DNA from: an uncultured Armatimonadia bacterium | GTDB taxonomy: Bacteria > Armatimonadota > Zipacnadia > CAVVLO01 | Assembly: GCA_963749155.1 (NCBI GenBank) | Contig: CAVVLO010000005.1 | Location: forward strand, 160,001 to 224,000 | Length of the DNA stretch: 64,000 nt | Direction: 5' to 3' | In this document: piece after piece, positions 1-64,000 of the stretch | Layout of the letters: each line of letters begins with the position of its first letter | How positions within the stretch are numbered: position 1 is the stretch's first letter | The notes under the pieces: model-generated | The model's input: only the letters and a program-made list of their open reading frames with translations | Database searches by the model: none | Told to the model about the DNA's origin: nothing | Program-made: the position numbers and the translations under genes

Positions 1-842
1 ATATGGGTGGGACACCCCCGAGTATCTCACCTTGCACAAGCAGCTCTTCGGAGCTTTCGAGCAGCATCTGGCCGAGAAAGGCTGGCTGGATGAGGCTTAT
101 TGTTATTGGATAGATGAGCCTACTCCGGCCCAGTATGACTACGTGAACCAGGGGATGGACCTGCTCAAAGCCTCGGTGCCAGGCATCGCGCGCCTGCTGA
201 CCGAGCAGCCGGAGCCTGAGCTTTTCGGTCATGCAAATCTCTGGGTGCCAGTGTTGTCGGAGTATCGCCCTGAGATCTGCCAGGCCCGTCAAGCGGCGGG
301 GGATCAGATGTGGTGGTATGTGTGCTGCGGGCCAACCGCCCCCTATCCAAACAACTTCGTGGACCATCCTGCCATCAATCAGCGCATACGCTTCTGGATG
401 ATGGAGAAATACGGGGTCGAGGGGTCGCTTGTATTGGGAAACCTGTTGGTGGTGGGGCAAGGGGTACGAGTTGCGCTCTCCCTGGCAGGTACCGATGTCT
501 ATCAATCCCGAGGGCGGTTATTGGGGCAATGGCGATGGGATGTTGCTCTATCCGCCGCTGGCTGAACCAAGCAAGACGCCTCTGGTGACAGGGCCGGTCG
601 TCTCGCAGCGGTTTGAGTTGCTGCGCGAAGGCCTGGAGGATAGAGAGTATTTCTGGCTGCTTGGGCAGCTAATCGAGCAAGCCCCCGAAGGCGAGGCCAA
701 ACAGGCTGCCCAGGCCGTGCTTGCCGAGGTAAAGGCCTTTACCGAGAACCTAACGACATACCCCAGAGACCCCCAATTGCTTTATGAGTTGCGCCGCAAG
801 GTGGCGGAACAGCTCGAGCTGCTAGAGCAAGAGGGGCAATAG
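1..842 (+). CDS. DUF4091/GH123-like C-terminal domain protein (putative glycoside hydrolase); 5' end outside window; frameshift at ~428-430
   Basis: Motifs YWIDEP, WWYVCCGP, NNFVDHPA, GNGDGMLLYP and SQRFELLREGLEDREY are typical of DUF4091 proteins. ORFs 32..565 and 429..842 join as GVEGSL-YWET if one extra T in 'tcgcttgtattgg' is removed. Confidence 0.75.
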
Positions 843-856
843 GGGGGCAATAAACA

Positions 857-892
857 GGGCCGGCTCCAAGGGGAGTCGGCCCGTCTTTTTTT
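857..892 (+). terminator. Intrinsic terminator between convergent genes
   Basis: GGGCCGGCTCC-aagg-GGAGTCGGCCC stem followed by a T7 tract. Confidence 0.8.
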
Positions 893-908
893 CTACTGAC
901 CAGAGAAG

Positions 909-2707
909 CTAAACCGGGGTCTGGCCCTCCAGCGCCTTGGAGAACTGCATCTCATACAAGCGCTTGTAGGTACCGCCCTCTTCCAGCAGTTCCTCGTGTC
1001 GGCCCGCCTGACCTACCAGGCCATCCTCGATGACCAGTATCTGGTCGGCATTGAGGATGGTCGAAAGCCTATGGGCAATGGCGAAGGTGGTGCGGTTCTG
1101 CATCAGGTTATCCAGGGCTTCCTGGATGAGTCGCTCGGACTCGGTGTCGAGTGCCGAGGTCGCTTCATCGAGGATAAGCACCTTGGGATTGCGCAGGATG
1201 GCGCGCGCGATCGCGATGCGCTGCCTCTGGCCGCCTGACAGACGGGTGCCCCGTTCGCCTATCTCGGTGTCATACTTGTGAGGCATCTCCATTATGAAAT
1301 CATGACAGTTGGCGGCGATTGCGGCCTCCAGCAACTCGTCTTCGGAGGCCTCCGGGGCGCCGTACATAATGTTTTCGCGTAGCGTACCACTGAAGAGATA
1401 GGTATCTTGAAGCACCATACCTATCTGACGCCGCAGACTGGAGAGTTTTATGTCCTTCAGGTCGTGCCCATCAAGCAGGATGGCGCCTCTTTCAGGGTCG
1501 TAGAAGCGCGGGATAAGGCTGACGACGGTACTTTTGCCACCACCAGAGGGGCCAACCAGCGCGGTCACCGTGCCTGCTGGCGAGGTGAAACTGATGTCCT
1601 TGAGTACTGGCTCGCCAGGCTCATAACTGAACCAGACATTGCGGAAGGCGATTTCGCCCCGTACTCGAGCCGGATCGAAGATGATGGCTTTCGGCTTGTC
1701 GATGACCTCGGGCTGCGTGTCCAGCAGCTCGAAGATACGGTCTACCGCCGCAAGTGCCGCCTGGATGTTGGCGTTGATGGTCACAAGTGTCAGGATAGGA
1801 CCGAAGAGCATACCAGCATAAGAGTTGAAGGCAAGCAGCTTGGGTAAATTCATCTCGCCCGCAAGGACCAGCACCCCGCCGTACCACAGGATGAAGAGGC
1901 TGCGCCGCGGTACCGAGCAGGCTGGCTATGAGCCAAAGTACCACGTTGAGCTTGGTCATCCTGATAGCCAAGCCCAAAGTTCTCGCGCATATCCTGCACG
2001 AAGCGGCGCGTCTCGGATTGCTCCCGACCGAAGCTCTTTACTACCCGGATGCCCCCAAGGCGCTCGTAAAGACTGCCATATATCTGGCTGTTCTTCTGCC
2101 TCGACAGGATTCCCACATTCCGGATACGCCTTCTGAAGAGCAGGAAGTTGCCGATGTAGATGGGCACTACGATGACCGTGACTATGGCCAGCACAGTATT
2201 CATATAGAACAGGAAGAACATCAGGGCGATGACCTGGGCTACGCTCATAACCAGGTTGGCAAGACCGCCGCCTACGAGCTGGTGCAAGGCGTCAACGTCC
2301 GACATAACGCGCGCCATAATACGACCAGTCTGATGGGTCTCATAATAGCGCAGCGACAGTCGTTGCAGATGACGGAACATCTGAGTACGGATATCGAACA
2401 ACACACGTTGCGCTACCACTGTAAGCGTCATATCGCGACTGTAGCTTATGGCATGACTGAGCAGGTGGATGACAATCATCAAGCCTATCCAGTGAGTGAG
2501 CTCAATCTTGAGTCTCGAGACTTCGGTTACATTGCCCTGTTTCAAAGCGACAAGCCCATCTGGCAAGATGCCCCCAACAAGCTGAGCGCCAACCCAGGGC
2601 AAGGCAATACCGATGGCCAGGCTAACCAGCATCAGCACAATGGCCTGGGCCATCTTGAACCAGTATGGCTTGACGAACTTCATCAATCTGCTGAAGTTAC
2701 TCTGCAT
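909..2707 (-). CDS. ABC exporter, fused permease + ATP-binding (MsbA/Sav1866-like); two frameshifts at ~1975 and ~1895
   Basis: TM domain in ORF 1850..2707. NBD in 909..1874 with Walker A GPSGGGKST, signature LSGGQRQR, Walker B ILDEATSALD and the H-loop. The bridging segment LAIRMTKLNVVLWLIASLLGTAAQ is in the third frame. Confidence 0.85.
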
Positions 2708-2833
2708 ATCTACTCCGCCCGGACCAGTTTTTTTACCAAGCCGGCACCAGCACGTGGTGATAATACCCTAGTTAGCCAGCCATTTCGACTAGCGAGGGCT
2801 AAACCCTTTGCCCCTTTTTGCCGACATCATAAA

Positions 2834-2871
2834 TTGACGGCAATTCTTGACCCCACCTATAATCGGGTCAA
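2834..2871 (+). promoter_or_regulatory. sigma70-type promoter of the glycogen operon, with an inverted repeat bracketing the -10 box
   Basis: TTGACG (2834-2839), 18 nt, TATAAT (2858-2863). TTGACCC (2847-2853) and GGGTCAA (2865-2871) form the inverted repeat. Confidence 0.6.
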
Positions 2872-2909
2872 CTAGGCGCGACCTGGGTCGCGTTACCGGA
2901 GGCAAGCAT

Positions 2910-3929
2910 ATGCCCGAACTGAGAAAGGACCCCGTTACAGGGACCTGGGTAATAATCGCTATCGAAAGGGGCAAGCGCCCTTCAGATTTTCAGTCCCCCA
3001 AAGAAGAAGAAACAGGCAGTTTCTGTCCCTTCTGTTACGGCAACGAACACGTAACCCCTCCCGAGATTGCGGCGTATCGAGATCCAGCTACCGCCCCTGA
3101 TACGCCTGGGTGGCAAGTGCGCGTAGTGCCCAACAAGTTTCCCGCGCTGGCTATCGAGGGAGACCTCGGCAAACGCGCCGATGGTATCTACGACCGGATG
3201 AATGGCGTTGGCGCGCACGAGGTCATCATCGAGACTCCCGATCACAGCAAGAGCCTGGGCGACCTGGAGCTGCCCCAGGTCAGAAAGGTCGTGCAGATGT
3301 ACAAGGAGCGCGTCGCTGACCTGGGCAAGGACCACCGGCTGAGGTATTCGCTGGTGTTCAAGAACTGGGGCCAGACCGCGGGTGCTTCGCTATCGCATAC
3401 CCACTCCCAGATAATCGCGACTCCCGTCGTGCCGATTCTTGTGAATGAAGAGATAGCTGGCGCGGCTCGGTACCGGGGTTTTCGGGAGCGTTGCGTTTTT
3501 TGCGACATCCTTGACCAGGACCTGGCGGACGGCTCGCGCATCGTGTTCGAGAACAAGTCGATGGTGTGCCTGACGCCTTTCGCTTCCAAGAGCCCCTTTG
3601 AGACCTGGATCCTCCCCAAAGAGCATCTGAGTGCCTTTGAAGAGACCGCCGATCTCGTGCTCGATGACTTCGCCGAGGCGCTGAAGGAGACTTTGACCCG
3701 CATCAAGGTTACTCTCGATGACCCGCCATTCAACTTTATGCTGCACACGACTCCTTACCACGAACACGGGTTGCCGCATTATCACTGGCACCTGGAGATA
3801 GTGCCCCGGCTGACCAAACTGGCGGGCTTCGAATGGGGTTCGGGATTCTATATAAATCCTACGCCTCCTGAGCAGGCGGCCGAGTTCCTGCGCGAGGCGC
3901 TTGCAGCAGTAGATGCGCCGACCCACTAG
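2910..3929 (+). CDS. galT: GalT-family hexose-1-phosphate nucleotidyltransferase (possibly ADP-glucose phosphorylase type)
   Basis: MPELRKDP start, ERGKRP, CPFC, VVPNKFPAL, GAHEVIIE, catalytic GASLSHTHSQ, AGFEWGSG; RBS GGAGG before ATG 2910. Confidence 0.85.
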   Translation: MPELRKDPVTGTWVIIAIERGKRPSDFQSPKEEETGSFCPFCYGNEHVTPPEIAAYRDPATAPDTPGWQVRVVPNKFPALAIEGDLGKRADGIYDRMNGVGAHEVIIETPDHSKSLGDLELPQVRKVVQMYKERVADLGKDHRLRYSLVFKNWGQTAGASLSHTHSQIIATPVVPILVNEEIAGAARYRGFRERCVFCDILDQDLADGSRIVFENKSMVCLTPFASKSPFETWILPKEHLSAFEETADLVLDDFAEALKETLTRIKVTLDDPPFNFMLHTTPYHEHGLPHYHWHLEIVPRLTKLAGFEWGSGFYINPTPPEQAAEFLREALAAVDAPTH

Positions 3930-3943
3930 TCTGGAGATGGGAC

Positions 3944-6253
3944 TTGCCTTTGGCTGGCAAAGAAGAACAAGCAACTGACCTGAAGAAGCGCCCTGCGGTG
4001 CTCGAGGCCTCTCTGTTCACGAAAGTCGTGGACTGGCTTGCGGCGATGAGGGCGATACTTCGTCACGCCCCCGAGGAGCTAACCTCCTGGTGGGTGGCCA
4101 CACCGGCCGGCGAAGTGCTGCTCGAGATAGTCAACGACAAAGAAGAATACTGGTGCTCGAAGGTCGCAAAAGAAGAGGGTAATCTTCGGGTCAAATGCCT
4201 GGAGCGGTTAGAGCTTGCTCACAATTGCCTGCGCCCTGAAGGCTGCAGTTTCCGCTGCGAGCAGGGAGGCATCATTAGCGCGGTGCCTATCCTGGTGGGC
4301 GAGGTGCCTGTTGCCCATATGGGGCTATGTCTAAGCCTGGCAGGTTCTGACCTCACTCCGGAAAAGAAGGCTTCACTGGAGACCCTCTGGACCGAGGTGC
4401 GCCAGATGCCATCACTTGAGGTGGTGGGTGATCCGGCCGCGCAGGTCCAGCTAAAACGCGCAATGAGGCTCTTCTCCTCGCTCTCGCGTATTGTCAGTGG
4501 CAGCCGGATAGAGGCCAGTCTGGAGTACCTGTCCGTACTGGCCGAGACCGCGCAACTGGTTGTCAGTTCACTGGATTTGTCGGAGGTACTCGGCACAATA
4601 GCGCGCAGGTCCAAAGCCTTGCTTGATGTCGATAACCTGGCGCTTTATCTGTTCAACCGAGGCCAGCAGGCCCTCGAGCTGGCTGCAAGCGCCACCACCG
4701 ATGCCGATGTGTCCGAACCTTCGATTGTCGCTGTAAGCAGAGGCATCACGGGCAAGTGTTATCAGTCGGGAGTGCCTTTTGGCGCGAGCGATATTGAAGA
4801 GAGTCCCAATTTGGAGGACGTTGACGTACCCAAGGGGGTCAGGTCCTTCCTCGCGGTGCCGATGCTGGACTATGGTGAGGTGCGCGGTGTTGTCGTAGCT
4901 TATGCGCGAGAACGTCAGGACTGGGACGAAGGGGAGACTCGCTATCTGCAAGCGCTGGGCAGCCTGGTCATAGTGGCCAGCCGCAGCTACCAGCTCAATT
5001 CGGCAGTGCGAAGGCGTATCTCGGAGCTTGAGACGCTGCACAAAGTCAGTCGTTCGATTGCCTCGACGCTTGACCTCAGGCGAGTGCTCGAACTGGTGTC
5101 GGAGGCCAGTGTGCGCGCGCTCAACGCCAGCGGCGCGCTGCTCTATATGTATGATCCGGCCTCGGGCAAGCTCAGTCCTGAGGCCGCTTTTGGGGTTGGA
5201 GAACACTTCCTTTCAACGCGTCAGCTCGATCCTGCAGCCGAACATGTGGCAATAACACATGATCCTCTGATAGAGCGCGAAGCCGACAAGCATCCCGAGC
5301 ACGGTCAGGTTTACCGGGGGCTGGCCAAGTCAGTATTATCGGTGCCACTTACAGTCAAAAACGAGTTTCTCGGCGCGCTGACAGTGTATGACCGATTGGG
5401 CGAAAACGGCGTTGTAGCGCCCTTCGAAGAAGACGACCTGCGCCTTCTGCTTACTTTCGCAGGTCAGGCGGCTATTGCAATCGAGAATGCGCGACTCTTC
5501 ACCAATGTACAACACGCTCAGGAAGCCGCCCGCAAGGCCGAGCTCGAGTTGGCCGAGGCTGAAAAACTGGCCGCGCTTGGCGCTATCACTGCCAGCCTGG
5601 CCCATGAGATACGTAATCCGATGGCGGCAATAGGGGGCCTTGCCCGCAGGTTGGTAAAACTGCTGCCAGCCGATGAAACCCATCGGCGGTATGCAGAGAC
5701 CATCCAGCAGGAAGCTTCACGCTTGCTGGACTTGCTCTCGAGTACCCTCGATTTCGCTCGGGGGCCAAAACCGAATTACGAACTCGTGCGGCCCGAGCGC
5801 TTTCTGCTCGAACCACTTGATCTGGTGGAAGAGCTTTTCGCCAGCCGTGACATAAAGGTCAAACGCGAGCTTGCGCCCAATCTGCCCGAGCTCAGAGCTG
5901 ATGTTAACGGGCTCAAGCAGGCCTTTCTAAACCTCTACCAAAACGCCGCCGAGGCTATGCCAGAGGGGGGGACGCTCACGGTGACCGCCAGGGCCAGCAA
6001 TTCGCGGCTCCAGGTCAAAGTGCGCGACACGGGGCAGGGCATTGATGAAGAACTGCTGCCCCGGATTTTTCAGCCCTTTGTCACGTCCAAGCAGTCTGGC
6101 ACTGGCCTGGGATTGTCTCTGGTCAGCCATCTGATTCGGCAGCATGGGGGCAAGCTGGATGTATCCAGCGAGGTGGGGAAGGGCACGGAGTTTCGTATCT
6201 CGCTGCCCATCCGCCTCGATATCGAACCTGCTTTTGCAACAGAAACAGGATAA
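3944..6253 (+). CDS. Cytoplasmic sensor histidine kinase (PocR-like N-terminal domain, 2x GAF, HisKA, HATPase)
   Basis: H-box LAHEIRNP, N-box NLYQNAAEA, G boxes DTGQGI and GTGLGL. Two GAF repeats (SSLDLSEVL..., STLDLRRVL...AAIAIENARL). Cys-rich FRCEQGGIISAVPILVG segment. No TM helix seen. Confidence 0.88.
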   Translation: MPLAGKEEQATDLKKRPAVLEASLFTKVVDWLAAMRAILRHAPEELTSWWVATPAGEVLLEIVNDKEEYWCSKVAKEEGNLRVKCLERLELAHNCLRPEGCSFRCEQGGIISAVPILVGEVPVAHMGLCLSLAGSDLTPEKKASLETLWTEVRQMPSLEVVGDPAAQVQLKRAMRLFSSLSRIVSGSRIEASLEYLSVLAETAQLVVSSLDLSEVLGTIARRSKALLDVDNLALYLFNRGQQALELAASATTDADVSEPSIVAVSRGITGKCYQSGVPFGASDIEESPNLEDVDVPKGVRSFLAVPMLDYGEVRGVVVAYARERQDWDEGETRYLQALGSLVIVASRSYQLNSAVRRRISELETLHKVSRSIASTLDLRRVLELVSEASVRALNASGALLYMYDPASGKLSPEAAFGVGEHFLSTRQLDPAAEHVAITHDPLIEREADKHPEHGQVYRGLAKSVLSVPLTVKNEFLGALTVYDRLGENGVVAPFEEDDLRLLLTFAGQAAIAIENARLFTNVQHAQEAARKAELELAEAEKLAALGAITASLAHEIRNPMAAIGGLARRLVKLLPADETHRRYAETIQQEASRLLDLLSSTLDFARGPKPNYELVRPERFLLEPLDLVEELFASRDIKVKRELAPNLPELRADVNGLKQAFLNLYQNAAEAMPEGGTLTVTARASNSRLQVKVRDTGQGIDEELLPRIFQPFVTSKQSGTGLGLSLVSHLIRQHGGKLDVSSEVGKGTEFRISLPIRLDIEPAFATETG

Positions 6254-6293
6254 GCTGGAAGCCCACAAGAGCTTCCCTTGAGGTGAACCGTGT

Positions 6294-6644
6294 ATGTATA
6301 GATTATTGGTAGTTGAAGACGAACCTGCCCAGCGTCTGTTGCTCTCGGACGAGTTGCGCGATGCCGGTTATTCGGTTACGGAGGTCGATTCGGGCGAGGC
6401 GGCTCTCGAGTTGCTCTCGGTTGAAGAGTTTGACCTTATGACGCTTGACCTGCAGATGCCTGGGATAAGTGGGCTGGAAGTGCTGGACGAAGTCTCGCGT
6501 CTCTGGCCTGACCTGCCGGTCATTGTCTGCACGGCTTATGGTGACAAGAAACAGGATTTCCGCAGTTGGGCCGCTAACGATTACTGGGTAAAGTCCGACG
6601 ATCTGAGTGAATTACTGGAAAAAATCGAAGCTGCGCTCGCTTGA
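6294..6644 (+). CDS. Single-domain response regulator (receiver only)
   Basis: LVVEDE, phosphoacceptor LDLQMPGISG, CTAY, WVKS; 116 aa. Confidence 0.9.
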   Translation: MYRLLVVEDEPAQRLLLSDELRDAGYSVTEVDSGEAALELLSVEEFDLMTLDLQMPGISGLEVLDEVSRLWPDLPVIVCTAYGDKKQDFRSWAANDYWVKSDDLSELLEKIEAALA

Positions 6645-6663
6645 GCGCCTGGGAGTGAGTCTT

Positions 6664-8106
6664 ATGAAGATACTTGTAATGGCCTCTGAAGTTGTGCCTT
6701 TCGCCAAGACTGGAGGGCTTGCGGATGTAGCCGGAGCGCTGCCGGGCGCGCTCAAGGCGCTGGGGCATGAAGTGCGCGTTGCGCTGCCGATGTATTCCGA
6801 GGTAAAGGCCAAGGGATTCGAGCTTACCCCGGTTGCCGATATCAGCGTCGAGGTTGGCGCTCTCGCAAAGCAAGGCGTCCTCTACGAAACCCTTGGTGAT
6901 GGAGGGGCGCCAGTCTGGTTGCTTGACTGCCCCGAATACTTCGAGCGCGAACAGCTTTACGGCTATGCGGATGATGATGCGCGGTTCGTCTTTTATCAGA
7001 AGGCGATCCTGGCCGCCTGTGAGCAGCTCGGTTGGCGCCCGGACGTCATCCACTGCAATGACTGGCAGACTGGCTTTGTGCCCGTCTTCCTCAAGACGAC
7101 CCTGGCGGACAGCGAGTTCTTCAAGGGCATCGGCACTGTCTACACCATTCACAACCTGGCCTATCAAGGGCTGTTTGGGGGCCTTGCCCTGCATCTCGCC
7201 GGGCTTCCTGGCGAACTCAACAGGCCCGAAGGCGTCGAGTTTTATGGGGGCGTCTCCTTTATGAAGGCGGGCATCCAGTTCGCCGATTATGTAAATACCG
7301 TCAGCGAAGGTTATGCGCGCGAGATTCGCACCCCCGAGTATGGCGAGAGGCTTGACGATATCATCTCGGCTCGGGGCGACCGAGTCGTCGGCATCCTCAA
7401 TGGTATAGATTACAACCTGTGGAGCCCCGAGACTGACAAGCATCTGGTGGCTTCTTATAGCCCTAAACAGCTTGCTGGCAAGGCGAAATGCAAAGCCGAC
7501 CTGCAGAAGACGATGGGCCTGCCCGAGCGCGCGGAGGCGCCCCTCTTCGGGATGGTAACCAGGCTCTCCTCGCAGAAAGGCCTGGACCTTTTCGAAGAGG
7601 CTTTTACCGAGGTGCTTGAAAGAGATCTGCAGGTAGTGGTGCTTGGTACTGGAGACCCCCAGTATCACGAATTGATGACGGAGCTGGCCACTGAGTACCC
7701 GACCAAGTTCGCCGTGATGCTTGGCTTCTCCAACGAACTGGCGCACAAAATCTACGCGGGGGTTGATATCTTCCTGATGCCCTCGCGTTATGAGCCGTGC
7801 GGTCTCAGCCAGATCATCAGCCTGAAGTATGGCACCGTGCCACTGGTGCGCAAGACCGGCGGGCTGGCTGACACCATTGCCGAATTCTCCCCAGCGGCCA
7901 AAGAAGGCAATGGTTTTGTGTTCTCCGAATACACCGGAGGCGCCTTTGCCGAGACAATCAAAAGGTCACTCCTGGCCTGGGAAGCGGGCGAAGGGCTGTG
8001 GAAACAGCTCCAGCAGGCGGGGATGGCGGCTGACTTCTCGTGGGAAGCCTCGGCTAACGAATATGCTGACCTGTACAAGAAGGCGGTGGAGGCGGCCTCG
8101 GAGTAA
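6664..8106 (+). CDS. glgA: Glycogen synthase (GT5)
   Basis: KTGGLADV ADP-glucose-binding motif, HCNDWQT, TIHNLAYQG, PSRYEPCGLSQ, TGGLADT. Confidence 0.96.
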   Translation: MKILVMASEVVPFAKTGGLADVAGALPGALKALGHEVRVALPMYSEVKAKGFELTPVADISVEVGALAKQGVLYETLGDGGAPVWLLDCPEYFEREQLYGYADDDARFVFYQKAILAACEQLGWRPDVIHCNDWQTGFVPVFLKTTLADSEFFKGIGTVYTIHNLAYQGLFGGLALHLAGLPGELNRPEGVEFYGGVSFMKAGIQFADYVNTVSEGYAREIRTPEYGERLDDIISARGDRVVGILNGIDYNLWSPETDKHLVASYSPKQLAGKAKCKADLQKTMGLPERAEAPLFGMVTRLSSQKGLDLFEEAFTEVLERDLQVVVLGTGDPQYHELMTELATEYPTKFAVMLGFSNELAHKIYAGVDIFLMPSRYEPCGLSQIISLKYGTVPLVRKTGGLADTIAEFSPAAKEGNGFVFSEYTGGAFAETIKRSLLAWEAGEGLWKQLQQAGMAADFSWEASANEYADLYKKAVEAASE

Positions 8107-8126
8107 TCCGGGACGCTCTCAAGATT

Positions 8127-10085
8127 ATGGCAGTCTTCCAGCCGGCGGCGGCAATTGGCAACGGACGCTTACTCGTCACGCTGGGGTACGCGGGCGAGGT
8201 GATGGGCTTTTTCTGGCCACGCCTCGACTTCGCCCAGCAGGCGCACGAGGTAATGCCTGCCGTCTGGCTGGAAGCCGACCAGCGCCTGCATTGGCTGTTT
8301 GAGCCGTCCTTCCAGCGTGAAATCCATTACCAGGAGCGCACCAATATCCTGGTCACGACGCTAAGACGCGATGGGCTCGAACTCCAGATCGAAGATTTCG
8401 TGCCTCCCTCGGCGCACTGCGCCGTCAGGCATTTCACCCTCACCAACCGCAGTCAAGCGCCAGTGGGTCTGAGACTGCTGCAATACTTTGACCTTTGGTG
8501 TGGCGAGGTTTCCGAGAAAAACTGGGTCTACTTCCATCCGGATGACAATGCCTTTATCCAGCGGTTTCGCAGTTATTGTCTGGTGGTAGGGGGCACCTCT
8601 TTCGACCATTACACCTGCGGAAAAGCGCCCTCAACCGCCGGCTTCAACGCGAAAGAAGACCTGCTGGATGGAAGCCTCTCACGTCAGCTCGAAGACCTGG
8701 GCGATGTGGCTTTCGCCTGTGGCTGGAACGTCAAGCTCCAACCTGGCGAAAGCGCTCGCAAGGTGCTCGTGCTGTCGGCTGGGCATTCTGAGCAGCAGGC
8801 GATGGCGTGTTTGAAGGGGGTTTTGGCGCGTCCTCAGGACCAGCTCCTCGAGGAGACTGCCGCTTACTGGCATAACCGGCTGATGCGTCCCGCGCCCCCC
8901 GACCTGCCAAAAGAATATGCCAGCCTTTACGAGCGTTGTCAGCTCGCGTTGCCCCTGCTTTGCGATGCAGGTACGGGGGGCATCCTGGCCGCGCCTGAAT
9001 TCGATCCCAACTATGAAAAATCGGGTGGTTATGGTTATTGCTGGCCGCGCGATGCCGCAGAGGTCGCCACCTGGCTCGCCGAGCTTGGCTGGGATGGGCC
9101 AGTCAGACGCTTTTTTGACTGGACCAGGGCCGCGATGCGACAGGAGGGCAGTTTCGAGCAGCGTTATTGGCTTGATGGGCTGCCAGCCCCAAGCTGGTGT
9201 AGCCGTGAGGGCACGATGCAGGTGGACGAAAGCGCGGCCGTGGTCGTCGCTTTTGGCCGCTGCCTGAAGTTGCTGCCCCCCGAAGAACGGCTTTCGTGGC
9301 TCTCGCGCCAGTGGGATAGCCTGCTTTCGACCCTCGGTTATCTGAGGGGGATGCTGGATGAGTCAGGCCTGCATCGCACAGCGACCGACTTGTGGGAGAC
9401 CTTCCAGGGGTCTTTCACCTATACCAATTCGCTCATATACGGGGCCTTCGCACAGGCCGCAGAGCTTGCCGATTTGCTTGGTGACACCTCCCTTGCCGAG
9501 GGACTGCGAGAAGAAGCTGACAAAATACGCCAGGCTGTGCTCCAGCGCCTCTGGGTCGGCGACCATTTTATCCGAGGGCTTACCCACACTGGCCAACCGG
9601 ACCTGGCGGTGGATTGCTCTGTACTTGGGGTGGTAGAGCCTGCCGGATTGCTTGACCTGGCTGAGCCAAAAGACCGCGAGCGGATGCGTAAGACCCTCGA
9701 GGTGCTGGAGGCCAAATTGGGAGTAAAAGAACCTTCAGGCGCCATCGGCCTCAAGCGGTTCGAGGGTGACACTTACCTCGGAGGCCCTGTCGGGCTGGTC
9801 AACACCGCCTGGGCCGCTCAGGTCGAGCTCAAACTGGCGCTTGCGCTGCTGCCTCACGAGCAGGAAGCCGCCGACCATTTTGTGGCGCTTGCCAGGGCGC
9901 ACCTGGATTTTTGCGTGGCCCATGCTACGGTGACAGGTTTATTGCCGGAAGAAATAGGCCCTACTTTTGATACCGCGGTCTGGGCTGCTCCCCATGGCTG
10001 GACAACCGCTTTGTTCGGGCAGTGTTGTGAGTTGCTTGTCGCATATCAACATCGTCGTGAAAGTCTGGCCGGTCTTCTAGCCTAA
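8127..10085 (+). CDS. Glycoside hydrolase family 15 (glucoamylase-like)
   Basis: GILAAPEFD, GGYGYCWPRD, QVDE, DLWE, GLLPEE (alpha/alpha)6 motifs after an N-terminal beta-sandwich (IGNGRLLV). Confidence 0.85.
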   Translation: MAVFQPAAAIGNGRLLVTLGYAGEVMGFFWPRLDFAQQAHEVMPAVWLEADQRLHWLFEPSFQREIHYQERTNILVTTLRRDGLELQIEDFVPPSAHCAVRHFTLTNRSQAPVGLRLLQYFDLWCGEVSEKNWVYFHPDDNAFIQRFRSYCLVVGGTSFDHYTCGKAPSTAGFNAKEDLLDGSLSRQLEDLGDVAFACGWNVKLQPGESARKVLVLSAGHSEQQAMACLKGVLARPQDQLLEETAAYWHNRLMRPAPPDLPKEYASLYERCQLALPLLCDAGTGGILAAPEFDPNYEKSGGYGYCWPRDAAEVATWLAELGWDGPVRRFFDWTRAAMRQEGSFEQRYWLDGLPAPSWCSREGTMQVDESAAVVVAFGRCLKLLPPEERLSWLSRQWDSLLSTLGYLRGMLDESGLHRTATDLWETFQGSFTYTNSLIYGAFAQAAELADLLGDTSLAEGLREEADKIRQAVLQRLWVGDHFIRGLTHTGQPDLAVDCSVLGVVEPAGLLDLAEPKDRERMRKTLEVLEAKLGVKEPSGAIGLKRFEGDTYLGGPVGLVNTAWAAQVELKLALALLPHEQEAADHFVALARAHLDFCVAHATVTGLLPEEIGPTFDTAVWAAPHGWTTALFGQCCELLVAYQHRRESLAGLLA

Positions 10086-10114
10086 TCGCTTCTCTTCTGG
10101 TATCATACCCGCCT

Positions 10115-11347
10115 ATGGCAACACTGGCCGAGGCTCCTCAACCTGAGAAAAGCGCTCCCTTGCCACCGTCCAGTACGGTGTTTAACCGGGAACTGGTACC
10201 ACTCTCGCTGGCGTTCTTCCTGCTTGCCGCTTCAGGCTATTCAATCCAGCAGTTCGTGGTACCCTGGTGGCAAGAGGCGCGGGGATTCTCTGCCGCTCAG
10301 GCTTCGTCGCTCCTGGCCGCCGCTTATGGCGCGATGGCCATCGCCCGCGTGCGCGCAAGCCTCTTGCTGAAACTCCTTGGGGGGTACGAGCTGCTCATCG
10401 GGGGGATGCTCGTCAATCTGCTGTGGGTGATCGCCGCCTTCACGGTGACGAGTTACGCAGGGCTGTTTGTCGCTTCCTGCCTCTGGGGCGCCTTCGCCGG
10501 TGTGCAGTGGGTTGCTTCAGGCAGTCTCGTAACGGAAACCGTCACTGCGGACAAGCGAGGCGCGGCCTCGGGTTATTTTTTCTTGCACCACTTTGGCGGA
10601 CTGGCGCTCGGAGTCTTCGGTTTCGGCTGGCTGCTCGGTCGCTGGGGTATCGAAGTCGCCGCTCTGACCACGGCCTTCGTCTGTGCATCAGCCACCTTCG
10701 TCGCCCTCCTGGTGCCAATACGCCAGCTGCGCCCAGTGGCGGTAGGCTTGAAGACCGTCTTTGCCCAGTTCCACGAGGCCAAGCTCAAGATGGCCGCAGT
10801 GGCAATATTTGTTGGAAGCCTGGGCCTCGGTGCGGTTTTCGGCCCTTTCAGCACCCTCGTTGCCGACCAGTTTGGCCTGGCGCTAATTGGCTCGATTATC
10901 GTGGGATTTCACATTGGCAGGCTGGCCTTCAGCCTGATTATAGGCAGGCTGTCCGATTTGTTCGGGCGGGAAGTGGTGCTTTCAACAGGCTTCTTGCTGG
11001 CCGCTGCCGGTATGGCGCTGGCCAGTCAACAGCAGGTCGCCTGGACGGTGGTTGTAGCCGCGGTGGGTCTCGGTATTGCCCATTCTGTTTCCAATGTCAT
11101 CGCCACGGCCCTGGCTGGGGATGTCGCCACTCCGGAGCTTAAAGTCCAGACTATGTCAGGATTATGGGTTTTCCAGGACCTGGCGGTTGTCCTGTCGGTG
11201 CTTGGGGGGCAGTGGCTCAAGTCCTGGTCTGGCGGATTCGCTCTGCCTTTTGGTATTACTGCGGCTATCTTCGCCGCGACTGGGCTCGGGGCGCTGCTCT
11301 TTGCGCGGAGTTGCTTTGCCAAAGGAGAGGGCGCCTGTGAGCGTTAA
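10115..11347 (+). CDS. MFS transporter
   Basis: About 12 hydrophobic segments; motif GRLSDLFGR. Confidence 0.85.
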   Translation: MATLAEAPQPEKSAPLPPSSTVFNRELVPLSLAFFLLAASGYSIQQFVVPWWQEARGFSAAQASSLLAAAYGAMAIARVRASLLLKLLGGYELLIGGMLVNLLWVIAAFTVTSYAGLFVASCLWGAFAGVQWVASGSLVTETVTADKRGAASGYFFLHHFGGLALGVFGFGWLLGRWGIEVAALTTAFVCASATFVALLVPIRQLRPVAVGLKTVFAQFHEAKLKMAAVAIFVGSLGLGAVFGPFSTLVADQFGLALIGSIIVGFHIGRLAFSLIIGRLSDLFGREVVLSTGFLLAAAGMALASQQQVAWTVVVAAVGLGIAHSVSNVIATALAGDVATPELKVQTMSGLWVFQDLAVVLSVLGGQWLKSWSGGFALPFGITAAIFAATGLGALLFARSCFAKGEGACER

Positions 11348-12530
11348 GGGCGAAAAAGCCATCACTGCCAACCTGGCGCTGCTTGCAGGAGCGGCTTTCC
11401 TGCTTTTTCTGGGCGCCGGAGCAACCCAGCAGTTCGTTGTGCCGCAACTTACCCTGGAGCGGGGTTTTTCCCCGCAAAAAGCCTCCTGGGTGCTTGGGAC
11501 ACTGTATCTCGTCTTCCCGATTGGAAGGCTTTTTTCCAGCCATATGCTCAAAGGGCTGGGTGTCTGGTTTGGGCTGGTGCTGGGCGGCCTGGGTTATGCC
11601 CAGTTTCCACTACTGGTGGCGAACGGATACCCCTTCGGCTGGCTGGTCGCCTCTGCGGGAGTCTGGGGGGCAGCGGCCGCGCTGTTCTGGGTGGCAGGCG
11701 GCGCCGAGGCGTTGCGTGTCAGCAGCGAACGCTATCGAGGCCTGGCGTCAGGGGTATTTATGGGCGCGGTCTTCACTGGGCAGGCGTCGGGAGTTGTGGG
11801 GCAAGGCTGGTTGATAACCCGGCTTGGCTCCACCTGGACCTTCGAACTTTCCTGTTTCGTGACCTTGCTTGGCTGCCTTTTGCTCGCGCTACTCCCCAGA
11901 GAGATGGGCAATTATTCTGAGCCTTCTCTGAAGCGCGCCCTGGCCTACTTCCGCAATCCAGCCTTCACTGTAGCGGCGGGGTATCAATTCGTAATGTCAC
12001 TTGGTTTGGGAGCGGTCTTCGGCTTGCTTGGAGGCGCGACAGGCGAACAGTTCGGACTTGGAGAGGTTGGCATCGCGACCGGCGCATATTATGTGACTCG
12101 CATTGCACTGGCGCCACTTGCCGGGCGGCTTTCTGACCTGCTTGGGCGCACCCGGATGATGACGCTGGCCTTCCTAATCGGGGGATTTGGGCTGGCGTGG
12201 GGCGCCTGGCAACTCACGCTGCCAGCGCTCATACTGGCGGCAATCTGCCTTGCCGTCTCGGGCACGGTCGTGCCCATCTGCGCGCTTGCCCTGGCGGGGG
12301 ATGTCGCCGCGCCTGGAGAGCGGCATCTGTCACTTTCGGCGCTCTTCGCCGCAGGCGATTTTGGTGTCGCCCTTGCGATTATCGGTGGCCAGTATATGCG
12401 GTTGCTTGCGACAAATTCCAGTTATGCCGTGCCTTTTGGCGTGTTGGCTGGGGTTATGTTGCTTACAGCCTTTGCCGCCCTTGGGGTGGAACTGCGCTCC
12501 AGACTTGCCCGGCCAGCCGAAGTTTCCTAA
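11337..12530 (+). CDS. MFS transporter (paralogue of the upstream gene)
   Basis: GTG start at 11337 after AAAGGAGAGG; about 12 TM segments; GRLSDLLGR; shares QQFVVP and SLGLGAVFG with the neighbour. Confidence 0.85.
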   Translation: MSVKGEKAITANLALLAGAAFLLFLGAGATQQFVVPQLTLERGFSPQKASWVLGTLYLVFPIGRLFSSHMLKGLGVWFGLVLGGLGYAQFPLLVANGYPFGWLVASAGVWGAAAALFWVAGGAEALRVSSERYRGLASGVFMGAVFTGQASGVVGQGWLITRLGSTWTFELSCFVTLLGCLLLALLPREMGNYSEPSLKRALAYFRNPAFTVAAGYQFVMSLGLGAVFGLLGGATGEQFGLGEVGIATGAYYVTRIALAPLAGRLSDLLGRTRMMTLAFLIGGFGLAWGAWQLTLPALILAAICLAVSGTVVPICALALAGDVAAPGERHLSLSALFAAGDFGVALAIIGGQYMRLLATNSSYAVPFGVLAGVMLLTAFAALGVELRSRLARPAEVS

Positions 12531-13504
12531 TCGTAGCCTGTGAATTCTTCGAGTAACTGCTCAAACTCGGCCAGAGATGCGAGCTGATTAAGCCTGACTC
12601 GCAGCCCCGCGCCCTGGGGCACATTGCGGGTCAGGGCGCTTGCATATTTTCTGAGGCCAAGCACCGCGCCGCGCTCACTGTCGAAATCCGCCAGGGCTCT
12701 TGCCAGCTCGAGCATGAAGGTCTTCCTGACACTGTAATCAGCCGGGCAAGGGAGCTTCTCGCCTCGAAGCAGGGCTTTGGCCTCGGAGAAGAGCCAGGGA
12801 TTCGCAAGCGCCGGCCTGCCAAGCATAATCCCAGCAAAAGGCGCTTCCTCCAGCGCGCGAACGATGGCTTCGGCCTCCCAGAAGTCGCCATTGGCAAGCA
12901 GAGGGAAGCCCTCAAATTCGCGCGCCAGAAGCGCCAGCTCTCCCTGACGGGACGGCGTCCTGTAAGTCTCTCTCGCATATCTGCCGTGCACTGTGACCGC
13001 ACAGGCACCGGCCCTGCGGGCGGCCTCGATAAGTTGCCTGGCGTCAGGTTGGCCAGGATCAGGGCCAAGTCGCAGTTTGACCGTCACAGGCAGGTTGGTC
13101 GCCTCACAGACGGCAGAGATTATCTCGCTCAGCCGGCCTGGGTCTTCGAGTAACCTGGCGCCCGCGCCAGTCCGCATTACCTTGGGCACACTGCAGCCGG
13201 CATTGATATCCAGCAGGGCAGGCCCAAACTCGGTAGCTCGCCTGGCCGCTGCCCCCATACGCTCGGGTTCGGCTCCGAAGAGCTGCAGGGCGACGGGTTG
13301 TTCTTCAGGACAGGTCTGCATCAGCTTGCTGGTGCGCTTGTCCTTGAACCATATAGCGTTGGCGCTTATCATCTCGCTGACCACAAGATCAGCGCCCAGT
13401 GGCTTTACAAGCCGGCGGAAAGGCAGATTGGTGTAACCTGCAAGTGGCGCCAGGCCGAGTACGGGAGTTTTCAGAGGGAACCTGTCGGAGGCAGATTCAG
13501 GCAA
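12527..13504 (-). CDS. dusB: tRNA-dihydrouridine synthase, DusB-like
   Basis: LAPLAG, SEMIS, LQLFG, DINAGC, GAGARL, PVTVKLR, VHGR, ANGD, GIMLGR, NPWLF. Confidence 0.88.
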   Translation of the reverse strand: MPESASDRFPLKTPVLGLAPLAGYTNLPFRRLVKPLGADLVVSEMISANAIWFKDKRTSKLMQTCPEEQPVALQLFGAEPERMGAAARRATEFGPALLDINAGCSVPKVMRTGAGARLLEDPGRLSEIISAVCEATNLPVTVKLRLGPDPGQPDARQLIEAARRAGACAVTVHGRYARETYRTPSRQGELALLAREFEGFPLLANGDFWEAEAIVRALEEAPFAGIMLGRPALANPWLFSEAKALLRGEKLPCPADYSVRKTFMLELARALADFDSERGAVLGLRKYASALTRNVPQGAGLRVRLNQLASLAEFEQLLEEFTGYD

Positions 13505-14261
13505 GCCGCTCCTCCAGCAGGCGGATACCCTGAAGGGTAAGGTCAGGGCGGATCAGTTGGGTATCCAGCCTGCGAGACCTGGCCGCAACAAGCTCCGCAT
13601 CGCCGCCTGTCAGCAGCACGGCAAGCGGATTGCCCAGGCGCAGTTCATATTCGTCCAGCAAGCGGTCGACAGCGCCCGCCAGGCCATAATGCAATCCCGC
13701 CTGGAGGCAGGCTCTGGTGGTATCTCCAACAGGCTGAGAGGGCACTGCTGGTTCAATATCGGGAAGTTGGGCAGTTCCCAGCTTCAAGGCCTGCAGCATC
13801 AGCCGCGCGCCTGGAAGGATTGCCCCTCCAACGAATTCTTCTGCTGCATCGAGAAGGTCAATTGTAATCGCCGTACCCGCGTCCACCACAGCAAGGGGAC
13901 ACTGAACCTCGGCCTTAGCCGCGACCAGATTAACAATCCTGTCCAGTCCGACCGATTCGGGAGGATTGTATCGGAGTACCAGGCCTGTTGAGGAATGGGA
14001 GATAATCCGGGGCACAGGCAGACCGAGTAGCGGCTGAAGGTCCATCAGCCGAAGGGCAAAGGCAGGCACTACGCTGCAAACCGCAACCTGTTTGATTGAT
14101 TCCAGATGAATGCCAAGCCGCTCTCGCAACTCGTCAGAAGATTGCTGGATCGGCCCATCGAGCAGGCAAGGCAAAGGCACAGCCCAGCGCTCCAGCAGCA
14201 CCGCGCCCTCGAACAAACCCAAACTGACTCGAGTATTACCGACATTCAACGCAAGCAACAT
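13497..14261 (-). CDS. coaX: Type III pantothenate kinase
   Basis: NVGNT, CSVVP, VGLDR, VVDAGTAITID, GGAILPG, TAQLP, TGGDA, LTLQG. Confidence 0.9.
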   Translation of the reverse strand: MLLALNVGNTRVSLGLFEGAVLLERWAVPLPCLLDGPIQQSSDELRERLGIHLESIKQVAVCSVVPAFALRLMDLQPLLGLPVPRIISHSSTGLVLRYNPPESVGLDRIVNLVAAKAEVQCPLAVVDAGTAITIDLLDAAEEFVGGAILPGARLMLQALKLGTAQLPDIEPAVPSQPVGDTTRACLQAGLHYGLAGAVDRLLDEYELRLGNPLAVLLTGGDAELVAARSRRLDTQLIRPDLTLQGIRLLEERLA

Positions 14262-14278
14262 AGGTTGGCAACCAAAGA

Positions 14279-14302
14279 GCGCGTGCCTCGAAAGGCACGC
14301 GC
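14279..14302 (-). terminator. Perfect 10-bp hairpin between the regulator gene and coaX (terminator or processing/stability hairpin)
   Basis: GCGCGTGCCT-cgaa-AGGCACGCGC (UUCG loop on the minus strand); only a short T tract follows. Confidence 0.5.
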
Positions 14303-14342
14303 CCAGGTGATGTTTTTCAGATCGACGCGACCCTCACGGGCC

Positions 14343-15068
14343 TTACTCGGTTTCTTCTGCGCCTTCGCCATACGGCGCCAAAAACTTGTAACCGATTGTC
14401 TGGACGGTTGCGATTAGCTTCGGATCGGCGGCATCCTCTTCGACCTTGGTACGCAGATAACGTATGTGGACGGTCAGGGTACGGTCGTCAGCGTCGGTGG
14501 GCATATTCCACACCTGGCGCAAGATTTCCTGACGGGTTACTGCTTTGCCCGCATTGGCCATCAGCAGGTAAAGCAGATTGAATTCTTTGGCGGTCAGGTG
14601 GATTTGCTCGTCCCGGACGAATACTTCGCGCTTCTCCGGTTCGATTCGAATATTATGCAGCTCGATGGGAGGCGATTTTGGGGTGACAAGTGACTTGTTA
14701 TATTCAACAGCGCGCCTGAGATGCGCTCTCACGCGCGCGCACAGCTCTTCGGCGGTCACTGGTTTGGTCACATAATCATCGGCGCCAGCATCCAGGCCAA
14801 CGACTTTCGCAGTAGGCGAGGTGGTGCTGCTCAGCATTATAATTGGCCCGCTGAGTTCCTCGCGCAGGATGCGGCAAACCTCAAATCCGCTGACATCGGG
14901 CAGCACCAGATCCAGAATAATTGCATCTGGCTGCTCGGCTCTGGCTACAGTGATCCCGCTAACGCCATCTTCACAAGTTAGTATCTCGAAACCTTGATCT
15001 GAAAGCTGCTCGCGTACCTGTTCCAGCAGCTCGATATCATCATCAATAACAAGCACTTTGCTGGTCAT
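14343..15068 (-). CDS. OmpR/PhoB-family response regulator (no adjacent kinase)
   Basis: Receiver (VIDDD, ILDLVLP, GADDYVTKP) plus winged helix (LTAKEFNLL, RTLTVHIRYLRTKVE, TVQTIGY). Confidence 0.92.
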   Translation of the reverse strand: MTSKVLVIDDDIELLEQVREQLSDQGFEILTCEDGVSGITVARAEQPDAIILDLVLPDVSGFEVCRILREELSGPIIMLSSTTSPTAKVVGLDAGADDYVTKPVTAEELCARVRAHLRRAVEYNKSLVTPKSPPIELHNIRIEPEKREVFVRDEQIHLTAKEFNLLYLLMANAGKAVTRQEILRQVWNMPTDADDRTLTVHIRYLRTKVEEDAADPKLIATVQTIGYKFLAPYGEGAEETE

Positions 15069-15186
15069 CTGTATCGCCTCATCAAGTTGCCTGGCAATCG
15101 TGTAACACTAATAGTGTAATTATATAGCACAAAGACCACTTTAACGCAACGCTAAGGAGACTTAAGATTGGGCAAAGTCGAAGGTT

Positions 15187-16188
15187 TTACTTGAGACTCG
15201 CAAGGACCTGTTTGAGGAGTTCAGGGGAGAAGTCGCCAGCAACGAGGACTTCGGTCTGTCCAATTACGCTCTTGTACATCGTAGCGCCAGCAAGCGGCAA
15301 GCCAGTCCCGTCGGGAAGTGGCGCGAAGGCACCAGCGCTGCCACCTTTGGGACGCTCGAAAAGACTAATCACGCCCAGGCCGTCCGTATACCTGAGCCAG
15401 GCCACCCGGGTACCGGGCAGATTAAGTATGCTGCCGGATTCAAACTGAAATCCTTTGGGGGTGGGGGAAGGTTTCAGCAATTTGAACTGGGCCAGTTTTT
15501 CGAGCCGGTCTAACGAATCAACATTAAGAGGAGCAGGTCGCCAGACCAAAGCCGTGCCCGGAGGCGGGACGAACTGGAAAAGCTGTTGGGGCGCCCCGGC
15601 AGGGAAGCGCAGATCCTCGATGCTCGTCTCGATGACGGAGCCGTGACCCAAATCCACGCGTCGCTTAAGCTCGACAAGCCGCTCGGTCTCAAGCCACAGT
15701 GTCCGCACCGGGTAGCTGTAGTTTTTCGGTTTTACGGTTATCTCGACGCAGGGTCGTCCAAATAATACTCCATCGGCTCCGCGCACGAATTCGAAGTTCC
15801 GCAGCAGCAAGTTCCTGTTCTTGATGATTTCTGGCCGCGCCCAGCGATAAGGGCCAGTCTCTCCCTTGGAAAGCAGTACCAGCCTGCGCTGCGGCACAAA
15901 GTGAGATTGCTGCTCGCCATCGCAGACCAGAAGTTGACCGGCCAGACCGCGTGGTTCGAGGAACTCGCTTCGGTATCTGTGACCTGGCGCTCTGACAATC
16001 CGCGCCACTACCTGCTGCCGATCGCCCCCTCGCACCACAGTAGTCCGCTCCAGGCCCATATAAAGCTGGGTCTGCTCGCTCTGGATGAGCCTGTCGAGCC
16101 AGTGGACATCCGCCAGGGCCAGCCCTGTCAGTGCAAGCAGCGCGGCCAGCAGAATCCAAATCAAATTATAGGGGGTTGCCCTGGTCAT
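15187..16188 (-). CDS. MucB/RseB-family sigma-E regulatory protein (exported)
   Basis: Signal-like N terminus; LolA/RseB-like fold features (YRSEFLEP, FQFVPPPG, LRYTDGLGVISLFE); third gene of the ECF/anti-sigma operon. Confidence 0.75.
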   Translation of the reverse strand: MTRATPYNLIWILLAALLALTGLALADVHWLDRLIQSEQTQLYMGLERTTVVRGGDRQQVVARIVRAPGHRYRSEFLEPRGLAGQLLVCDGEQQSHFVPQRRLVLLSKGETGPYRWARPEIIKNRNLLLRNFEFVRGADGVLFGRPCVEITVKPKNYSYPVRTLWLETERLVELKRRVDLGHGSVIETSIEDLRFPAGAPQQLFQFVPPPGTALVWRPAPLNVDSLDRLEKLAQFKLLKPSPTPKGFQFESGSILNLPGTRVAWLRYTDGLGVISLFERPKGGSAGAFAPLPDGTGLPLAGATMYKSVIGQTEVLVAGDFSPELLKQVLASLK

Positions 16189-16198
16189 CTTGTCAGCT

Positions 16199-16731
16199 CT
16201 AGTTTTGGCCTTGTTCGAAGACTACCGGTTCGGTCACGTACTCCGCGCTGAAAGGCAGCCCAGCCAGGTCGACACTATAATACTGATGATTGTTGAGACA
16301 AACGGCTGTAAGCTCCTGACCGCTTGCGGACAATCATCTGCGATAGTCTGTCCGCCAGGCATTATCTGCGGTGCTTGCTGGTTGCCTGCAAGGTTAATCC
16401 AGAGGGAAACAGCCAGCACCAAAACTAGTCCAGCCGCGAAGACAGGCGCAAACCGACTGTGACGAAATCCGCGGATCCACTCAAGCAAACCTGGGCGCTG
16501 CTGCATAGTGCCAAGCAAGGCCAGCTCGCGCTTGACCGCGAGGTGGAGGTCAGGTTTGGCGGTCTCAACAGGCAGCGAAGCCACCAAATCTACAGTGCGC
16601 TCAAGCCGCATCAACTCGACGTTGCAGGCAGGGCACTCTTCAAGGTGCTTTTCCATCAGCGCCTGCAGCCGGGGCGAGAGTTCGCCATCCAGGTAGTGAG
16701 AAAGTAAAGCTTTGATTTCTGTGCAGTTCAT
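16199..16731 (-). CDS. Zinc-finger (zf-HC2) membrane anti-sigma factor; probable frameshift near 16330
   Basis: MNCTEIK...YLDGEL...HLEECPAC (HxxxCxxC) followed by one TM helix. As read the frame stops at 16234; an alternative frame continues GQELTAVCLNNHQYYS... to TAG at 16199, just before the rseB-like start. Confidence 0.8.
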
Positions 16732-16732
16732 C

Positions 16733-17314
16733 TTATTCACCAGCGTAAACATAGGAGCGCAGTGTGGTCTTGAGCTGTTCGCGCGCATTGTGGATGCGTG
16801 ATTTGACCGTACCCAGCGGGACACCAATTACCTCGGCTATCTCGCTGTATTGCAGTCCCTGCAAATCGTGCAAAACTAATACTGCGCGCAATTTGGGCGG
16901 AAGCTGCAGGATAGCCTTCCGCACCTCGCGTTGCAGTTCCCAGGCGGTAAGCTGGGACAGCGGCTCACCGTCTGCTTCAAGCGTATCTACGAGCGCGCGG
17001 CCTTCTTCAGGCTCGGCGTCAATAGAAAGAGGCGCCGGAACCCTTTGCTGCTTGCGCGCGGCATCAATGCAATGGTTGGTGGCAATCCTGTATAACCAGG
17101 TCTTGAAACTGGAGTTGCCCTTGAAACTGCCCAGCTTGGTGAAAGCTTTGACCAAAGCTTCCTGAGCGACATCATTGGCATCATCAGAGGAGCCACAGAA
17201 CTTCGCAATATAGTTGACCAACTCGTCCTGATAACGACGCGCAAGTTCGGCAAAGGCTTCCAGATCGCCTCTGCGCGCCAGTTGCACCAGTTCCAGTTCA
17301 GTCTCGAGTCTCAA
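16733..17314 (-). CDS. ECF sigma factor (RpoE/SigW-like)
   Basis: Region 2 DVAQEALVKAF...FKTWLYRIATN; region 4 YSEIAEVIGVPLGTVKSRIHNAR; TTG start after AGGAGAG. Confidence 0.92.
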   Translation of the reverse strand: MRLETELELVQLARRGDLEAFAELARRYQDELVNYIAKFCGSSDDANDVAQEALVKAFTKLGSFKGNSSFKTWLYRIATNHCIDAARKQQRVPAPLSIDAEPEEGRALVDTLEADGEPLSQLTAWELQREVRKAILQLPPKLRAVLVLHDLQGLQYSEIAEVIGVPLGTVKSRIHNAREQLKTTLRSYVYAGE

Positions 17315-17344
17315 GTAGCCCTCTCTCCTTGCCTGTTATCCTGA

Positions 17345-17372
17345 TAGACGCCCATTCTTCCAATTGGGTTCA
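17345..17372 (-). promoter_or_regulatory. Candidate autoregulatory ECF promoter
   Basis: Minus strand TGAACC-N16-CGTCTA about 30 nt upstream of the ECF start; matches the AAC/CGT pattern of ECF promoters. Confidence 0.6.
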
Positions 17373-17509
17373 GCTTTTCGGCATTTTACTTGATGAAGAA
17401 GACTGCGTCGAAAGGAGTTCCGCCGGGAAGGCCGAATTACCTGAGTAACTTTGCTTGTTAGACAAAACAAGGTCACAGCCTTAAGCATATAATCGGAGGA
17501 GGAGTGGTA

Positions 17510-18403
17510 ATGAATTGGGTCATATGGGGAGTAGTCCTGTTCTTCCTGTTGCTTGGGACGCTCTTTACAGTAGCGCAGCAGACTGCCGCAATAGTGCAGC
17601 GGTTTGGGCGTTTCCGCAAGGTATGCACGCCAGGCCTTAACATCAAGGTGCCTATCATAGACAGCATAGCAGGACGAATCAGCCTGCGCGTACAGCAACT
17701 GGACGTCAGAGTCGAGACGAAGACCCAGGACAACGTTTTCGTGCATGTGGTCGTGTCAGTTCAGTATTTTGTAGAGTCGTCCAGGGTATTCGAGGCTTTC
17801 TACAAACTGGATGATCCGGCCAGGCAGATTACCGCTTTCGTCTTCGATGTCGTGCGCGCGCGCGTCCCGACAATGATCCTCGATGATGTCTTCGAGAAGA
17901 AAGACGAAGTCGCCGACGCCGTGAAGAACGAACTCGCCACCGTGATGAGCGACTTTGGTTATGGCATCCTGAAGGCCCTGGTCACCGACATCGAGCCGGA
18001 CGCGAAAGTGAAGGACTCGATGAACGAGATCAACGCCGCCCAGCGGTTGCGTGTTGCCGCCAATGAAAAGGGCGAAGCCGAGAAGATCCTGAGAGTGAAG
18101 TCGGCCGAGGCCGAAGCACAGAGCAAGGCGCTGCAAGGCCAGGGTATCGCCGACCAGCGCAAGGCCATCGTGAACGGCCTGCGCGAATCGGTCCAGGATT
18201 TCCAGGGGGGCGTGCCTGGCGCCACGGCGCACGATGTAATGCAACTCGTGCTGCTGACGCAGTATTTTGACACCATCAAGGAAGTCGGTGGCTCGGACAA
18301 GGCAACAACCATCTTGCTGCCGCACTCGCCAGGCGGTTTGGCCGATATTGCCAACCAGTTGCGCGATGCTATGATCGCTGCCAACCAGGTGCCAAACAAG
18401 TAA
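17510..18403 (+). CDS. SPFH/band 7 domain membrane protein
   Basis: N-terminal TM, IVQRFGRF, PGLN, VETKTQDNVFV, TDIEPD, SMNEINAAQRLR, TQYFDT; RBS GGAGGAGG. Confidence 0.92.
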   Translation: MNWVIWGVVLFFLLLGTLFTVAQQTAAIVQRFGRFRKVCTPGLNIKVPIIDSIAGRISLRVQQLDVRVETKTQDNVFVHVVVSVQYFVESSRVFEAFYKLDDPARQITAFVFDVVRARVPTMILDDVFEKKDEVADAVKNELATVMSDFGYGILKALVTDIEPDAKVKDSMNEINAAQRLRVAANEKGEAEKILRVKSAEAEAQSKALQGQGIADQRKAIVNGLRESVQDFQGGVPGATAHDVMQLVLLTQYFDTIKEVGGSDKATTILLPHSPGGLADIANQLRDAMIAANQVPNK

Positions 18404-18440
18404 CAGGCAAGCGAGCCGGAAGACAGATCTGTGGGGCGCG

Positions 18441-20138
18441 TCAGTTGCTGGCGCGCCCTTCTTTATGCGCCTCAAGCCAGAGCGCTCTGAACTCCGGAAG
18501 GGTTACCGGCACGTATTCGTCTCCCAGCGCATCGAGGACAGCCTGGATCTCCGTCGGCTTATAGGCCCAGGAAAGCGCCATCACGCTGAGGAAGGCCGGC
18601 CTGTCGGTTGGTGTATGCGCGCGGATGTCCTCTACCAGCCAGTTGATGGTCTCGTCCCTTGACTTCGAACCATAGTCAGGATCCCAGCGCGTCCGAAGGT
18701 GGGTCACGAACACATCCCCAGCCCCGAGCAGGTAGTTGGCTTCCGCCTCGGTTGGTTCGCCATCGCGGCCCATCCCCATAACCAGAGTGTCGACTTCAGG
18801 CAGCCCTTCGATAAAACGCAAGGTAGTTGCGTCTTCTATCTGCCGGTCGAAGGGTCTCCAGGCGTTGGTGTAGAGGCCAAGACCTGTCCAGCCAAGTCGC
18901 TTGAGCGTAGCGCGCGTCAGGGCAAGATAATTGCTCCAGCCCTGTTCAGGGTCGTCCAGCTTGCTCATAAAGTCGCGATAGGGGTGGGTGTAGGCATAAC
19001 CTGAGATGGCCCCATAGAGATAATCGTTGGGGGTAGCGATCTCGAGGAAATATTCCATCACCGGGGGCATCAGATCGAACGCCACGAGGCCCTGGCTCCA
19101 GTTTATTGGGAAGGCGCCCCGGGCAGGATCGTCCCACCATTGGCGCTGCAGACGATAAAGGTACATCGGCGAGTCGCCGGATTCGACCTGTTCGACGGCG
19201 AGATAGACCTTCGAGGGGTCATAAGCCGGTGGGGTGCGCTGCTTCAGCCGCTGCTGGCAGGCTTCGGCGGCGCCTTCGAGGTCGCAATGATTCCCGCAGA
19301 GTACGGAGAGATTGTCAACCAGTCAGACACGACCGTGTACTTTGCCATACTCCCCCGCGAGCCCAACACCCGAGTATTCGTTGAGACCAGGTCCAGGCCA
19401 GAGTACCAGAAACCAAGCACGGGGATATTGGCGGGAGAGGCCGCAAGCAGTTTTTCGGCGAAGACCCGTTCGGCCTCGATGTTGGAAGTCGACGCCGTCC
19501 TCCGGCCTCCGTGGCGGTTACCCAGAAGCAGAAACACGTGTTGCTGGACGAGGTAGTCGCGCAGCAAATGGACGACAGGCACTTGGGTGGTAGCAGGCAA
19601 GCACCTGAGGTGACAGGCGGGGCCAGAGGGTCTCGATAAATGCCCACTCATAGGCTTCGACGTTAGACTTCCAGCGACCTCGCAGGTCGATAAGTGTTTT
19701 GCCCTGGGCAAATCGTTCGAGGTCAACTGGGGCGACAACGGGGGCTTCTTCAAGGCCTGCAATCATCGTTGCGATGTTGATTGAAGCCGGTAGAGCGGGA
19801 TCATAGACCACCACTTGGTCGAAGTCGGGCAGATGCCTCTCCAGGAACTGGGCAAGAGTCAGAGCCTCGTGACTCTTCACATAGCCCTTCTCCTCAAAAC
19901 GCGCCAACCAGAAGTCATCCTCGGCGCCTCTGCGGACGAAGACGTGAGTCGCTTCTCCCCGGTTTAGCAGCCCCTGCAAGGTCGTCGCTGTGAACGCCTC
20001 ATCCAGGCTTGAGCCGACCAGGTCGACATATTCCAGACTGGCCGCGGGAGGTGGACAGGGCGGGAAGGGCGATTGGGCAAGGGCGGGCAAGCCTGACAAG
20101 CTTACGAGTAACAGGACAGCAAACAGGATTTCTACCAT
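18441..20138 (-). pseudogene. GxGYxYP-family putative glycoside hydrolase broken by several frameshifts (~19150-19690); pseudogene or assembly error
   Basis: N-terminal part has ATTLQGLLNR, VVYDP, INIATMIAG, DLRGRW. Middle part has LRDYLVQ and NIPVLGFW. C-terminal part has PINWS, ATPNDY and GAISGYAYTHP. The pieces lie in different frames. Confidence 0.7.
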
Positions 20139-20152
20139 AGACTTCTCCAAAT

Positions 20153-20184
20153 AAAAAAGACTGGGCCGCTTTCACGACCCAGTC
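20153..20184 (-). terminator. Intrinsic terminator of the lipoprotein gene
   Basis: Minus strand GACTGGGTCG-tgaaag-CGGCCCAGTC followed by TTTTTT. Confidence 0.8.
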
Positions 20185-20218
20185 CGGAGTTCCCTTCCAG
20201 TTGCCTTATCCCTGCCGG

Positions 20219-21838
20219 TTAATAAGCAGGAGGATACGTTTGCAAGCCGCCTTCAGGCCAGGCAATGCCAGTGGCTTTCCAGCTTGACTGGTCGGAGGCG
20301 ATCACCGTATGCAGGCGGAAGTGCTGCTCAGCTCCTGTGCCAAGCTGGGTCCATATATCGAGCCAGACTTCGGCAGCCGGGGTCGCCAGGGTGCGGCGAC
20401 TGACCATCGCGCCATAGGTGCCCGTCTGGCCTGCGCCCGCATCAAGCCGAATCCATTCAGTCGCGCCTTCGGTCGCCACATCGCCCAGGAAGTGCATCCC
20501 TGCGTTGTTCTGAAGAAGCCAGTTGCACCAGCTTCCCGTGGGCGAGACCATTGCGATATCAAGGTTGGCGGCGCCAGTCCAGGTTATACCGACCAGCACA
20601 TCGGCGGAGCTGACAGGAGGGGTGGGCACATCAGGCCCTGGCGGAGCCGGCTCTCCGACGATAAAGGCGCCTTCATCTCCAGAGGCTGAGCCATCGTCCA
20701 CCAGGTCGGTAGCCTCGTCATACAAGCCATTGCCATCCAGGTCCAGCACAAGGTCATAAGCTCCATCGGGCAGCGTGCCTGGAGACACAAGCGTGGCTGT
20801 CATAGCGCGCGAATCCGGCTGCAACGGGATCAGCTCGGGGTAGCCTTCCACATCGGCAAGCGTTGCGCCCTCCTGCCAGTTGGAGTTATGCGCGGCGATA
20901 TAGCAGGGCACACTGGCCAGGCTTGTGGCCAGAGGCCCGGAATATACAGGATAGAAGGTGCAGTAGACGGCCTCGCCTGACTCGAAGCCAGTTTGCGCCT
21001 CACCAGTCGCATCCGAGGCTAGCCCTCTGGTGGTGGCGGTTCTGGAGGCGCCTACCACGAAGCCTGGGCCAGTTGCCCCGTCCAGCAGGTCACTGTCGTC
21101 CAGTTCTCCATCGCGGTCCATATCCACAACCACATCATACCGGCCCGAGACAGGGGTCTCCCAGAGCTGCAGAATCTGGTTACCAGTGCCGGTAAACACA
21201 TCTTTGGGGCTGCCAATAACATCGAGCAGGCTTTCACCCTCGCTCCAGTCATCTCGGTCGGTTACAACATAGACGGTAACCAGTTTATCGACGGGGAGAT
21301 GCTCGAGGTGAAGTGCGACAAGCTCAGAGCTTTCTTCGAAGAAGTTCTGCAGATTGCCTTCCGCATCCGAAGCATAGGCGCGCTTCCAGAGATTGCTGAC
21401 CGTATATTCGCGAGTCTGCTCGGCTGCGCCCTGCGGTTGCCAGTGCAAAGTGTAAAGGCCTTCGGTGAAAGCGACAGAGCCACTACTCCTGCTAGTGCCA
21501 AGTTCATAGGCTACAGGGGCGGGGGGCAGGTTGCCCTGGGCATCCGTGCAGAAGGTAGCTTGCCAGACGGTCTGGTTGTCCGGCGCCACAAGCCAGAAAT
21601 GGACACTTGGCGCATCAGCCGACCGGGTCACTTCGCTGGCAATAAGAGTCGTCAGCGGCGATATTGAGCCATCAGGGGGCGGATCAGGATCATCGGGGGG
21701 CTCATAGGGGGGCGGTTCGTCTCCTCCGCCACCCGCGCTCATACCACAACCGGCCACCAACAGGGAGAGCAATACGAGAAGAAGCGGTACCAAAAAAACT
21801 GCCAGGGCAGTCCGTTGCCTCAACAGCACAGGGCTCAC
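20219..21838 (-). CDS. Acidic lipoprotein with two internal repeats carrying DxDxD/NG loops and a C-terminal YfaP/DUF2135-like domain
   Basis: Lipobox LVAGC; Pro-rich linker; repeats GRYDVVVDMDRDGELD..DLLD and GAYDLVLDLDGNGLYD..DLVD; VLVGITWTGAANLDIAMVSPTG. Confidence 0.65.
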   Translation of the reverse strand: MSPVLLRQRTALAVFLVPLLLVLLSLLVAGCGMSAGGGGDEPPPYEPPDDPDPPPDGSISPLTTLIASEVTRSADAPSVHFWLVAPDNQTVWQATFCTDAQGNLPPAPVAYELGTSRSSGSVAFTEGLYTLHWQPQGAAEQTREYTVSNLWKRAYASDAEGNLQNFFEESSELVALHLEHLPVDKLVTVYVVTDRDDWSEGESLLDVIGSPKDVFTGTGNQILQLWETPVSGRYDVVVDMDRDGELDDSDLLDGATGPGFVVGASRTATTRGLASDATGEAQTGFESGEAVYCTFYPVYSGPLATSLASVPCYIAAHNSNWQEGATLADVEGYPELIPLQPDSRAMTATLVSPGTLPDGAYDLVLDLDGNGLYDEATDLVDDGSASGDEGAFIVGEPAPPGPDVPTPPVSSADVLVGITWTGAANLDIAMVSPTGSWCNWLLQNNAGMHFLGDVATEGATEWIRLDAGAGQTGTYGAMVSRRTLATPAAEVWLDIWTQLGTGAEQHFRLHTVIASDQSSWKATGIAWPEGGLQTYPPAY

Positions 21839-21959
21839 TCCTTATAGAGAGATGCCCTTTCAGTATAAGAGAGGTTTCGAAACTGTAAACGGAGATAAAG
21901 TTCTTTATAAGGTCACAAAAGGCAACGAAGCAATAAAGCTCTAAGGGTTTCGGCTCAGT

Positions 21960-22745
21960 TTAATGTGTCAGTTCGCTGAGTAGCTCTTCCATCTCAGATT
22001 CGGGCAGACAGGAGGCCACCACAACAAGGACATCGGGGTTGACATAAGTTGCCAGCAGACTGCCGTTTTCCCAATGCGCCCGATACAGGCGCTGACCTTC
22101 AAACTCTTCTACTTCCATTTTGTCGAGGGCAATCAGATTGGCTGGCGCTGAGTAAATTGCGCAGGACTTGTCGCCTTTCTGCAAGACTACATAAGGTATG
22201 CGATAGCCTCCAATTGACCAACTGCCAACGCCTGCCAGACATGTATCACCGCACTCAAGCTTGGACGGGTCGTCCTTTTCACAGCCCACCAGGTTGGTAA
22301 ATTCGGCACAAGCCTCAGGGAAGCTTGCATCGGTAGCCTTGATGAGTTGCTCGGGTTGCCGTTCGGTGGTCTGATAATGCTGGAAAAGCTGATCGGCATC
22401 TACGGGGGCTTCGGTGTTGGGGTGGAAAAGCAGGAGAGCCATTGCGACGAATACAATCATCATAGGGACAAGCGCCATTGCCGGAGCAAACCTGGCACGC
22501 CTGAGAGGAATATGGGAGCTAGTTTCCTGGTCCATAGCTGACTCAAAGCGGGCCCAGAAAACCGGTGAAGGCTCACTGTGCAGATCGCCTGCGCGAAGCC
22601 GCTGTTGCAACAAGGCGAAGTCTCGATAGGCGGCGCTGCATTGCTCACATTCAGCCATATGGGCCTGAATCTCAGTGCGCTCTTTTTCGGTCAGTTGGCC
22701 GTCAACAAGAGCTGATACTTGCTCAAGGCGCTCTTCACAATTCAT
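21960..22745 (-). CDS. zf-HC2 membrane anti-sigma factor
   Basis: MNCEE...LVDGQL...HMAECEQC, a TM helix and an extracytoplasmic domain; directly downstream of an ECF sigma. Confidence 0.85.
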   Translation of the reverse strand: MNCEERLEQVSALVDGQLTEKERTEIQAHMAECEQCSAAYRDFALLQQRLRAGDLHSEPSPVFWARFESAMDQETSSHIPLRRARFAPAMALVPMMIVFVAMALLLFHPNTEAPVDADQLFQHYQTTERQPEQLIKATDASFPEACAEFTNLVGCEKDDPSKLECGDTCLAGVGSWSIGGYRIPYVVLQKGDKSCAIYSAPANLIALDKMEVEEFEGQRLYRAHWENGSLLATYVNPDVLVVVASCLPESEMEELLSELTH

Positions 22746-22756
22746 GGCAGGCTTTC

Positions 22757-23323
22757 CTACTTGGCATAGGTTTTTGAGGCTTCAAGCTTCTCTTTCATCA
22801 TAGTCCTGGCTCGCGAGAGCCTCGATCGCACTGTGCCCAAAGGAACCTTCATAACATCGGCGGCTTCCTCATAAGAAAGCCCTTCTACTTCGCATAACCA
22901 CAAGGTAGTGCGAAATTGTTCCGGCAGGGAGTCAATTGCTGCCTTCATTTCTTCACTCAGGCGCGCATCCATTGCCAGTTGCTCTGGCGAAGACGTATCC
23001 GCCATAACCGCGCTACGCTCCTGGTCGAAGTTCTCCCCGTCCATTGAGTCGATTGCCGGAGCGCGTTTTTGCTTGCGATAGCTGTTGATATAGGTGTTGA
23101 GGACTATCTTCAAAATCCAGGCCTTGAAGTTGGTGCCTTTGCGGAACTGGTGGAAGGCCCTGAAGGCGCGCAGCAACGCCTCCTGCATAAGGTCTTCGGC
23201 CTCATCAGGATCGCGTGTGAGCCGCAAAGACGAGCTATAGATAGCTTTGCGATGCTCGCGAACCAGGTTCTCGAATTCGAGGCGTTCGTGGCCATTGGCC
23301 TTGCCTCGACCGAATCCAAACAA
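22757..23323 (-). CDS. ECF sigma factor (SigH/SigR-like)
   Basis: AEDLMQEALLRAFRAFHQFRKGTNFKAWILKIVLNTYINSYRK; SYEEAADVMKVPLGTVRSRLSRAR. Confidence 0.9.
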   Translation of the reverse strand: MFGFGRGKANGHERLEFENLVREHRKAIYSSSLRLTRDPDEAEDLMQEALLRAFRAFHQFRKGTNFKAWILKIVLNTYINSYRKQKRAPAIDSMDGENFDQERSAVMADTSSPEQLAMDARLSEEMKAAIDSLPEQFRTTLWLCEVEGLSYEEAADVMKVPLGTVRSRLSRARTMMKEKLEASKTYAK

Positions 23324-23343
23324 GAAAAGAGCCTCCCGTCTGT

Positions 23344-25278
23344 CTAGCTCTGGGGCGCCTGCAATTCGGTGGTCAACTCTCGGGCGGCGATGCTCGAGAT
23401 TATGGCGACCATCTTAGAGCTTGCGCCAAAGTCGCGCAACATCTGCGCGCGGAAGCCGCGGGTGCCCTCGGCTACAACTGTCTCCGCGTTCCTTCTGCCG
23501 CTGCGTCCGCCAGCCAGCGCAAGGAAGACTTCGCCCATATCGGGGTTCTGCTCCATCGCTCTGACCACATCAGCAAGTGGCACGTTCAAGGTCCAGGCGG
23601 AAAGCCGCGCTGCCATTGCTCTTTCTCTGGCCGTGGCGGGGGTGGTAGAAAGACTGAGCGTCCACTGGGCCTGGCGTGCGCGGGCCACATACAGCTTGTC
23701 CAGGCCGGCCTCGAGTTGCTCGCGGACGTCACTGAATTCCTCAAGGACTTCGCGGTTAAGCTCTCTCGCCAGAGAGGCTTCCAGGCCATATTTGACCAGT
23801 TCGTCCTTATCGGCCCGGCTCAGCGCCCGAGCAGCCATCCGGAGCGTCTTGCCTGCCTTATCCAGAGATTTGGCCGCTGGAGTGATGGCCGCGGTGGCCT
23901 CTGAAGTCTCCATCGCAGCTTGCTCGAGGTCCTCTGTCAACGCTTCGAGATAACCTGCTGGCAGTTTACCGGCCAGTGCCAAGGCCTGGGCGCGCTCAAG
24001 CAGCTCTCCACTGGTATCCAGTTGGCGCGTCGAATCGGTCTGAAGCTTCGAGAGGCCGCTTGCCATAGAACGCAGAGTCTGAATGCTTTCGGCGACGGCC
24101 CCCAAGGTCTCTCTTGCGAAGGCGTTGCCTTTAATCTCGTCTTCTCCCAGCAATTCATTCGCGTGGAAGGCGAACTCCTCAAATTCAGGCAGCTCCATCA
24201 GGCTGGAGACGAGTCCCGTGGTTGCCGCCAGGGTCTGGCCGCCTTCCCGCAGGGCTGCCGAGGTTGCCGTATCAGCCTTCGCAATCAGTGTCTCCACAAA
24301 CTGGGGAGGGCTTTGAACGCCAGGCAGAGGAGCCAGCACTGCGAACATGCGCGCCCAGTCCGCCGCCTCAGGATCCTGGGCAAAATTGCCAGGGCCATAA
24401 GCGGTTGGCGTCTCTTCGCCCACCACGTAAGCTGCTCTCAGCAGGCCAGCTTTTGCTCGCAGGTCGCTCGGATCGACCTGCAAGGCTTTTTCATAGTTGC
24501 GCAGGGCGGTATAGATAAGCCCCCGGTTATACTGCAGGTCGGCCAGTTTTACATATTGGCCGGGAGAACCAAGCTCGGCAGGATTGCGCTTGAGCAGGCC
24601 CTCAAGGCGGCTGCGGGTATCCGGATGGGTGCTCATCAGGCGCTCGAGGCGCGAAGGCTCATCATCGTTCAGCTCGAGCAAAGTCGCCATAAAACCTGTC
24701 AGGCCATCTGGATCGAAGCCACCCCGCAAGGTAAACCGTGCGCCCATCTTGTCAGCTTCGCGCTCATGATCGCGGCTGTAGCTGAGGAAGACCAGTTGCG
24801 CGCCTAGCCCGACGATAAGGGCAGTCGCATCGTCGTTGATATCCAGTTGACTGAGCACCAGATCGGCCAGGATGGAGGTCTTGAGGGTGTCCCAGCTATG
24901 GTGCTGGGTCACATGGGCCAGCTCGTGGCCGATGACCCCAGCCAGCTCATCGGTGCGATCGGCGCTTTCGAGCAGACCGCGATTGATATAGATATATCCG
25001 CCAGGCAGCGCGAAGGCATTGACTTCGCTGTCATCCACGATGCGGAACCTGAATCTGAAATCCGTATTGCCCGTGGCTTCGGCAATAGGCCTGGCAACGC
25101 GCTCCAGATAATCGTTGGCGAGCGGGTCGCCTTCCAGGTCGTAGGCGGACTCGATGGCGCTGCTATAAAGCGAGCCAAGCAGCTTCTCCATCGTGGTGCG
25201 CAACGAGAAACTGTACGCTGCAGTAGCCAGCGCCAGTATTACAAGCAAGACCAGGCCAAGCCTCAAAGTGTGACGCAT
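23344..25278 (-). CDS. M48 (BepA-like) zinc metallopeptidase with TPR and long helical C-terminal extension
   Basis: Signal peptide, VNAFALPGG, GHELAH (HExxH), YSRDHEREAD, STHP, TPR-like ALRNYEKALQVDP. Confidence 0.85.
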   Translation of the reverse strand: MRHTLRLGLVLLVILALATAAYSFSLRTTMEKLLGSLYSSAIESAYDLEGDPLANDYLERVARPIAEATGNTDFRFRFRIVDDSEVNAFALPGGYIYINRGLLESADRTDELAGVIGHELAHVTQHHSWDTLKTSILADLVLSQLDINDDATALIVGLGAQLVFLSYSRDHEREADKMGARFTLRGGFDPDGLTGFMATLLELNDDEPSRLERLMSTHPDTRSRLEGLLKRNPAELGSPGQYVKLADLQYNRGLIYTALRNYEKALQVDPSDLRAKAGLLRAAYVVGEETPTAYGPGNFAQDPEAADWARMFAVLAPLPGVQSPPQFVETLIAKADTATSAALREGGQTLAATTGLVSSLMELPEFEEFAFHANELLGEDEIKGNAFARETLGAVAESIQTLRSMASGLSKLQTDSTRQLDTSGELLERAQALALAGKLPAGYLEALTEDLEQAAMETSEATAAITPAAKSLDKAGKTLRMAARALSRADKDELVKYGLEASLARELNREVLEEFSDVREQLEAGLDKLYVARARQAQWTLSLSTTPATARERAMAARLSAWTLNVPLADVVRAMEQNPDMGEVFLALAGGRSGRRNAETVVAEGTRGFRAQMLRDFGASSKMVAIISSIAARELTTELQAPQS

Positions 25279-25329
25279 CCAAAGCGCCTCCTCGGGATTA
25301 CCCGCACGCTCGATCAACCGCGCGCTCGA

Positions 25330-26340
25330 TTAATCGAGCACTCGCGCGCCCCTTCTCTTTATTGTAGCAAAGGCGTCCAGATCCAGCCCATCTGGCGGCC
25401 GGACTCTGGCTTCGAACCAGGCTAGCGAAGCAATTGTTGCGCCGGTATCGCCACAGAGAGCAAGCGGCGGAATCCAGAGCCTGAGCCCAGCCACTGCCGC
25501 GCGCTCGGTAGCCAGGGCGCGCAAGGCACTATTGGCCGCTACGCCTCCGGCCAGGGCGATACGCTCCAAACCTTCTTTCTCGGCGGCTGCCACCAGTTTG
25601 GCGGAAAGCACATCAGCCACCGCCCACTGGAAAGATGCCGCCAAATCTGCTTGCGAAAGGGCTTTTCCTTCGCTGCTTTCTAGTAGACGAAAAACTGCAG
25701 TTTTAAGTCCACTGAAGGAGAAATCCCAGGTTCCTGGCAGCCAGGCCCTCGGGAGCGCCGCCCTCTTTGGATCTCCCTGGCCGGCAAGCTGATCGATAAT
25801 CGGCCCGCCAGGATAGCCCAGGTTCATCAGCTTGGCGACTTTGTCGAAGGCTTCGCCCGCAGCGTCATCGAGTGTAGCGCCAAGGACCTGGCTCTCGGTA
25901 TAGTCGGTAAACAGGTTGAGCTGAGTATGGCCGCCAGAGGCGATTAGCGCCAGATACGGCGGCTCGATTGGCTCCTCCACCAGATAATTGGCGGCGCAGT
26001 GGGCCGTCAGATGATCTACTCCATATATTGGCACATCGAGAGCCAGTGCGTAGGCCTTCGCGGCTGCAACTCCCACGACCAGCGCACCGACCAGCCCGGG
26101 CCGGTTGCAGACGCCGACCGCGGAAACCGCCTCGAAGCCCACCCCAGCCTCGGCCAGCACCTCCTCGACGAGGGGCCCAAGTGCCTTCAGATGCTGTCTC
26201 GAGGCCACCTCGGGCACCACGCCCCCGAAAAGCCGGTGGACGTCTATCTGACTTGCCAGTTTGCTTGCGATGAGGGTCCAGCCATCGCTGACAAGCGCGA
26301 CGCCGGTCTCATCGCAAGAGGTCTCAATTCCTAAAACCAA
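25330..26340 (-). CDS. tsaD: tRNA N6-adenosine threonylcarbamoyltransferase
   Basis: LGIETSCDET, GGVVPEVASRQH, HLTAH, SGGHT, DDAAGEAFDK, FSFSGLKT, GGVAAN. Confidence 0.96.
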   Translation of the reverse strand: MVLGIETSCDETGVALVSDGWTLIASKLASQIDVHRLFGGVVPEVASRQHLKALGPLVEEVLAEAGVGFEAVSAVGVCNRPGLVGALVVGVAAAKAYALALDVPIYGVDHLTAHCAANYLVEEPIEPPYLALIASGGHTQLNLFTDYTESQVLGATLDDAAGEAFDKVAKLMNLGYPGGPIIDQLAGQGDPKRAALPRAWLPGTWDFSFSGLKTAVFRLLESSEGKALSQADLAASFQWAVADVLSAKLVAAAEKEGLERIALAGGVAANSALRALATERAAVAGLRLWIPPLALCGDTGATIASLAWFEARVRPPDGLDLDAFATIKRRGARVLD

Positions 26341-26863
26341 CGTCCAGTTGCTCCTCGAGCGCGCGGGTCAGGCCAAGCAGGCGCTCTCGGCCCTCGGGAA
26401 AGCAGAGCCCCTCGAGCACCGCGACCAGCGCGTCTTCTCCGTTATCTTGATAGTACCCTCTGCGCACCCCAACCACTACGAAACCATATTTATCGTACAA
26501 GTTTTGGGCCACAGTGTTGCTCTTGCGAAATTCCAAAGTCACTCTTTCAATCCCTAACTCAAGCCCTTTTAATAGCAGTCCGAGCAAGGTCGCCTCGCCG
26601 AGTTTCTTGCCGCGCCAGTCAGGATGAGTGGCGATGGTTGTAATATGCGCCTCTTCAAAGGCGTGTTGCATACCCGCCTGCGCCACAACCTGACCGTTCT
26701 CCGAGCAGACGATATAGTGACAAAACCGGGGCCTGGCCAGCTCAGCCAGATAAGCCGCGTGGCTCCAGGGTTGCGCGAAGCTCAGTCGCTCTATCTCCAT
26801 TACCTCGGGCAGGTCGCGCAGACCCATCCGCCGGATAATATATCGCGGTATCCGGGCGCTCAT
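26324..26863 (-). CDS. rimI: Ribosomal protein S18 alanine N-acetyltransferase
   Basis: IERLSF..PWS, EAHITTIA, WRGKKLG, LEFRKSN, RRGYY...EDAL; located between tsaB and tsaD. Confidence 0.9.
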   Translation of the reverse strand: MSARIPRYIIRRMGLRDLPEVMEIERLSFAQPWSHAAYLAELARPRFCHYIVCSENGQVVAQAGMQHAFEEAHITTIATHPDWRGKKLGEATLLGLLLKGLELGIERVTLEFRKSNTVAQNLYDKYGFVVVGVRRGYYQDNGEDALVAVLEGLCFPEGRERLLGLTRALEEQLDVGFRN

Positions 26864-26866
26864 CTC

Positions 26867-27568
26867 TCAGTCCACCGCCAGTCCAAGAGCGCGTTCAGCC
26901 TGAGAGCGATATACATAAATTGGCGCGCAATCACGAAAACCAGCCGGCTCGGGCGCGCCCGCAAGGATTTTTTCAGCCGAGGTCAGGATATGCACAGCCA
27001 GGGGATATCCCTCAGGTAGCAAAAGGGCCTCACTCTCCAGTGCGGCCAGCGCGCGTCCTGCTGCTGTGCCGATGGTCACGAGCCGCACGCCTTTTGCTCT
27101 GGCTTCTGCAAGCCGCAAGGTCAGCTCTTCCAGTGGAAGGCCTTCGACCGGGGAGGTCTGGCACCAGCCAGAAGATTCGGCAGAGTACGTTGCCAGATAA
27201 TACTCTGAGGCGAAAGCCGGCAAGACGCACAGTACTTCTCCAGCCTTGTCCTCAACTGCCCAGGCAAGCGCCAGCAGGCTGGGGATACCGTAGCAAGGCA
27301 GCCCAAGGGCTTGCGAGAGAGCTTTGGCGGTTGCGACACCGATGCGGATACCGGTGAAAGAACCCGGCCCGATGCAGACCGCAAGCGACTCGACTTCACC
27401 AAGTTCGCAGCCTGCTTCCTCGCCTAGCCTTTTGAGGGCGGGGGCCAGGCTGGTCAAAGTCTCGCGCGGCGTTATCAGCTCGGAAGTGAAAAGACTCTCC
27501 CCAATTTTCAGCGCAAGCGAGAGCGTCTCACTGGTAGTCTGGATCGCAAGCAAGGCGCTGCCCTCCAA
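26867..27568 (-). CDS. tsaB: tRNA threonylcarbamoyladenosine biosynthesis protein TsaB
   Basis: LAIQTT, GPGSFTGIRIG, C-terminal PIYVYRSQAER. Confidence 0.92.
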   Translation of the reverse strand: MEGSALLAIQTTSETLSLALKIGESLFTSELITPRETLTSLAPALKRLGEEAGCELGEVESLAVCIGPGSFTGIRIGVATAKALSQALGLPCYGIPSLLALAWAVEDKAGEVLCVLPAFASEYYLATYSAESSGWCQTSPVEGLPLEELTLRLAEARAKGVRLVTIGTAAGRALAALESEALLLPEGYPLAVHILTSAEKILAGAPEPAGFRDCAPIYVYRSQAERALGLAVD

Positions 27569-28031
27569 GTGCGGCCTGAAGGTATTCGATAAAGTCTTCG
27601 GGACCTTCGAAACTGACTAACCGCTCATCAGGGCTTTCTCCGTACGCGAGCCCCACGCGCAGTGCTTGCTCGGGCGCGAGGGGGCCGAGTTTTTCAGCCC
27701 ATTCGATGGCCAGCACGCCCTCTTCCGCCAGCTCTTCAAGCCCCAGATCGGCTATCTCGGGCAGGCTTTCCAGCCTGTAGAGATCAAGATGGTGCAGCAC
27801 CTGGCTGCCTTCGTAGCTCTGGATAAGGCAGAAAGTGGGGCTGGTGACCCTGTCGGGACAATCCAGAGCGTGAACAAGCCCTCGCACGAGCACAGTCTTG
27901 CCGGCCCCAAGTTCGCCGGCCAGAAGCAGCCAGTCGCCAGGCCTCAGCGCGCGCGCCAAAGCAATCCCGATATTTTCAGTCTCTTCGGGGCTGCAACTCG
28001 TTATTTCCAGCTTTGCAAGGGGTTTCTCCAC
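27528..28031 (-). CDS. tsaE: tRNA threonylcarbamoyladenosine biosynthesis ATPase TsaE
   Basis: GELGAGKT, VTSPTF, HLDLYRL, IEWA. Confidence 0.95.
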   Translation of the reverse strand: MEKPLAKLEITSCSPEETENIGIALARALRPGDWLLLAGELGAGKTVLVRGLVHALDCPDRVTSPTFCLIQSYEGSQVLHHLDLYRLESLPEIADLGLEELAEEGVLAIEWAEKLGPLAPEQALRVGLAYGESPDERLVSFEGPEDFIEYLQAALGGQRLACDPDYQ

Positions 28032-28111
28032 AGGGAAGGATTATATCACGGTCGCCCTGACCGGCAGGGCTTTATCACTTGCCGGCCAATTATCAGGAGG
28101 AGGTGCCTTCG

Positions 28112-30695
28112 ATGCGCGCACTTGCAATCATCGGCTTGATACTGGCCGCCTGGCTGGCGTTTGTTCCTGCTGTGGCTTTGGGACAGCGACTGCAGGCCTC
28201 ACTTGATGGCGACTGGCGGGTAGTCCTGGACGCTGAAAACACAGGGCTTGAGCAGCAGTGGTGGCTGGCTTTCCCTGCCAAAAGCGCCGAAGCTGTCTCT
28301 GCGCCTTTCTGCCTTGCCGAATATCGCTTTGCGACGGCTTACCGGGGCATCGCCTGGGCCAGACGCGATTTCACAGCCACTACGGCTTTACTGGGCAAGC
28401 GAGTGTGTCTGGTATTTGATTCGGCAGGTTGGCAACTAGACTGCTGGCTCAACGGGCAGGAGCTGGGTTCGCATCAGGGCGACCTTGGCGAGGTAGCTTT
28501 CGAGGTTACCAAGTACCTCAACTACGGGGGACCCAATCAGCTTGTCGTGCGCCTTGCGCCTCGCGAGGGGGGAGAGGGACTGGTCGGGCTTTACGGTTCA
28601 ACCTGGCTAGAGGGCACTGCTGCTGTCCAAATTGCTGCTCTCAAAGCTGCCTCGGATGCAGAGGGCAAGTTGCAGGTGTCCGTGCAGGTGGATAATCCTT
28701 TTGAAGTCGCCAGGACTGCGACTCTAAGCTTTACGGTGACCGATCCAGAAACGAAGACCGAGGTCGCAACAGCCCAGGTGAAGCTGACCGCCGAACCGGG
28801 TCTTTCAGAAACTCAAACAGAGCTCCTGCTGCCTTCGCCAACCCTCTGGAGTCCACTCAGGCCCTTCCTCTACAGGCTGGATGTGACTCTTGTGGACGAA
28901 GCTGGCGCCCAGGATTCATTGGATTTTGCCCTTGGCGCGTGCGATTTTGGGCAGGCAGACGGCCATTTTGTGCTGAATGGCAAGCCTTTGCCCCTGATAT
29001 CCGCCGAAATTGCGCCTTATTTCCCGGGCAGCTTCCGCAGAGCGCCGACGCCAGATTTTTGTGCAGCGCAGGTGGCGGCACTGAAAAAGACAGGCTTTAA
29101 CTGTCTTGCCGTGGAAGCGGCTTATGCCCCCAAAGAGCTGCTTGAGGCGGCCGATAAGCAGGGCCTTCTGGTACTGGTCAGGCCGGGCCCAGGCGAATCT
29201 GCCCAAAACCTTAACGAACAATTTGCTAATCATCCCGCTTTTGTGGCCTGGCTGCTGTCACCAGAGCAAGTTGAAGCCGGGGCCTTCGACGCTGGCCTTG
29301 ATCCGGCCAGGCTCAGGCTACTGGATACAGCCCTTCCAGTGGTAGAGGCAGGAGGGATGACCAATCTGCCCTCGGTGCTGGAAGCCTTCGGCAATCGCAA
29401 GTGGCTGCCCGATTATCTTTCCCTGAAAGCTGCCTACGAGGCAGCGGGGGAGAGCTGGCAGAGTGAGCGGCCTTGGCGAATTGTTTGGCACTTTGCCTGG
29501 ACTAGCTTCGGCCTTGCAGCGCGACCAGGGGCGCAGGCTAACCAGCAGCAGATTGACCAACTACGCGCGAGCACCGACTTTGCGGGCTACAGGCTGCGCT
29601 GGTGGCAAGACAATCCTGTAAACTGGACAAGTGGCCTGGTCGACCCCTGGGGCCAGCCTAAAGCCAGTGGCGCCCTGACGCGTGAAGCTAACCAGCCTGT
29701 GCGAGTGCTGCTCTCCACCTCGGCCGCGGCCCTCTGGCAAGGCCAGCCGGTGATGTACCAGGTGCAGATTGCCAACCTGGGACAGGACGCAGGCCCTGCA
29801 GAACTGCTGCTAACCTTCGAAAGTCCAAAGGGCAAAGTGCTGGAAGAACGGATGGTGCCGACTTTTCTTGAACCCAAAACACCAGTGAAACTGGTCACCG
29901 AGGGCGACCTGAGACTGACGACAGAGCCAGGCCAGTGTCGCCTGCTAGCGCGACTCTCCCAGGCGGGGAAGGAAATAGCCCGAACTGAGGCGCCACTGGT
30001 AGTGGTGGCCTCCGAGTCGCCTCCGGCCTCTCGAGTGCTTGTCCTGGATTATGGAAGCGACCTGCTACCGGCGCTCCAGAGGGCAGGCTACAACGCGGCA
30101 GAATTTGCAGACATAGATGATATCCAGGGCGCCAAACTTGCTCTCGTAGGCGCTCTGCCCGGACTTGCTGGCTGACCGCGACGCCTTCCGCAAGCTTGCG
30201 CAACTGAAGCTTTTTGCCGAAAACGGCGGAGTGGTATTTTTCACCTTGCCGGTTCGAGCTGACCTGGCCACCCAGGCGCTCGGGCTTCAGGCGCCAGAGG
30301 CCGCTGCCGATCCTGCGGCTTTGCCTCACTATCTGCGCAAGCATCCTCTGCTGGAAGGCCTGGCGCCAGGAGGGCTGGCGGGTCCAGAGCTGGACTCACT
30401 GTTTGGTCAGACGCTGATTGGCGCTTCGGGCGTTTCGCTTCTGGGCACTCTCAGTACCGATGGCACCACGCCAGGCGCCTGCCTGCTACTGCAACAGGTG
30501 GAGAAGGGCGGGTTGCTCTGGCACAGCCTGAATTTGCCTCAACCTGGCCGCGAGGGGCCTATCGCCCAGTTGCTTTGGAGCAACCTGGTGAAGTGGTCGG
30601 CTACTCTGGAAGTCTCTCCGGTCACGGTAGACCAGGATGCGCGGGGCGTCAGGCGCTTCGAGGCGGAACTGAGACGGCTTCAGGCTGACCGCTAG
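28112..30695 (+). CDS. Secreted GH2-like (beta-galactosidase/glucuronidase fold) protein; frameshift at ~30161 and probable compensating pair at ~29470-29530
   Basis: Signal peptide; SLDGDW, GIAWARRDF, WLNGQELGSHQG, LWSPLRPFLY, FVLNGKP, LKKTGFN, ADKQGLLV, NHPA. ORF 30165..30695 continues the protein if one G is removed from 'cccggactt'. Confidence 0.72.
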
Positions 30696-31348
30696 AAGAG
30701 CCCTAACTGGCCGGGTTCTTCTTCGCGCACAGGTTCGGTGGCTTCAGGGATTGGCGGGGCGACTTCCGATTTCGGGCGAGGCGCTGGTTCGCCCGTTAGC
30801 AAGCGGCGCAAGGCGTCAAAATCGCCTTCGAGAGCTTCCATAGGCACTGTTTCGCGCAGGATGGCGGCTGGATGGAAGACGGGCAGATAGGTGATGCCCT
30901 CTTTCTCGAGAGGCACTCCATGCTGCCTGGTGATTCGGAAGTCGGGGGAGAGCAAGGTTTTGGCTGCCGGCGAGCCGATGCACACGATGATCTCAGGCTG
31001 GATGGCGGCTATCTGAGCGATGAGCCAGTCATTGCAGGCGGCTATCTCTTCGGTGGTAGGAGTGCGGTTGCCAGGGGGCCTGCACTTGACCACATTGGTG
31101 ATGAAGACCTCCTCGCGCCTGAGCCCAGCCCGAGCGAGCAGCTTGTCGAGGAGTTGCCCTGCGGCTCCAACAAAGGGCCTGCCGCTTTCATCTTCCTGGG
31201 CGCCAGGTCCTTCGCCAATAAGCATTACGCGGGCATCAGAGGCGCCTTCCCCTGGCACGGCCTGGGTCCTGCCCTGGGCAAGCGGGCAGCGTTCGCATTT
31301 GCAGATAGCCAGGGCCAGCCTGGCCAGCAGTTCACTCGAGAAGGCCAA
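30692..31348 (-). CDS. udg: Family 4 uracil-DNA glycosylase (4Fe-4S)
   Basis: CERCPL, IGEGPG..ED, GRPFVG, TNVVKCRPPGNR, FHPAA. Confidence 0.93.
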   Translation of the reverse strand: MAFSSELLARLALAICKCERCPLAQGRTQAVPGEGASDARVMLIGEGPGAQEDESGRPFVGAAGQLLDKLLARAGLRREEVFITNVVKCRPPGNRTPTTEEIAACNDWLIAQIAAIQPEIIVCIGSPAAKTLLSPDFRITRQHGVPLEKEGITYLPVFHPAAILRETVPMEALEGDFDALRRLLTGEPAPRPKSEVAPPIPEATEPVREEEPGQLGLF

Positions 31349-32237
31349 GCCCTTCCATCACCTTGCGCACCGTGGCTGCCGTTTTCTCATCCAGCGGCAC
31401 TAGTGGCTGCCTGTAGTAGACCGGCTGGTCCATTATAAGCCCGAGGGCATATTTTACAGGGACCGGATTGACGCTGGTCTTGGGGAAGAGCACCTGATAG
31501 ACGGGCGAGATATCCTGGTTGATGCGCGCGGCGGCCTCTACCTGGCCGGCGGCGAACAGCTTCACCATTGCAGCCATCTCGCGCCCTACGATATGCGAGG
31601 CTACACTGATGATGCCATAACCCCCAACCGCCATCACGGGGAGGGTGTCCGCGTCATTACCGCTCCAGACGATGAAATCTTCGATGTCGCGCGTCAGCCG
31701 GCAGACTTCGGTTATCTGACCAAGCTGGCCGCTGGCTTCTTTGGCGCCGCGGATGTTGGGAGTAGCCTCGGCGCAGCGCAGCACGGTCTCCGCTTCGACA
31801 TTGCAGGCGGTGCGGCCGGGCACATTGTAGATGGTACAAGGGAGGCTGGTAGCCCTGGCAATGGCCGCGAAATGCTGAAAAAGCCCTTCCTGGGGCGGCC
31901 TGTTGTAATAGGGTGTGACCATCAGGATGCCATCGGCGCCGACCGCTTCTGCCTTTTCGGTAAGCTCAATCGAGCCCTGCGTGTTGTTGCTGCAGGTGCC
32001 GGCCATAATCTTGGCCCGGTCGCCGACCGCCGCTTTCACGACCTCGACAAGCTTCAGTTTTTCTTCCGAAGAGAGGGTAGGTGATTCTCCCGTCGTGCCT
32101 GATACGACCAGCCCTTCGCTGCCACTGTCGACAAGCAGCGAGGCAACCTCGGCTGCCGCGTCATAGTCCACGCTCAGGTCTTCCTTGAAAGGAGTGACCA
32201 TCGCAGTCAGTAATCTTCCGAAGTCCCGCGCCTGCAT
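31332..32237 (-). CDS. dapA: 4-hydroxy-tetrahydrodipicolinate synthase
   Basis: AMVTPF, GTTGESPTL, VTPYYN, YNVPGRT, Schiff-base KEASG, NPVPVK. Confidence 0.96.
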   Translation of the reverse strand: MQARDFGRLLTAMVTPFKEDLSVDYDAAAEVASLLVDSGSEGLVVSGTTGESPTLSSEEKLKLVEVVKAAVGDRAKIMAGTCSNNTQGSIELTEKAEAVGADGILMVTPYYNRPPQEGLFQHFAAIARATSLPCTIYNVPGRTACNVEAETVLRCAEATPNIRGAKEASGQLGQITEVCRLTRDIEDFIVWSGNDADTLPVMAVGGYGIISVASHIVGREMAAMVKLFAAGQVEAAARINQDISPVYQVLFPKTSVNPVPVKYALGLIMDQPVYYRQPLVPLDEKTAATVRKVMEGLGLLE

Positions 32238-32253
32238 TGCGAGTCTCCTCCAC

Positions 32254-33276
32254 TTACTTCTGTGGAATCAAACCTCTCTCGATCATTGTCTCTGCTATCT
32301 GGATGGCGTTGGTAGCGGCTCCCTTGCGCAGATTATCGGAGACCACCCACATCGCCAGCCCGTGCTCTACAGAAGGGTCCTTCCTTATTCGACCTACGTA
32401 GGTCTCATCCCTGCCAGAGGCCTCAATTGGCATTGGATATACGGCGGAGGCGAGGTCGTCCTGCACGATGAGATTGGGCGCCTGGCTCAGAGCCGCCAGC
32501 GCGTCCTCAACACTTACAGGGCCATCGAACTCGACGCTTACCGACTCGGAGTGGCTGTTGTAAACAGGCACTCGCACACAAGTGGCGCATACCCGGATGC
32601 TGGCGTCATCGAAGATGCGCTGGGTCTCGCGCACCATTTTTTCTTCTTCGGTAGTGAAGCCTGCCAGCGTCTCGTCCTTGCATAGAGAGCCGATATGGGG
32701 CAGCAGGTTGCCAGCTATCTGATGGGGATAGACCTTGACCTCGACTTGCTCTCCCTTTACCAGCGCCGCGTTCTGGGCAGCAAGCTCGTCAATCGCATCG
32801 CGGCCAGTGCCCGAGACAGCCTGATAACTCGATACCACGATGCGAGTTATGTTCGCCAGCTTCCTCAGAGGATGCAGGGCGACAAGCATCTGGATAGTCG
32901 AGCAATTGGGATTGGCGATGACTTTGTTGTGGTCGTCCAGCGCCTCGGGATTAACTTCGGGCACGACCAGCGGGCAGCGCTCATCCATCCGGAAAGTGGC
33001 GCTGTTGTCCACTACGACGGTGCCCCACTTCTCCGCGATGGGGAAGGCGTAATCCTTGGAGGCTTCCTCGCCGCTGGCAAACAGCGCGATGTCTACCCCT
33101 TCGAAATCGTCGATCTCGGTCTTGCGTACCTCGTAAGTCTTGCCACCTGCTTCGATTGGGCGAGGTGTGCGGGCAAAAACCCGAATCTCATCGGCTGGAA
33201 AATTACGCTCCTCCAGCACCTCGAGCATTGTCTTGCCAACTGCGCCAACGCCTACGACTGCAACCGTGTAACCCAT
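32254..33276 (-). CDS. asd: Aspartate-semialdehyde dehydrogenase
   Basis: VDNSATFRM, PLVVPEVN, IANPNCST, YQAVSGTG, CVRVPV, DNLRKGAATNA. Confidence 0.96.
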   Translation of the reverse strand: MGYTVAVVGVGAVGKTMLEVLEERNFPADEIRVFARTPRPIEAGGKTYEVRKTEIDDFEGVDIALFASGEEASKDYAFPIAEKWGTVVVDNSATFRMDERCPLVVPEVNPEALDDHNKVIANPNCSTIQMLVALHPLRKLANITRIVVSSYQAVSGTGRDAIDELAAQNAALVKGEQVEVKVYPHQIAGNLLPHIGSLCKDETLAGFTTEEEKMVRETQRIFDDASIRVCATCVRVPVYNSHSESVSVEFDGPVSVEDALAALSQAPNLIVQDDLASAVYPMPIEASGRDETYVGRIRKDPSVEHGLAMWVVSDNLRKGAATNAIQIAETMIERGLIPQK

Positions 33277-33293
33277 CAGGCCAATCGCTCCTC

Positions 33294-34106
33294 TCAGCCC
33301 TGCGAGAGCAGTATGTCTCGCAGGCTCGTAGTCAAGCCCTTGTTCTTCATAACATAACGCACAGCCATTAAGACTCCAGGCATAAAACTTTCCCGGCTGG
33401 TGCTCTCGTGTTTGATGGTAAGCACCTCGCCAGTATCGCTAAACATAACTTCCTGGTTGGCGACATAACCCGGCAGTCTGACACTGTGGACAGGCACGCC
33501 ACTTGCGGCCAGGCCGCGCGCCGCGACTTCAGGGCCTGGCGGTTTGGCGGGGATAAAACCTGCCTTCGCGCGGGCCTCCTGGATAAGTTCGGCGGTAAGC
33601 AGCGCCGTGCCGCTAGGGGCGTCCTTCTTCTTCTCGTGGTGCAACTCGATGATCTCGGCATAGGGATAATGCTTCGCCGCAAGCTCTGCGGCCAGCATCA
33701 TCAGGTTGGCGCCAAGCGAGAAGTTGGGACAGACAACCGCGCCAAGGCGCTTCTGCTCGACCAGGGCCTGAACCTCGTCCAGGGTGGCCTCGCCAATACC
33801 CGTAGTGCCGACGACCAGTCTTACCCCTTTGTTCAGCGCCGCGATCATATTGGGGCGCACGACATCGGGGATTGTGAAGTCAATCATTACATCCGGCTCG
33901 CCGCGCCCGATTGCGCATTCGAGGTCGCTGACGATGGGGGTGCCTGTGACTTCGCCCCCGGCCAGCTCGCCGGCGTCTCTGCCGACCTCGCGGTTGTCCA
34001 CCGCAGCTACCACTTTCATATCAGGCGCTTTACGCACGGCCTGGGTTACAAAACGACCCATCTGCCCCGCTGCGCCGCAAACCAGCACTCGAATATAATC
34101 CGCCAT
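33294..34106 (-). CDS. dapB: 4-hydroxy-tetrahydrodipicolinate reductase
   Basis: GAAGQMG, IDFT, VGTTG, PNFSLG, ELHHEKKKDAPSGTA, HSVRLPG. Confidence 0.96.
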   Translation of the reverse strand: MADYIRVLVCGAAGQMGRFVTQAVRKAPDMKVVAAVDNREVGRDAGELAGGEVTGTPIVSDLECAIGRGEPDVMIDFTIPDVVRPNMIAALNKGVRLVVGTTGIGEATLDEVQALVEQKRLGAVVCPNFSLGANLMMLAAELAAKHYPYAEIIELHHEKKKDAPSGTALLTAELIQEARAKAGFIPAKPPGPEVAARGLAASGVPVHSVRLPGYVANQEVMFSDTGEVLTIKHESTSRESFMPGVLMAVRYVMKNKGLTTSLRDILLSQG

Positions 34107-34160
34107 TGGTCTCCCTCCAGCTCGGAGGCGCTCAGCCAGTAGACTGAGATATTGAAACAA

Positions 34161-34191
34161 GACCCCCGACGCAGTGGTGCCATCGGGGGTC
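34161..34191 (-). terminator. Hairpin terminator downstream of pnp
   Basis: GACCCCCGA/TCGGGGGTC 9-bp stem, followed on the minus strand by TTGTTT. Confidence 0.65.
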
Positions 34192-34208
34192 CTGCCTGCT
34201 AGTGTCTC

Positions 34209-36431
34209 TTAGCGATTCCTGCTTCCGCCGGACCTGCCGCCGCCACTGCCACCACGTCGGTCGCCGCCGCCACTACCGCCGCGCCGGTCACCGCCCCGGT
34301 CACTACCGCGGTCACTGCGTTCGCGCTCGGGGCGCTCGACATAGCCTTCCGGCTTGGGCGTGAGCTCTTTCATCGAAAGACGCACCCGGCCCAGGTCGTC
34401 GACTTCTATGATCTTGACCTCTACCTCATCGCCGATATGCAGCCTGTCTTCGACTTTCTCGACGCGTTCCCAGGAGATGTGCGAGACGTGCAGCAATCCA
34501 TCCTTGCCTGGAGCTATCTCGACGAAGGCCCCGTAAGGCTCGATGCGCACGACTTTACCCATCGTAACGAGGCCAGGCTCGGGATCGTGGGTCATCGCGT
34601 CGATGATGGCGATGGCCTTGTCCGCGTCTTCCTTGTTGAGAGCGGCGACGTAGACGGTGCCATCGTCTTCGATGTCGATGGTAGTATTGGTCTCTTCGAT
34701 GATCTTCTTGATGGTCTTGCCGCCTGGGCCAATGACCAGACCGATCTTCTCGCGGTCAATATGCAGGCTGAAGATGCGCGGCGCGAACGGCGAAAGATCG
34801 GCGCGCGGCTCGGAAATGACGTCGCGGATCTTGCCAATGATGTGCAGGCGGCCCTTGCGAGCGCGCTCGAACACCTCGGCCAGGAGCTGCTCGGGCAGGC
34901 CCTTGATTTTCATGTCGAGATGCATTGCCGTGACGCCTTTCTCGGTGCCGGCAATTTTGCAGTCCATGTCGCCGAGGAAATCCTCGAGCGCCATAATGTC
35001 AGTCATCAGGACGTACCGGTCCTCGTCAGTAACGAGGCCCATCGCGACCCCTGCGACAATGGCGGTGATCGGCACGCCCGCGTCCATCAAGGCCAGCGTC
35101 GAGCCGCATACAGCGCCCATCGAAGTGGAGCCGTTCGACTCTAATACTTCAGACACCAGACGGACCGTATAGGGGAAGGCTTCCTTGGTTGGAAGAACGG
35201 GCATCAGGGCTTTCTCGGCCAGGGAACCGTGACCGATTTCGCGCCTGCGCGGGCCCATCATCCGGCCGGTCTCGCCAGCGGAGAAGGGAGGGAAGTTGTA
35301 GTGATGCATATAGGTCTTGTCAGGCGCTTCGAGCATCGTATCGACGACCTGCGCCGAGCCGATGGTCGCTAGCGTCGCGACCGTCAGCACCTGGGTCTCG
35401 CCGCGCTGGAAAAGTCCGGCGCCATGCACGCGCGGCAGGAAGCCGACTTTGCACATAATGTCGCGCACTTCTTCAATGCCGCGGCCATCAGCGCGCACGC
35501 CGTGTTCCATAATAGACTTGCGAAGCTCGACTTTAATGACATCGTCGATAGCCTCTGAGACCTCGAAGCCCCGCTCGGCGTATTCGTCGCCCAGTTCGGT
35601 TTTGATACGCTTGTCAAGCGCGCTGAGGGCTGCGCTGCGCGCTTCCTTCGTCTTTATGAACAGTGCGGTCTTCAGGTCTTCGGTGTATTTCTGACCGATG
35701 AGAGTCTTAAGGGTCTCGTCTTTCTCGGGTTCGGTGAAAACAACCTTGGGCCGGGCGACCTTCGCGGCGATAGCTTCGATGGCGTCAAGCAGCGGGGGCA
35801 GTTGCTCCCAGGCAAACTTGATGGCGCCAAGTACAATCGGCTCGGGCAACTGCTCGGCTTCGATCTCGATGGTCAGCAGGCCGTCACGATGGCCCGCCAC
35901 TATCATGTGGAGCTCGCTGGCTTCCTGCTGAGCCGCGTCGGGGAAGGCGATATACTCGCCTTCGACATATGCGATGGGAAGAGCAGCTACCGCGGCATAT
36001 ATGGGTGCCTGCGAGGCCATCAAGGCCGCACTGGCGCCGATGATACCGAGGGCTGGCAGCGAGGTGTCATTGTCTACGGAAAGGGGCGAAACCACTACCT
36101 GCATATCTCTGCGGAACTTCTTGGGGAAGAGGGGGCGAAGCGGCCTGTCGATAAGCCTGGCCATCAAAGTGGCGGCCTCGCTTGGGCGTCCCTCGCGCTT
36201 GATGAAGCCGCCGGGGAGCTTGCCCGCTGCATACATCCTCTCTTCGACATCGACGGTGAAGGGCAGGAAATCGGTGTCGCGGTCTTCGTCTGAGACGCAA
36301 GCGGTGCAGAGCACTACGCTGTCTCCGTGACGAACGACCATTGAGCCGCCCGCCTGTTTGGCCAGTTCGCCAGTCTCAATTATGAGGGGCTTGCCTGCCA
36401 GTGTTAGTTCTACTTTCTCCATTCTACTCAA
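34209..36431 (-). CDS. pnp: Polyribonucleotide nucleotidyltransferase (PNPase)
   Basis: Two RNase PH domains (RLIDRPLRPLF; RREIGHG; ESNGSTSM), KH (IGPGGKTI), S1, and an RGG-rich tail. Confidence 0.98.
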   Translation of the reverse strand: MSRMEKVELTLAGKPLIIETGELAKQAGGSMVVRHGDSVVLCTACVSDEDRDTDFLPFTVDVEERMYAAGKLPGGFIKREGRPSEAATLMARLIDRPLRPLFPKKFRRDMQVVVSPLSVDNDTSLPALGIIGASAALMASQAPIYAAVAALPIAYVEGEYIAFPDAAQQEASELHMIVAGHRDGLLTIEIEAEQLPEPIVLGAIKFAWEQLPPLLDAIEAIAAKVARPKVVFTEPEKDETLKTLIGQKYTEDLKTALFIKTKEARSAALSALDKRIKTELGDEYAERGFEVSEAIDDVIKVELRKSIMEHGVRADGRGIEEVRDIMCKVGFLPRVHGAGLFQRGETQVLTVATLATIGSAQVVDTMLEAPDKTYMHHYNFPPFSAGETGRMMGPRRREIGHGSLAEKALMPVLPTKEAFPYTVRLVSEVLESNGSTSMGAVCGSTLALMDAGVPITAIVAGVAMGLVTDEDRYVLMTDIMALEDFLGDMDCKIAGTEKGVTAMHLDMKIKGLPEQLLAEVFERARKGRLHIIGKIRDVISEPRADLSPFAPRIFSLHIDREKIGLVIGPGGKTIKKIIEETNTTIDIEDDGTVYVAALNKEDADKAIAIIDAMTHDPEPGLVTMGKVVRIEPYGAFVEIAPGKDGLLHVSHISWERVEKVEDRLHIGDEVEVKIIEVDDLGRVRLSMKELTPKPEGYVERPERERSDRGSDRGGDRRGGSGGGDRRGGSGGGRSGGSRNR

Positions 36432-36489
36432 CGCTTCCTCCTGGGGCTCTCTTGGCCCCTCCTTAAGCCGCCAGCAACAACTAACAGCA

Positions 36490-36580
36490 CCTCTCCCCGG
36501 CGGCGGGGGAAGAGGCCCTGGGTTCCTGTGCTAACCGAGAGGCTTCCTTGTCGGATAACTACTCTCGGAACATACCAGGG
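36490..36580 (-). promoter_or_regulatory. Structured pnp leader (long stem-loop plus second hairpin)
   Basis: CCCTGG/CCAGGG and CCGAGAG/CTCTCGG nested complementarity at 36516-36580; CCTCTCCCC/GGGGAAGAGG hairpin at 36490-36515. Confidence 0.5.
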
Positions 36581-36587
36581 AACAGAA

Positions 36588-36614
36588 CTCCCGGCCCGCT
36601 TTGCGGACCGGGAG
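36588..36614 (-). terminator. Hairpin after rpsO
   Basis: CTCCCGG...CCGGGAG stem immediately after the rpsO stop, followed by TTCTGTT on the minus strand. Confidence 0.55.
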
Positions 36615-36625
36615 CAGGACAGGTT

Positions 36626-36892
36626 TTAGCGACGCAGACCGAGGCGCTGGATAAGATCGCGATAACGCTTCGAGTCCGTGCGCTCCAGATAACGTAGCAT
36701 GCGGCGGCGCTCGCCAACCATAACAAGCAGACCGCGGCGGGAGTGGTAGTCCTTCTTGTGCAGCTTGAGGTGCTCTGTAAGCTGGCTGATACGCGTGGTA
36801 AGCAGAGCGACCTGCACTTCGGGTGAGCCGGTATCGTTATCAGCAAGACGATATTGCTTGATGACCTCGGCTTTCTCTTCAACTGTAAGCAC
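36626..36892 (-). CDS. rpsO: 30S ribosomal protein S15
   Basis: [13 protein letters not shown]...[12 protein letters not shown]...LGLRR; GTG start after AGGAGGA. Confidence 0.98.
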
Positions 36893-36909
36893 TGTTTTCT
36901 CCTCCTGTC

Positions 36910-36975
36910 TCGGTAAACCGTGCTCGCGCCAGGCGCTGAGCCACAGTAAACCGTCTGCGCGTAGGATAGCACAAG
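36910..36975 (-). promoter_or_regulatory. rpsO promoter (extended -10) and candidate S15 autoregulatory leader
   Basis: Minus strand TGTGCTATCCT, then CGGT-TTACTGTG-GCTC-AGCGCCTGGCGC-GAGC-ACGGT-TTACCG stem-loop just before the RBS. Confidence 0.55.
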
Positions 36976-37071
36976 GCGCCTTCGGGGTAAAGTCAGCCCG
37001 TCCTTCGGCAGGCGGCCTTCTAACTAACCTCTCGCGGTGCTAAAATCCTGTGTGGAGGAGGCGAGCTGGCA

Positions 37072-37971
37072 GTGAAGACTATTGCGAGCATCTCCCTTGG
37101 CTCAAGCACGCGTGATTTTGAGGTCGAGGCCGAGTTTGGCGGGCAGCAGTTCAGGTTGCTCAGGCTTGGCACCGATGGCAGTCTTGGGGAATATAGACGT
37201 CTCCTCGAGGAATGGGACGAGAAAGCTGATGTGCTGGCGCTTGGAGGCATCGACCTTTACGTGCGCCAGGGGCAGCGGGTTTATACTTTTCGGGATGCGG
37301 CGCGACTTGCCAAAGGGCTGAAAAAGCCTGTCGTAGATGGCTCGGGCCTCAAGGCTACCCTCGAGCGCAACGCGGTGCGCTCACTGGCCGAGCAGGGAGT
37401 GCTCAAGTTTGAGGGGCTGCCAGTGTTGCTGGTTGCCGGCATCGACCGGTTTGGCCTGGCCGAGGAATTGCGCGACCGCCACTGCGACCTGGTACTGGGC
37501 GATATGATGTTCGCTCTTGGAGTGCCAGTGGCCTTCACCCGCTGGTGGCAGTTCCTTGTGGCAGGCAAGTTATTACTTCCGATAATCGTGCGTTTGCCGT
37601 TCAAGTGGATATATCCCACAGGCGAAAAGCAGGAAACGACCAAACCGCGCTTTGGCAAGTGGTACAAGTGGGCCGAGTTGATCTGTGGCGACTTCCATTT
37701 TATTCGCAAGTATCTGCCCGAGAGGCTCGAGGGCAAGTATATACTTACCAATACAATCACTTCAGCGGATCGGCAGTTGCTGAAGGAGCGCGGGCTCAAG
37801 GCGCTTATAACCACAACCCCAAGTTTTGGAGGACGCAGCTCGGGCACCAATGTCCTCGAAGGGGTTGTGTTGTTGCTGTCAGGGGCGACCCAGTACGACC
37901 CAGCCAGGTATGAAGCAGTGCTGGATGAATTGAAACTGCAGCCAGAGGTTAGCTGGCTGCAGGAAGGATAA
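37072..37971 (+). CDS. Conserved protein of unknown function (family recalled as often labelled 'quinate 5-dehydrogenase'), partner of the downstream reductase-like gene
   Basis: SISLGSSTRD, RLGTDG, GGIDLY, VVDGSGLKATLE, DRFG, GDMMFALG, YPTG, GDFHFI, TTP..GGRSSGTN; GTG start after GGAGGAGG. Confidence 0.7.
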   Translation: MKTIASISLGSSTRDFEVEAEFGGQQFRLLRLGTDGSLGEYRRLLEEWDEKADVLALGGIDLYVRQGQRVYTFRDAARLAKGLKKPVVDGSGLKATLERNAVRSLAEQGVLKFEGLPVLLVAGIDRFGLAEELRDRHCDLVLGDMMFALGVPVAFTRWWQFLVAGKLLLPIIVRLPFKWIYPTGEKQETTKPRFGKWYKWAELICGDFHFIRKYLPERLEGKYILTNTITSADRQLLKERGLKALITTTPSFGGRSSGTNVLEGVVLLLSGATQYDPARYEAVLDELKLQPEVSWLQEG

Positions 37972-37980
37972 TCCAGGTCT

Positions 37981-39054
37981 ATGGAGCGCTTTGCCTTCAT
38001 TATTCACCCGCTCAAGCCCAAGCAGGCGGCTCGGAAGTATCCTGTCGCCAGGCTACTGCCTGATTTCCTCCTTGAAAAGCTGTTGCACAAGCAGCACTCC
38101 AGGATCGCCTCCCATATAACAGGGGTCAAATCGGCGACAGGGGTTGAGGCAGAGGGCTGGTTCGTAGGTTGCCCGCTTACCCCGAAGGCGATAATGACGA
38201 TGCCGGAGGAGTTCACGGTCGGCAAGATAATAGAATCCGCCCGGATCGCCCAGGAGCATGGCGCAGGTATCGTAGGCCTGGGCGCCTATACCTCTATTGC
38301 TGGCGATGCGGGAATTACAGTTGCCAAAAACGTAGATATCGCGGTCACCACCGGCAACAGCTATACGGTTGCCACTGCTGTCGAAGGGTTGCTTCAGGCA
38401 GCAGAACTAATGCGCCACAAGCCTTCGGAGTCGCTTTGCACCATCATCGGCGCGACTGGCTCAGTTGGGCGCACCTGTGCGATTTTGCTCGCGGATTCTG
38501 TGGCTGGACTGCGACTGGTAGGCAGAGACAGCGCCCGGACCGAACGCGTGGCGGCAGAAGTGCGCGAGGCCTGCCCTGATTGCCCTGTCGAGATCACTTC
38601 TGACATCGAGGCCTCACTCAAAGACGTGCCTCTTGTTGTGACCGTTACCAGCGCAATCGAGTCGGTCATCCAGCCTGCCTGGCTGACGAAGGGCGCTGTC
38701 GTATGCGATGTCGCCCGGCCAAGGGATGTCTCCGTCGCCGTTGCGAAGGAGCGCCAGGATGTGCTCGTCATCGAGGGAGGCGTGGTCAGTGTGCCAGGCC
38801 AGGTCGAGTTCAGGATGGACTTCGGCTTCCCCCCCTGCACTGCCTATGCCTGTATGTCTGAAACAATGATTTTGGCTCTCGAAGGGCGCTACGAAAGCTT
38901 CTCTCTGGGGCGCGATATAGAGCCTGACAAGGTGAAAGAGATAGCCGGGCTGGCTGCCAAACACGGTTTCAAGCTGGCGGGTTTCCGCAGCTTTGAGCGC
39001 GCCGTGACACCCGAGCTGATCGAGTCCGTTCAACGCGCGGCCGGATTGTTATAG
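37981..39054 (+). CDS. Acyl-ACP/acyl-thioester reductase-like oxidoreductase (cyanobacterial AAR / PigE N-terminal-like)
   Basis: FAFIIHP start, GLGAYTS, TTGNSYT, Rossmann IIGATGSVG, DVARPRDV, AYACMSETMILALEG with a Cys at the AAR catalytic position. Confidence 0.72.
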   Translation: MERFAFIIHPLKPKQAARKYPVARLLPDFLLEKLLHKQHSRIASHITGVKSATGVEAEGWFVGCPLTPKAIMTMPEEFTVGKIIESARIAQEHGAGIVGLGAYTSIAGDAGITVAKNVDIAVTTGNSYTVATAVEGLLQAAELMRHKPSESLCTIIGATGSVGRTCAILLADSVAGLRLVGRDSARTERVAAEVREACPDCPVEITSDIEASLKDVPLVVTVTSAIESVIQPAWLTKGAVVCDVARPRDVSVAVAKERQDVLVIEGGVVSVPGQVEFRMDFGFPPCTAYACMSETMILALEGRYESFSLGRDIEPDKVKEIAGLAAKHGFKLAGFRSFERAVTPELIESVQRAAGLL

Positions 39055-39062
39055 GAGCTGGG

Positions 39063-40272
39063 ATGGACAGCCACAAGCTCGCGGAAAGCTGGCTCTCAGA
39101 CCTGGTTGCCCTGCCCAGTGTAACGGGGGAGGAAGAAGCCGCCCTGGCCTGGGTCGAAGCCAAACTGATCGAACTTGGTTATGCTCCTCAACGCCTTCCG
39201 CTGGGGGCCGATACCCTGGCCCATGAGGCTTATCGCCCCTTTCGAGCCGCTTTCAGACTGGCAAAGGGCCAATCTGGTAGTGAAGCTGCCGGGCGAAGGC
39301 GCTCCGCTGCTCCTTAACACCCATCTCGATACCGTCCCGGCCGCAGGCTGGGAGGAGGCCTTCACCCCCCGGATTGTGGGAGACAGGCTTATCGGACGCG
39401 GAGCCTCTGATGCCAAAGGCCAGGTGGTCACTCTCCTCCTGGTCGCAGCGGCGCTGAAAGAGCGTGGCCTTGCCCTCGAGCGCCCTCTGGAGTTCCATTT
39501 CGTCATCGAAGAAGAGGTCGGCGGGAATGGGGCACTTGCCCTTGCGCTGGCCTCGAAGGGCGCCTCCGGTTGCGTGGTGCTCGAGCCAACAGGTTTGAAT
39601 ATCCACCCGTCCAACCGCGGCGCGCTCTGGTTCAAGTACAGGTTGGAAGGTAAGAGTGTGCATATGGGGCGCATCCAGGAGGGCGTAAACGCCATCGAGA
39701 AAGCCTGGCTGCTGGCCGAAAGCCTGCGGGCTTATTGGGCAGAGCTACTCGAAGCAAGTCGAGGCTATCCTGGTTATGAGCACTATGAGGTGCCAGTGCA
39801 AGTGAATCTTGGGACAATCCATGGCGGTGACTGGCCCTCGATGGTGGCGGGCTGGTGCGAGCTGGAAGGCGGAGTTGGCTTCCTGCCGAGCAAGACTCTT
39901 GCCGAGGTCGAAGCCGACCTCAGAGCGCTTATCGCCAGCCATCCGGACGACTGGCTGCGAGACCATACTACTGTGACCTTCGACCGGCTGCGCAACGAGG
40001 CTTTCGCTTTCCCTCTCGATCATCCTCTGGCGCTGGGCCTGCACCAAGCCGCCCGCGCTGCTGGAGGCAAAGCCGAGATCACTGGCTGGAACGTCTCTTG
40101 TGATGCGCGCCTTTATGCGAAAGTGGCTGAAGTGCCGACCGTCGTTTTCGGTGCTGGCGACGTGGCTGAAGCCCATTCGGCAGGGGAGAGCATCGCGCTC
40201 CCCGAATTACTGCTCGCTGCCGAGGCGCTTACCGAGTTTGTTTTGGACTGGTGTGGTGTAAGGAGTATCTGA
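39063..40272 (+). CDS. M20/ArgE/DapE-family metallo-deacylase; frameshift at ~39241
   Basis: PSVTGEE, NTHLDTV, GRGASDAKG, IEEEVGG, EPT, AHSAGE. ORFs 39063..39317 and 39175..40272 join if one T is removed from 'ccctttcgag'. Confidence 0.85.
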
Positions 40273-40274
40273 AA

Positions 40275-41606
40275 ATGAAGCAAGGTATTGAGATCCTTAC
40301 CGAGTTGCCCGGCCCGCGCTGCCGCGCGGCGCTGGAGGAAGCCAGGCTGTATGAGCCTGCTTCGATGAGCGAACAGGCGCCTGTGGTCTGGGATCAGGCT
40401 GAAGGCTGCTATGTGAAGGATCTCGATGGCAACGTTTTTCTTGATTTTACCTCGGGAGTGCTGGTTGCCAATGTCGGCCATTCACGTCCCGAGATTGTAG
40501 AAGCCATCCGCGAGCAGGCAGGCAAGGTTATAAACTGTTATGACTTCCTCTCGGAGCCTCGGCTTGCCCTCTCAAAGCGGCTTGTAGAACTCGCTCCAGC
40601 CCCTCTGGACAGAGCTTTCATCCTCACCACAGGCGCCGAGACTACCGAAGCGGCCATCAAGCTGGCGCGCAAGGCCACCGGCAAGTATGAGATTATCGCT
40701 TTCTGGGGCGCCTTCCATGGCAGGACGATGGGGGCTCTCTCTTTAGGCGGCAAGCGCTCCGGAGCAGGGGCCTCGGGCTTTGGGCCTTTCGTGCCAGGCA
40801 TCCATCATGCACCCTTCCCTTATTGTTATCGCTGCCCCTTCGGGAAGAGCCGGCCTGGTTGCGCCCTGGAATGCCTGGCTTTCCTCGAGCCTTTCTACGA
40901 TATGGTCACAGAGCACAAGGTGGCCGCGGTCATCGTCGAGACCTACCAGGGGGGCGCGGGCAGCATAATCGCGCCGAAAGAATGGTGGCAGGGGCTGCAG
41001 GCCTGGTGCCGCAGCAAGGATATCCTGCTGATAATTGACGAGGTGCAGGCCTCCTTTGGGCGCACGGGCAAATGGTTCGCCTTCGAGCATTACGGCCTGG
41101 AGCCTGACCTCGTATGCCTGGGCAAGGGGCTCTCGAGCAGCCTGCCTGTCTCGGCGCTGCTTGGGCCGTCCAGCCTGATGGATTGCCTGGGGCCTGGCAC
41201 GCTTTCCAGCACGCATGGGGGCAATCCGCTTGGCGATGCCGCGGCGCTGGCCAATATCGATGTTATCGAAAAAGAAAACCTCTGCGATCGCGCCGCCAGG
41301 CTTGGCGACTTGGCTCTGGGGCGGATGAAAAGCTGGCAGGAGCGCTTCTCCATCGTGGGAGAGGCGCGCGGTATGGGCCTTGCGATGGCGCTTGAACTGG
41401 TGGAGGACAAGGTCACGAAGCAGCCTGCGCCCGCTCTCGTGAAGCGGCTGATAGATTTATGTTACCGGAAAGGCTTGCTGTTGATTGCGCCCATCGGCAC
41501 CTATGGCAACTGCCTCAGGCTCTCGCCTCCTCTTGTGATCACCGAAGCAGAGCTGGCTCTGGGCCTGGACCTTATCGAAGCTGCACTTGAGGAGCTGACT
41601 TCCTGA
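40275..41606 (+). CDS. Class III PLP aminotransferase (GabT/ArgD-like)
   Basis: DLDGNVFLDF, NVGH, TGAETTEAAIKLAR, AFHGRT, IDEVQASFGRTG, PLP lysine LGKG, STHGGNP. Confidence 0.92.
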   Translation: MKQGIEILTELPGPRCRAALEEARLYEPASMSEQAPVVWDQAEGCYVKDLDGNVFLDFTSGVLVANVGHSRPEIVEAIREQAGKVINCYDFLSEPRLALSKRLVELAPAPLDRAFILTTGAETTEAAIKLARKATGKYEIIAFWGAFHGRTMGALSLGGKRSGAGASGFGPFVPGIHHAPFPYCYRCPFGKSRPGCALECLAFLEPFYDMVTEHKVAAVIVETYQGGAGSIIAPKEWWQGLQAWCRSKDILLIIDEVQASFGRTGKWFAFEHYGLEPDLVCLGKGLSSSLPVSALLGPSSLMDCLGPGTLSSTHGGNPLGDAAALANIDVIEKENLCDRAARLGDLALGRMKSWQERFSIVGEARGMGLAMALELVEDKVTKQPAPALVKRLIDLCYRKGLLLIAPIGTYGNCLRLSPPLVITEAELALGLDLIEAALEELTS

Positions 41607-42433
41607 GTACCTCTCGCAACAAGCGGTGGTCGAAAGAGGAGATCCTGACGCGGCTGCGCGAGTTGCACGAGCAGGGCGTGAAGCTGGTGCCTTCCGAAAT
41701 GCAGCGCAGGGAGCCAAAGCTTTTCTATATCGCCCGGTCGAGGTCTTATTTTGGCACCTGGAAAGAGGCCGTGCGCGCGGCAGGCTATTCGTATCGACGT
41801 ATAAAGAAAAGCGCCAGCAGGTGGAACCCCGAGCGCGTGCGTCGAGAACTTGCCAGACATTTTGCGGCGGGGGAGGATCTGCTGTCGCCTGTTTTCTGCA
41901 AGCAGAACGCCAAACTCGTCGAGGTGGCAAGAGGCAGGGGCGCCTTCGGGGGATGGCGTAAAGCGCTGGAGGCCGCCGGGATTGATCCGGAGGAAGTGCG
42001 CAAGCGGCATTTCCTCTCCAAGGAACGGATTATCGAGGAGCTGCAGGCGCTTGCGGCAAGCGGATCAGTACCAGATTCCAAAACTTTGCGCGAGACTCGG
42101 CCCGATTTGTATCGAGCAGCGCGCCGGCCGGAGACCTTCGGCAGTTTCCAGTCGGCGCTGGTGGCTGCTGGACTGGCAGAGGAAGAGCCGAAACAGCGCA
42201 TCCGCTGGAGCCGCGAACGCGTAAAGCTGGGGGTTCAGGTGCTCGCCAGACGCGGAGTTGGCCTGAGCCAGCAAGAGGCTCTGGCTGTCTCGCCAGCGCT
42301 GGTAGCGGCGGCCAAGAGCAAGCGCCATTTCGGCAGTTGGGGCAAAGCGGTCGAAGCTGCCGGTTTTGATTATGCCAAACACAGCCAGCGCAGGCGAAAG
42401 CCTGCCAAAGGCAGACGAGGTGAGGCGCGATGA
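41603..42433 (+). CDS. Tandem-repeat basic protein (homing-endonuclease-associated-repeat-like, FGxWxxAxxAAG x4); apparent CTG start
   Basis: Four units ending YFGTWKEAVRAAG, AFGGWRKALEAAG, TFGSFQSALVAAG and HFGSWGKAVEAAG, each beginning (W/L)S/NxExI/V. The frame is open from CTG 41603, overlapping the upstream TGA, with GAGGAG 8 nt upstream. Confidence 0.65.
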   Translation: MSTSRNKRWSKEEILTRLRELHEQGVKLVPSEMQRREPKLFYIARSRSYFGTWKEAVRAAGYSYRRIKKSASRWNPERVRRELARHFAAGEDLLSPVFCKQNAKLVEVARGRGAFGGWRKALEAAGIDPEEVRKRHFLSKERIIEELQALAASGSVPDSKTLRETRPDLYRAARRPETFGSFQSALVAAGLAEEEPKQRIRWSRERVKLGVQVLARRGVGLSQQEALAVSPALVAAAKSKRHFGSWGKAVEAAGFDYAKHSQRRRKPAKGRRGEAR

Positions 42434-43389
42434 GGCTAGCTCTTGTAGAAGGCCCTGGCGGAAGGGAGTTCGCGCTACGACTTGGCAAGGAGTATTACGC
42501 TGTGTCAGCCCTGGCAAAAACGCTTGGGCGCGAGGACGAGGTCAGGCTACTGACTGACTGGCAGGCAGTCTGCTCACTTGACGGGCCGGCTCACAGTTTC
42601 CTGCAAGAGTTGCGCCAGACCTTTTCCACCAGGCCGGAGGCCTTGCCGGCGCCACTTGAACCCGGCAGTTTCGAGTTTCTGCCTGTGGTCGGGCCCGACA
42701 GGCAGCTCTTTCTGCTTGCGGGCAATTACCTCGAACATGTCAAAGAAGGCGAATCCATCCTCGCGCTCAAAGCGGCCGAGCAGCAGAAGTTCTACAGGCC
42801 ACGGGTCTTCTCGAAACACCCCGGTGTCTGTGGGATTGGTCACGGGACGCCTATCCAGATTCCAGTTAACGCTCGGCAGCCAGACTACGAAGGTGAGTTG
42901 CTTGTGGTTATCGGGCGAGAAGCAAGGCATGTTAGCCCTGATGAGGCTATGCAGCAGGTGTATGGTTACAGTATAATCAATGATGTTTCGGAGCGGGCTT
43001 TTCGCTCTGGCGCCGAAGAGAGCGAGCACCCCTTCGACAAGTTTTTCGACTGGCTTAACGGCAAATGGGCGGATGGTTACGCCGCCAGCGGCCCGGACCT
43101 GGTCAGCGCCGAGGAAGTGCCTGACCCATATGCCCTCGAACTGTCGACTGAAATTGACGGCGAGGTGCGCCAGAAGGCCAGCACGGGCGATATGATTTTC
43201 GACGTGGCTCGGGTGGTCAGCTTCATCTCGACCATCTGCACGCTAAGGCCAGGCGATGCCATCGCCACCGGGACGCCGAGTGGGGTTGGCAGCGCCTCGG
43301 GACGTTTCCTTAAGCCCGGTCAAACAGTCACAGTCCGCATCTCGGATGTGGGCGAGTTAAGCAACCCGGTTCAATCCGCGACACAGTGA
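42430..43389 (+). CDS. Fumarylacetoacetate hydrolase family protein
   Basis: AGNYLEH, FSK, DYEGELLVVIG, NDVSER, GKWADG, LRPGDAIATGTPSGVG. Confidence 0.92.
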   Translation: MRLALVEGPGGREFALRLGKEYYAVSALAKTLGREDEVRLLTDWQAVCSLDGPAHSFLQELRQTFSTRPEALPAPLEPGSFEFLPVVGPDRQLFLLAGNYLEHVKEGESILALKAAEQQKFYRPRVFSKHPGVCGIGHGTPIQIPVNARQPDYEGELLVVIGREARHVSPDEAMQQVYGYSIINDVSERAFRSGAEESEHPFDKFFDWLNGKWADGYAASGPDLVSAEEVPDPYALELSTEIDGEVRQKASTGDMIFDVARVVSFISTICTLRPGDAIATGTPSGVGSASGRFLKPGQTVTVRISDVGELSNPVQSATQ

Positions 43390-43393
43390 GGGG

Positions 43394-43789
43394 ATGGGTG
43401 TGAGCGTTAAAATTCTGGTTGTAGATGATGAGGTACCTGTAGCAACAGTTATCCAGGCGAACCTGGAACTCGAAGGCTACGAGGTCACAACCGCTTACGA
43501 TGGCAACCAGGGCCTTCTAAGGGCCAGAGAGCTCAAGCCTGACCTTATTCTGCTTGATGTGATGATGCCCGAGAAAGACGGCTGGACGGTATTGCAGGAG
43601 TTGCGCGGCGATCCGGAGTTGTACAAAACCCCGGTCATAATGCTCACCGCCCTTTCCCAGGAATCGGACATCTCGCGCGGCTGGGAGTCCGGTGTAGATT
43701 GTTACCTAACCAAGCCTTTTGATCCGCTTGAGATGATCGAGATTTGCAAACGCATCCTCGAGGCGGGCGATCTCGATCTCGATATGTAA
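43394..43789 (+). CDS. Single-domain response regulator
   Basis: ILVVDDE, LLDVMMPEKDG, MLTA, YLTKPF. Confidence 0.9.
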   Translation: MGVSVKILVVDDEVPVATVIQANLELEGYEVTTAYDGNQGLLRARELKPDLILLDVMMPEKDGWTVLQELRGDPELYKTPVIMLTALSQESDISRGWESGVDCYLTKPFDPLEMIEICKRILEAGDLDLDM

Positions 43790-43830
43790 CAAGACGTCCT
43801 GGCCTTGGTGCCAACGGGAGCTGAGGCCCA

Positions 43831-46293
43831 ATGCGGTGCGCTCTAGCTATGCTGCTTGCGCTAGGTCTTGCCTGCGCGAGTAACGCTGCTCCAGCCTTCA
43901 AGGCTGCACTTTTTGCCATCCCCACCGAGCTTCCCTGGCGTTACCACCTCGCTTGTGTGGTAGCCAACGCAGGGGACGAACCTGTCAAAGTCAGAGTCAC
44001 TCCTCAGCTTGTTGCCGAGGCCAATCCGGCCAGCAGGCTTCTCGAACTGAAGCGCGATGAGGTTGCGACCGCCAGCTTCGAGATTACCGTTCCCTCTGAG
44101 GCCTTGAACAAACTGGTGCGAGTCAGTTGCAACGCGCCGGGCCAGAGTGAACAGCTCAAGCTGCGGCTGACCTCCCTTACCAGCCTCGCTGGCGCCTGGC
44201 AGGTGAAGTTCGTTGGTGATGATACCTCGCTTGGCTATGCGGCTGAAGACGCTTCTCTGGAGGGCTTCCAGCCGCACATCGTCCCCTACACCCTTGAAGA
44301 CGTTGGCTACACCTGGCTCAGGCGAGAGGTCGTAATCCCAGAGGGCTGGGCCGGCAAGCCGTTGATGCTGCATATGGTGCAGGTGGACGACAACGATGCC
44401 ACTTTTTTCAACGGCCAGAAGATTGGCGAGACAGGTGGCTGGGACAACCCCCGCAATTATGTCATCCCTTCCGACTTGATCCGGTATGGAGAGCCTAATC
44501 TGGTTGCCGTGCGCGTTCATAATACGGCCTGGGGCGGTGGGCTTTACAAGCTGCCTCTTTATATCGCCCCCGAAGAAGTGATCTCTCGCGACCTGGCGAA
44601 GGGCCTTGTCCTGACTGACTATGCCCCCAAACCCGCGCCCAGATCAGCCCCGGGCGCCGTTGGCCCAGCCTTGCCCATGCGCCCGATTTTCGAGGAAGAG
44701 GGCGTCCTCTATTATATGGAAGGCCAGGAGGTCGCTCTCTGGGGCACCAACTACTACCCGATGGCCTGGGGCCAGTACACCAATATGCAGGCCAGGGGTG
44801 CCGATTTCCATAAAGCCATCGTGGAAGACCTCGATATGATGCAGCAGATGGGTATAGAGGTGCTGCGGCTGCATCTCTTCGACACCGAGATGTCCGATGC
44901 CCAGGGCAATCTGATAGACAACGAGCATCTGGAACTGCTTGATTTTCTTATTGCCGAGTGCAACCGGCGCAGTCTCTACTTTGTTATGACCACGATGGCC
45001 TGGTGGGGGTCGCCTTCGCAGCGCCCGGATGCCTTCTCGGTATTGCATCCGAAGGAAGCTCTGCTCTGGGGCGCTGAAGCAAAAGCGGCGGAGAAGAACT
45101 ACCTGAACCAGCTGCTAACCCATGTGAACCGATATACCGGCAATCCGTACGCCAAAGAGCCCTGCATCGCCTGTTATGAGTTGCTCAATGAGCCGACCTA
45201 CTACAGTTATGGCCAGGTGACCAGCGGCGCTGAAGAACGCGAGATTACCGAGTTACGGCAGCTTTATGCCGATTGGCTCGAGGCCAACGCCCTGCCTGAT
45301 AACGCGATGACCTACGATGCCTTCAGTTGCGAATTGGCAGCTAGCTGGGCCAATGGCAATCTGCGCGCCTTGCGCGAGGCAGGGGCCAGGCAGCCTGCGG
45401 GCATCGCTTTCTTCGCAGCGCATACGGTGGAGGGATTGCATCTCGGATTTTACCTTTCCCATGCCCAGCTCTTCACCACAGGCCGCTATATCGGCAGCTC
45501 GGAAGGCTGGAAAGGCCATGACACAACGGCCGACAACTATATGGCCTCCTACAACGCCGACAGCTTCCCCGAGGCTCTGGATAGCCTTGCGCGTATCGTC
45601 TACGAGTTCGATGCCATCTCGACGAGTCGCAGTTATATGTATCCGCCTTTCGCTGCGATGTGGCGCGATGCCGAGGTCCAGATCGCAACCCAGTTCCAGT
45701 ACGACACAATCGTAACCGCCGATCGCAACAGCGACTGGAATATCCATTATCTGAACTTCTGGTACACGCCCCGCAAAGCCGTCAGCTTCCTCATTGCGAG
45801 TGATGTATTTTTTGATCTGCCGAGGGGAACACCCTTCGCGCCAGAGCCAATGGGCAATATCCTGCCTGAACTGGGCGTCGCCTTCAGCTTCGAGCATGAT
45901 GTCAGTATCGAGGCGCGCCCAGACGTCTACAGGCAGAGCGCCCCGACCGACTGGAGGCCCTTGCCAATACCCCGGACCCCGCGCGAGATTATGGCCGTAG
46001 GCAATTGTCCCTACTGGGAATATGATGGAACCGGGCTGGTGCAACTGAAAGCCTCTGCAGAAGGTGCTACACTTGTAATAACGCCCAACGTGACTGAGCA
46101 TTATCCCTCGGGCGAATACTGGCACGAGGGGATGACCCGCACGCTGGACTCGGAGCCGAAAACGCTCAGGCTAAGATTGCCTGGTTATCAGGAGGCCAGG
46201 CTCATCGCTGCTGATGGCGCCATCCTGCAGCTTGTAAAAGGCGCAATCGAATTGAAACCTGGCACCTATAAACTCGAGCCTGCTGCTCGCTAG
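43831..46293 (+). CDS. Secreted glycoside hydrolase: galactose-binding-like jelly-roll domain plus GH5-like (clan A) catalytic domain
   Basis: Signal peptide; WLRREV...VDDNDATFFNGQKIGET...NLVAVRV..WGGG jelly roll; WGTNY, LRLH, HVNRYTG, acid/base ELLNEP, nucleophile-like VYEFD. Confidence 0.78.
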   Translation: MRCALAMLLALGLACASNAAPAFKAALFAIPTELPWRYHLACVVANAGDEPVKVRVTPQLVAEANPASRLLELKRDEVATASFEITVPSEALNKLVRVSCNAPGQSEQLKLRLTSLTSLAGAWQVKFVGDDTSLGYAAEDASLEGFQPHIVPYTLEDVGYTWLRREVVIPEGWAGKPLMLHMVQVDDNDATFFNGQKIGETGGWDNPRNYVIPSDLIRYGEPNLVAVRVHNTAWGGGLYKLPLYIAPEEVISRDLAKGLVLTDYAPKPAPRSAPGAVGPALPMRPIFEEEGVLYYMEGQEVALWGTNYYPMAWGQYTNMQARGADFHKAIVEDLDMMQQMGIEVLRLHLFDTEMSDAQGNLIDNEHLELLDFLIAECNRRSLYFVMTTMAWWGSPSQRPDAFSVLHPKEALLWGAEAKAAEKNYLNQLLTHVNRYTGNPYAKEPCIACYELLNEPTYYSYGQVTSGAEEREITELRQLYADWLEANALPDNAMTYDAFSCELAASWANGNLRALREAGARQPAGIAFFAAHTVEGLHLGFYLSHAQLFTTGRYIGSSEGWKGHDTTADNYMASYNADSFPEALDSLARIVYEFDAISTSRSYMYPPFAAMWRDAEVQIATQFQYDTIVTADRNSDWNIHYLNFWYTPRKAVSFLIASDVFFDLPRGTPFAPEPMGNILPELGVAFSFEHDVSIEARPDVYRQSAPTDWRPLPIPRTPREIMAVGNCPYWEYDGTGLVQLKASAEGATLVITPNVTEHYPSGEYWHEGMTRTLDSEPKTLRLRLPGYQEARLIAADGAILQLVKGAIELKPGTYKLEPAAR

Positions 46294-46308
46294 AGGAGTG
46301 ATTTGCCA

Positions 46309-46761
46309 ATGAAGCCCTTGTTGCTTGTTCTGTTGATTCTGGCTGTGCTGCTGGGACTGGTTGCCTGCATCGCGCTTGCTGACGAAGATGCCTGTGAGAT
46401 TATCCGCACCGATGCGCCGGCAATTATTGTGAATGGCACAACGCTCGTGCCGATGAGAGCCATCTTCGAGTGGCTGGGCGCCGAGGTCAACTACACTTCG
46501 GCCGACAAGCACATCGAAGCCATCCGCAAAGGCATCTCGGTCAATCTCTGGATAGGGGACAGGCACTTCAAGATTCGTTATTCGGACGGCAGTCGGAAGG
46601 TAGGCAATCTGCTGGCGAAGCCTGTGGTTCGCAATGAGCGTACCCTGGTGCCACTTCGGTTCGTTTCCGAAGCAATGAACTGCAAAGTCGAATACGACGC
46701 CGATGCCAAGACTGTACAGATCAAAGATGGCGAGCGTTGCGGCCTGGTAATGCTGCCCTGA
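46309..46761 (+). CDS. Secreted stand-alone copper amine oxidase N-terminal (stalk) domain protein
   Basis: Signal peptide; GTTLVPMRAIFEWLGAEV and RTLVPLRFVSEAMNCKVEYD half-repeats. Confidence 0.85.
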   Translation: MKPLLLVLLILAVLLGLVACIALADEDACEIIRTDAPAIIVNGTTLVPMRAIFEWLGAEVNYTSADKHIEAIRKGISVNLWIGDRHFKIRYSDGSRKVGNLLAKPVVRNERTLVPLRFVSEAMNCKVEYDADAKTVQIKDGERCGLVMLP

Positions 46762-46789
46762 ATCTGGGGTTCTGAGCCCAGGGTCTGGC

Positions 46790-46818
46790 TTGACAGCGGG
46801 AGAGGCCATCTCTATAAT
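46790..46818 (+). promoter_or_regulatory. Perfect-consensus sigma70 promoter
   Basis: TTGACA (46790-46795), 17 nt, TATAAT (46813-46818). Confidence 0.88.
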
Positions 46819-46824
46819 CTCACC

Positions 46825-46945
46825 GCGCTGAACGGCCTAGTCCAGTCTGCTCGGACGCAGCCCCGCCCTCGTGTGGTACGGGACACCTTCCTCTCGCGAG
46901 GGACGCCCCTGAGCGCTGAGGGGAGTAGGGCTGCGCTCGTTTTTT
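46825..46945 (+). ncRNA. Candidate structured ncRNA / ffh leader ending in a U tract
   Basis: Follows the consensus promoter. Closing helix CGCAGCCC(46856-63)/GGGCTGCG(46928-35) encloses CCCTCGTG/CGCGAGGG and CCCCT/AGGGG arms. T6 at 46940-45. No plausible ORF. Confidence 0.55.
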
Positions 46946-46954
46946 AAGGTAGCA

Positions 46955-48289
46955 ATGTTTGAGAGCCTGACCGATAAACTCTCCGGCGTCTTCTCTCGGC
47001 TGCGCAACAAGGGCAAGCTGACGGAAGCTGACGTTAAGACGGGCCTGCGCGAAATCAGGCTGGTGCTACTTGAGGCGGATGTCAACTACAAAGTCGTAAA
47101 AGACTTTGTAAAGAGCCTCGAAGAGGAAGCTATCGGCGAGGCCGTACTGAAGAGCCTTAGCCCTGACCAGCAACTCGTGAAGCTGGTGCGAGACAAGCTC
47201 GTAGAGTTGCTTGGGACGGAGCAGGCCAAACTGGAATTCGGCCCCGCAAGGCCTGCCGCGCTGATGCTGGTTGGCCTCCAGGGCAGCGGCAAGACCACCT
47301 GCGCCGGCAAACTTGCGCGCAGGCTGAAGAAAGAGGGCCATAGGCCTTTGCTCGTGGCGTGCGACGTGTATCGCCCGGCCGCGATTGACCAGCTCCAACG
47401 GGTCGCCGAGATGGCCGAGGTGGACGTCTTCCAGATGGGCACTGGGACTGATCCGGTGGACATCGCAAAGGCGGGTTTTGCGCACGCGCGTCAGCATGGC
47501 AACGATTTGGTGCTGCTGGATACCGCGGGCCGGCTTCAGCTCGATGATGATTTGATGCAGGAACTCGAGCGGATGAAGGCCGCCGTCAGGCCGGCCGAAG
47601 TGCTACTGGTCGTGGACTCGCAGACAGGCCAGGAAGCCGTTAACGTTGCTGGCGAGTTCGATGCGCGCATCGGGCTTACGGGCCTTGTACTAACCAAGCT
47701 GGACGGCGATGCGCGCGGTGGCGCCGCCCTCTCGGTGAGAGCGGTCACCGGCAAGCCCATCAAGCTGGTGGGCGTCGGAGAGAAGCTCGATGCGCTCGAG
47801 CCTTTCTATCCTGACCGGATGGCTTCGCGTATCCTCGGGATGGGCGATGTGCTCTCGCTCATCGAGAAAGCCGAAGAGCAGGTAGATCAGGAAGAAGCGA
47901 AGCGGATGACCGAGCGCCTGATGCGCGCGGAGTTCAACTTCGAGGACTTCCTTAAGCAGATGAAACAGCTTCGCAATATGGGGCCACTCGATCATATCCT
48001 GGATATGATGCCCGGATTCGGCGCCATGAAGAAGAAGCTTAACCTGCAGGTGGACGAGAGCCAACTCAAACACCTGGAAGCAATGATCCAGTCGATGACG
48101 CTGGAAGAGCGCCGGAACCCGGATCTGATAAGCTCAAGCCGGCGCAAGCGGATAGCGGCCGGTAGCGGCAAGAAAGTGCACGATGTAAACGAACTGCTCA
48201 AGCAGTTTCGCCAGATGAAGAAGATGATGAAAGGTATGGGCTCTGCAGCAAAGAAGGGCAAACTCCCCTTCAATCTGCGTGGGTTCTAG
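46955..48289 (+). CDS. ffh: Signal recognition particle protein
   Basis: MFESL, LLEADV, GLQGSGKTT, DTAGRLQ, TKLDGDARGGAALS, Met-rich M domain with SRRKRIAAGSG. Confidence 0.98.
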   Translation: MFESLTDKLSGVFSRLRNKGKLTEADVKTGLREIRLVLLEADVNYKVVKDFVKSLEEEAIGEAVLKSLSPDQQLVKLVRDKLVELLGTEQAKLEFGPARPAALMLVGLQGSGKTTCAGKLARRLKKEGHRPLLVACDVYRPAAIDQLQRVAEMAEVDVFQMGTGTDPVDIAKAGFAHARQHGNDLVLLDTAGRLQLDDDLMQELERMKAAVRPAEVLLVVDSQTGQEAVNVAGEFDARIGLTGLVLTKLDGDARGGAALSVRAVTGKPIKLVGVGEKLDALEPFYPDRMASRILGMGDVLSLIEKAEEQVDQEEAKRMTERLMRAEFNFEDFLKQMKQLRNMGPLDHILDMMPGFGAMKKKLNLQVDESQLKHLEAMIQSMTLEERRNPDLISSSRRKRIAAGSGKKVHDVNELLKQFRQMKKMMKGMGSAAKKGKLPFNLRGF

Positions 48290-48326
48290 TTGTATAGGTG
48301 CAGACACCGTGGAGGTGACCCCGTAA

Positions 48327-48830
48327 GTGCTTAAGATCAGACTGAAGAGACTTGGGGCGAAGAAGCGTCCTTTCTATCGCATCGTAGTCGCAGATTGCAA
48401 GAAGCCCCGTCAGGGCAGGTCAGTAGAAGAGCTGGGCTGGTACGATCCGCTTACCAAGCCGGCTCGCGTTGAGTTCGACACCGAGAAGGCCGATAGCTGG
48501 GTAGCCAAAGGCGCCAAGATGAGCGAGACTGTTGCCAGCCTGTATAGCCAGGTAAAGGCAGGTCTACTCGGTAGTGCAACTCCCGAAGCTCCTGTTGCCG
48601 CCGAGGCCAAAGCGCCGAAAGTGGAAGAGGCTCCGGTTGTCGAAGAGGCTCCCGTGGTTGAAGAAGCAGTTGCCGAAGAGGTTGTTGCCGAAGAACCAGT
48701 TGCCGAAGAACCAGTGGCGGAAGAAGCTGTCGCGGAAGTTGTTGAAGAGCCAGTAGCGGAGGTTGTTGAAGAGCCGGTAGCTGAAGAGCCGACCCTTGAA
48801 GAGCCAACCGAAGAAACCGAACAGAGCTAG
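48327..48830 (+). CDS. rpsP: 30S ribosomal protein S16 with acidic repeat tail
   Basis: [21 protein letters not shown]...EELGWYDP...GAKMSETV, followed by an ~85 aa E/P/V/A-rich extension. Confidence 0.96.
48620..48825 (+). repeat. Degenerate 15-24-nt tandem repeats encoding (EEPVA)-like units
   Basis: GAAGAGGCTCCGGTTGTC and GTTGCCGAAGAACCA-like units repeated in the rpsP 3' end. Confidence 0.75.
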
Positions 48831-48876
48831 ACGCCGTCGGATGTTCGATCTCGTCTAGAAGTTGGGGGTGGGTGTG

Positions 48877-49107
48877 GTGAAGGAGTTCGTCGAGTTCGTT
48901 GTGAGAGCCTTGGTGGATTCCCCCGACGCGGTAGAGATCAACCAAGTTGAGGGCGAGCGCACCATTGTCATCGAGGTAAAAGTCGCCTCGGATGACCTGG
49001 GCAAGATAATTGGCAAGCAGGGACGCATCGCAAATGCTTTGAGGACCATCGTCAAAGCTGCCGCGATGAAGGACGACAAGAAAGTGACACTGGAGATACT
49101 TCCCTGA
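48877..49107 (+). CDS. khpA: KH-domain RNA-binding protein KhpA (YlqC)
   Basis: DLGKIIGKQGRIANALRT; located between rpsP and rimM. Confidence 0.92.
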   Translation: MKEFVEFVVRALVDSPDAVEINQVEGERTIVIEVKVASDDLGKIIGKQGRIANALRTIVKAAAMKDDKKVTLEILP

Positions 49108-49121
49108 GGGGGCCTGGCACC

Positions 49122-49643
49122 GTGGGCGAACCGCTTGATGAGTGGGACGTCACAGTAGGGCTGCTGCGTACCTCTTCGGGGCTGGATGGCAGCGTCAAGG
49201 TCGAGCCTATGACCTTCGATCCTGAGCGTTTCGAGCTGCTCAAGCAGGTCGCGATTGAGACGGTGCGCGGCAAGCGCCTGTTCAAAATCGAACGGGTAGA
49301 GTTCAGAGACAAACTGCTGCTGCTGAAGCTCGAAGGCATAGACAGCAGAGAGGCGGCCAAGGCGTTGGCGACCAGCCGGATTTTGATTCGAGAGGCGGAT
49401 CGTCTGCCCCTCGATGAGCCTGACGAGTTCTATGTAGACGAACTTCTCGGGCTTGAGATCGTCACAGAGAGCGGCGAAAGTCTGGGCCCGATTATCGAGG
49501 TACTGAACTATCCCGCCAACGATGTGTATGAGACACCGGTGGCTCTGGTGCCCGCCATCAGGCAGATCGTGAAACAGATCGATCTGAAGGCACGGCGAGT
49601 GATAGTTGAGGACAGGCCAGGGCTGCGCAAGGCCGATGTATGA
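49122..49643 (+). CDS. rimM: Ribosome maturation factor RimM
   Basis: GLDGSVKV, GIDSREAA, DEFYVDELLGL, ANDVY, PRC barrel; synteny. Confidence 0.9.
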   Translation: MGEPLDEWDVTVGLLRTSSGLDGSVKVEPMTFDPERFELLKQVAIETVRGKRLFKIERVEFRDKLLLLKLEGIDSREAAKALATSRILIREADRLPLDEPDEFYVDELLGLEIVTESGESLGPIIEVLNYPANDVYETPVALVPAIRQIVKQIDLKARRVIVEDRPGLRKADV

Positions 49644-50437
49644 GGATCGACGTCGTCACGTTGTTTCCCGAGGCGCTGGAAGGCCCGCTAGGGCACAGTA
49701 TACTTGGGCGCGCGGTGGAGAAAGGCCTGGTGGACATCAGGCTTTGGAATCTGCGCGAGTTCACTGACGACCTGCATCGCACCGCGGATGACGCGCCTTA
49801 TGGCGGCGGAGCCGGGATGGTGCTCAAGCCAGAGCCTTTCTTCAAGGCGGCGGAGACCATCTTTGCCGATTGGGGCACCCGCGAGGCGTCCAGAGTGTTG
49901 CTTACGACGCCGCAGGGACGAGTGTTCGACCAGGAGTTTGCAGAGGAGCTTGGCGACTCGGAGCGGCTTCTGGTGTTATGCGGTCACTATGAGAGCGTCG
50001 ACGAGCGAGTGCGCGAGCACCTGGCCACCGATGAAGTCTCAATTGGCGATTATGTTTTGACTGGCGGAGAACTGGCCGCGGCGGTTATAATCGACGCCAC
50101 TGTGCGGCTGCTGCCAGGGGTAGTGGGAGAGGGTGACTCCACCGTGATGGAGTCTTTTTCGGGCTTCCTGCTCGAGCACCCCCACTACACCCGGCCCGCC
50201 GAGTTCAGAGGCTGGCGCGTACCTGACGTACTGCTGTCAGGTCACCACGAAGAAGTGCGGCGCTGGCGACTGAAGATGGCCCTCAAGCGGACGCTTGAGC
50301 GGCGAGCTGACCTGCTTGAGGCCACGGAACTGACGGGCGAAGAGCAGGCTTTGCTGGATGAAATTGGACAGGAGCTGGCGGCGCAGGCCGAACAGCCAAA
50401 CGGAGGACCAGAAGATGGACGTTATCAATCGGATTGA
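49640..50437 (+). CDS. trmD: tRNA (guanine-N1)-methyltransferase
   Basis: [59 protein letters not shown]. Confidence 0.97.
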
Positions 50438-50762
50438 GTCAGCGCAGCTGAGGGAACAGACCACCGAATTCAACGCCGGTGACAATGTGCGCGTTTCCTT
50501 CCGCATCAAGGAAGGCGACACCGAGCGCACTCAGGTATTCGAGGGTGTAGTTATCGCCCGGCGCGGCGATGGCCTGCGCGAGATGTTCACCGTGCGCAAG
50601 ATTAGCCACGGTGTAGGCGTCGAGCGGATCTTCCCGCTGCATTCTCCAAGGATTGAGAAGATCGAAGTCACGCGCCACGGCAAGGTGCGCAGGGCGAAGC
50701 TCTTCTTCCTGCGTAACCGCATCGGCAAGAAAGCCAGACTTAAGGAACGCGGCAGACAGTAG
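50415..50762 (+). CDS. rplS: 50S ribosomal protein L19
   Basis: [44 protein letters not shown]. Confidence 0.97.
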
Positions 50763-50809
50763 TCCAATTCGACCGGGCGCCTTTGGGCGCCTGGAACTGG
50801 TGACGCGGC

Positions 50810-51538
50810 TTGATTCTTAACAAGAACACAGCCATCATGCTGGCAGTACTGTTTTCGGTGCTGGTCCTGGTCCGCATCGTCTACACTATCTGGCGCCGCA
50901 AGGCGGATGCCGTAACTCCAGCAGGAGGCAACGATCCACTGGATGACAAGAGCCTTATCAAGTCCACCATCGACCTGGTGGATGCGTTTCTGGTGGCTAT
51001 TGTCCTAGTGTTTATGATCATCAAACCGTTCGTGGTGCAGACTTTCTTCATCCCGAGCGAGTCGATGCTGCCGACCCTGCAAATCCAGGACAGGCTGCTG
51101 GTCAACAAGTTCGTCTACTGGCTCAAGACCCCGCAGCGGGGCGATATTATCGTCTTCGCCGCGCCGCCCGAAGCGCTTGGCCCTGGAGATCAGGACAAGA
51201 AGGATTTCATCAAACGCATCGTCGGCCTGCCTGGTGACCATATCCAGGTTGTGGGACGCCGATATGTCAACCAGAACGAGGTTGTCGGGGGCATCGTCTA
51301 TGTAAATGGCGAACCACTTGACGAGCCTTATGTAACCCCCGAAAACTTGCCCGATTACGACTTTGATACCGAATATGTCGTGCCAGGTGGCGTCGTGCCT
51401 GAGGGTCAGTTGCTGGTGTTTGGCGACAACCGGGATGACTCTAATGATGGTCACGTGTGGGGCTTGCTGGATCAGAATCGTATCATAGGGAAGGCCTTGT
51501 GCATTTTCTGGCCTCTCAACCGAATGCACCTGCTGTAG
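50810..51538 (+). CDS. lepB: Signal peptidase I
   Basis: Two TM segments; IPSESMLPTL (Ser), RGDIIVF, DFIKRIVGLPGD (Lys), GDNRDDSND. Confidence 0.95.
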   Translation: MILNKNTAIMLAVLFSVLVLVRIVYTIWRRKADAVTPAGGNDPLDDKSLIKSTIDLVDAFLVAIVLVFMIIKPFVVQTFFIPSESMLPTLQIQDRLLVNKFVYWLKTPQRGDIIVFAAPPEALGPGDQDKKDFIKRIVGLPGDHIQVVGRRYVNQNEVVGGIVYVNGEPLDEPYVTPENLPDYDFDTEYVVPGGVVPEGQLLVFGDNRDDSNDGHVWGLLDQNRIIGKALCIFWPLNRMHLL

Positions 51539-51805
51539 GGCCAGAGCAGGCCAACCCCAACCAGTCAACTAACAGGGCCAGGCGCAAGTCTGGCCTTCTT
51601 TATTGCTTGAAGAAAAGCTTGATAACTTCGTCTCTGGCGGGAGGAACTGACCTTCTGCCAGAGAACTGTAAAGAGCCTCTGGGGGGAGGCGCGCTGTTTT
51701 ACCCGTCGCATTGCGATATGCCAGTCCACTTTCGCTGTCTTCTTCTGCCAACCGGACCGGCGTGCTCTCCCTGGACGGCTTTGCAACCACAAGGAGATAC
51801 TCAAT

Positions 51806-52444
51806 TTGCTCCGCTTCGAACGCGCAGCCTGGGATCAGGGCGCCCAATGGATAGCCGGCCTCGACGAGGCTGGACGCGGGTGTCTGGCTGGGCCGGTCTT
51901 CGCCGGTGCTGTGGCGATTACGCGTCAGCATTCACTGCCTGATGTGCGCGATTCCAAGACCCTCTCAGAGCTGCAGCGCGAGGCGCTTTATGCTCAACTG
52001 AGAGGCCGCGCCATCCCTCTAGGCGTAGGTCAGGCAAGCGTTGCGGAGATTGAGAAGCTCAACATTTATCAGGCCTCCATCCTCGCGATGAAACGCGCTC
52101 TGGCGGCGCTCGGGGGCCGGCCTTGCCTCGTGCTGATTGATGGGCTGTCCATTCCCGGCTTGCCCTTTAACCAGCAGAAAGTCATCAAGGGAGATGCCCG
52201 GTGCGCTTCGATAGCGGCCGCTTCCATCGTCGCCAAAGTCGAACGAGACCGGTATATGGTGCAAATGGAAGAAGAATATCCCGGGTATGGTTTTGCCAAA
52301 CACAAGGGGTATGCGACGCCCGAACATAAAAGCGCTTTGGCAGAGCTTGGGCCTTGCCCGCTCCACCGCTGCTCTTTCAAGCCGGTGCGCGAGCTACTTT
52401 TAGGCAATCTCTATACCGAACTCGGAGAGGCAGGACTGCTCTAG
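51806..52444 (+). CDS. rnhB: Ribonuclease HII
   Basis: AGLDEAGRGCLAGPV, DSKTL, LIDG, IKGD, SIAAASIVAKV, HKGY, HRCSF; AAGGAG followed by TTG. Confidence 0.96.
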   Translation: MLRFERAAWDQGAQWIAGLDEAGRGCLAGPVFAGAVAITRQHSLPDVRDSKTLSELQREALYAQLRGRAIPLGVGQASVAEIEKLNIYQASILAMKRALAALGGRPCLVLIDGLSIPGLPFNQQKVIKGDARCASIAAASIVAKVERDRYMVQMEEEYPGYGFAKHKGYATPEHKSALAELGPCPLHRCSFKPVRELLLGNLYTELGEAGLL

Positions 52445-52721
52445 CCGGAAGTTTTCCTTCGCTCAGGCGCCAGGCAAAGGGGCATTTCAGGCCAGCCTCG
52501 GGCTTGCCGCAATGGGGACAGCCCCCGCAACTGGTTTCTAGTGGGCAGCTTGCCTGCCCGCAGTCCGCAGCGACTTTCTGCAGCTTGCCCAGGCGCGCCA
52601 GCTCCTCCAGGGCGGACTCGACCAACTCGCGATTCGTGCCGGTCAGCCGCGCCAGTTCGGGCACGGTCAGTGGTCCACTGGTTTCATGCAGCAATTTGAG
52701 CAGGTCGCTGATAATCGCCAT
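52377..52721 (-). CDS. feoC: FeoC-like winged-helix protein with Cys-rich tail (3' end uncertain, overlaps rnhB)
   Basis: HTH (LTVPELARLTGTNRELVESALEELARLGKL) followed by six Cys; immediately downstream of feoB. Confidence 0.75.
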   Translation of the reverse strand: MAIISDLLKLLHETSGPLTVPELARLTGTNRELVESALEELARLGKLQKVAADCGQASCPLETSCGGCPHCGKPEAGLKCPFAWRLSEGKLPARAVLPLRVRYRDCLKVARAPA

Positions 52722-52724
52722 ACC

Positions 52725-54765
52725 TCAGCCCATCCCCAAGAGCCGCAGCAACTGGAAAGTAATCGTTGCCATAATCCAGGCCAGCCCGACCGTATAGCAA
52801 AGGACGAAGGCGGGCCATTTCCACGAGTTGGTCTCTACCTTTACCGCTGCCAGAGTGGCAACGCAGGGCACATAGAGCAGCACAAAAACCATAAAGGCGA
52901 AACCAGAGGCTGGGGTGAAATGGTTGGCTACCACGGCGGTCAGCGTCTTGCCACCGGCCAGCTCGGGCGCATACAGGGTGCCGAAGCTGCTTACGACTAT
53001 CTCCTTGGCCGCAAATCCGCTCAGCACGGCTACCGATGGCTGCCATTCGCCGAAGCCGCAAGGCGCAAGCACCGGCGCTACAAAAGTCCCAAGGCGTCCC
53101 AGATAGCTGTCCTTGGAGGCATATTCCACGCCCTGGGGGAAACTCGCGACCAGCCAGAGTATGGCAGAGGCAAGCAATATAACCGTGCCAGCTTTGATCA
53201 GGAAATGCTTGCAACGCTCCCAGGTATGGGTCAGCAGGCTGCGACTGGTTGGCATCATATACGGAGGCAGTTCCATTATGAAGGCAGGACTCTCGGAGCG
53301 GAACAGGAGCTTGCGCAGCAGCATACCTACTCCAAGCGCAAACACGATGCTGAGCATATAGATGGCGAAAATGGCGGTGCCCTGGTGGTTGGTAAACACC
53401 GCACCTGCTATCAGCACATAGACTGGCAGTCGCGCGCTGCACGAGATCAGGGGCGCTATCAGTATGGTCAGCAGTCGGTCGCGAGCATTCTCCAGCGTGC
53501 GAGTAGCCATTATCGCGGGCACACTACAACCAAAACCGAGCAGCAAGGGGATAAAGGATTTCCCGTGAAGGCCAAGCCGGTGCATCAGCCGGTCGGTTAT
53601 GAAAGCCACACGAGCCAGATAGCCCGAGTCCTCCAGAAAGCTCATCAGCAAGAAGAGCACGAACAAGCTCGGCATAAAGGAGAGCACCGCGCCAACCCCT
53701 GCGACCAGCCCGTCCGCCACCAGTGAGCCAACCCAGGCCAGGTTGCCTTCGGCGGGAAAAAGCCCGGCTACCCCCTGGCCGATTACTACAAAGAGCTGCT
53801 CCAGCAAATCGTTTATTGGAGCTGAGACTTTGAAGGTAAGCTGGAAGACCGCCCACATCACCAGGGCAAACAGAATAAAACCGAGGTTGCGGCTCATCAC
53901 AAAGGAGTCCAGCTTGTCCGACAGCTCATATTTGCTGGCCTTGGAGACTCGCTTGATGACTTCTTTCCCAAGCCCCGCGATCAGGCCATACCGAGCGATC
54001 AACGAGCAGAGTCTCGGGCGAATCTCCCAGCAGCTCTTCAAGCCGTCGGGCGCCCTCCTGGACTCTGGCTGCGATCTCGCCTGACTGCGGCAGCAGCAAG
54101 TCACAGACAAGCGGGTCGCCTTCGAGCAACTTTATTGCGACCCAGCGTGAGGGCATATTGTTGGTGGACAGCTTCTCCTGCAGCAGAAGAGCTTCCAGGG
54201 CAGTCAGCTCGGTTTCTATCTCGCGCGAATACTGAGGGCGGAAAGGTGTCAGGGAGACTTTGTTGTCCAGTGATTCGAGCAGGGCAGCTTTTAGTTCTTC
54301 TATCCCCTGGTCTCTGGAGGCAACAGCGGGTATCACAGGCACCCCAAGCAAGCTGGAAAGTTGAGCGATATTTATCTCCTGCCCGTCCGCTTCGGCCAGG
54401 TCAATCATATTGAGAACCAGCACCACGGGCAAAGACAGCTCTAGCACCTGCAGGATGAGATTAAGCCCGCGCTCCAGATTGGAGGCATCCACCACGGTAA
54501 TAACAAGAGAAGGCTGTCGTTCCAGCAGGAAATCTCGAGCGATGACCTCTTCAAGAGTATAAGGGGTGAGGCTGTAGATGCCAGGCAAATCAACCAGACG
54601 GAAATCTTTGTCGCCTGCTTCGACATGGCCTTCTTTACGTTCTACCGTGACCCCTGGCCAGTTGCCCACGTATTGATGGGCGCCGGTAAGCGCGTTGAAG
54701 AGGGTCGTCTTGCCACAATTGGGATTGCCCAGAAGGGCAACCAGGCGGGAGTCAGGCGCTGTCAC
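52725..54765 (-). CDS. feoB: Ferrous iron transporter FeoB; frameshift at ~53998
   Basis: G1 GNPNCGKT, NWPGVTVE, DLPG, NMID in 53926..54765; LEDSGYLAR, GFGCSVPA, CSARLPVY, FAAKE, LYVPCVAT in 52725..54110. Confidence 0.93.
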
Positions 54766-54855
54766 AGGGCGCCTCCTCGAGGGCAGGAAGCTTTGAGGAG
54801 ACTACTAGCGGGGCTTTGCAGCCCTGGTTAGCAGCACCATCACTTTTGTCAGGCA

Positions 54856-55092
54856 TCATGAAAGCGAAACCAGGATCCGGTCCGCTACTCCTCGGCCAAG
54901 CATCAACCTTGACCCTCTTAGCTCTACAACAAGAGGAGAACCCGGCTCGTTGCGCAACACCTTTACAGGTGTGCCAGGGGTCATTCCCAGCTCTGCAAGC
55001 CGCCGGCGAAATCCATGACCACCCTCGACGCGGACAAGCGACAAAGGGCGGCCCTGAGGCGCGGCCGACAAGGGTAAGGTTTGGCTCTCCAT
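54856..55092 (-). CDS. feoA: Ferrous iron transport protein FeoA
   Basis: RRRLAELGMTPG, PLVVELRGSRLMLGRGVADRILV. Confidence 0.9.
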   Translation of the reverse strand: MESQTLPLSAAPQGRPLSLVRVEGGHGFRRRLAELGMTPGTPVKVLRNEPGSPLVVELRGSRLMLGRGVADRILVSLS

Positions 55093-55232
55093 AGGCGATT
55101 CGCCCATCGGCGCCAAGCTCCCGACAGGCGGCAAGATAATATAGGATACCTTCTTCCTTGTCTACTGGGAACAACAACCGAATTTCGTAGTAAAATAGGG
55201 GCCAAGCCAACGTAATGCCAGGAGGATGAAAG

Positions 55233-55769
55233 ATGGCCATATCAAGAGCCGAGTATGAAGCCGCCGTCGCGCGGACCCTCGAGTATTTCGAGAAAGCCTG
55301 TATTGCCTTGACCGAAGAAGAAAAAGCCGGTGTCGAAGTCGCGGAGTTCGGGCTGGGAGAACTGGAAAAAACCGGTCTCGAAATCGTCACCTACGTCAAC
55401 ACCAAGCGTTGCTGTGCGAAGGAACTGGTCCTCTTCCCAGGCCAGACCTGCCCAGAACACAGGCACCCTAACGATGGCGTCATACCAGGCAAGGAAGAGA
55501 CTTTCCGCTGTCGCTGGGGCGAGGTTTGGCTGTACGTCGCAGGGATGCCCACTGCCAATATCAAGGGGACGCCTCCGGGAGAATTCTATTCGGTTTTCCA
55601 CGAGGTCATCCTGAAGCCAGGCGAGCAGTATACGCTGGAGCCCAACACGTTGCACTGGTTCCAGGGTGGTCCGGAGGGCGCTGTCGTGTCGGAGTTCTCC
55701 ACGATGAGCACCGACGAGGCAGATTTCTTCACCGACCCGCGCATCCAGCGCGCTCCTGAAGTTTATTAA
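55233..55769 (+). CDS. D-lyxose/D-mannose family sugar isomerase (cupin)
   Basis: CAKEL, QTCPEHRHP, GKEETFRCRWG, LHWFQ, SEFST, FTDPRI. Confidence 0.9.
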   Translation: MAISRAEYEAAVARTLEYFEKACIALTEEEKAGVEVAEFGLGELEKTGLEIVTYVNTKRCCAKELVLFPGQTCPEHRHPNDGVIPGKEETFRCRWGEVWLYVAGMPTANIKGTPPGEFYSVFHEVILKPGEQYTLEPNTLHWFQGGPEGAVVSEFSTMSTDEADFFTDPRIQRAPEVY

Positions 55770-55778
55770 GCGGCAAGT

Positions 55779-55805
55779 AAAAGGGAGCCGGTCATCCGGC
55801 TCCCT
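55779..55805 (-). terminator. Intrinsic terminator between convergent genes
   Basis: AGGGAGCCGG-tcat-CCGGCTCCCT with an upstream A tract (T tract on the minus strand). Confidence 0.78.
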
Positions 55806-55828
55806 GCTAGCTGTCAAAATCCCCAGAG

Positions 55829-58260
55829 TTAATCGAAGTAGATTTCGATCGGCGCTCCGGTAGCCGCGACCTCGCCTTTCACCTCGAAATCCGCGTAATG
55901 GCTTTCGGCCAGCACGTCCTCGATTGCAGGTACCTGCTTGCCGCCTGCCAGTACCTTGCGGAGTCGCTTGCCCGCCGGCAGCAACACGTGGAAGTCGGCA
56001 TCTTCAACGCCAGAGCCGCGCAGGACGAGAGTAAGGTGGTCTTCGGCCAAAGTCCAGTCATAGCCCAACCAGGCGCCTGACGGCCCGTAGGCGGCTGTGA
56101 TACTGGCCTGAGTGAGTCCGGTGATAGCCCAGCGAGGAGATATGCGCGCCTGCTGCCAGAGCTTGCCCCTGTCTTCGAGGCCGGCCAGGCCTTCCATCAA
56201 AGCCGAGATGAAAGCCGCTGCCGCCCAGCCCGATGGACCCCCGCCCTGATTGGCGCCGTCTGCTGTATAGAGGAAATATATGGAGCCATCCTGTTCGACC
56301 TGCTTCCTTGCGCGCTCGAGCAGATCCCAGCCATAGGCTTCCTCGCCGTACTGGAAGGCGCCCTTGGCCAGTTCTCCGCCAACGAAACCTGCCAGCCCGC
56401 CGTTTATATAGGTGCCGGCGGTCATCGTGTGGCCCCCCATAGGGAAGGCCTGATAGGGGGGATCGACGCTGTACCATTCCGAAAAGAGTGCCTCGCCGTG
56501 TTGCTTGCGTCTGTTTTGATACTCTGCCAGCACCTTCCGGCCTTCATCGAACTCCAGCACGTCCCGATTGAGCGCGTAAGCGTTGGAAAGTGACAGTCGC
56601 TGCTCTTCGGGCGTCTCGCCCGCGGGCAGTGGATTGCCGTCGAGATGCACCTGGTGAGTGAAGAAACTCCCGTTCCAGCAGGTCTGGAACAGGTTGCGCC
56701 GCAGGAGACTGGCTTTTTGGGCCCAATATGCGGCAGCTGTTTCATCGCCCAAGTAGTCCCAGAGGCGCTCTACCTGGTGGCAGGCCTGGATTAGCCCTGT
56801 ATTGTCCCCGTGCATAATCGCCATCGGGATGGGCGGTTCAATCCGCCGGTTGCTGTCAGATACTCCCCAGCTAAAGTCCCAGGTGTCTACCGTAAAGGTA
56901 CGTTTGAGCAGGCCGTGAGTGGGATCCCAACGCTTGGGGTCGCTCATACAATAGTCGAGGCCTCTTGCAAGAGGGGGCAGCACCCTGGCCAACCACTCGT
57001 CATCACCAGTCGCTTGCCAGGCCTGATAACAGCCCTCGACCATCAGATACTCGACATCGGCCTCCAGCTCCAGGCGCACGAGGGCCATCTTGTCCTCAGG
57101 ATAGAACTGCACACAATCGGGGTTTACGAAGGTCGTATGCGCATCATCGCTGGCCATAAATATCTCGTAGAAGAAGCCAGGCGCCGTTTGGCGCTCGCAA
57201 AGGAACTCCAGCGCGCTGGTCAGGTCTTTCTCCCAAAACTTGTAGCCTTTTAGCTCGTGGATATGGTCGCGTATCCAGGTCGGATTGGTTCTGACCGTTA
57301 CACCATCAAGGGTATGGGTGCTCGAATCGCCCCTCACCTGGGCTGTCATCCGGTTGAAAAAGGCTTCCAGCTCGGGTGATTCAGGCACCGAGAACTTCGT
57401 CTGGGCTATCACTTCGAACTCCTCCTCCAGTGCAAGCTTGCCGTTTACAAGCACCTGGACCTTCTGAAGACCAGGCGCGCCGGTCGGGGCAAGTGAAGTC
57501 GAGAACTGCCCATCGGTAGTGGTTTTGTATTCCGGCCCTGCCTTGCCTTTGGCATCAAGCAGGCGCACCGTGATTCGGGCTTTCTCCCTGAAAACAGGCG
57601 AAACCTCAAACCGTGCCGGGACGCCAGCCTCGGCGTAGCGAGGAAGAGCTGAAAGCTCGATAAAGCCCGCCTCTGTGACTGTTTCGGAACCAGACTTTGG
57701 GGGGGCTGTGCGCCAGCACTCGATGGGGCAGGCAAGCCCGAACTCGCACTCTGGCTTCGGGGCATCCTCAGCCAGAGGGGTCACCGTCAGGTTGCGCCAA
57801 AGCGCTCTGCCGTTTCCGATTCTGAGCCCCACCAGGCCCGCGCGCGGCTGAACATCGCGTGAATGCAGCACCTGGGCGCCGTCCAGCCAGAAGAAGACCT
57901 CGGAGCCCTGTACTACCAGGCGCAGCGAGAGCCAGGTGTCGGCAGCCGGCGGCGGGATGTTACGTCTTGCAGCGGTTGTCCAACCGCCAGGGGCTGCCTT
58001 GATGTGCGCAACTGTGCCTGAGCGCCTGTCCAGGTAGACCTGCTCGAACTCCTCGCCTACCCGGCGGAAGGTGATGCAGGCTTCTTCATTCTCATAACCT
58101 GCCGGCAGCAGCACCTCGGCCTTCAGCTCGAAATCCTGCACCTGGCCTGGCGCATCAAAGGTATACTGACTGCTCGGAGACAGCTCTATGTCGATGCCAG
58201 GCAAGGGAAAGCGAGCAACCCAAGCAATACCAGCAGGAAGGACCTAGTCCGGCCTGACAT
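55829..58260 (-). CDS. Secreted putative glycosidase: DUF1080-like beta-sandwich plus (alpha/alpha)6-like domain; signal peptide separated by a 1-nt deletion at ~58197
   Basis: ATG 58260 (after GAGG) gives MSGRTRSFLLVLLGLLAFPCLA; the body continues in another frame as IDIELSP. Motifs WIRDHIH, ELEADVEYL, WQATGDDEWL, FTVDTWDF, GTYINGG. Confidence 0.65.
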
Positions 58261-61200
58261 AATCAACCTCGACCACATCGCCCACCTGACCGGGTGGATC
58301 CAGCCTGAGCCTGGTAATAAGGCCCTTCCAGTTGGGGTTCGTCCCGGCAGGGAAGACTAACTCCTGCCACTCGCCGGGGTTTGTGTACTCGACGGTAAGG
58401 CTCATACCGGCTGCGAATCCCGCCGTGTCGGTGGTGAAATACAAGTCAATCGGTCCGGCTGTGGGAGCTTTCACCCTGACTTTGACAAGCTGCTTGCTCG
58501 AAGCCTCGAAACTGGTCTCAGGCCCGACAAGGTAAGGATCGTCGCCAGTGATGCGGAACTGGGCTGCTCCCACAGCCATCCCGACGAACTCTACCCCGTT
58601 GGCCGGCGTCCAGCCTGACGCATCCACAGCGAATTCCCAACTGGTCGCAGGGGGGGGCGGTGTCGCAAAGCCAGCCCCCTGGATTTCAAGGTTCACCACT
58701 TCAGCCGGCTGCATCAACCTGATCTCGGCCATCGCATAAGCGGGCTGGTAAGTCCAGGCCGAGCCCTGGCTGCTAGCCAGATCGTCCGCGTAGGGGAGAG
58801 CCTTGCCTTCCACCAGCACCGCGGTTGGCCGGCGCGTATCGGACAGGACAAGGTGATTCTCATACCCCTCGGTATAAGCCACCTGGCAGGTAAGCTTGCC
58901 TTCCACCAGGTCAGCTTGAGATAACTCGGCCGCGCCGTTCAACCTCAGCTTGCCGCCGGCTCCCTCAACTACCCTGGTCTTCAAGTCACTCGTATTGCCC
59001 AGCAGCGCCGCTACGTTGTCAATTATCCGCTGAGGCGAGAGCATAAGCCCCCAGGAGATAGCCTTGTCGAGCATCCCCCAACTGTCGGGATAACACCCAT
59101 AGTAGTCGGGCTCCAGCCGCTGCTGTCGGATGCCGCTTCTCACGATACCAGCCGCGATATGGCGCCAGTCGAGGCTGGTATCGTATTCTGCCAGGTCCAG
59201 CAAGGCCAGCGAATACTCAAGCCCGCACCACTGCACCAGCCGCCCATACCAGGAGCCAACCCAGAAGGTCGCGCCGAAGATTGGTATGGTGCCGTAGAGC
59301 ATCGGTTCGAGCCCCTCTTCTTGCTGCTCCCAGACATAGACGAAAGGCAGGCCAGTCCGCGCCCAGTAGACCGACTTCTCCAGATATTCCTGCTTGCCGG
59401 TCGTTTTGTAGGCTTCCAGATAGGCTGCGCAAGCCTGGGCCGAAGCGAGGATATCTGGGGCGTGGACGGGTATCTCCCAGACCTGCGAGGCGGCAGGCAC
59501 GGAGAAACGCTCCATATACCTGAAGGTCTTCTCGCCGGCCTCGATCAGTTTCTCATCGCCCGTTATGCGCGCGGCCCGCCAGATAATCCACGAGTTGCGC
59601 GCGGTGAATCCGAGGCCCTCATCGCCCTTGTTGCCAAGTGCCGCGGTGTCCTCGTTGGGGCTGAAGGTCCAGCCGCCCTCTTCGTTCATCCCGCGCGAGG
59701 CGCCAAGCGCCCCATCGCGCAGGTTGCGCAGCTCCTGAGCCAGGCTTGGGCCAATCCGCGCTGCCAGTTCCGCGTTGCGGCCACTCCCAAGTTCGGTCAG
59801 TGCCTTGCGGGTGTATTCGCCTTGTTTACCAAGTAACTCATCAGCCTGCACATAGCAGAGCGCGATACCGGGATTCTTGCTCGGCTCCCACGGCAGCACA
59901 CCGCGCCACCCTTTGCCTGGCACCTTGAGCAAGGTCTCAAAAGATTTAATGCTGACCTCGAGCGTCTCGGTGTAGCTGCGCGGCAGTTCGGGCAAGGCCG
60001 GCGCCCCGTACCAGTTGTACCAGTCAGCCGCCACCTGGGTGATTTCACTATCCGCCCGGGCAAAGAGCCTGATAGCCACTGCAAGAGGCCTGTCCGCCTG
60101 CGTAATATAGGGCTTGAAGGCCAGCGGCTGATTTTCTTCCACATAATCGGGTATGCCAGGCGCCCAGACCTGCATCAGCGTGTTCTGCTGCCCCAGCAAG
60201 AAGTTTGGCGCCGCAAAAGTACTCGAGAGCCGGTTGCGGATACGATCCCACTTGGCGTTTGGATCCCACATCAGCCCGGCGACCAGCCCATCGCTGCTGG
60301 CCGCAGCCATCAGGGGCATCGTCACCCGGTTAGGGTGGGGGGTAATCAGTTCGTTGACTGGCGGGGCCGCATCAAGCAGGTTGAGTGAATTATCGCCAGG
60401 CCCAAGGTACTCAAGCCCCGCGAACCAGGCGTTGGCGTAGTCGGCGCCCCAGGCGCCCTCGCCCGCCAGGAAAGGCCCAGGCCCAAACTTGCCGACAGGC
60501 GCCACTGGCAGGCCAGCCAGGGTAGCCGTGTAGTCGAGATAGGGTTTACCGGCGGTTGCCCTGATGAACAACTTGGCTGTGTAGTTATTGCCCTCGAAGT
60601 CAAACTTGTAACTGGCCGAAAGCAGCGCCTGCCCTTCACTTTCGGTAAAAGTGAAAGAACCAAAGGCTGGATTCACCGAGGTGCGTTCAAAGCCGCCTTT
60701 CTCGGCGGGCAGCCACAACTCAATAGGCCAGGGCAGCGTGCCAACGGTGCTCCACCCAGCGCCTTTCCGCGCGCGCAGCTCAAAGGGATAGACGCCACGC
60801 GGGCCATTGTCAGCCGCCACGAGGCAGACCAACTCGTTCCCAATTGCCAGACCGCCGTCAAGTTTTTTACAGAAAGGCCTGGTCTCGGCGCCGACTTCGG
60901 GCAGCGCTTTGCTGGCAAGCAGTTGCAAGGCACAGCTCGAGCCGGCCCCTCCCTCCGCCGTTGCCTTCAGCGTAGCGTTTATCGCGGCAGGGGTAGAGAG
61001 CGTAACGCGCAGGGGCACCAGGCGTTCCTCTCCCGCTGTGAGTCCTGGTATCTCCGCTGTGGCAAGCACGGCGCCCTTCGCATCGGTCAGTGCCAGCTTA
61101 ACTTCGCGCACGGGTTGCTCGGAAGGATTAAGCAGCTTCGCGCTGAGAGTGAAGGGCTCTCCCACGGTAGCGACAGCCCGGCCAAGGGTCACCTCCGAGA

Positions 61201-62140
61201 GTTCAACTCGAGGCTCATCGAGAGCGGTCTTGCCCAGAGCGAAAAGCTCCAGCTCGAGGGGCCAGGCGCCGCTAGTGTTGGAATAAACGTCGAACTGGAG
61301 CCGGCGCAGGCTCCCCTCCCAGCCGCGCTGCCTGGACAGGTCGACCACATAAGTGTGCGGTCCCGGGTCGCGATTTGCCGGGATATACAAGGCCGCCTGG
61401 CTGTTCATCCCCGGCTTGTCAGCCGTCTTGTAACTCAGCACAAAAGCCCGCGCGCTTGGCGCTGCGCAGCGGAAGGTCAGAATCGGATGCTCTGCCAGGT
61501 CCAGTTCCATCATCGGCCCGAGCAGCGAGGCCACCGAGCCTTTGCAGGTCAGCTTCAGCTTGCCGTCTGCGGTTGCAAAGGTCTCAATCCCCGAGGTGGG
61601 TATGAATCCAGGCGCGCCACTTTCAAAAGCGATTCTGCCGCCTTTGAAATCGCTCTTCTGCACGGGGTACTGCAGCAGTCGGATGCTCTCAATACGGAAA
61701 GTTGCCTGCTCCAGCAGGTCCAGCCGGAGGCGCGTAATGGTGCCTGACCAGCCTGGGAATATGCGATATACCTGCTCAGTGCCGTCTCCGGTGACCTGGA
61801 AGCGCATCTCATAATTCGGCCGGAAGCCGAGGTCGGCACCATCGGCGAAATTATTCCAGAAAAATTCCGCGAAGCCCGATTTGTCCGAGGCCAGCGTGAT
61901 CTCGATGACCTGAAAATCGTTGCCTTCGATACGGAAGGCAGGCTCGGGCAAGGTGATGTAGGGGTCGCCGCCAGTTGCCTTGGCGAGGAGCTTGCCGTCC
62001 TGGACTGTAAGTGGCGCTACCGAGTGGTCACTATGCCACCCTTGGGCATCAGTCTTGAAATCCCAGGTCTGGATGACAGTCTGCCCGCAGGCAAGACCAG
62101 CTATCAGGCTTATCAGAAGCAGCAGAATACTCCAGCGCAT
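58244..62140 (-). CDS. Large secreted multidomain protein (1298 aa): repeated CBM-like modules around a helical catalytic-like core
   Basis: Signal peptide. Modules WDF..GW..GDPYI..ITRLRLD (N-terminal) and WEF..GW..DDPYL..ITRLRLD (C-terminal), plus a degenerate second copy. Core has RITGDEKL, QVWEIPVHAPDIL, YKTTGKQEYL. Confidence 0.7.
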   Translation of the reverse strand: MRWSILLLLISLIAGLACGQTVIQTWDFKTDAQGWHSDHSVAPLTVQDGKLLAKATGGDPYITLPEPAFRIEGNDFQVIEITLASDKSGFAEFFWNNFADGADLGFRPNYEMRFQVTGDGTEQVYRIFPGWSGTITRLRLDLLEQATFRIESIRLLQYPVQKSDFKGGRIAFESGAPGFIPTSGIETFATADGKLKLTCKGSVASLLGPMMELDLAEHPILTFRCAAPSARAFVLSYKTADKPGMNSQAALYIPANRDPGPHTYVVDLSRQRGWEGSLRRLQFDVYSNTSGAWPLELELFALGKTALDEPRVELSEVTLGRAVATVGEPFTLSAKLLNPSEQPVREVKLALTDAKGAVLATAEIPGLTAGEERLVPLRVTLSTPAAINATLKATAEGGAGSSCALQLLASKALPEVGAETRPFCKKLDGGLAIGNELVCLVAADNGPRGVYPFELRARKGAGWSTVGTLPWPIELWLPAEKGGFERTSVNPAFGSFTFTESEGQALLSASYKFDFEGNNYTAKLFIRATAGKPYLDYTATLAGLPVAPVGKFGPGPFLAGEGAWGADYANAWFAGLEYLGPGDNSLNLLDAAPPVNELITPHPNRVTMPLMAAASSDGLVAGLMWDPNAKWDRIRNRLSSTFAAPNFLLGQQNTLMQVWAPGIPDYVEENQPLAFKPYITQADRPLAVAIRLFARADSEITQVAADWYNWYGAPALPELPRSYTETLEVSIKSFETLLKVPGKGWRGVLPWEPSKNPGIALCYVQADELLGKQGEYTRKALTELGSGRNAELAARIGPSLAQELRNLRDGALGASRGMNEEGGWTFSPNEDTAALGNKGDEGLGFTARNSWIIWRAARITGDEKLIEAGEKTFRYMERFSVPAASQVWEIPVHAPDILASAQACAAYLEAYKTTGKQEYLEKSVYWARTGLPFVYVWEQQEEGLEPMLYGTIPIFGATFWVGSWYGRLVQWCGLEYSLALLDLAEYDTSLDWRHIAAGIVRSGIRQQRLEPDYYGCYPDSWGMLDKAISWGLMLSPQRIIDNVAALLGNTSDLKTRVVEGAGGKLRLNGAAELSQADLVEGKLTCQVAYTEGYENHLVLSDTRRPTAVLVEGKALPYADDLASSQGSAWTYQPAYAMAEIRLMQPAEVVNLEIQGAGFATPPPPATSWEFAVDASGWTPANGVEFVGMAVGAAQFRITGDDPYLVGPETSFEASSKQLVKVRVKAPTAGPIDLYFTTDTAGFAAGMSLTVEYTNPGEWQELVFPAGTNPNWKGLITRLRLDPPGQVGDVVEVDYVRPD

Positions 62141-62199
62141 CTCTCATCACCCCTTGTAAGGTTGCCCGGACCTTCGGGGAGAGCGCCGCTTCTCCTGCT

Positions 62200-64000
62200 C
62201 TACTGGGGGACAGGCCCTTGCCAGAGATAAGCCTGCCCGCGATACGAAAAGGCAAGCAGGAGTTGCTTGCCATCGGGGCTGATGGCGTAATCCTGCACCT
62301 GGTCAAAGGGGCCATAGCGCTGCCCTGCGAGCCAGAAGTAGCCAATCCTCTCGCCTGCCTCGTTGAGGCTGGTTGGGAAGCCGCCTGCCTTGGCCAGCCG
62401 CTTGTACTGGCGTAGCGAGTAAGTTTGCCCGTCAACCCACACGTTGGTTGGGTCGCCGCCCTCTGGGCGCAAGTGGCCAGGCATCGCAGGTGGACGCCCT
62501 TCCTCTCGCTGGTGCCGAAGGGTTGCGCTCTCATGCGCATAGCAGATGGTGAGCGGACCGGAGTGCGACTCTTCCCGCACGAAGTTTACCCAGCCGAAGA
62601 GGCCGACAGGTTTCCCGTCTACCAGGACTTGCTGGCCTTTGGGTGTCGTAATGATCCACCCGGGCGTCAAATTTAACACGCCCTCCGCTCCTCTCACCGG
62701 CTTGTAGTTGGTTAGCTCCTCCAACGTTCCTAAGGAATTGAGTCCGCTTGCCGGTGAGCCCTTCAGTATTACTCGCCCATCAAGGCAGAAGCTGGGCGGG
62801 GTGTCCTGGGCCTGCCCCGCTGGAATCGCCCAATAACACACCTGCCCTGTCTTGCCCACCTCCCCAAGCCATCTGACGTCCTCATAAGGGCCGTAGCGTC
62901 TATCGCCGGCGCGCACCCATTCCTGGCCCCCCTGCTCGTGATTCTCGACCCAGGCGGGTTGGCCGGTTGACAGGAAGGGGTTGTAGACGAAGGGCCCCGA
63001 AGCCACGGAGCCTTGCCCGATGAGCTGCCCGTCCACGTAGAACTCGTTCGGTTTTTTGTCCTTCTTGTAAGCGAAGAACCCCAGATGGCCGCTACCTGGC
63101 CTCTCGCCGACACTTGAAACGCCGTGGAAGGGGCCCAGCCACTTCCCATCGAACCACACCTTTGCGCTGTCCTTGCTTTCGAAAACTAGCGCCAGATGCT
63201 TGCCGTCATCGGAAAGCGTCGGCTCGCCAATTTCGTCAAAACGCTGCACTTTACGCCCCTGGTCTACCAGCCAGACGGGGCCGTCTTCCCGCTCGCGCAC
63301 CATATAGACCAGGCGCGGGGTACCGGTGAGGCTTGCGGTCGGGCCGGATAACTCTACGAAGGGGCCCTGGGTAGTTGTGCCATCCCAGAGGTAGTAGGCC
63401 TTCCGGCCGACCTGGTAGCGCGCCAGTGGCCTGTTGCGCGCCCTGTCCCAGCAGGCCCAGACCTGGAAGGTGTCGAGGAGAGGAGTATGCTCATCCTGAT
63501 AATTCAGTACGCAGTAGGCGCCACTTAGCGGCACCTGACACAGGGCGCGCTGACCGTCGGGGCTCGCAACATAGGGGCTTGCAGGCTGACCTCGCTTCAA
63601 CTCGGGTATGTAGTAATTATGCAGCAGCTGGCCGTCGAGCCAGACGTTGGTGGCACCGACCCAGAGCGATCCTCGCCAGAGCTGGCCCCACTTGAGATAT
63701 GGCCCTTGCGTGTCCAAATCGCCCTGACCATACTCGTGCCCCTCAAGTGGCCCCTGCAGCTTGCCATCGGTGAGCCATACTTCTCGCCCATCGGGCAGCA
63801 ACCGGGTCGCCACCGAGTGCTTCCCGTCGGGGGTGTAAAGGGTCAGTGCCTCGCCGCCCGGATAGGGCCCGCAGAGTTGCCCGGCCTTGGGGATGACCTG
63901 CTCCAAAGTTGAGTGAGCCTGCCTGGCTGCCAGCCAGCGCTGCTCAAGCGAGAGCCACCGGGAGGGCCAGGCCTCTCGGACAGTGCTCCAGAAGCTGCCG
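62200..64000 (-). CDS. Hypothetical beta-propeller (WD40/TolB-like repeat) protein; 5' end outside window
   Basis: Recurring SPDG/SDDG turns and DG..GPF/GPY units; frame open to the window end. Confidence 0.6.
   Translation of the reverse strand, partial: GSFWSTVREAWPSRWLSLEQRWLAARQAHSTLEQVIPKAGQLCGPYPGGEALTLYTPDGKHSVATRLLPDGREVWLTDGKLQGPLEGHEYGQGDLDTQGPYLKWGQLWRGSLWVGATNVWLDGQLLHNYYIPELKRGQPASPYVASPDGQRALCQVPLSGAYCVLNYQDEHTPLLDTFQVWACWDRARNRPLARYQVGRKAYYLWDGTTTQGPFVELSGPTASLTGTPRLVYMVREREDGPVWLVDQGRKVQRFDEIGEPTLSDDGKHLALVFESKDSAKVWFDGKWLGPFHGVSSVGERPGSGHLGFFAYKKDKKPNEFYVDGQLIGQGSVASGPFVYNPFLSTGQPAWVENHEQGGQEWVRAGDRRYGPYEDVRWLGEVGKTGQVCYWAIPAGQAQDTPPSFCLDGRVILKGSPASGLNSLGTLEELTNYKPVRGAEGVLNLTPGWIITTPKGQQVLVDGKPVGLFGWVNFVREESHSGPLTICYAHESATLRHQREEGRPPAMPGHLRPEGGDPTNVWVDGQTYSLRQYKRLAKAGGFPTSLNEAGERIGYFWLAGQRYGPFDQVQDYAISPDGKQLLLAFSYRGQAYLWQGPVPQ

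Follow-up and report, generated by a model that had tools for sequence, protein, structure and literature searches.

Two adjoining genes of the window (the whole 64,000-nt stretch of DNA that was analysed), ORF1 and ORF2, probably encode a two-subunit reductase of the acyl-ACP reductase (AAR) type, with the fate of the aldehyde depending on the lineage. The genes considered are the following.

37072-37971, + strand: ORF1, 299 aa with a GTG start, proposed partner subunit; public-record name 'quinate 5-dehydrogenase'.
37981-39054, + strand: ORF2, 357 aa, putative AAR/PigE-type NAD(P)H-dependent acyl-thioester reductase subunit.
39063-40272, + strand: M20 (ArgE/DapE family) deacylase gene, with a 1-base frameshift in the assembly.
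39236-39242, + strand: homopolymer run CCCCTTT in the window sequence, the frameshift site.
40275-41606, + strand: omega-type aminotransferase of class III; 443 aa when read from the ATG, with GTG 40251 as an alternative start.

All four genes share one strand and are separated by 9 nt (ORF1/ORF2), 8 nt (ORF2/M20) and 2 nt (from the M20 stop to the aminotransferase ATG at 40275; the open reading frame itself opens at GTG 40251). Gene order and positions were as given in an earlier note on this DNA, and the motifs it listed for ORF2 (FAFIIHP, TTGNSYT, GATGSVG and AYACMSETMILALE) were all found in the translation. The note did not notice a frameshift in the M20 gene. The M20 reading frame was split, with the N-terminus at 39063-39317 and the remainder at 39175-40272, one frame over. 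Only two contigs bridged the site, one each from public runs X1 and X2 (95-99% alike to the window); both had one letter fewer at 39240, within the CCCC/TTT run, and thus a single M20 frame, so the break is either an assembly error or strain-specific. The identity of the gene product as an M20 deacylase was borne out, as both the catalytic domain (Peptidase_M20, PF01546, 2.8e-28) and the dimerisation domain (M20_dimer, PF07687, 1.5e-14) were matched. PRK06837 matched the truncated 365-aa part at 39175-40272 (2.8e-63, 214.2 bits, cut-off 376).

ORF2 was likened in the earlier note to AAR and PigE, with a profile search proposed as a check, and both families were matched. The NCBIfam search returned the PigE model NF053554 (8.7e-66, 222.8 bits, spanning positions 39-355 of the 837 in the model) and, for AAR, TIGR04058 (1.6e-24, 86.8 bits), far under the equivalog cut-offs of 850 and 449.7 bits, respectively. 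Among PDB sequences, the matches were PigE 4ppm (2.7e-35) and SeAAR 6jzq (6.5e-20). ORF2 residues 42-331 aligned with AAR 41-335 (E 6.5e-20), and C291 fell on SeAAR C294 (columns counted in the HMMER alignment), which is described as the catalytic cysteine in PMC9594044 and PMC10829540. Cysteine was conserved at this position in 21 of 23 aligned ORF2 homologues, and the GxGxxG dinucleotide-binding motif, present in ORF2 as GATGSVG (residues 157-163, alignment numbering), was whole in 21/23. Judged by sequence, ORF2 is homologous over its full length to AAR and to the reductase domain of PigE, and is not an equivalog of AAR. Counting against the two-subunit reading, ORF1 adjoins an ORF2-like gene lacking both the cysteine and GxGxxG in several Firmicutes. 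JGI records label ORF2 homologues 'predicted amino acid dehydrogenase'.

No match to ORF1 was found in Pfam or NCBIfam. Its AF2 model (pLDDT 89.9) was closest in structure to AAR 6jzq_A (Z 13.9, rmsd 4.6, 247 residues aligned), and shikimate dehydrogenases were also among the matches (Z 9.5 and 8.9). The relatedness of ORF1 and ORF2 would thus rest on one predicted model and one Z-score, as profile-profile comparison of the two gave no sequence similarity. In a 26-sequence alignment, the ORF1 family had many invariant polar residues and GxDRFG in the place expected for the Rossmann GxGxxG. These invariant residues, together with the presence of ORF1 without ORF2 in four genomes, suggest that ORF1 may have an activity of its own, which lies outside the proposed two-subunit function.

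The public annotation, by which ORF1 and/or ORF2 would be a quinate or shikimate dehydrogenase, is extremely improbable. It has in its favour the NCBI record names, the shikimate dehydrogenases among the ORF1 structural matches, and a match of ORF2 to the NAD-binding domain PF01488 (29.2 bits, cut-off 24.3), but this match is confined to a generic Rossmann domain at residues 150-256. The best shikimate-dehydrogenase score in NCBIfam was 15.7 bits (PRK12549) against a cut-off of 235, ORF1 matched no family at all, and AAR came ahead of shikimate dehydrogenase both structurally (ORF1) and by sequence (ORF2). With neither a substrate-binding N-terminal domain nor an aroE/ydiB family match in either protein, the annotation is close to refuted. 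The earlier note had already doubted this name for ORF1 and had set its reading against a top structural match to shikimate dehydrogenase; for ORF1, AAR ranked higher.

Fusions, adjacency and co-occurrence strongly support a true partnership between ORF1 and ORF2. ORF1-ORF2 fusions made up 67 of the 69 homologues of 525-2000 aa, with ORF1 preceding ORF2 in 65 and the reverse order in 2. A survey of species-representative genomes covered 80 ORF1 loci. ORF2 was the next gene 3' of ORF1 in 48 of these and lay no more than 3 kb away in another 3; 14 had a degenerate or divergent ORF2-like gene after ORF1, and 5 had too little DNA to judge ORF2. ORF1 was present in 119/121 sampled Armatimonadota genomes and ORF2 in 115/121 (E <= 1.6e-52), the two being neighbours in approximately 61 (count read off coordinates). 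The AF2 model of a fused homologue (pTM 0.70 over 707 aa) lends weak support to the idea that its two halves pack in a defined way. The suggestion in the earlier note that ORF1 is an accessory subunit agrees with these counts. In Armatimonadota, the pair is a core feature, near-universal and present in single copy, and it occurs widely among anaerobic Firmicutes, Chloroflexota and Deinococcota; the ORF1 family was a conserved unknown in 33/33 Deinococcus-Thermus genomes of a published survey (PMC9425974). Public records label fused ORF1-ORF2 proteins 'dehydrogenase' or 'serine carboxypeptidase'.

Neighbouring genes in other genomes support a fatty-aldehyde product. At 80 metagenome loci of the fused form, a divergent Fe-alcohol dehydrogenase was found upstream in 48, a wax-ester synthase (WS/DGAT) within ~4 kb in 9, and a FabH-like gene following in 4. 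Among the 121 Armatimonadota genomes, 11 had as their sole PlsY found one fused to an ORF2-like domain keeping the cysteine and GxGxxG, and the four without ORF2 lacked PlsX and PlsY as well. SCP2-like and SRPBCC lipid-binding genes were located within the pair at loci L094 and L041. Two observations count against carrying this context over to the window pair: the fused clade with alcohol-dehydrogenase and wax-synthase neighbours is divergent (~26-36% identity to ORF1), and most ORF1 motifs are not conserved in this proteobacterial-type clade. In addition, P0244 joins ORF1 and an amino-acid permease in one protein, and in L094 a permease lay between ORF1 and ORF2, which hints at a small polar substrate, counter to the fatty-acyl reading. 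The pair could then act on an amino-acid-derived acyl thioester or acyl phosphate to give an amino aldehyde that is subsequently transaminated, a reading also favoured by the M20 deacylase and omega-aminotransferase downstream in the window and by the JGI name. We consider it distinctly unlikely, because the PlsY fusions and the WS/DGAT, Fe-ADH, FabH, SCP2 and SRPBCC contexts indicate hydrophobic substrates, and the characterised relatives (AAR, TamH and PigE) all use C8-C18 acyl chains (PMC9594044 and PMC10829540). In addition, the genome has a canonical argC-argJ-argB-argD operon on contig 2 (argD there scoring 492.9 bits) and a plsY-gpsA pair, so ORF1-ORF2 does not substitute for those enzymes.

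The aminotransferase matched Aminotran_3 (PF00202) with 2.6e-102 and 343 bits (cut-off 30.5), and its best NCBIfam match was PRK05769 (412.9 bits, under the cut-off of 552). ArgD was rejected as its identity (289.7 bits, cut-off 410), the canonical argD lying elsewhere in the genome. The earlier note proposed a split PigE/TamH-type route. In a version that draws on all four genes, ORF1 and ORF2 would reduce an acyl thioester to an aldehyde, the aminotransferase would convert this to a primary fatty amine, and M20 would remove or handle an N-acyl group, the product entering a membrane lipid or a metabolite. The close same-strand spacing speaks for this route, as does the combination of a reductase with a class III transaminase, reported as proven for TamH (PMC9594044) and as proposed for PigE (PMC8341465). 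Several Firmicutes and one 'Ca. Oleimmundimicrobium' locus also had an aminotransferase joined to ORF2 as a fusion or inserted next to it (L021, L041, L078, L083 and L084). Three of these (L078, L083 and L084) were aminotransferase-ORF2 fusions of ~890-900 aa, directly after ORF1 in L078 and elsewhere in the genome for L083 and L084; the latter are two of the ~905-910-aa open frames with an ORF2-like match in G121-G124. Transaminase-AAR fusions of Thermaerobacter and Thermincola are active in vitro in the transamination of aliphatic aldehydes (PMC10829540).

The neighbourhood survey went largely against the aminotransferase as a conserved neighbour, on which the earlier note had made its proposal depend. 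An aminotransferase or M20 gene was beside the pair in 0/6 same-class pair loci and 0/80 fused-form loci; in the 80 ORF1 loci, an aminotransferase was found in 4 and an M20 gene in none. Aminotransferase orthologues were present in 30/31 same-class genomes (including G000), with neither ORF1 nor ORF2 nearby in any of the 8 loci fetched. In these relatives, the aminotransferase was accompanied by M20, Gfo/Idh/MocA oxidoreductases and alanine racemase, and an M20 orthologue (47-49% identity) was located ~1.8 kb from it in 2/8. M20 and the aminotransferase therefore look like a module separate from ORF1-ORF2, and the adjacency of pair and aminotransferase is peculiar to the window genome among those examined. 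The window aminotransferase was also only 28-34% identical to the ORF2-linked ones, and the M20 gene of the proposed route is frameshifted in the assembly. Conserved coupling of the four genes was thus not found in these loci. The lipid role proposed in the note agrees with the neighbouring alcohol-dehydrogenase and wax-synthase genes and with the fusions to PlsY. The full four-gene route is conceivable and on balance unlikely. The recurrent aminotransferase-ORF2 fusions and insertions in Firmicutes nevertheless make an amine end-product, and with it a fatty-amine pathway, possible in the window genome.

AAR is a single polypeptide partnered with an aldehyde-deformylating oxygenase. The window pair (compared with TIGR04058 and PDB 6JZQ/6JZU/6JZY) resembles it in the position of the ORF2 cysteine, in GxGxxG and in the predicted fold of ORF1, but includes a second AAR-fold protein that looks obligatory and is not homologous by sequence to ORF2. 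The earlier note had reported no deformylating oxygenase in the window; PF11266 had 0 matches in the entire 4.17-Mb genome (100% complete by marker genes), while the positive control, Synechococcus elongatus, was matched. The N-terminal reductase domain of PigE (prodigiosin MAP pathway; 4PPM) was the best sequence match to ORF2, a likeness confined to the reductase half. PigE is one protein of 837-861 aa with a C-terminal class III transaminase, and it is not known to have an ORF1-type partner. In the window, ORF2 ends at 39054 and the transaminase, which is not PigE-like, is encoded separately, two genes 3' of it, with M20 between, so that neither the single polypeptide of PigE and TamH nor their conserved reductase-transaminase coupling was found. 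TamH, KecF/PP_2782 and the thermophilic transaminase-AAR fusions share the reductase family and the aldehyde-to-amine logic, as far as described in parts of PMC9594044 and PMC10829540, and their architecture also occurs in relatives of the pair (L078, L083 and L084); they differ from the window in having both activities on one chain. The ORF1 family is not mentioned in those parts of the two papers. The fused ORF1-ORF2 proteins have the same two modules on one chain, the window having the split form and an aminotransferase neighbour in place of alcohol dehydrogenase and wax synthase.

In the two-subunit reading, ORF2 would be the catalytic subunit and, by analogy with AAR, an activated fatty acyl group would be moved onto Cys291. 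The resulting thioester would be reduced with NAD(P)H to release a free fatty aldehyde, as homology to AAR, PigE and TamH suggests. The acyl donor is probably acyl-ACP, with acyl-CoA or acyl-phosphate made by PlsX also candidates. ORF1 would be a non-reductase partner with an AAR-like two-domain fold, without the cysteine and the dinucleotide motif; it would most likely serve in substrate delivery or in aldehyde hand-off at the membrane, the weakest step of the scheme. Where the pair takes the fused proteobacterial-type form, the aldehyde would end up as an alcohol or wax ester; wherever an aminotransferase is fused or adjacent, it would become an amine. In the window genome, the separately conserved M20 and class III aminotransferase module would have come to sit just 3' of the pair and may turn the aldehyde into a primary amine, a coupling specific to this lineage.

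An extended reading, which we regard as unlikely, makes the pair the hitherto missing supplier of the fatty aldehydes used for core membrane lipids in Terrabacteria-type phyla (Armatimonadota, Deinococcota, Chloroflexota and deep Firmicutes). The pair would use PlsX-made acyl-phosphate in preference to acyl-ACP, with ORF1 as the subunit that handles acyl-phosphate or docks at the membrane. It would account for the ORF2-PlsY fusion in 11 genomes, for the joint loss of ORF2, PlsX and PlsY in one family, and for the stronger conservation of ORF1 than of ORF2. Its products could include the long-chain alkylamine present in Deinococcus-Thermus phosphoglycolipids, the biosynthesis of which was still called unknown in 2022 (PMC9636437).

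In the two-subunit reading, AAR-type chemistry would be carried out by a two-protein enzyme whose second subunit belongs to an uncharacterised, mis-named family. The AAR-type reductases otherwise known are single proteins, acting in the alkane synthesis of cyanobacteria or forming domains in pigment pathways. Should the pair prove to make fatty aldehydes, this would give a function to a large 'conserved hypothetical' family and correct thousands of 'quinate/shikimate dehydrogenase' labels. The pair would also be a candidate origin of aldehyde-derived bacterial lipids (alkylamines, alcohols and wax esters), and it would offer biocatalysis a new scaffold in two parts for producing fatty aldehydes, alcohols or amines.

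Four head-to-tail open reading frames, all on the + strand, make up the locus in the window, beginning with ORF1 (the 299-aa partner protein) and ORF2 (the AAR/PigE-like reductase directly downstream). The features of the locus are as follows.

37072-37971, + strand: ORF1, 299 aa
37981-39054, + strand: ORF2, 357 aa
39063-40272, + strand: M20 deacylase gene, split over two frames
39236-39242, + strand: frameshift site in the M20 gene, a CCCC/TTT run
40275 (ATG)-41606, + strand: class III aminotransferase, with an upstream GTG at 40251
41663 onward, directly after the aminotransferase: HNH_repeat (PF18780) protein, 256 aa, three units
42430-43389: fumarylacetoacetase-family gene, its start overlapped 4 nt by the HNH_repeat protein gene

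The aminotransferase ATG lies 2 nt past the M20 stop, and 3' of the aminotransferase the HNH_repeat protein is followed by the fumarylacetoacetase-family gene. The opposite strand upstream of ORF1 carries rpsO and pnp and, beyond them, dapB, asd, and dapA, all names given on the basis of translations. The window's own genome (G000) comprises 4.17 Mb in 7 contigs. A promoter and terminator scan of 36400-43600 gave counts not above those of shuffles. The M20 gene is broken by a 1-base frameshift (frames 39063-39317 and 39175-40272), and contigs from four public sequencing runs were compared with window positions 38800-39700; run X3 had no contig in this stretch. The site was bridged by two contigs, one each from runs X1 and X2 and 95-99% alike, which have one letter fewer at position 39240, so that the M20 gene is back in a single frame. 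A homopolymer assembly error is plausible; the frameshift could also mark a strain-specific pseudogene.

From sequence comparison, ORF2 is an AAR/PigE-type reductase, as the earlier note had proposed from motifs that are all present. It matched the NCBIfam model of PigE (reductase and class III transaminase in one polypeptide) at 8.7e-66, over the reductase half only (positions 39-355 of 837), and the model of cyanobacterial acyl-ACP reductase (AAR) at 1.6e-24, both scores being far under the equivalog cut-offs. Among PDB sequences, PigE was matched at 2.7e-35 and Synechococcus AAR at 6.5e-20. ORF2 residues 42-331 align to residues 41-335 of Synechococcus AAR, and by column count in the PDB-sequence alignment C291 corresponds to AAR C294, the acyl-accepting catalytic residue according to two papers (PMC9594044, PMC10829540). 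C291 was conserved, and GxGxxG unbroken, in 21 of the 23 aligned homologues, the two exceptions being Peptococcia MAGs. The Pfam Shikimate_DH match of ORF2 is limited to the Rossmann domain. Aldehyde-deformylating oxygenase was not found in G000.

ORF1 is a member of an unrecognised family with, judging from its structural model, an AAR-like fold. The family is named 'quinate 5-dehydrogenase' in public records; the doubt cast earlier on a quinate/shikimate dehydrogenase was upheld by the lack of any family match (zero in Pfam and NCBIfam) and by the structural ranking. An ORF1 profile gave chance matches only against PDB sequences (E of at least 0.4). An alignment of 26 sequences was 64% identical per column, with numerous invariant polar residues and GxDRFG at the place expected for the Rossmann GxGxxG; the invariant residues include SLGSSxRD, DGSGLK, GxDRFG, TNT, and TTTP, and no cysteine was invariant. 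The AF2 model was confident (pLDDT 89.9, pTM 0.87). Foldseek against the PDB returned only generic two-domain alpha/beta matches (TM 0.3-0.4), including periplasmic binding proteins and malic enzyme. Exhaustive VIA-align ranked AAR (6jzq_A) first, with Z 13.9 and rmsd 4.6 Å over 247 residues, followed by a carmabin-pathway domain (Z 12.1) and glutamate dehydrogenase (10.3); shikimate dehydrogenases scored Z 9.5 and 8.9. Comparing the two families profile against profile gave nothing (probability 0.1%), so ORF1 and ORF2 resemble each other in structure alone.

ORF1 and ORF2 belong together, in agreement with the suggestion that ORF1 is a partner of the reductase. Fusions were surveyed among 69 ORF1 homologues of 525-2000 aa, and 67 of them contained full-length ORF1 and ORF2 modules, 65 in the order of the genes and 2 reversed; in the remaining two, ORF1 was fused with a CPBP intramembrane protease domain (P0243) or with an amino-acid permease (P0244). 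Adjacency was surveyed in species-representative genomes at the 80 top-ranking ORF1 loci, mainly of Clostridia-type Firmicutes and Negativicutes, with Armatimonadota, one Sumerlaeota, and others. ORF2 came directly after ORF1 in 48/80 loci and within 3 kb in 3 more, and a divergent or degenerate ORF2-like gene followed in 14/80. Other genes directly after ORF1 were greA (4/80), an aminotransferase (1/80), and others (5/80), and 5/80 loci held too little DNA to judge the following gene. In Firmicutes the pair is part of a housekeeping stretch, birA-coaX-dusB-...-ORF1-ORF2-greA-lysS. Two genes of ~320 aa and then ~180 aa between dusB and ORF1 are conserved in synteny in Firmicutes (L001-L080); neither has a Pfam family, and the ~180-aa gene has a faint HTH match. 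Numerous contigs in this set stop just past lysS.

Among 121 sampled Armatimonadota genomes, ORF1 was found in 119 (106 of the 107 of high quality), nearly always in single copy, and ORF2 (E <= 1.6e-52) in 115. The two were adjacent (gap <500 nt) in about 61 of the 121 and 0.8-5 kb apart in 8, from coordinate tables compared by eye. ORF1-like clusters in a protein atlas fell in Bacillota, Chloroflexota, and Deinococcota, and a published survey counts the family among the conserved unknowns present in every one of its 33 Deinococcus-Thermus genomes (PMC9425974). Of the 14 genomes used as controls, only those of S. elongatus, T. thermophilus, and D. radiodurans had a match to the AAR model. Modelled with AF2, a fused ORF1-ORF2 homologue reached pTM 0.70 over 707 residues, which weakly supports a defined arrangement of the two halves. 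In the plasmid collection ORF1 had no match, and the fused query was matched in its ORF2 half only, with 0 records covering 80% of the query. An ORF2-like stretch of ~31% identity was seen in 127 Ralstonia megaplasmid records (H3-H25 among them), and for the listed Ralstonia matches the collection's gene table has no gene there.

The genomic settings in which relatives occur suggest fatty acyl groups as substrates of the pair and aldehydes as its products. The fused form was surveyed in 80 metagenome loci of proteobacterial type (L111-L190), 61 of them with at least 1.5 kb upstream. An iron-containing alcohol dehydrogenase lay divergently upstream of the fused gene in 48/80 loci (47-193 nt away in the nearest 40 cases), a WS/DGAT wax-ester synthase within 51-4111 nt in 9/80, and a FabH-like gene after it in 4/80. 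Together with the fused gene, the alcohol dehydrogenase and WS/DGAT suggest a route to fatty alcohols or wax esters that has so far gone unrecognised. In 11/121 Armatimonadota genomes (that of L086:5233-7068, and G001, G005, G017, G031, G035, G048, G061, G074, G086, and G098), an ORF2-like domain forms the C-terminal half of a fusion (~530-660 aa) with PlsY, the acyl-phosphate:glycerol-3-phosphate acyltransferase. In the one member checked by Pfam, the Cys and GxGxxG are intact. No PlsY other than the fusion was detected in those 11 genomes, and ORF1 is at another place. Apparent PlsY fusions in G043, G082, G083, and G106 (frames 547-715 aa) were rejected; the two inspected, G083 and G043, looked like open frames in G+C-rich DNA. 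No ORF2 match was found in loci L108-L110. One Armatimonadota family (G008, G024, G038, and G051; 96-98% complete) has kept ORF1, and ORF2, PlsX, and PlsY were all not found in these four genomes; the joint absence represents one evolutionary event and is thus weak evidence. ORF1 adjoins a GT4 glycosyltransferase in this family (L096, L097). SCP2-like and SRPBCC genes occur within the pair at two loci, one of which (L094:4312-8118) has an SCP2-like gene and a permease between ORF1 and ORF2. This permease neighbour and the ORF1-permease fusion (P0244) sit poorly with an interpretation confined to lipids.

ORF2-type reductases are repeatedly coupled with class III transaminases. ORF1 is followed by an 886-aa aminotransferase-ORF2 fusion in L078, and the gene order is ORF1-aminotransferase-SRPBCC-ORF2 in L041 and ORF1-aminotransferase in L021. 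An ORF2-like match lies elsewhere, inside a ~905-910-aa frame, in four of five genomes whose ORF1 is without a normal ORF2 neighbour, and the two such frames run through Pfam (L083, L084) were aminotransferase-ORF2 fusions. Published work reports that Thermaerobacter and Thermincola fusions were expressed and that aliphatic aldehydes are substrates of their transaminase domains (PMC10829540), and that TamH requires acyl-ACP supplied by TamA (PMC9594044). The downstream aminotransferase in G000 may possibly transaminate the aldehyde. The full four-gene fatty-amine route of the earlier note, with this transamination as its end and the M20 deacylase as a member, is judged unlikely, and the conserved aminotransferase neighbour was largely not borne out. 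Neither an aminotransferase nor an M20 gene was near the pair in any of six same-class genomes; the 80 ORF1 loci held an aminotransferase in 4 and an M20 gene in 0, and no relatives of the window's aminotransferase or M20 were found in the 80 fused-form loci. Counting G000, 30/31 same-class genomes had a match to the window's aminotransferase (E <= 1e-60), the best identities being mostly 43-54%, and neither ORF1 nor ORF2 was near such matches in the eight same-class loci examined. Gfo/Idh/MocA oxidoreductases were present in three of these loci and alanine racemase in two. Two of the eight had an M20 orthologue ~1.8 kb from the aminotransferase and one more had a weaker M20-like gene; because this occurs without the pair, M20 and aminotransferase look like a separate module that in this lineage ended up downstream of ORF2.

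Other roles were rejected. PlsX was found in 115/121 genomes including G000, which argues against its replacement by ORF1/ORF2, and a plsY-gpsA pair is present, which argues against a GpsA analogue. Assignment of ORF1/ORF2 as ArgB/ArgC and of M20/aminotransferase as ArgE/ArgD was set aside because a canonical argC-argJ-argB-argD operon is on contig 2. M20/aminotransferase as DapE/DapC beside dapA, dapB, and asd is unlikely, since the whole G000 genome, although it has dapA, dapB, and asd, gave no match to DapD, DapH, or Ddh, and a DapL2-type candidate (likely LL-DAP aminotransferase; contig 2, 689294-690442) is near the cut-off (524 bits vs 593).

AAR, PigE, TamH, KecF, and transaminase-AAR fusions are already published; a literature search, mainly of open-access journals, turned up no work on the ORF1 family or on an AAR of two subunits. 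A two-part mechanism, with ORF2 as acyl reductase and ORF1 as non-reductase partner, is favoured with moderate confidence. By its sequence, ORF2 would accept a fatty acyl group in activated form at C291 and, with NAD(P)H, reduce it to the aldehyde. ORF1 would be a non-reductase AAR-fold partner held in a fixed complex with ORF2, because fusions exist in both orders, and might help to bring in the substrate or to pass on the aldehyde at the membrane, the weakest step of the scheme. The fate of the aldehyde would vary by lineage. ORF1 is more strongly conserved than ORF2 and is retained in Syntrophomonadaceae, Peptococcia, and others beside ORF2-like genes whose products are predicted to have lost catalysis. 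Such genes after ORF1 are without the Cys or GxGxxG at L016, L027, L042, L046, L050, L056, L060, L061, L069, and L077, and further degenerate loci are L007, L014, L020, and L065, and L034 and L074, where the catalytic Cys position holds Asp and Trp, respectively. These genomes have an intact aminotransferase-ORF2 fusion at a separate place. In one Armatimonadota family ORF1 is retained alone. Since ORF1 is better conserved and is kept with a dead ORF2 or alone, it may have an activity of its own.
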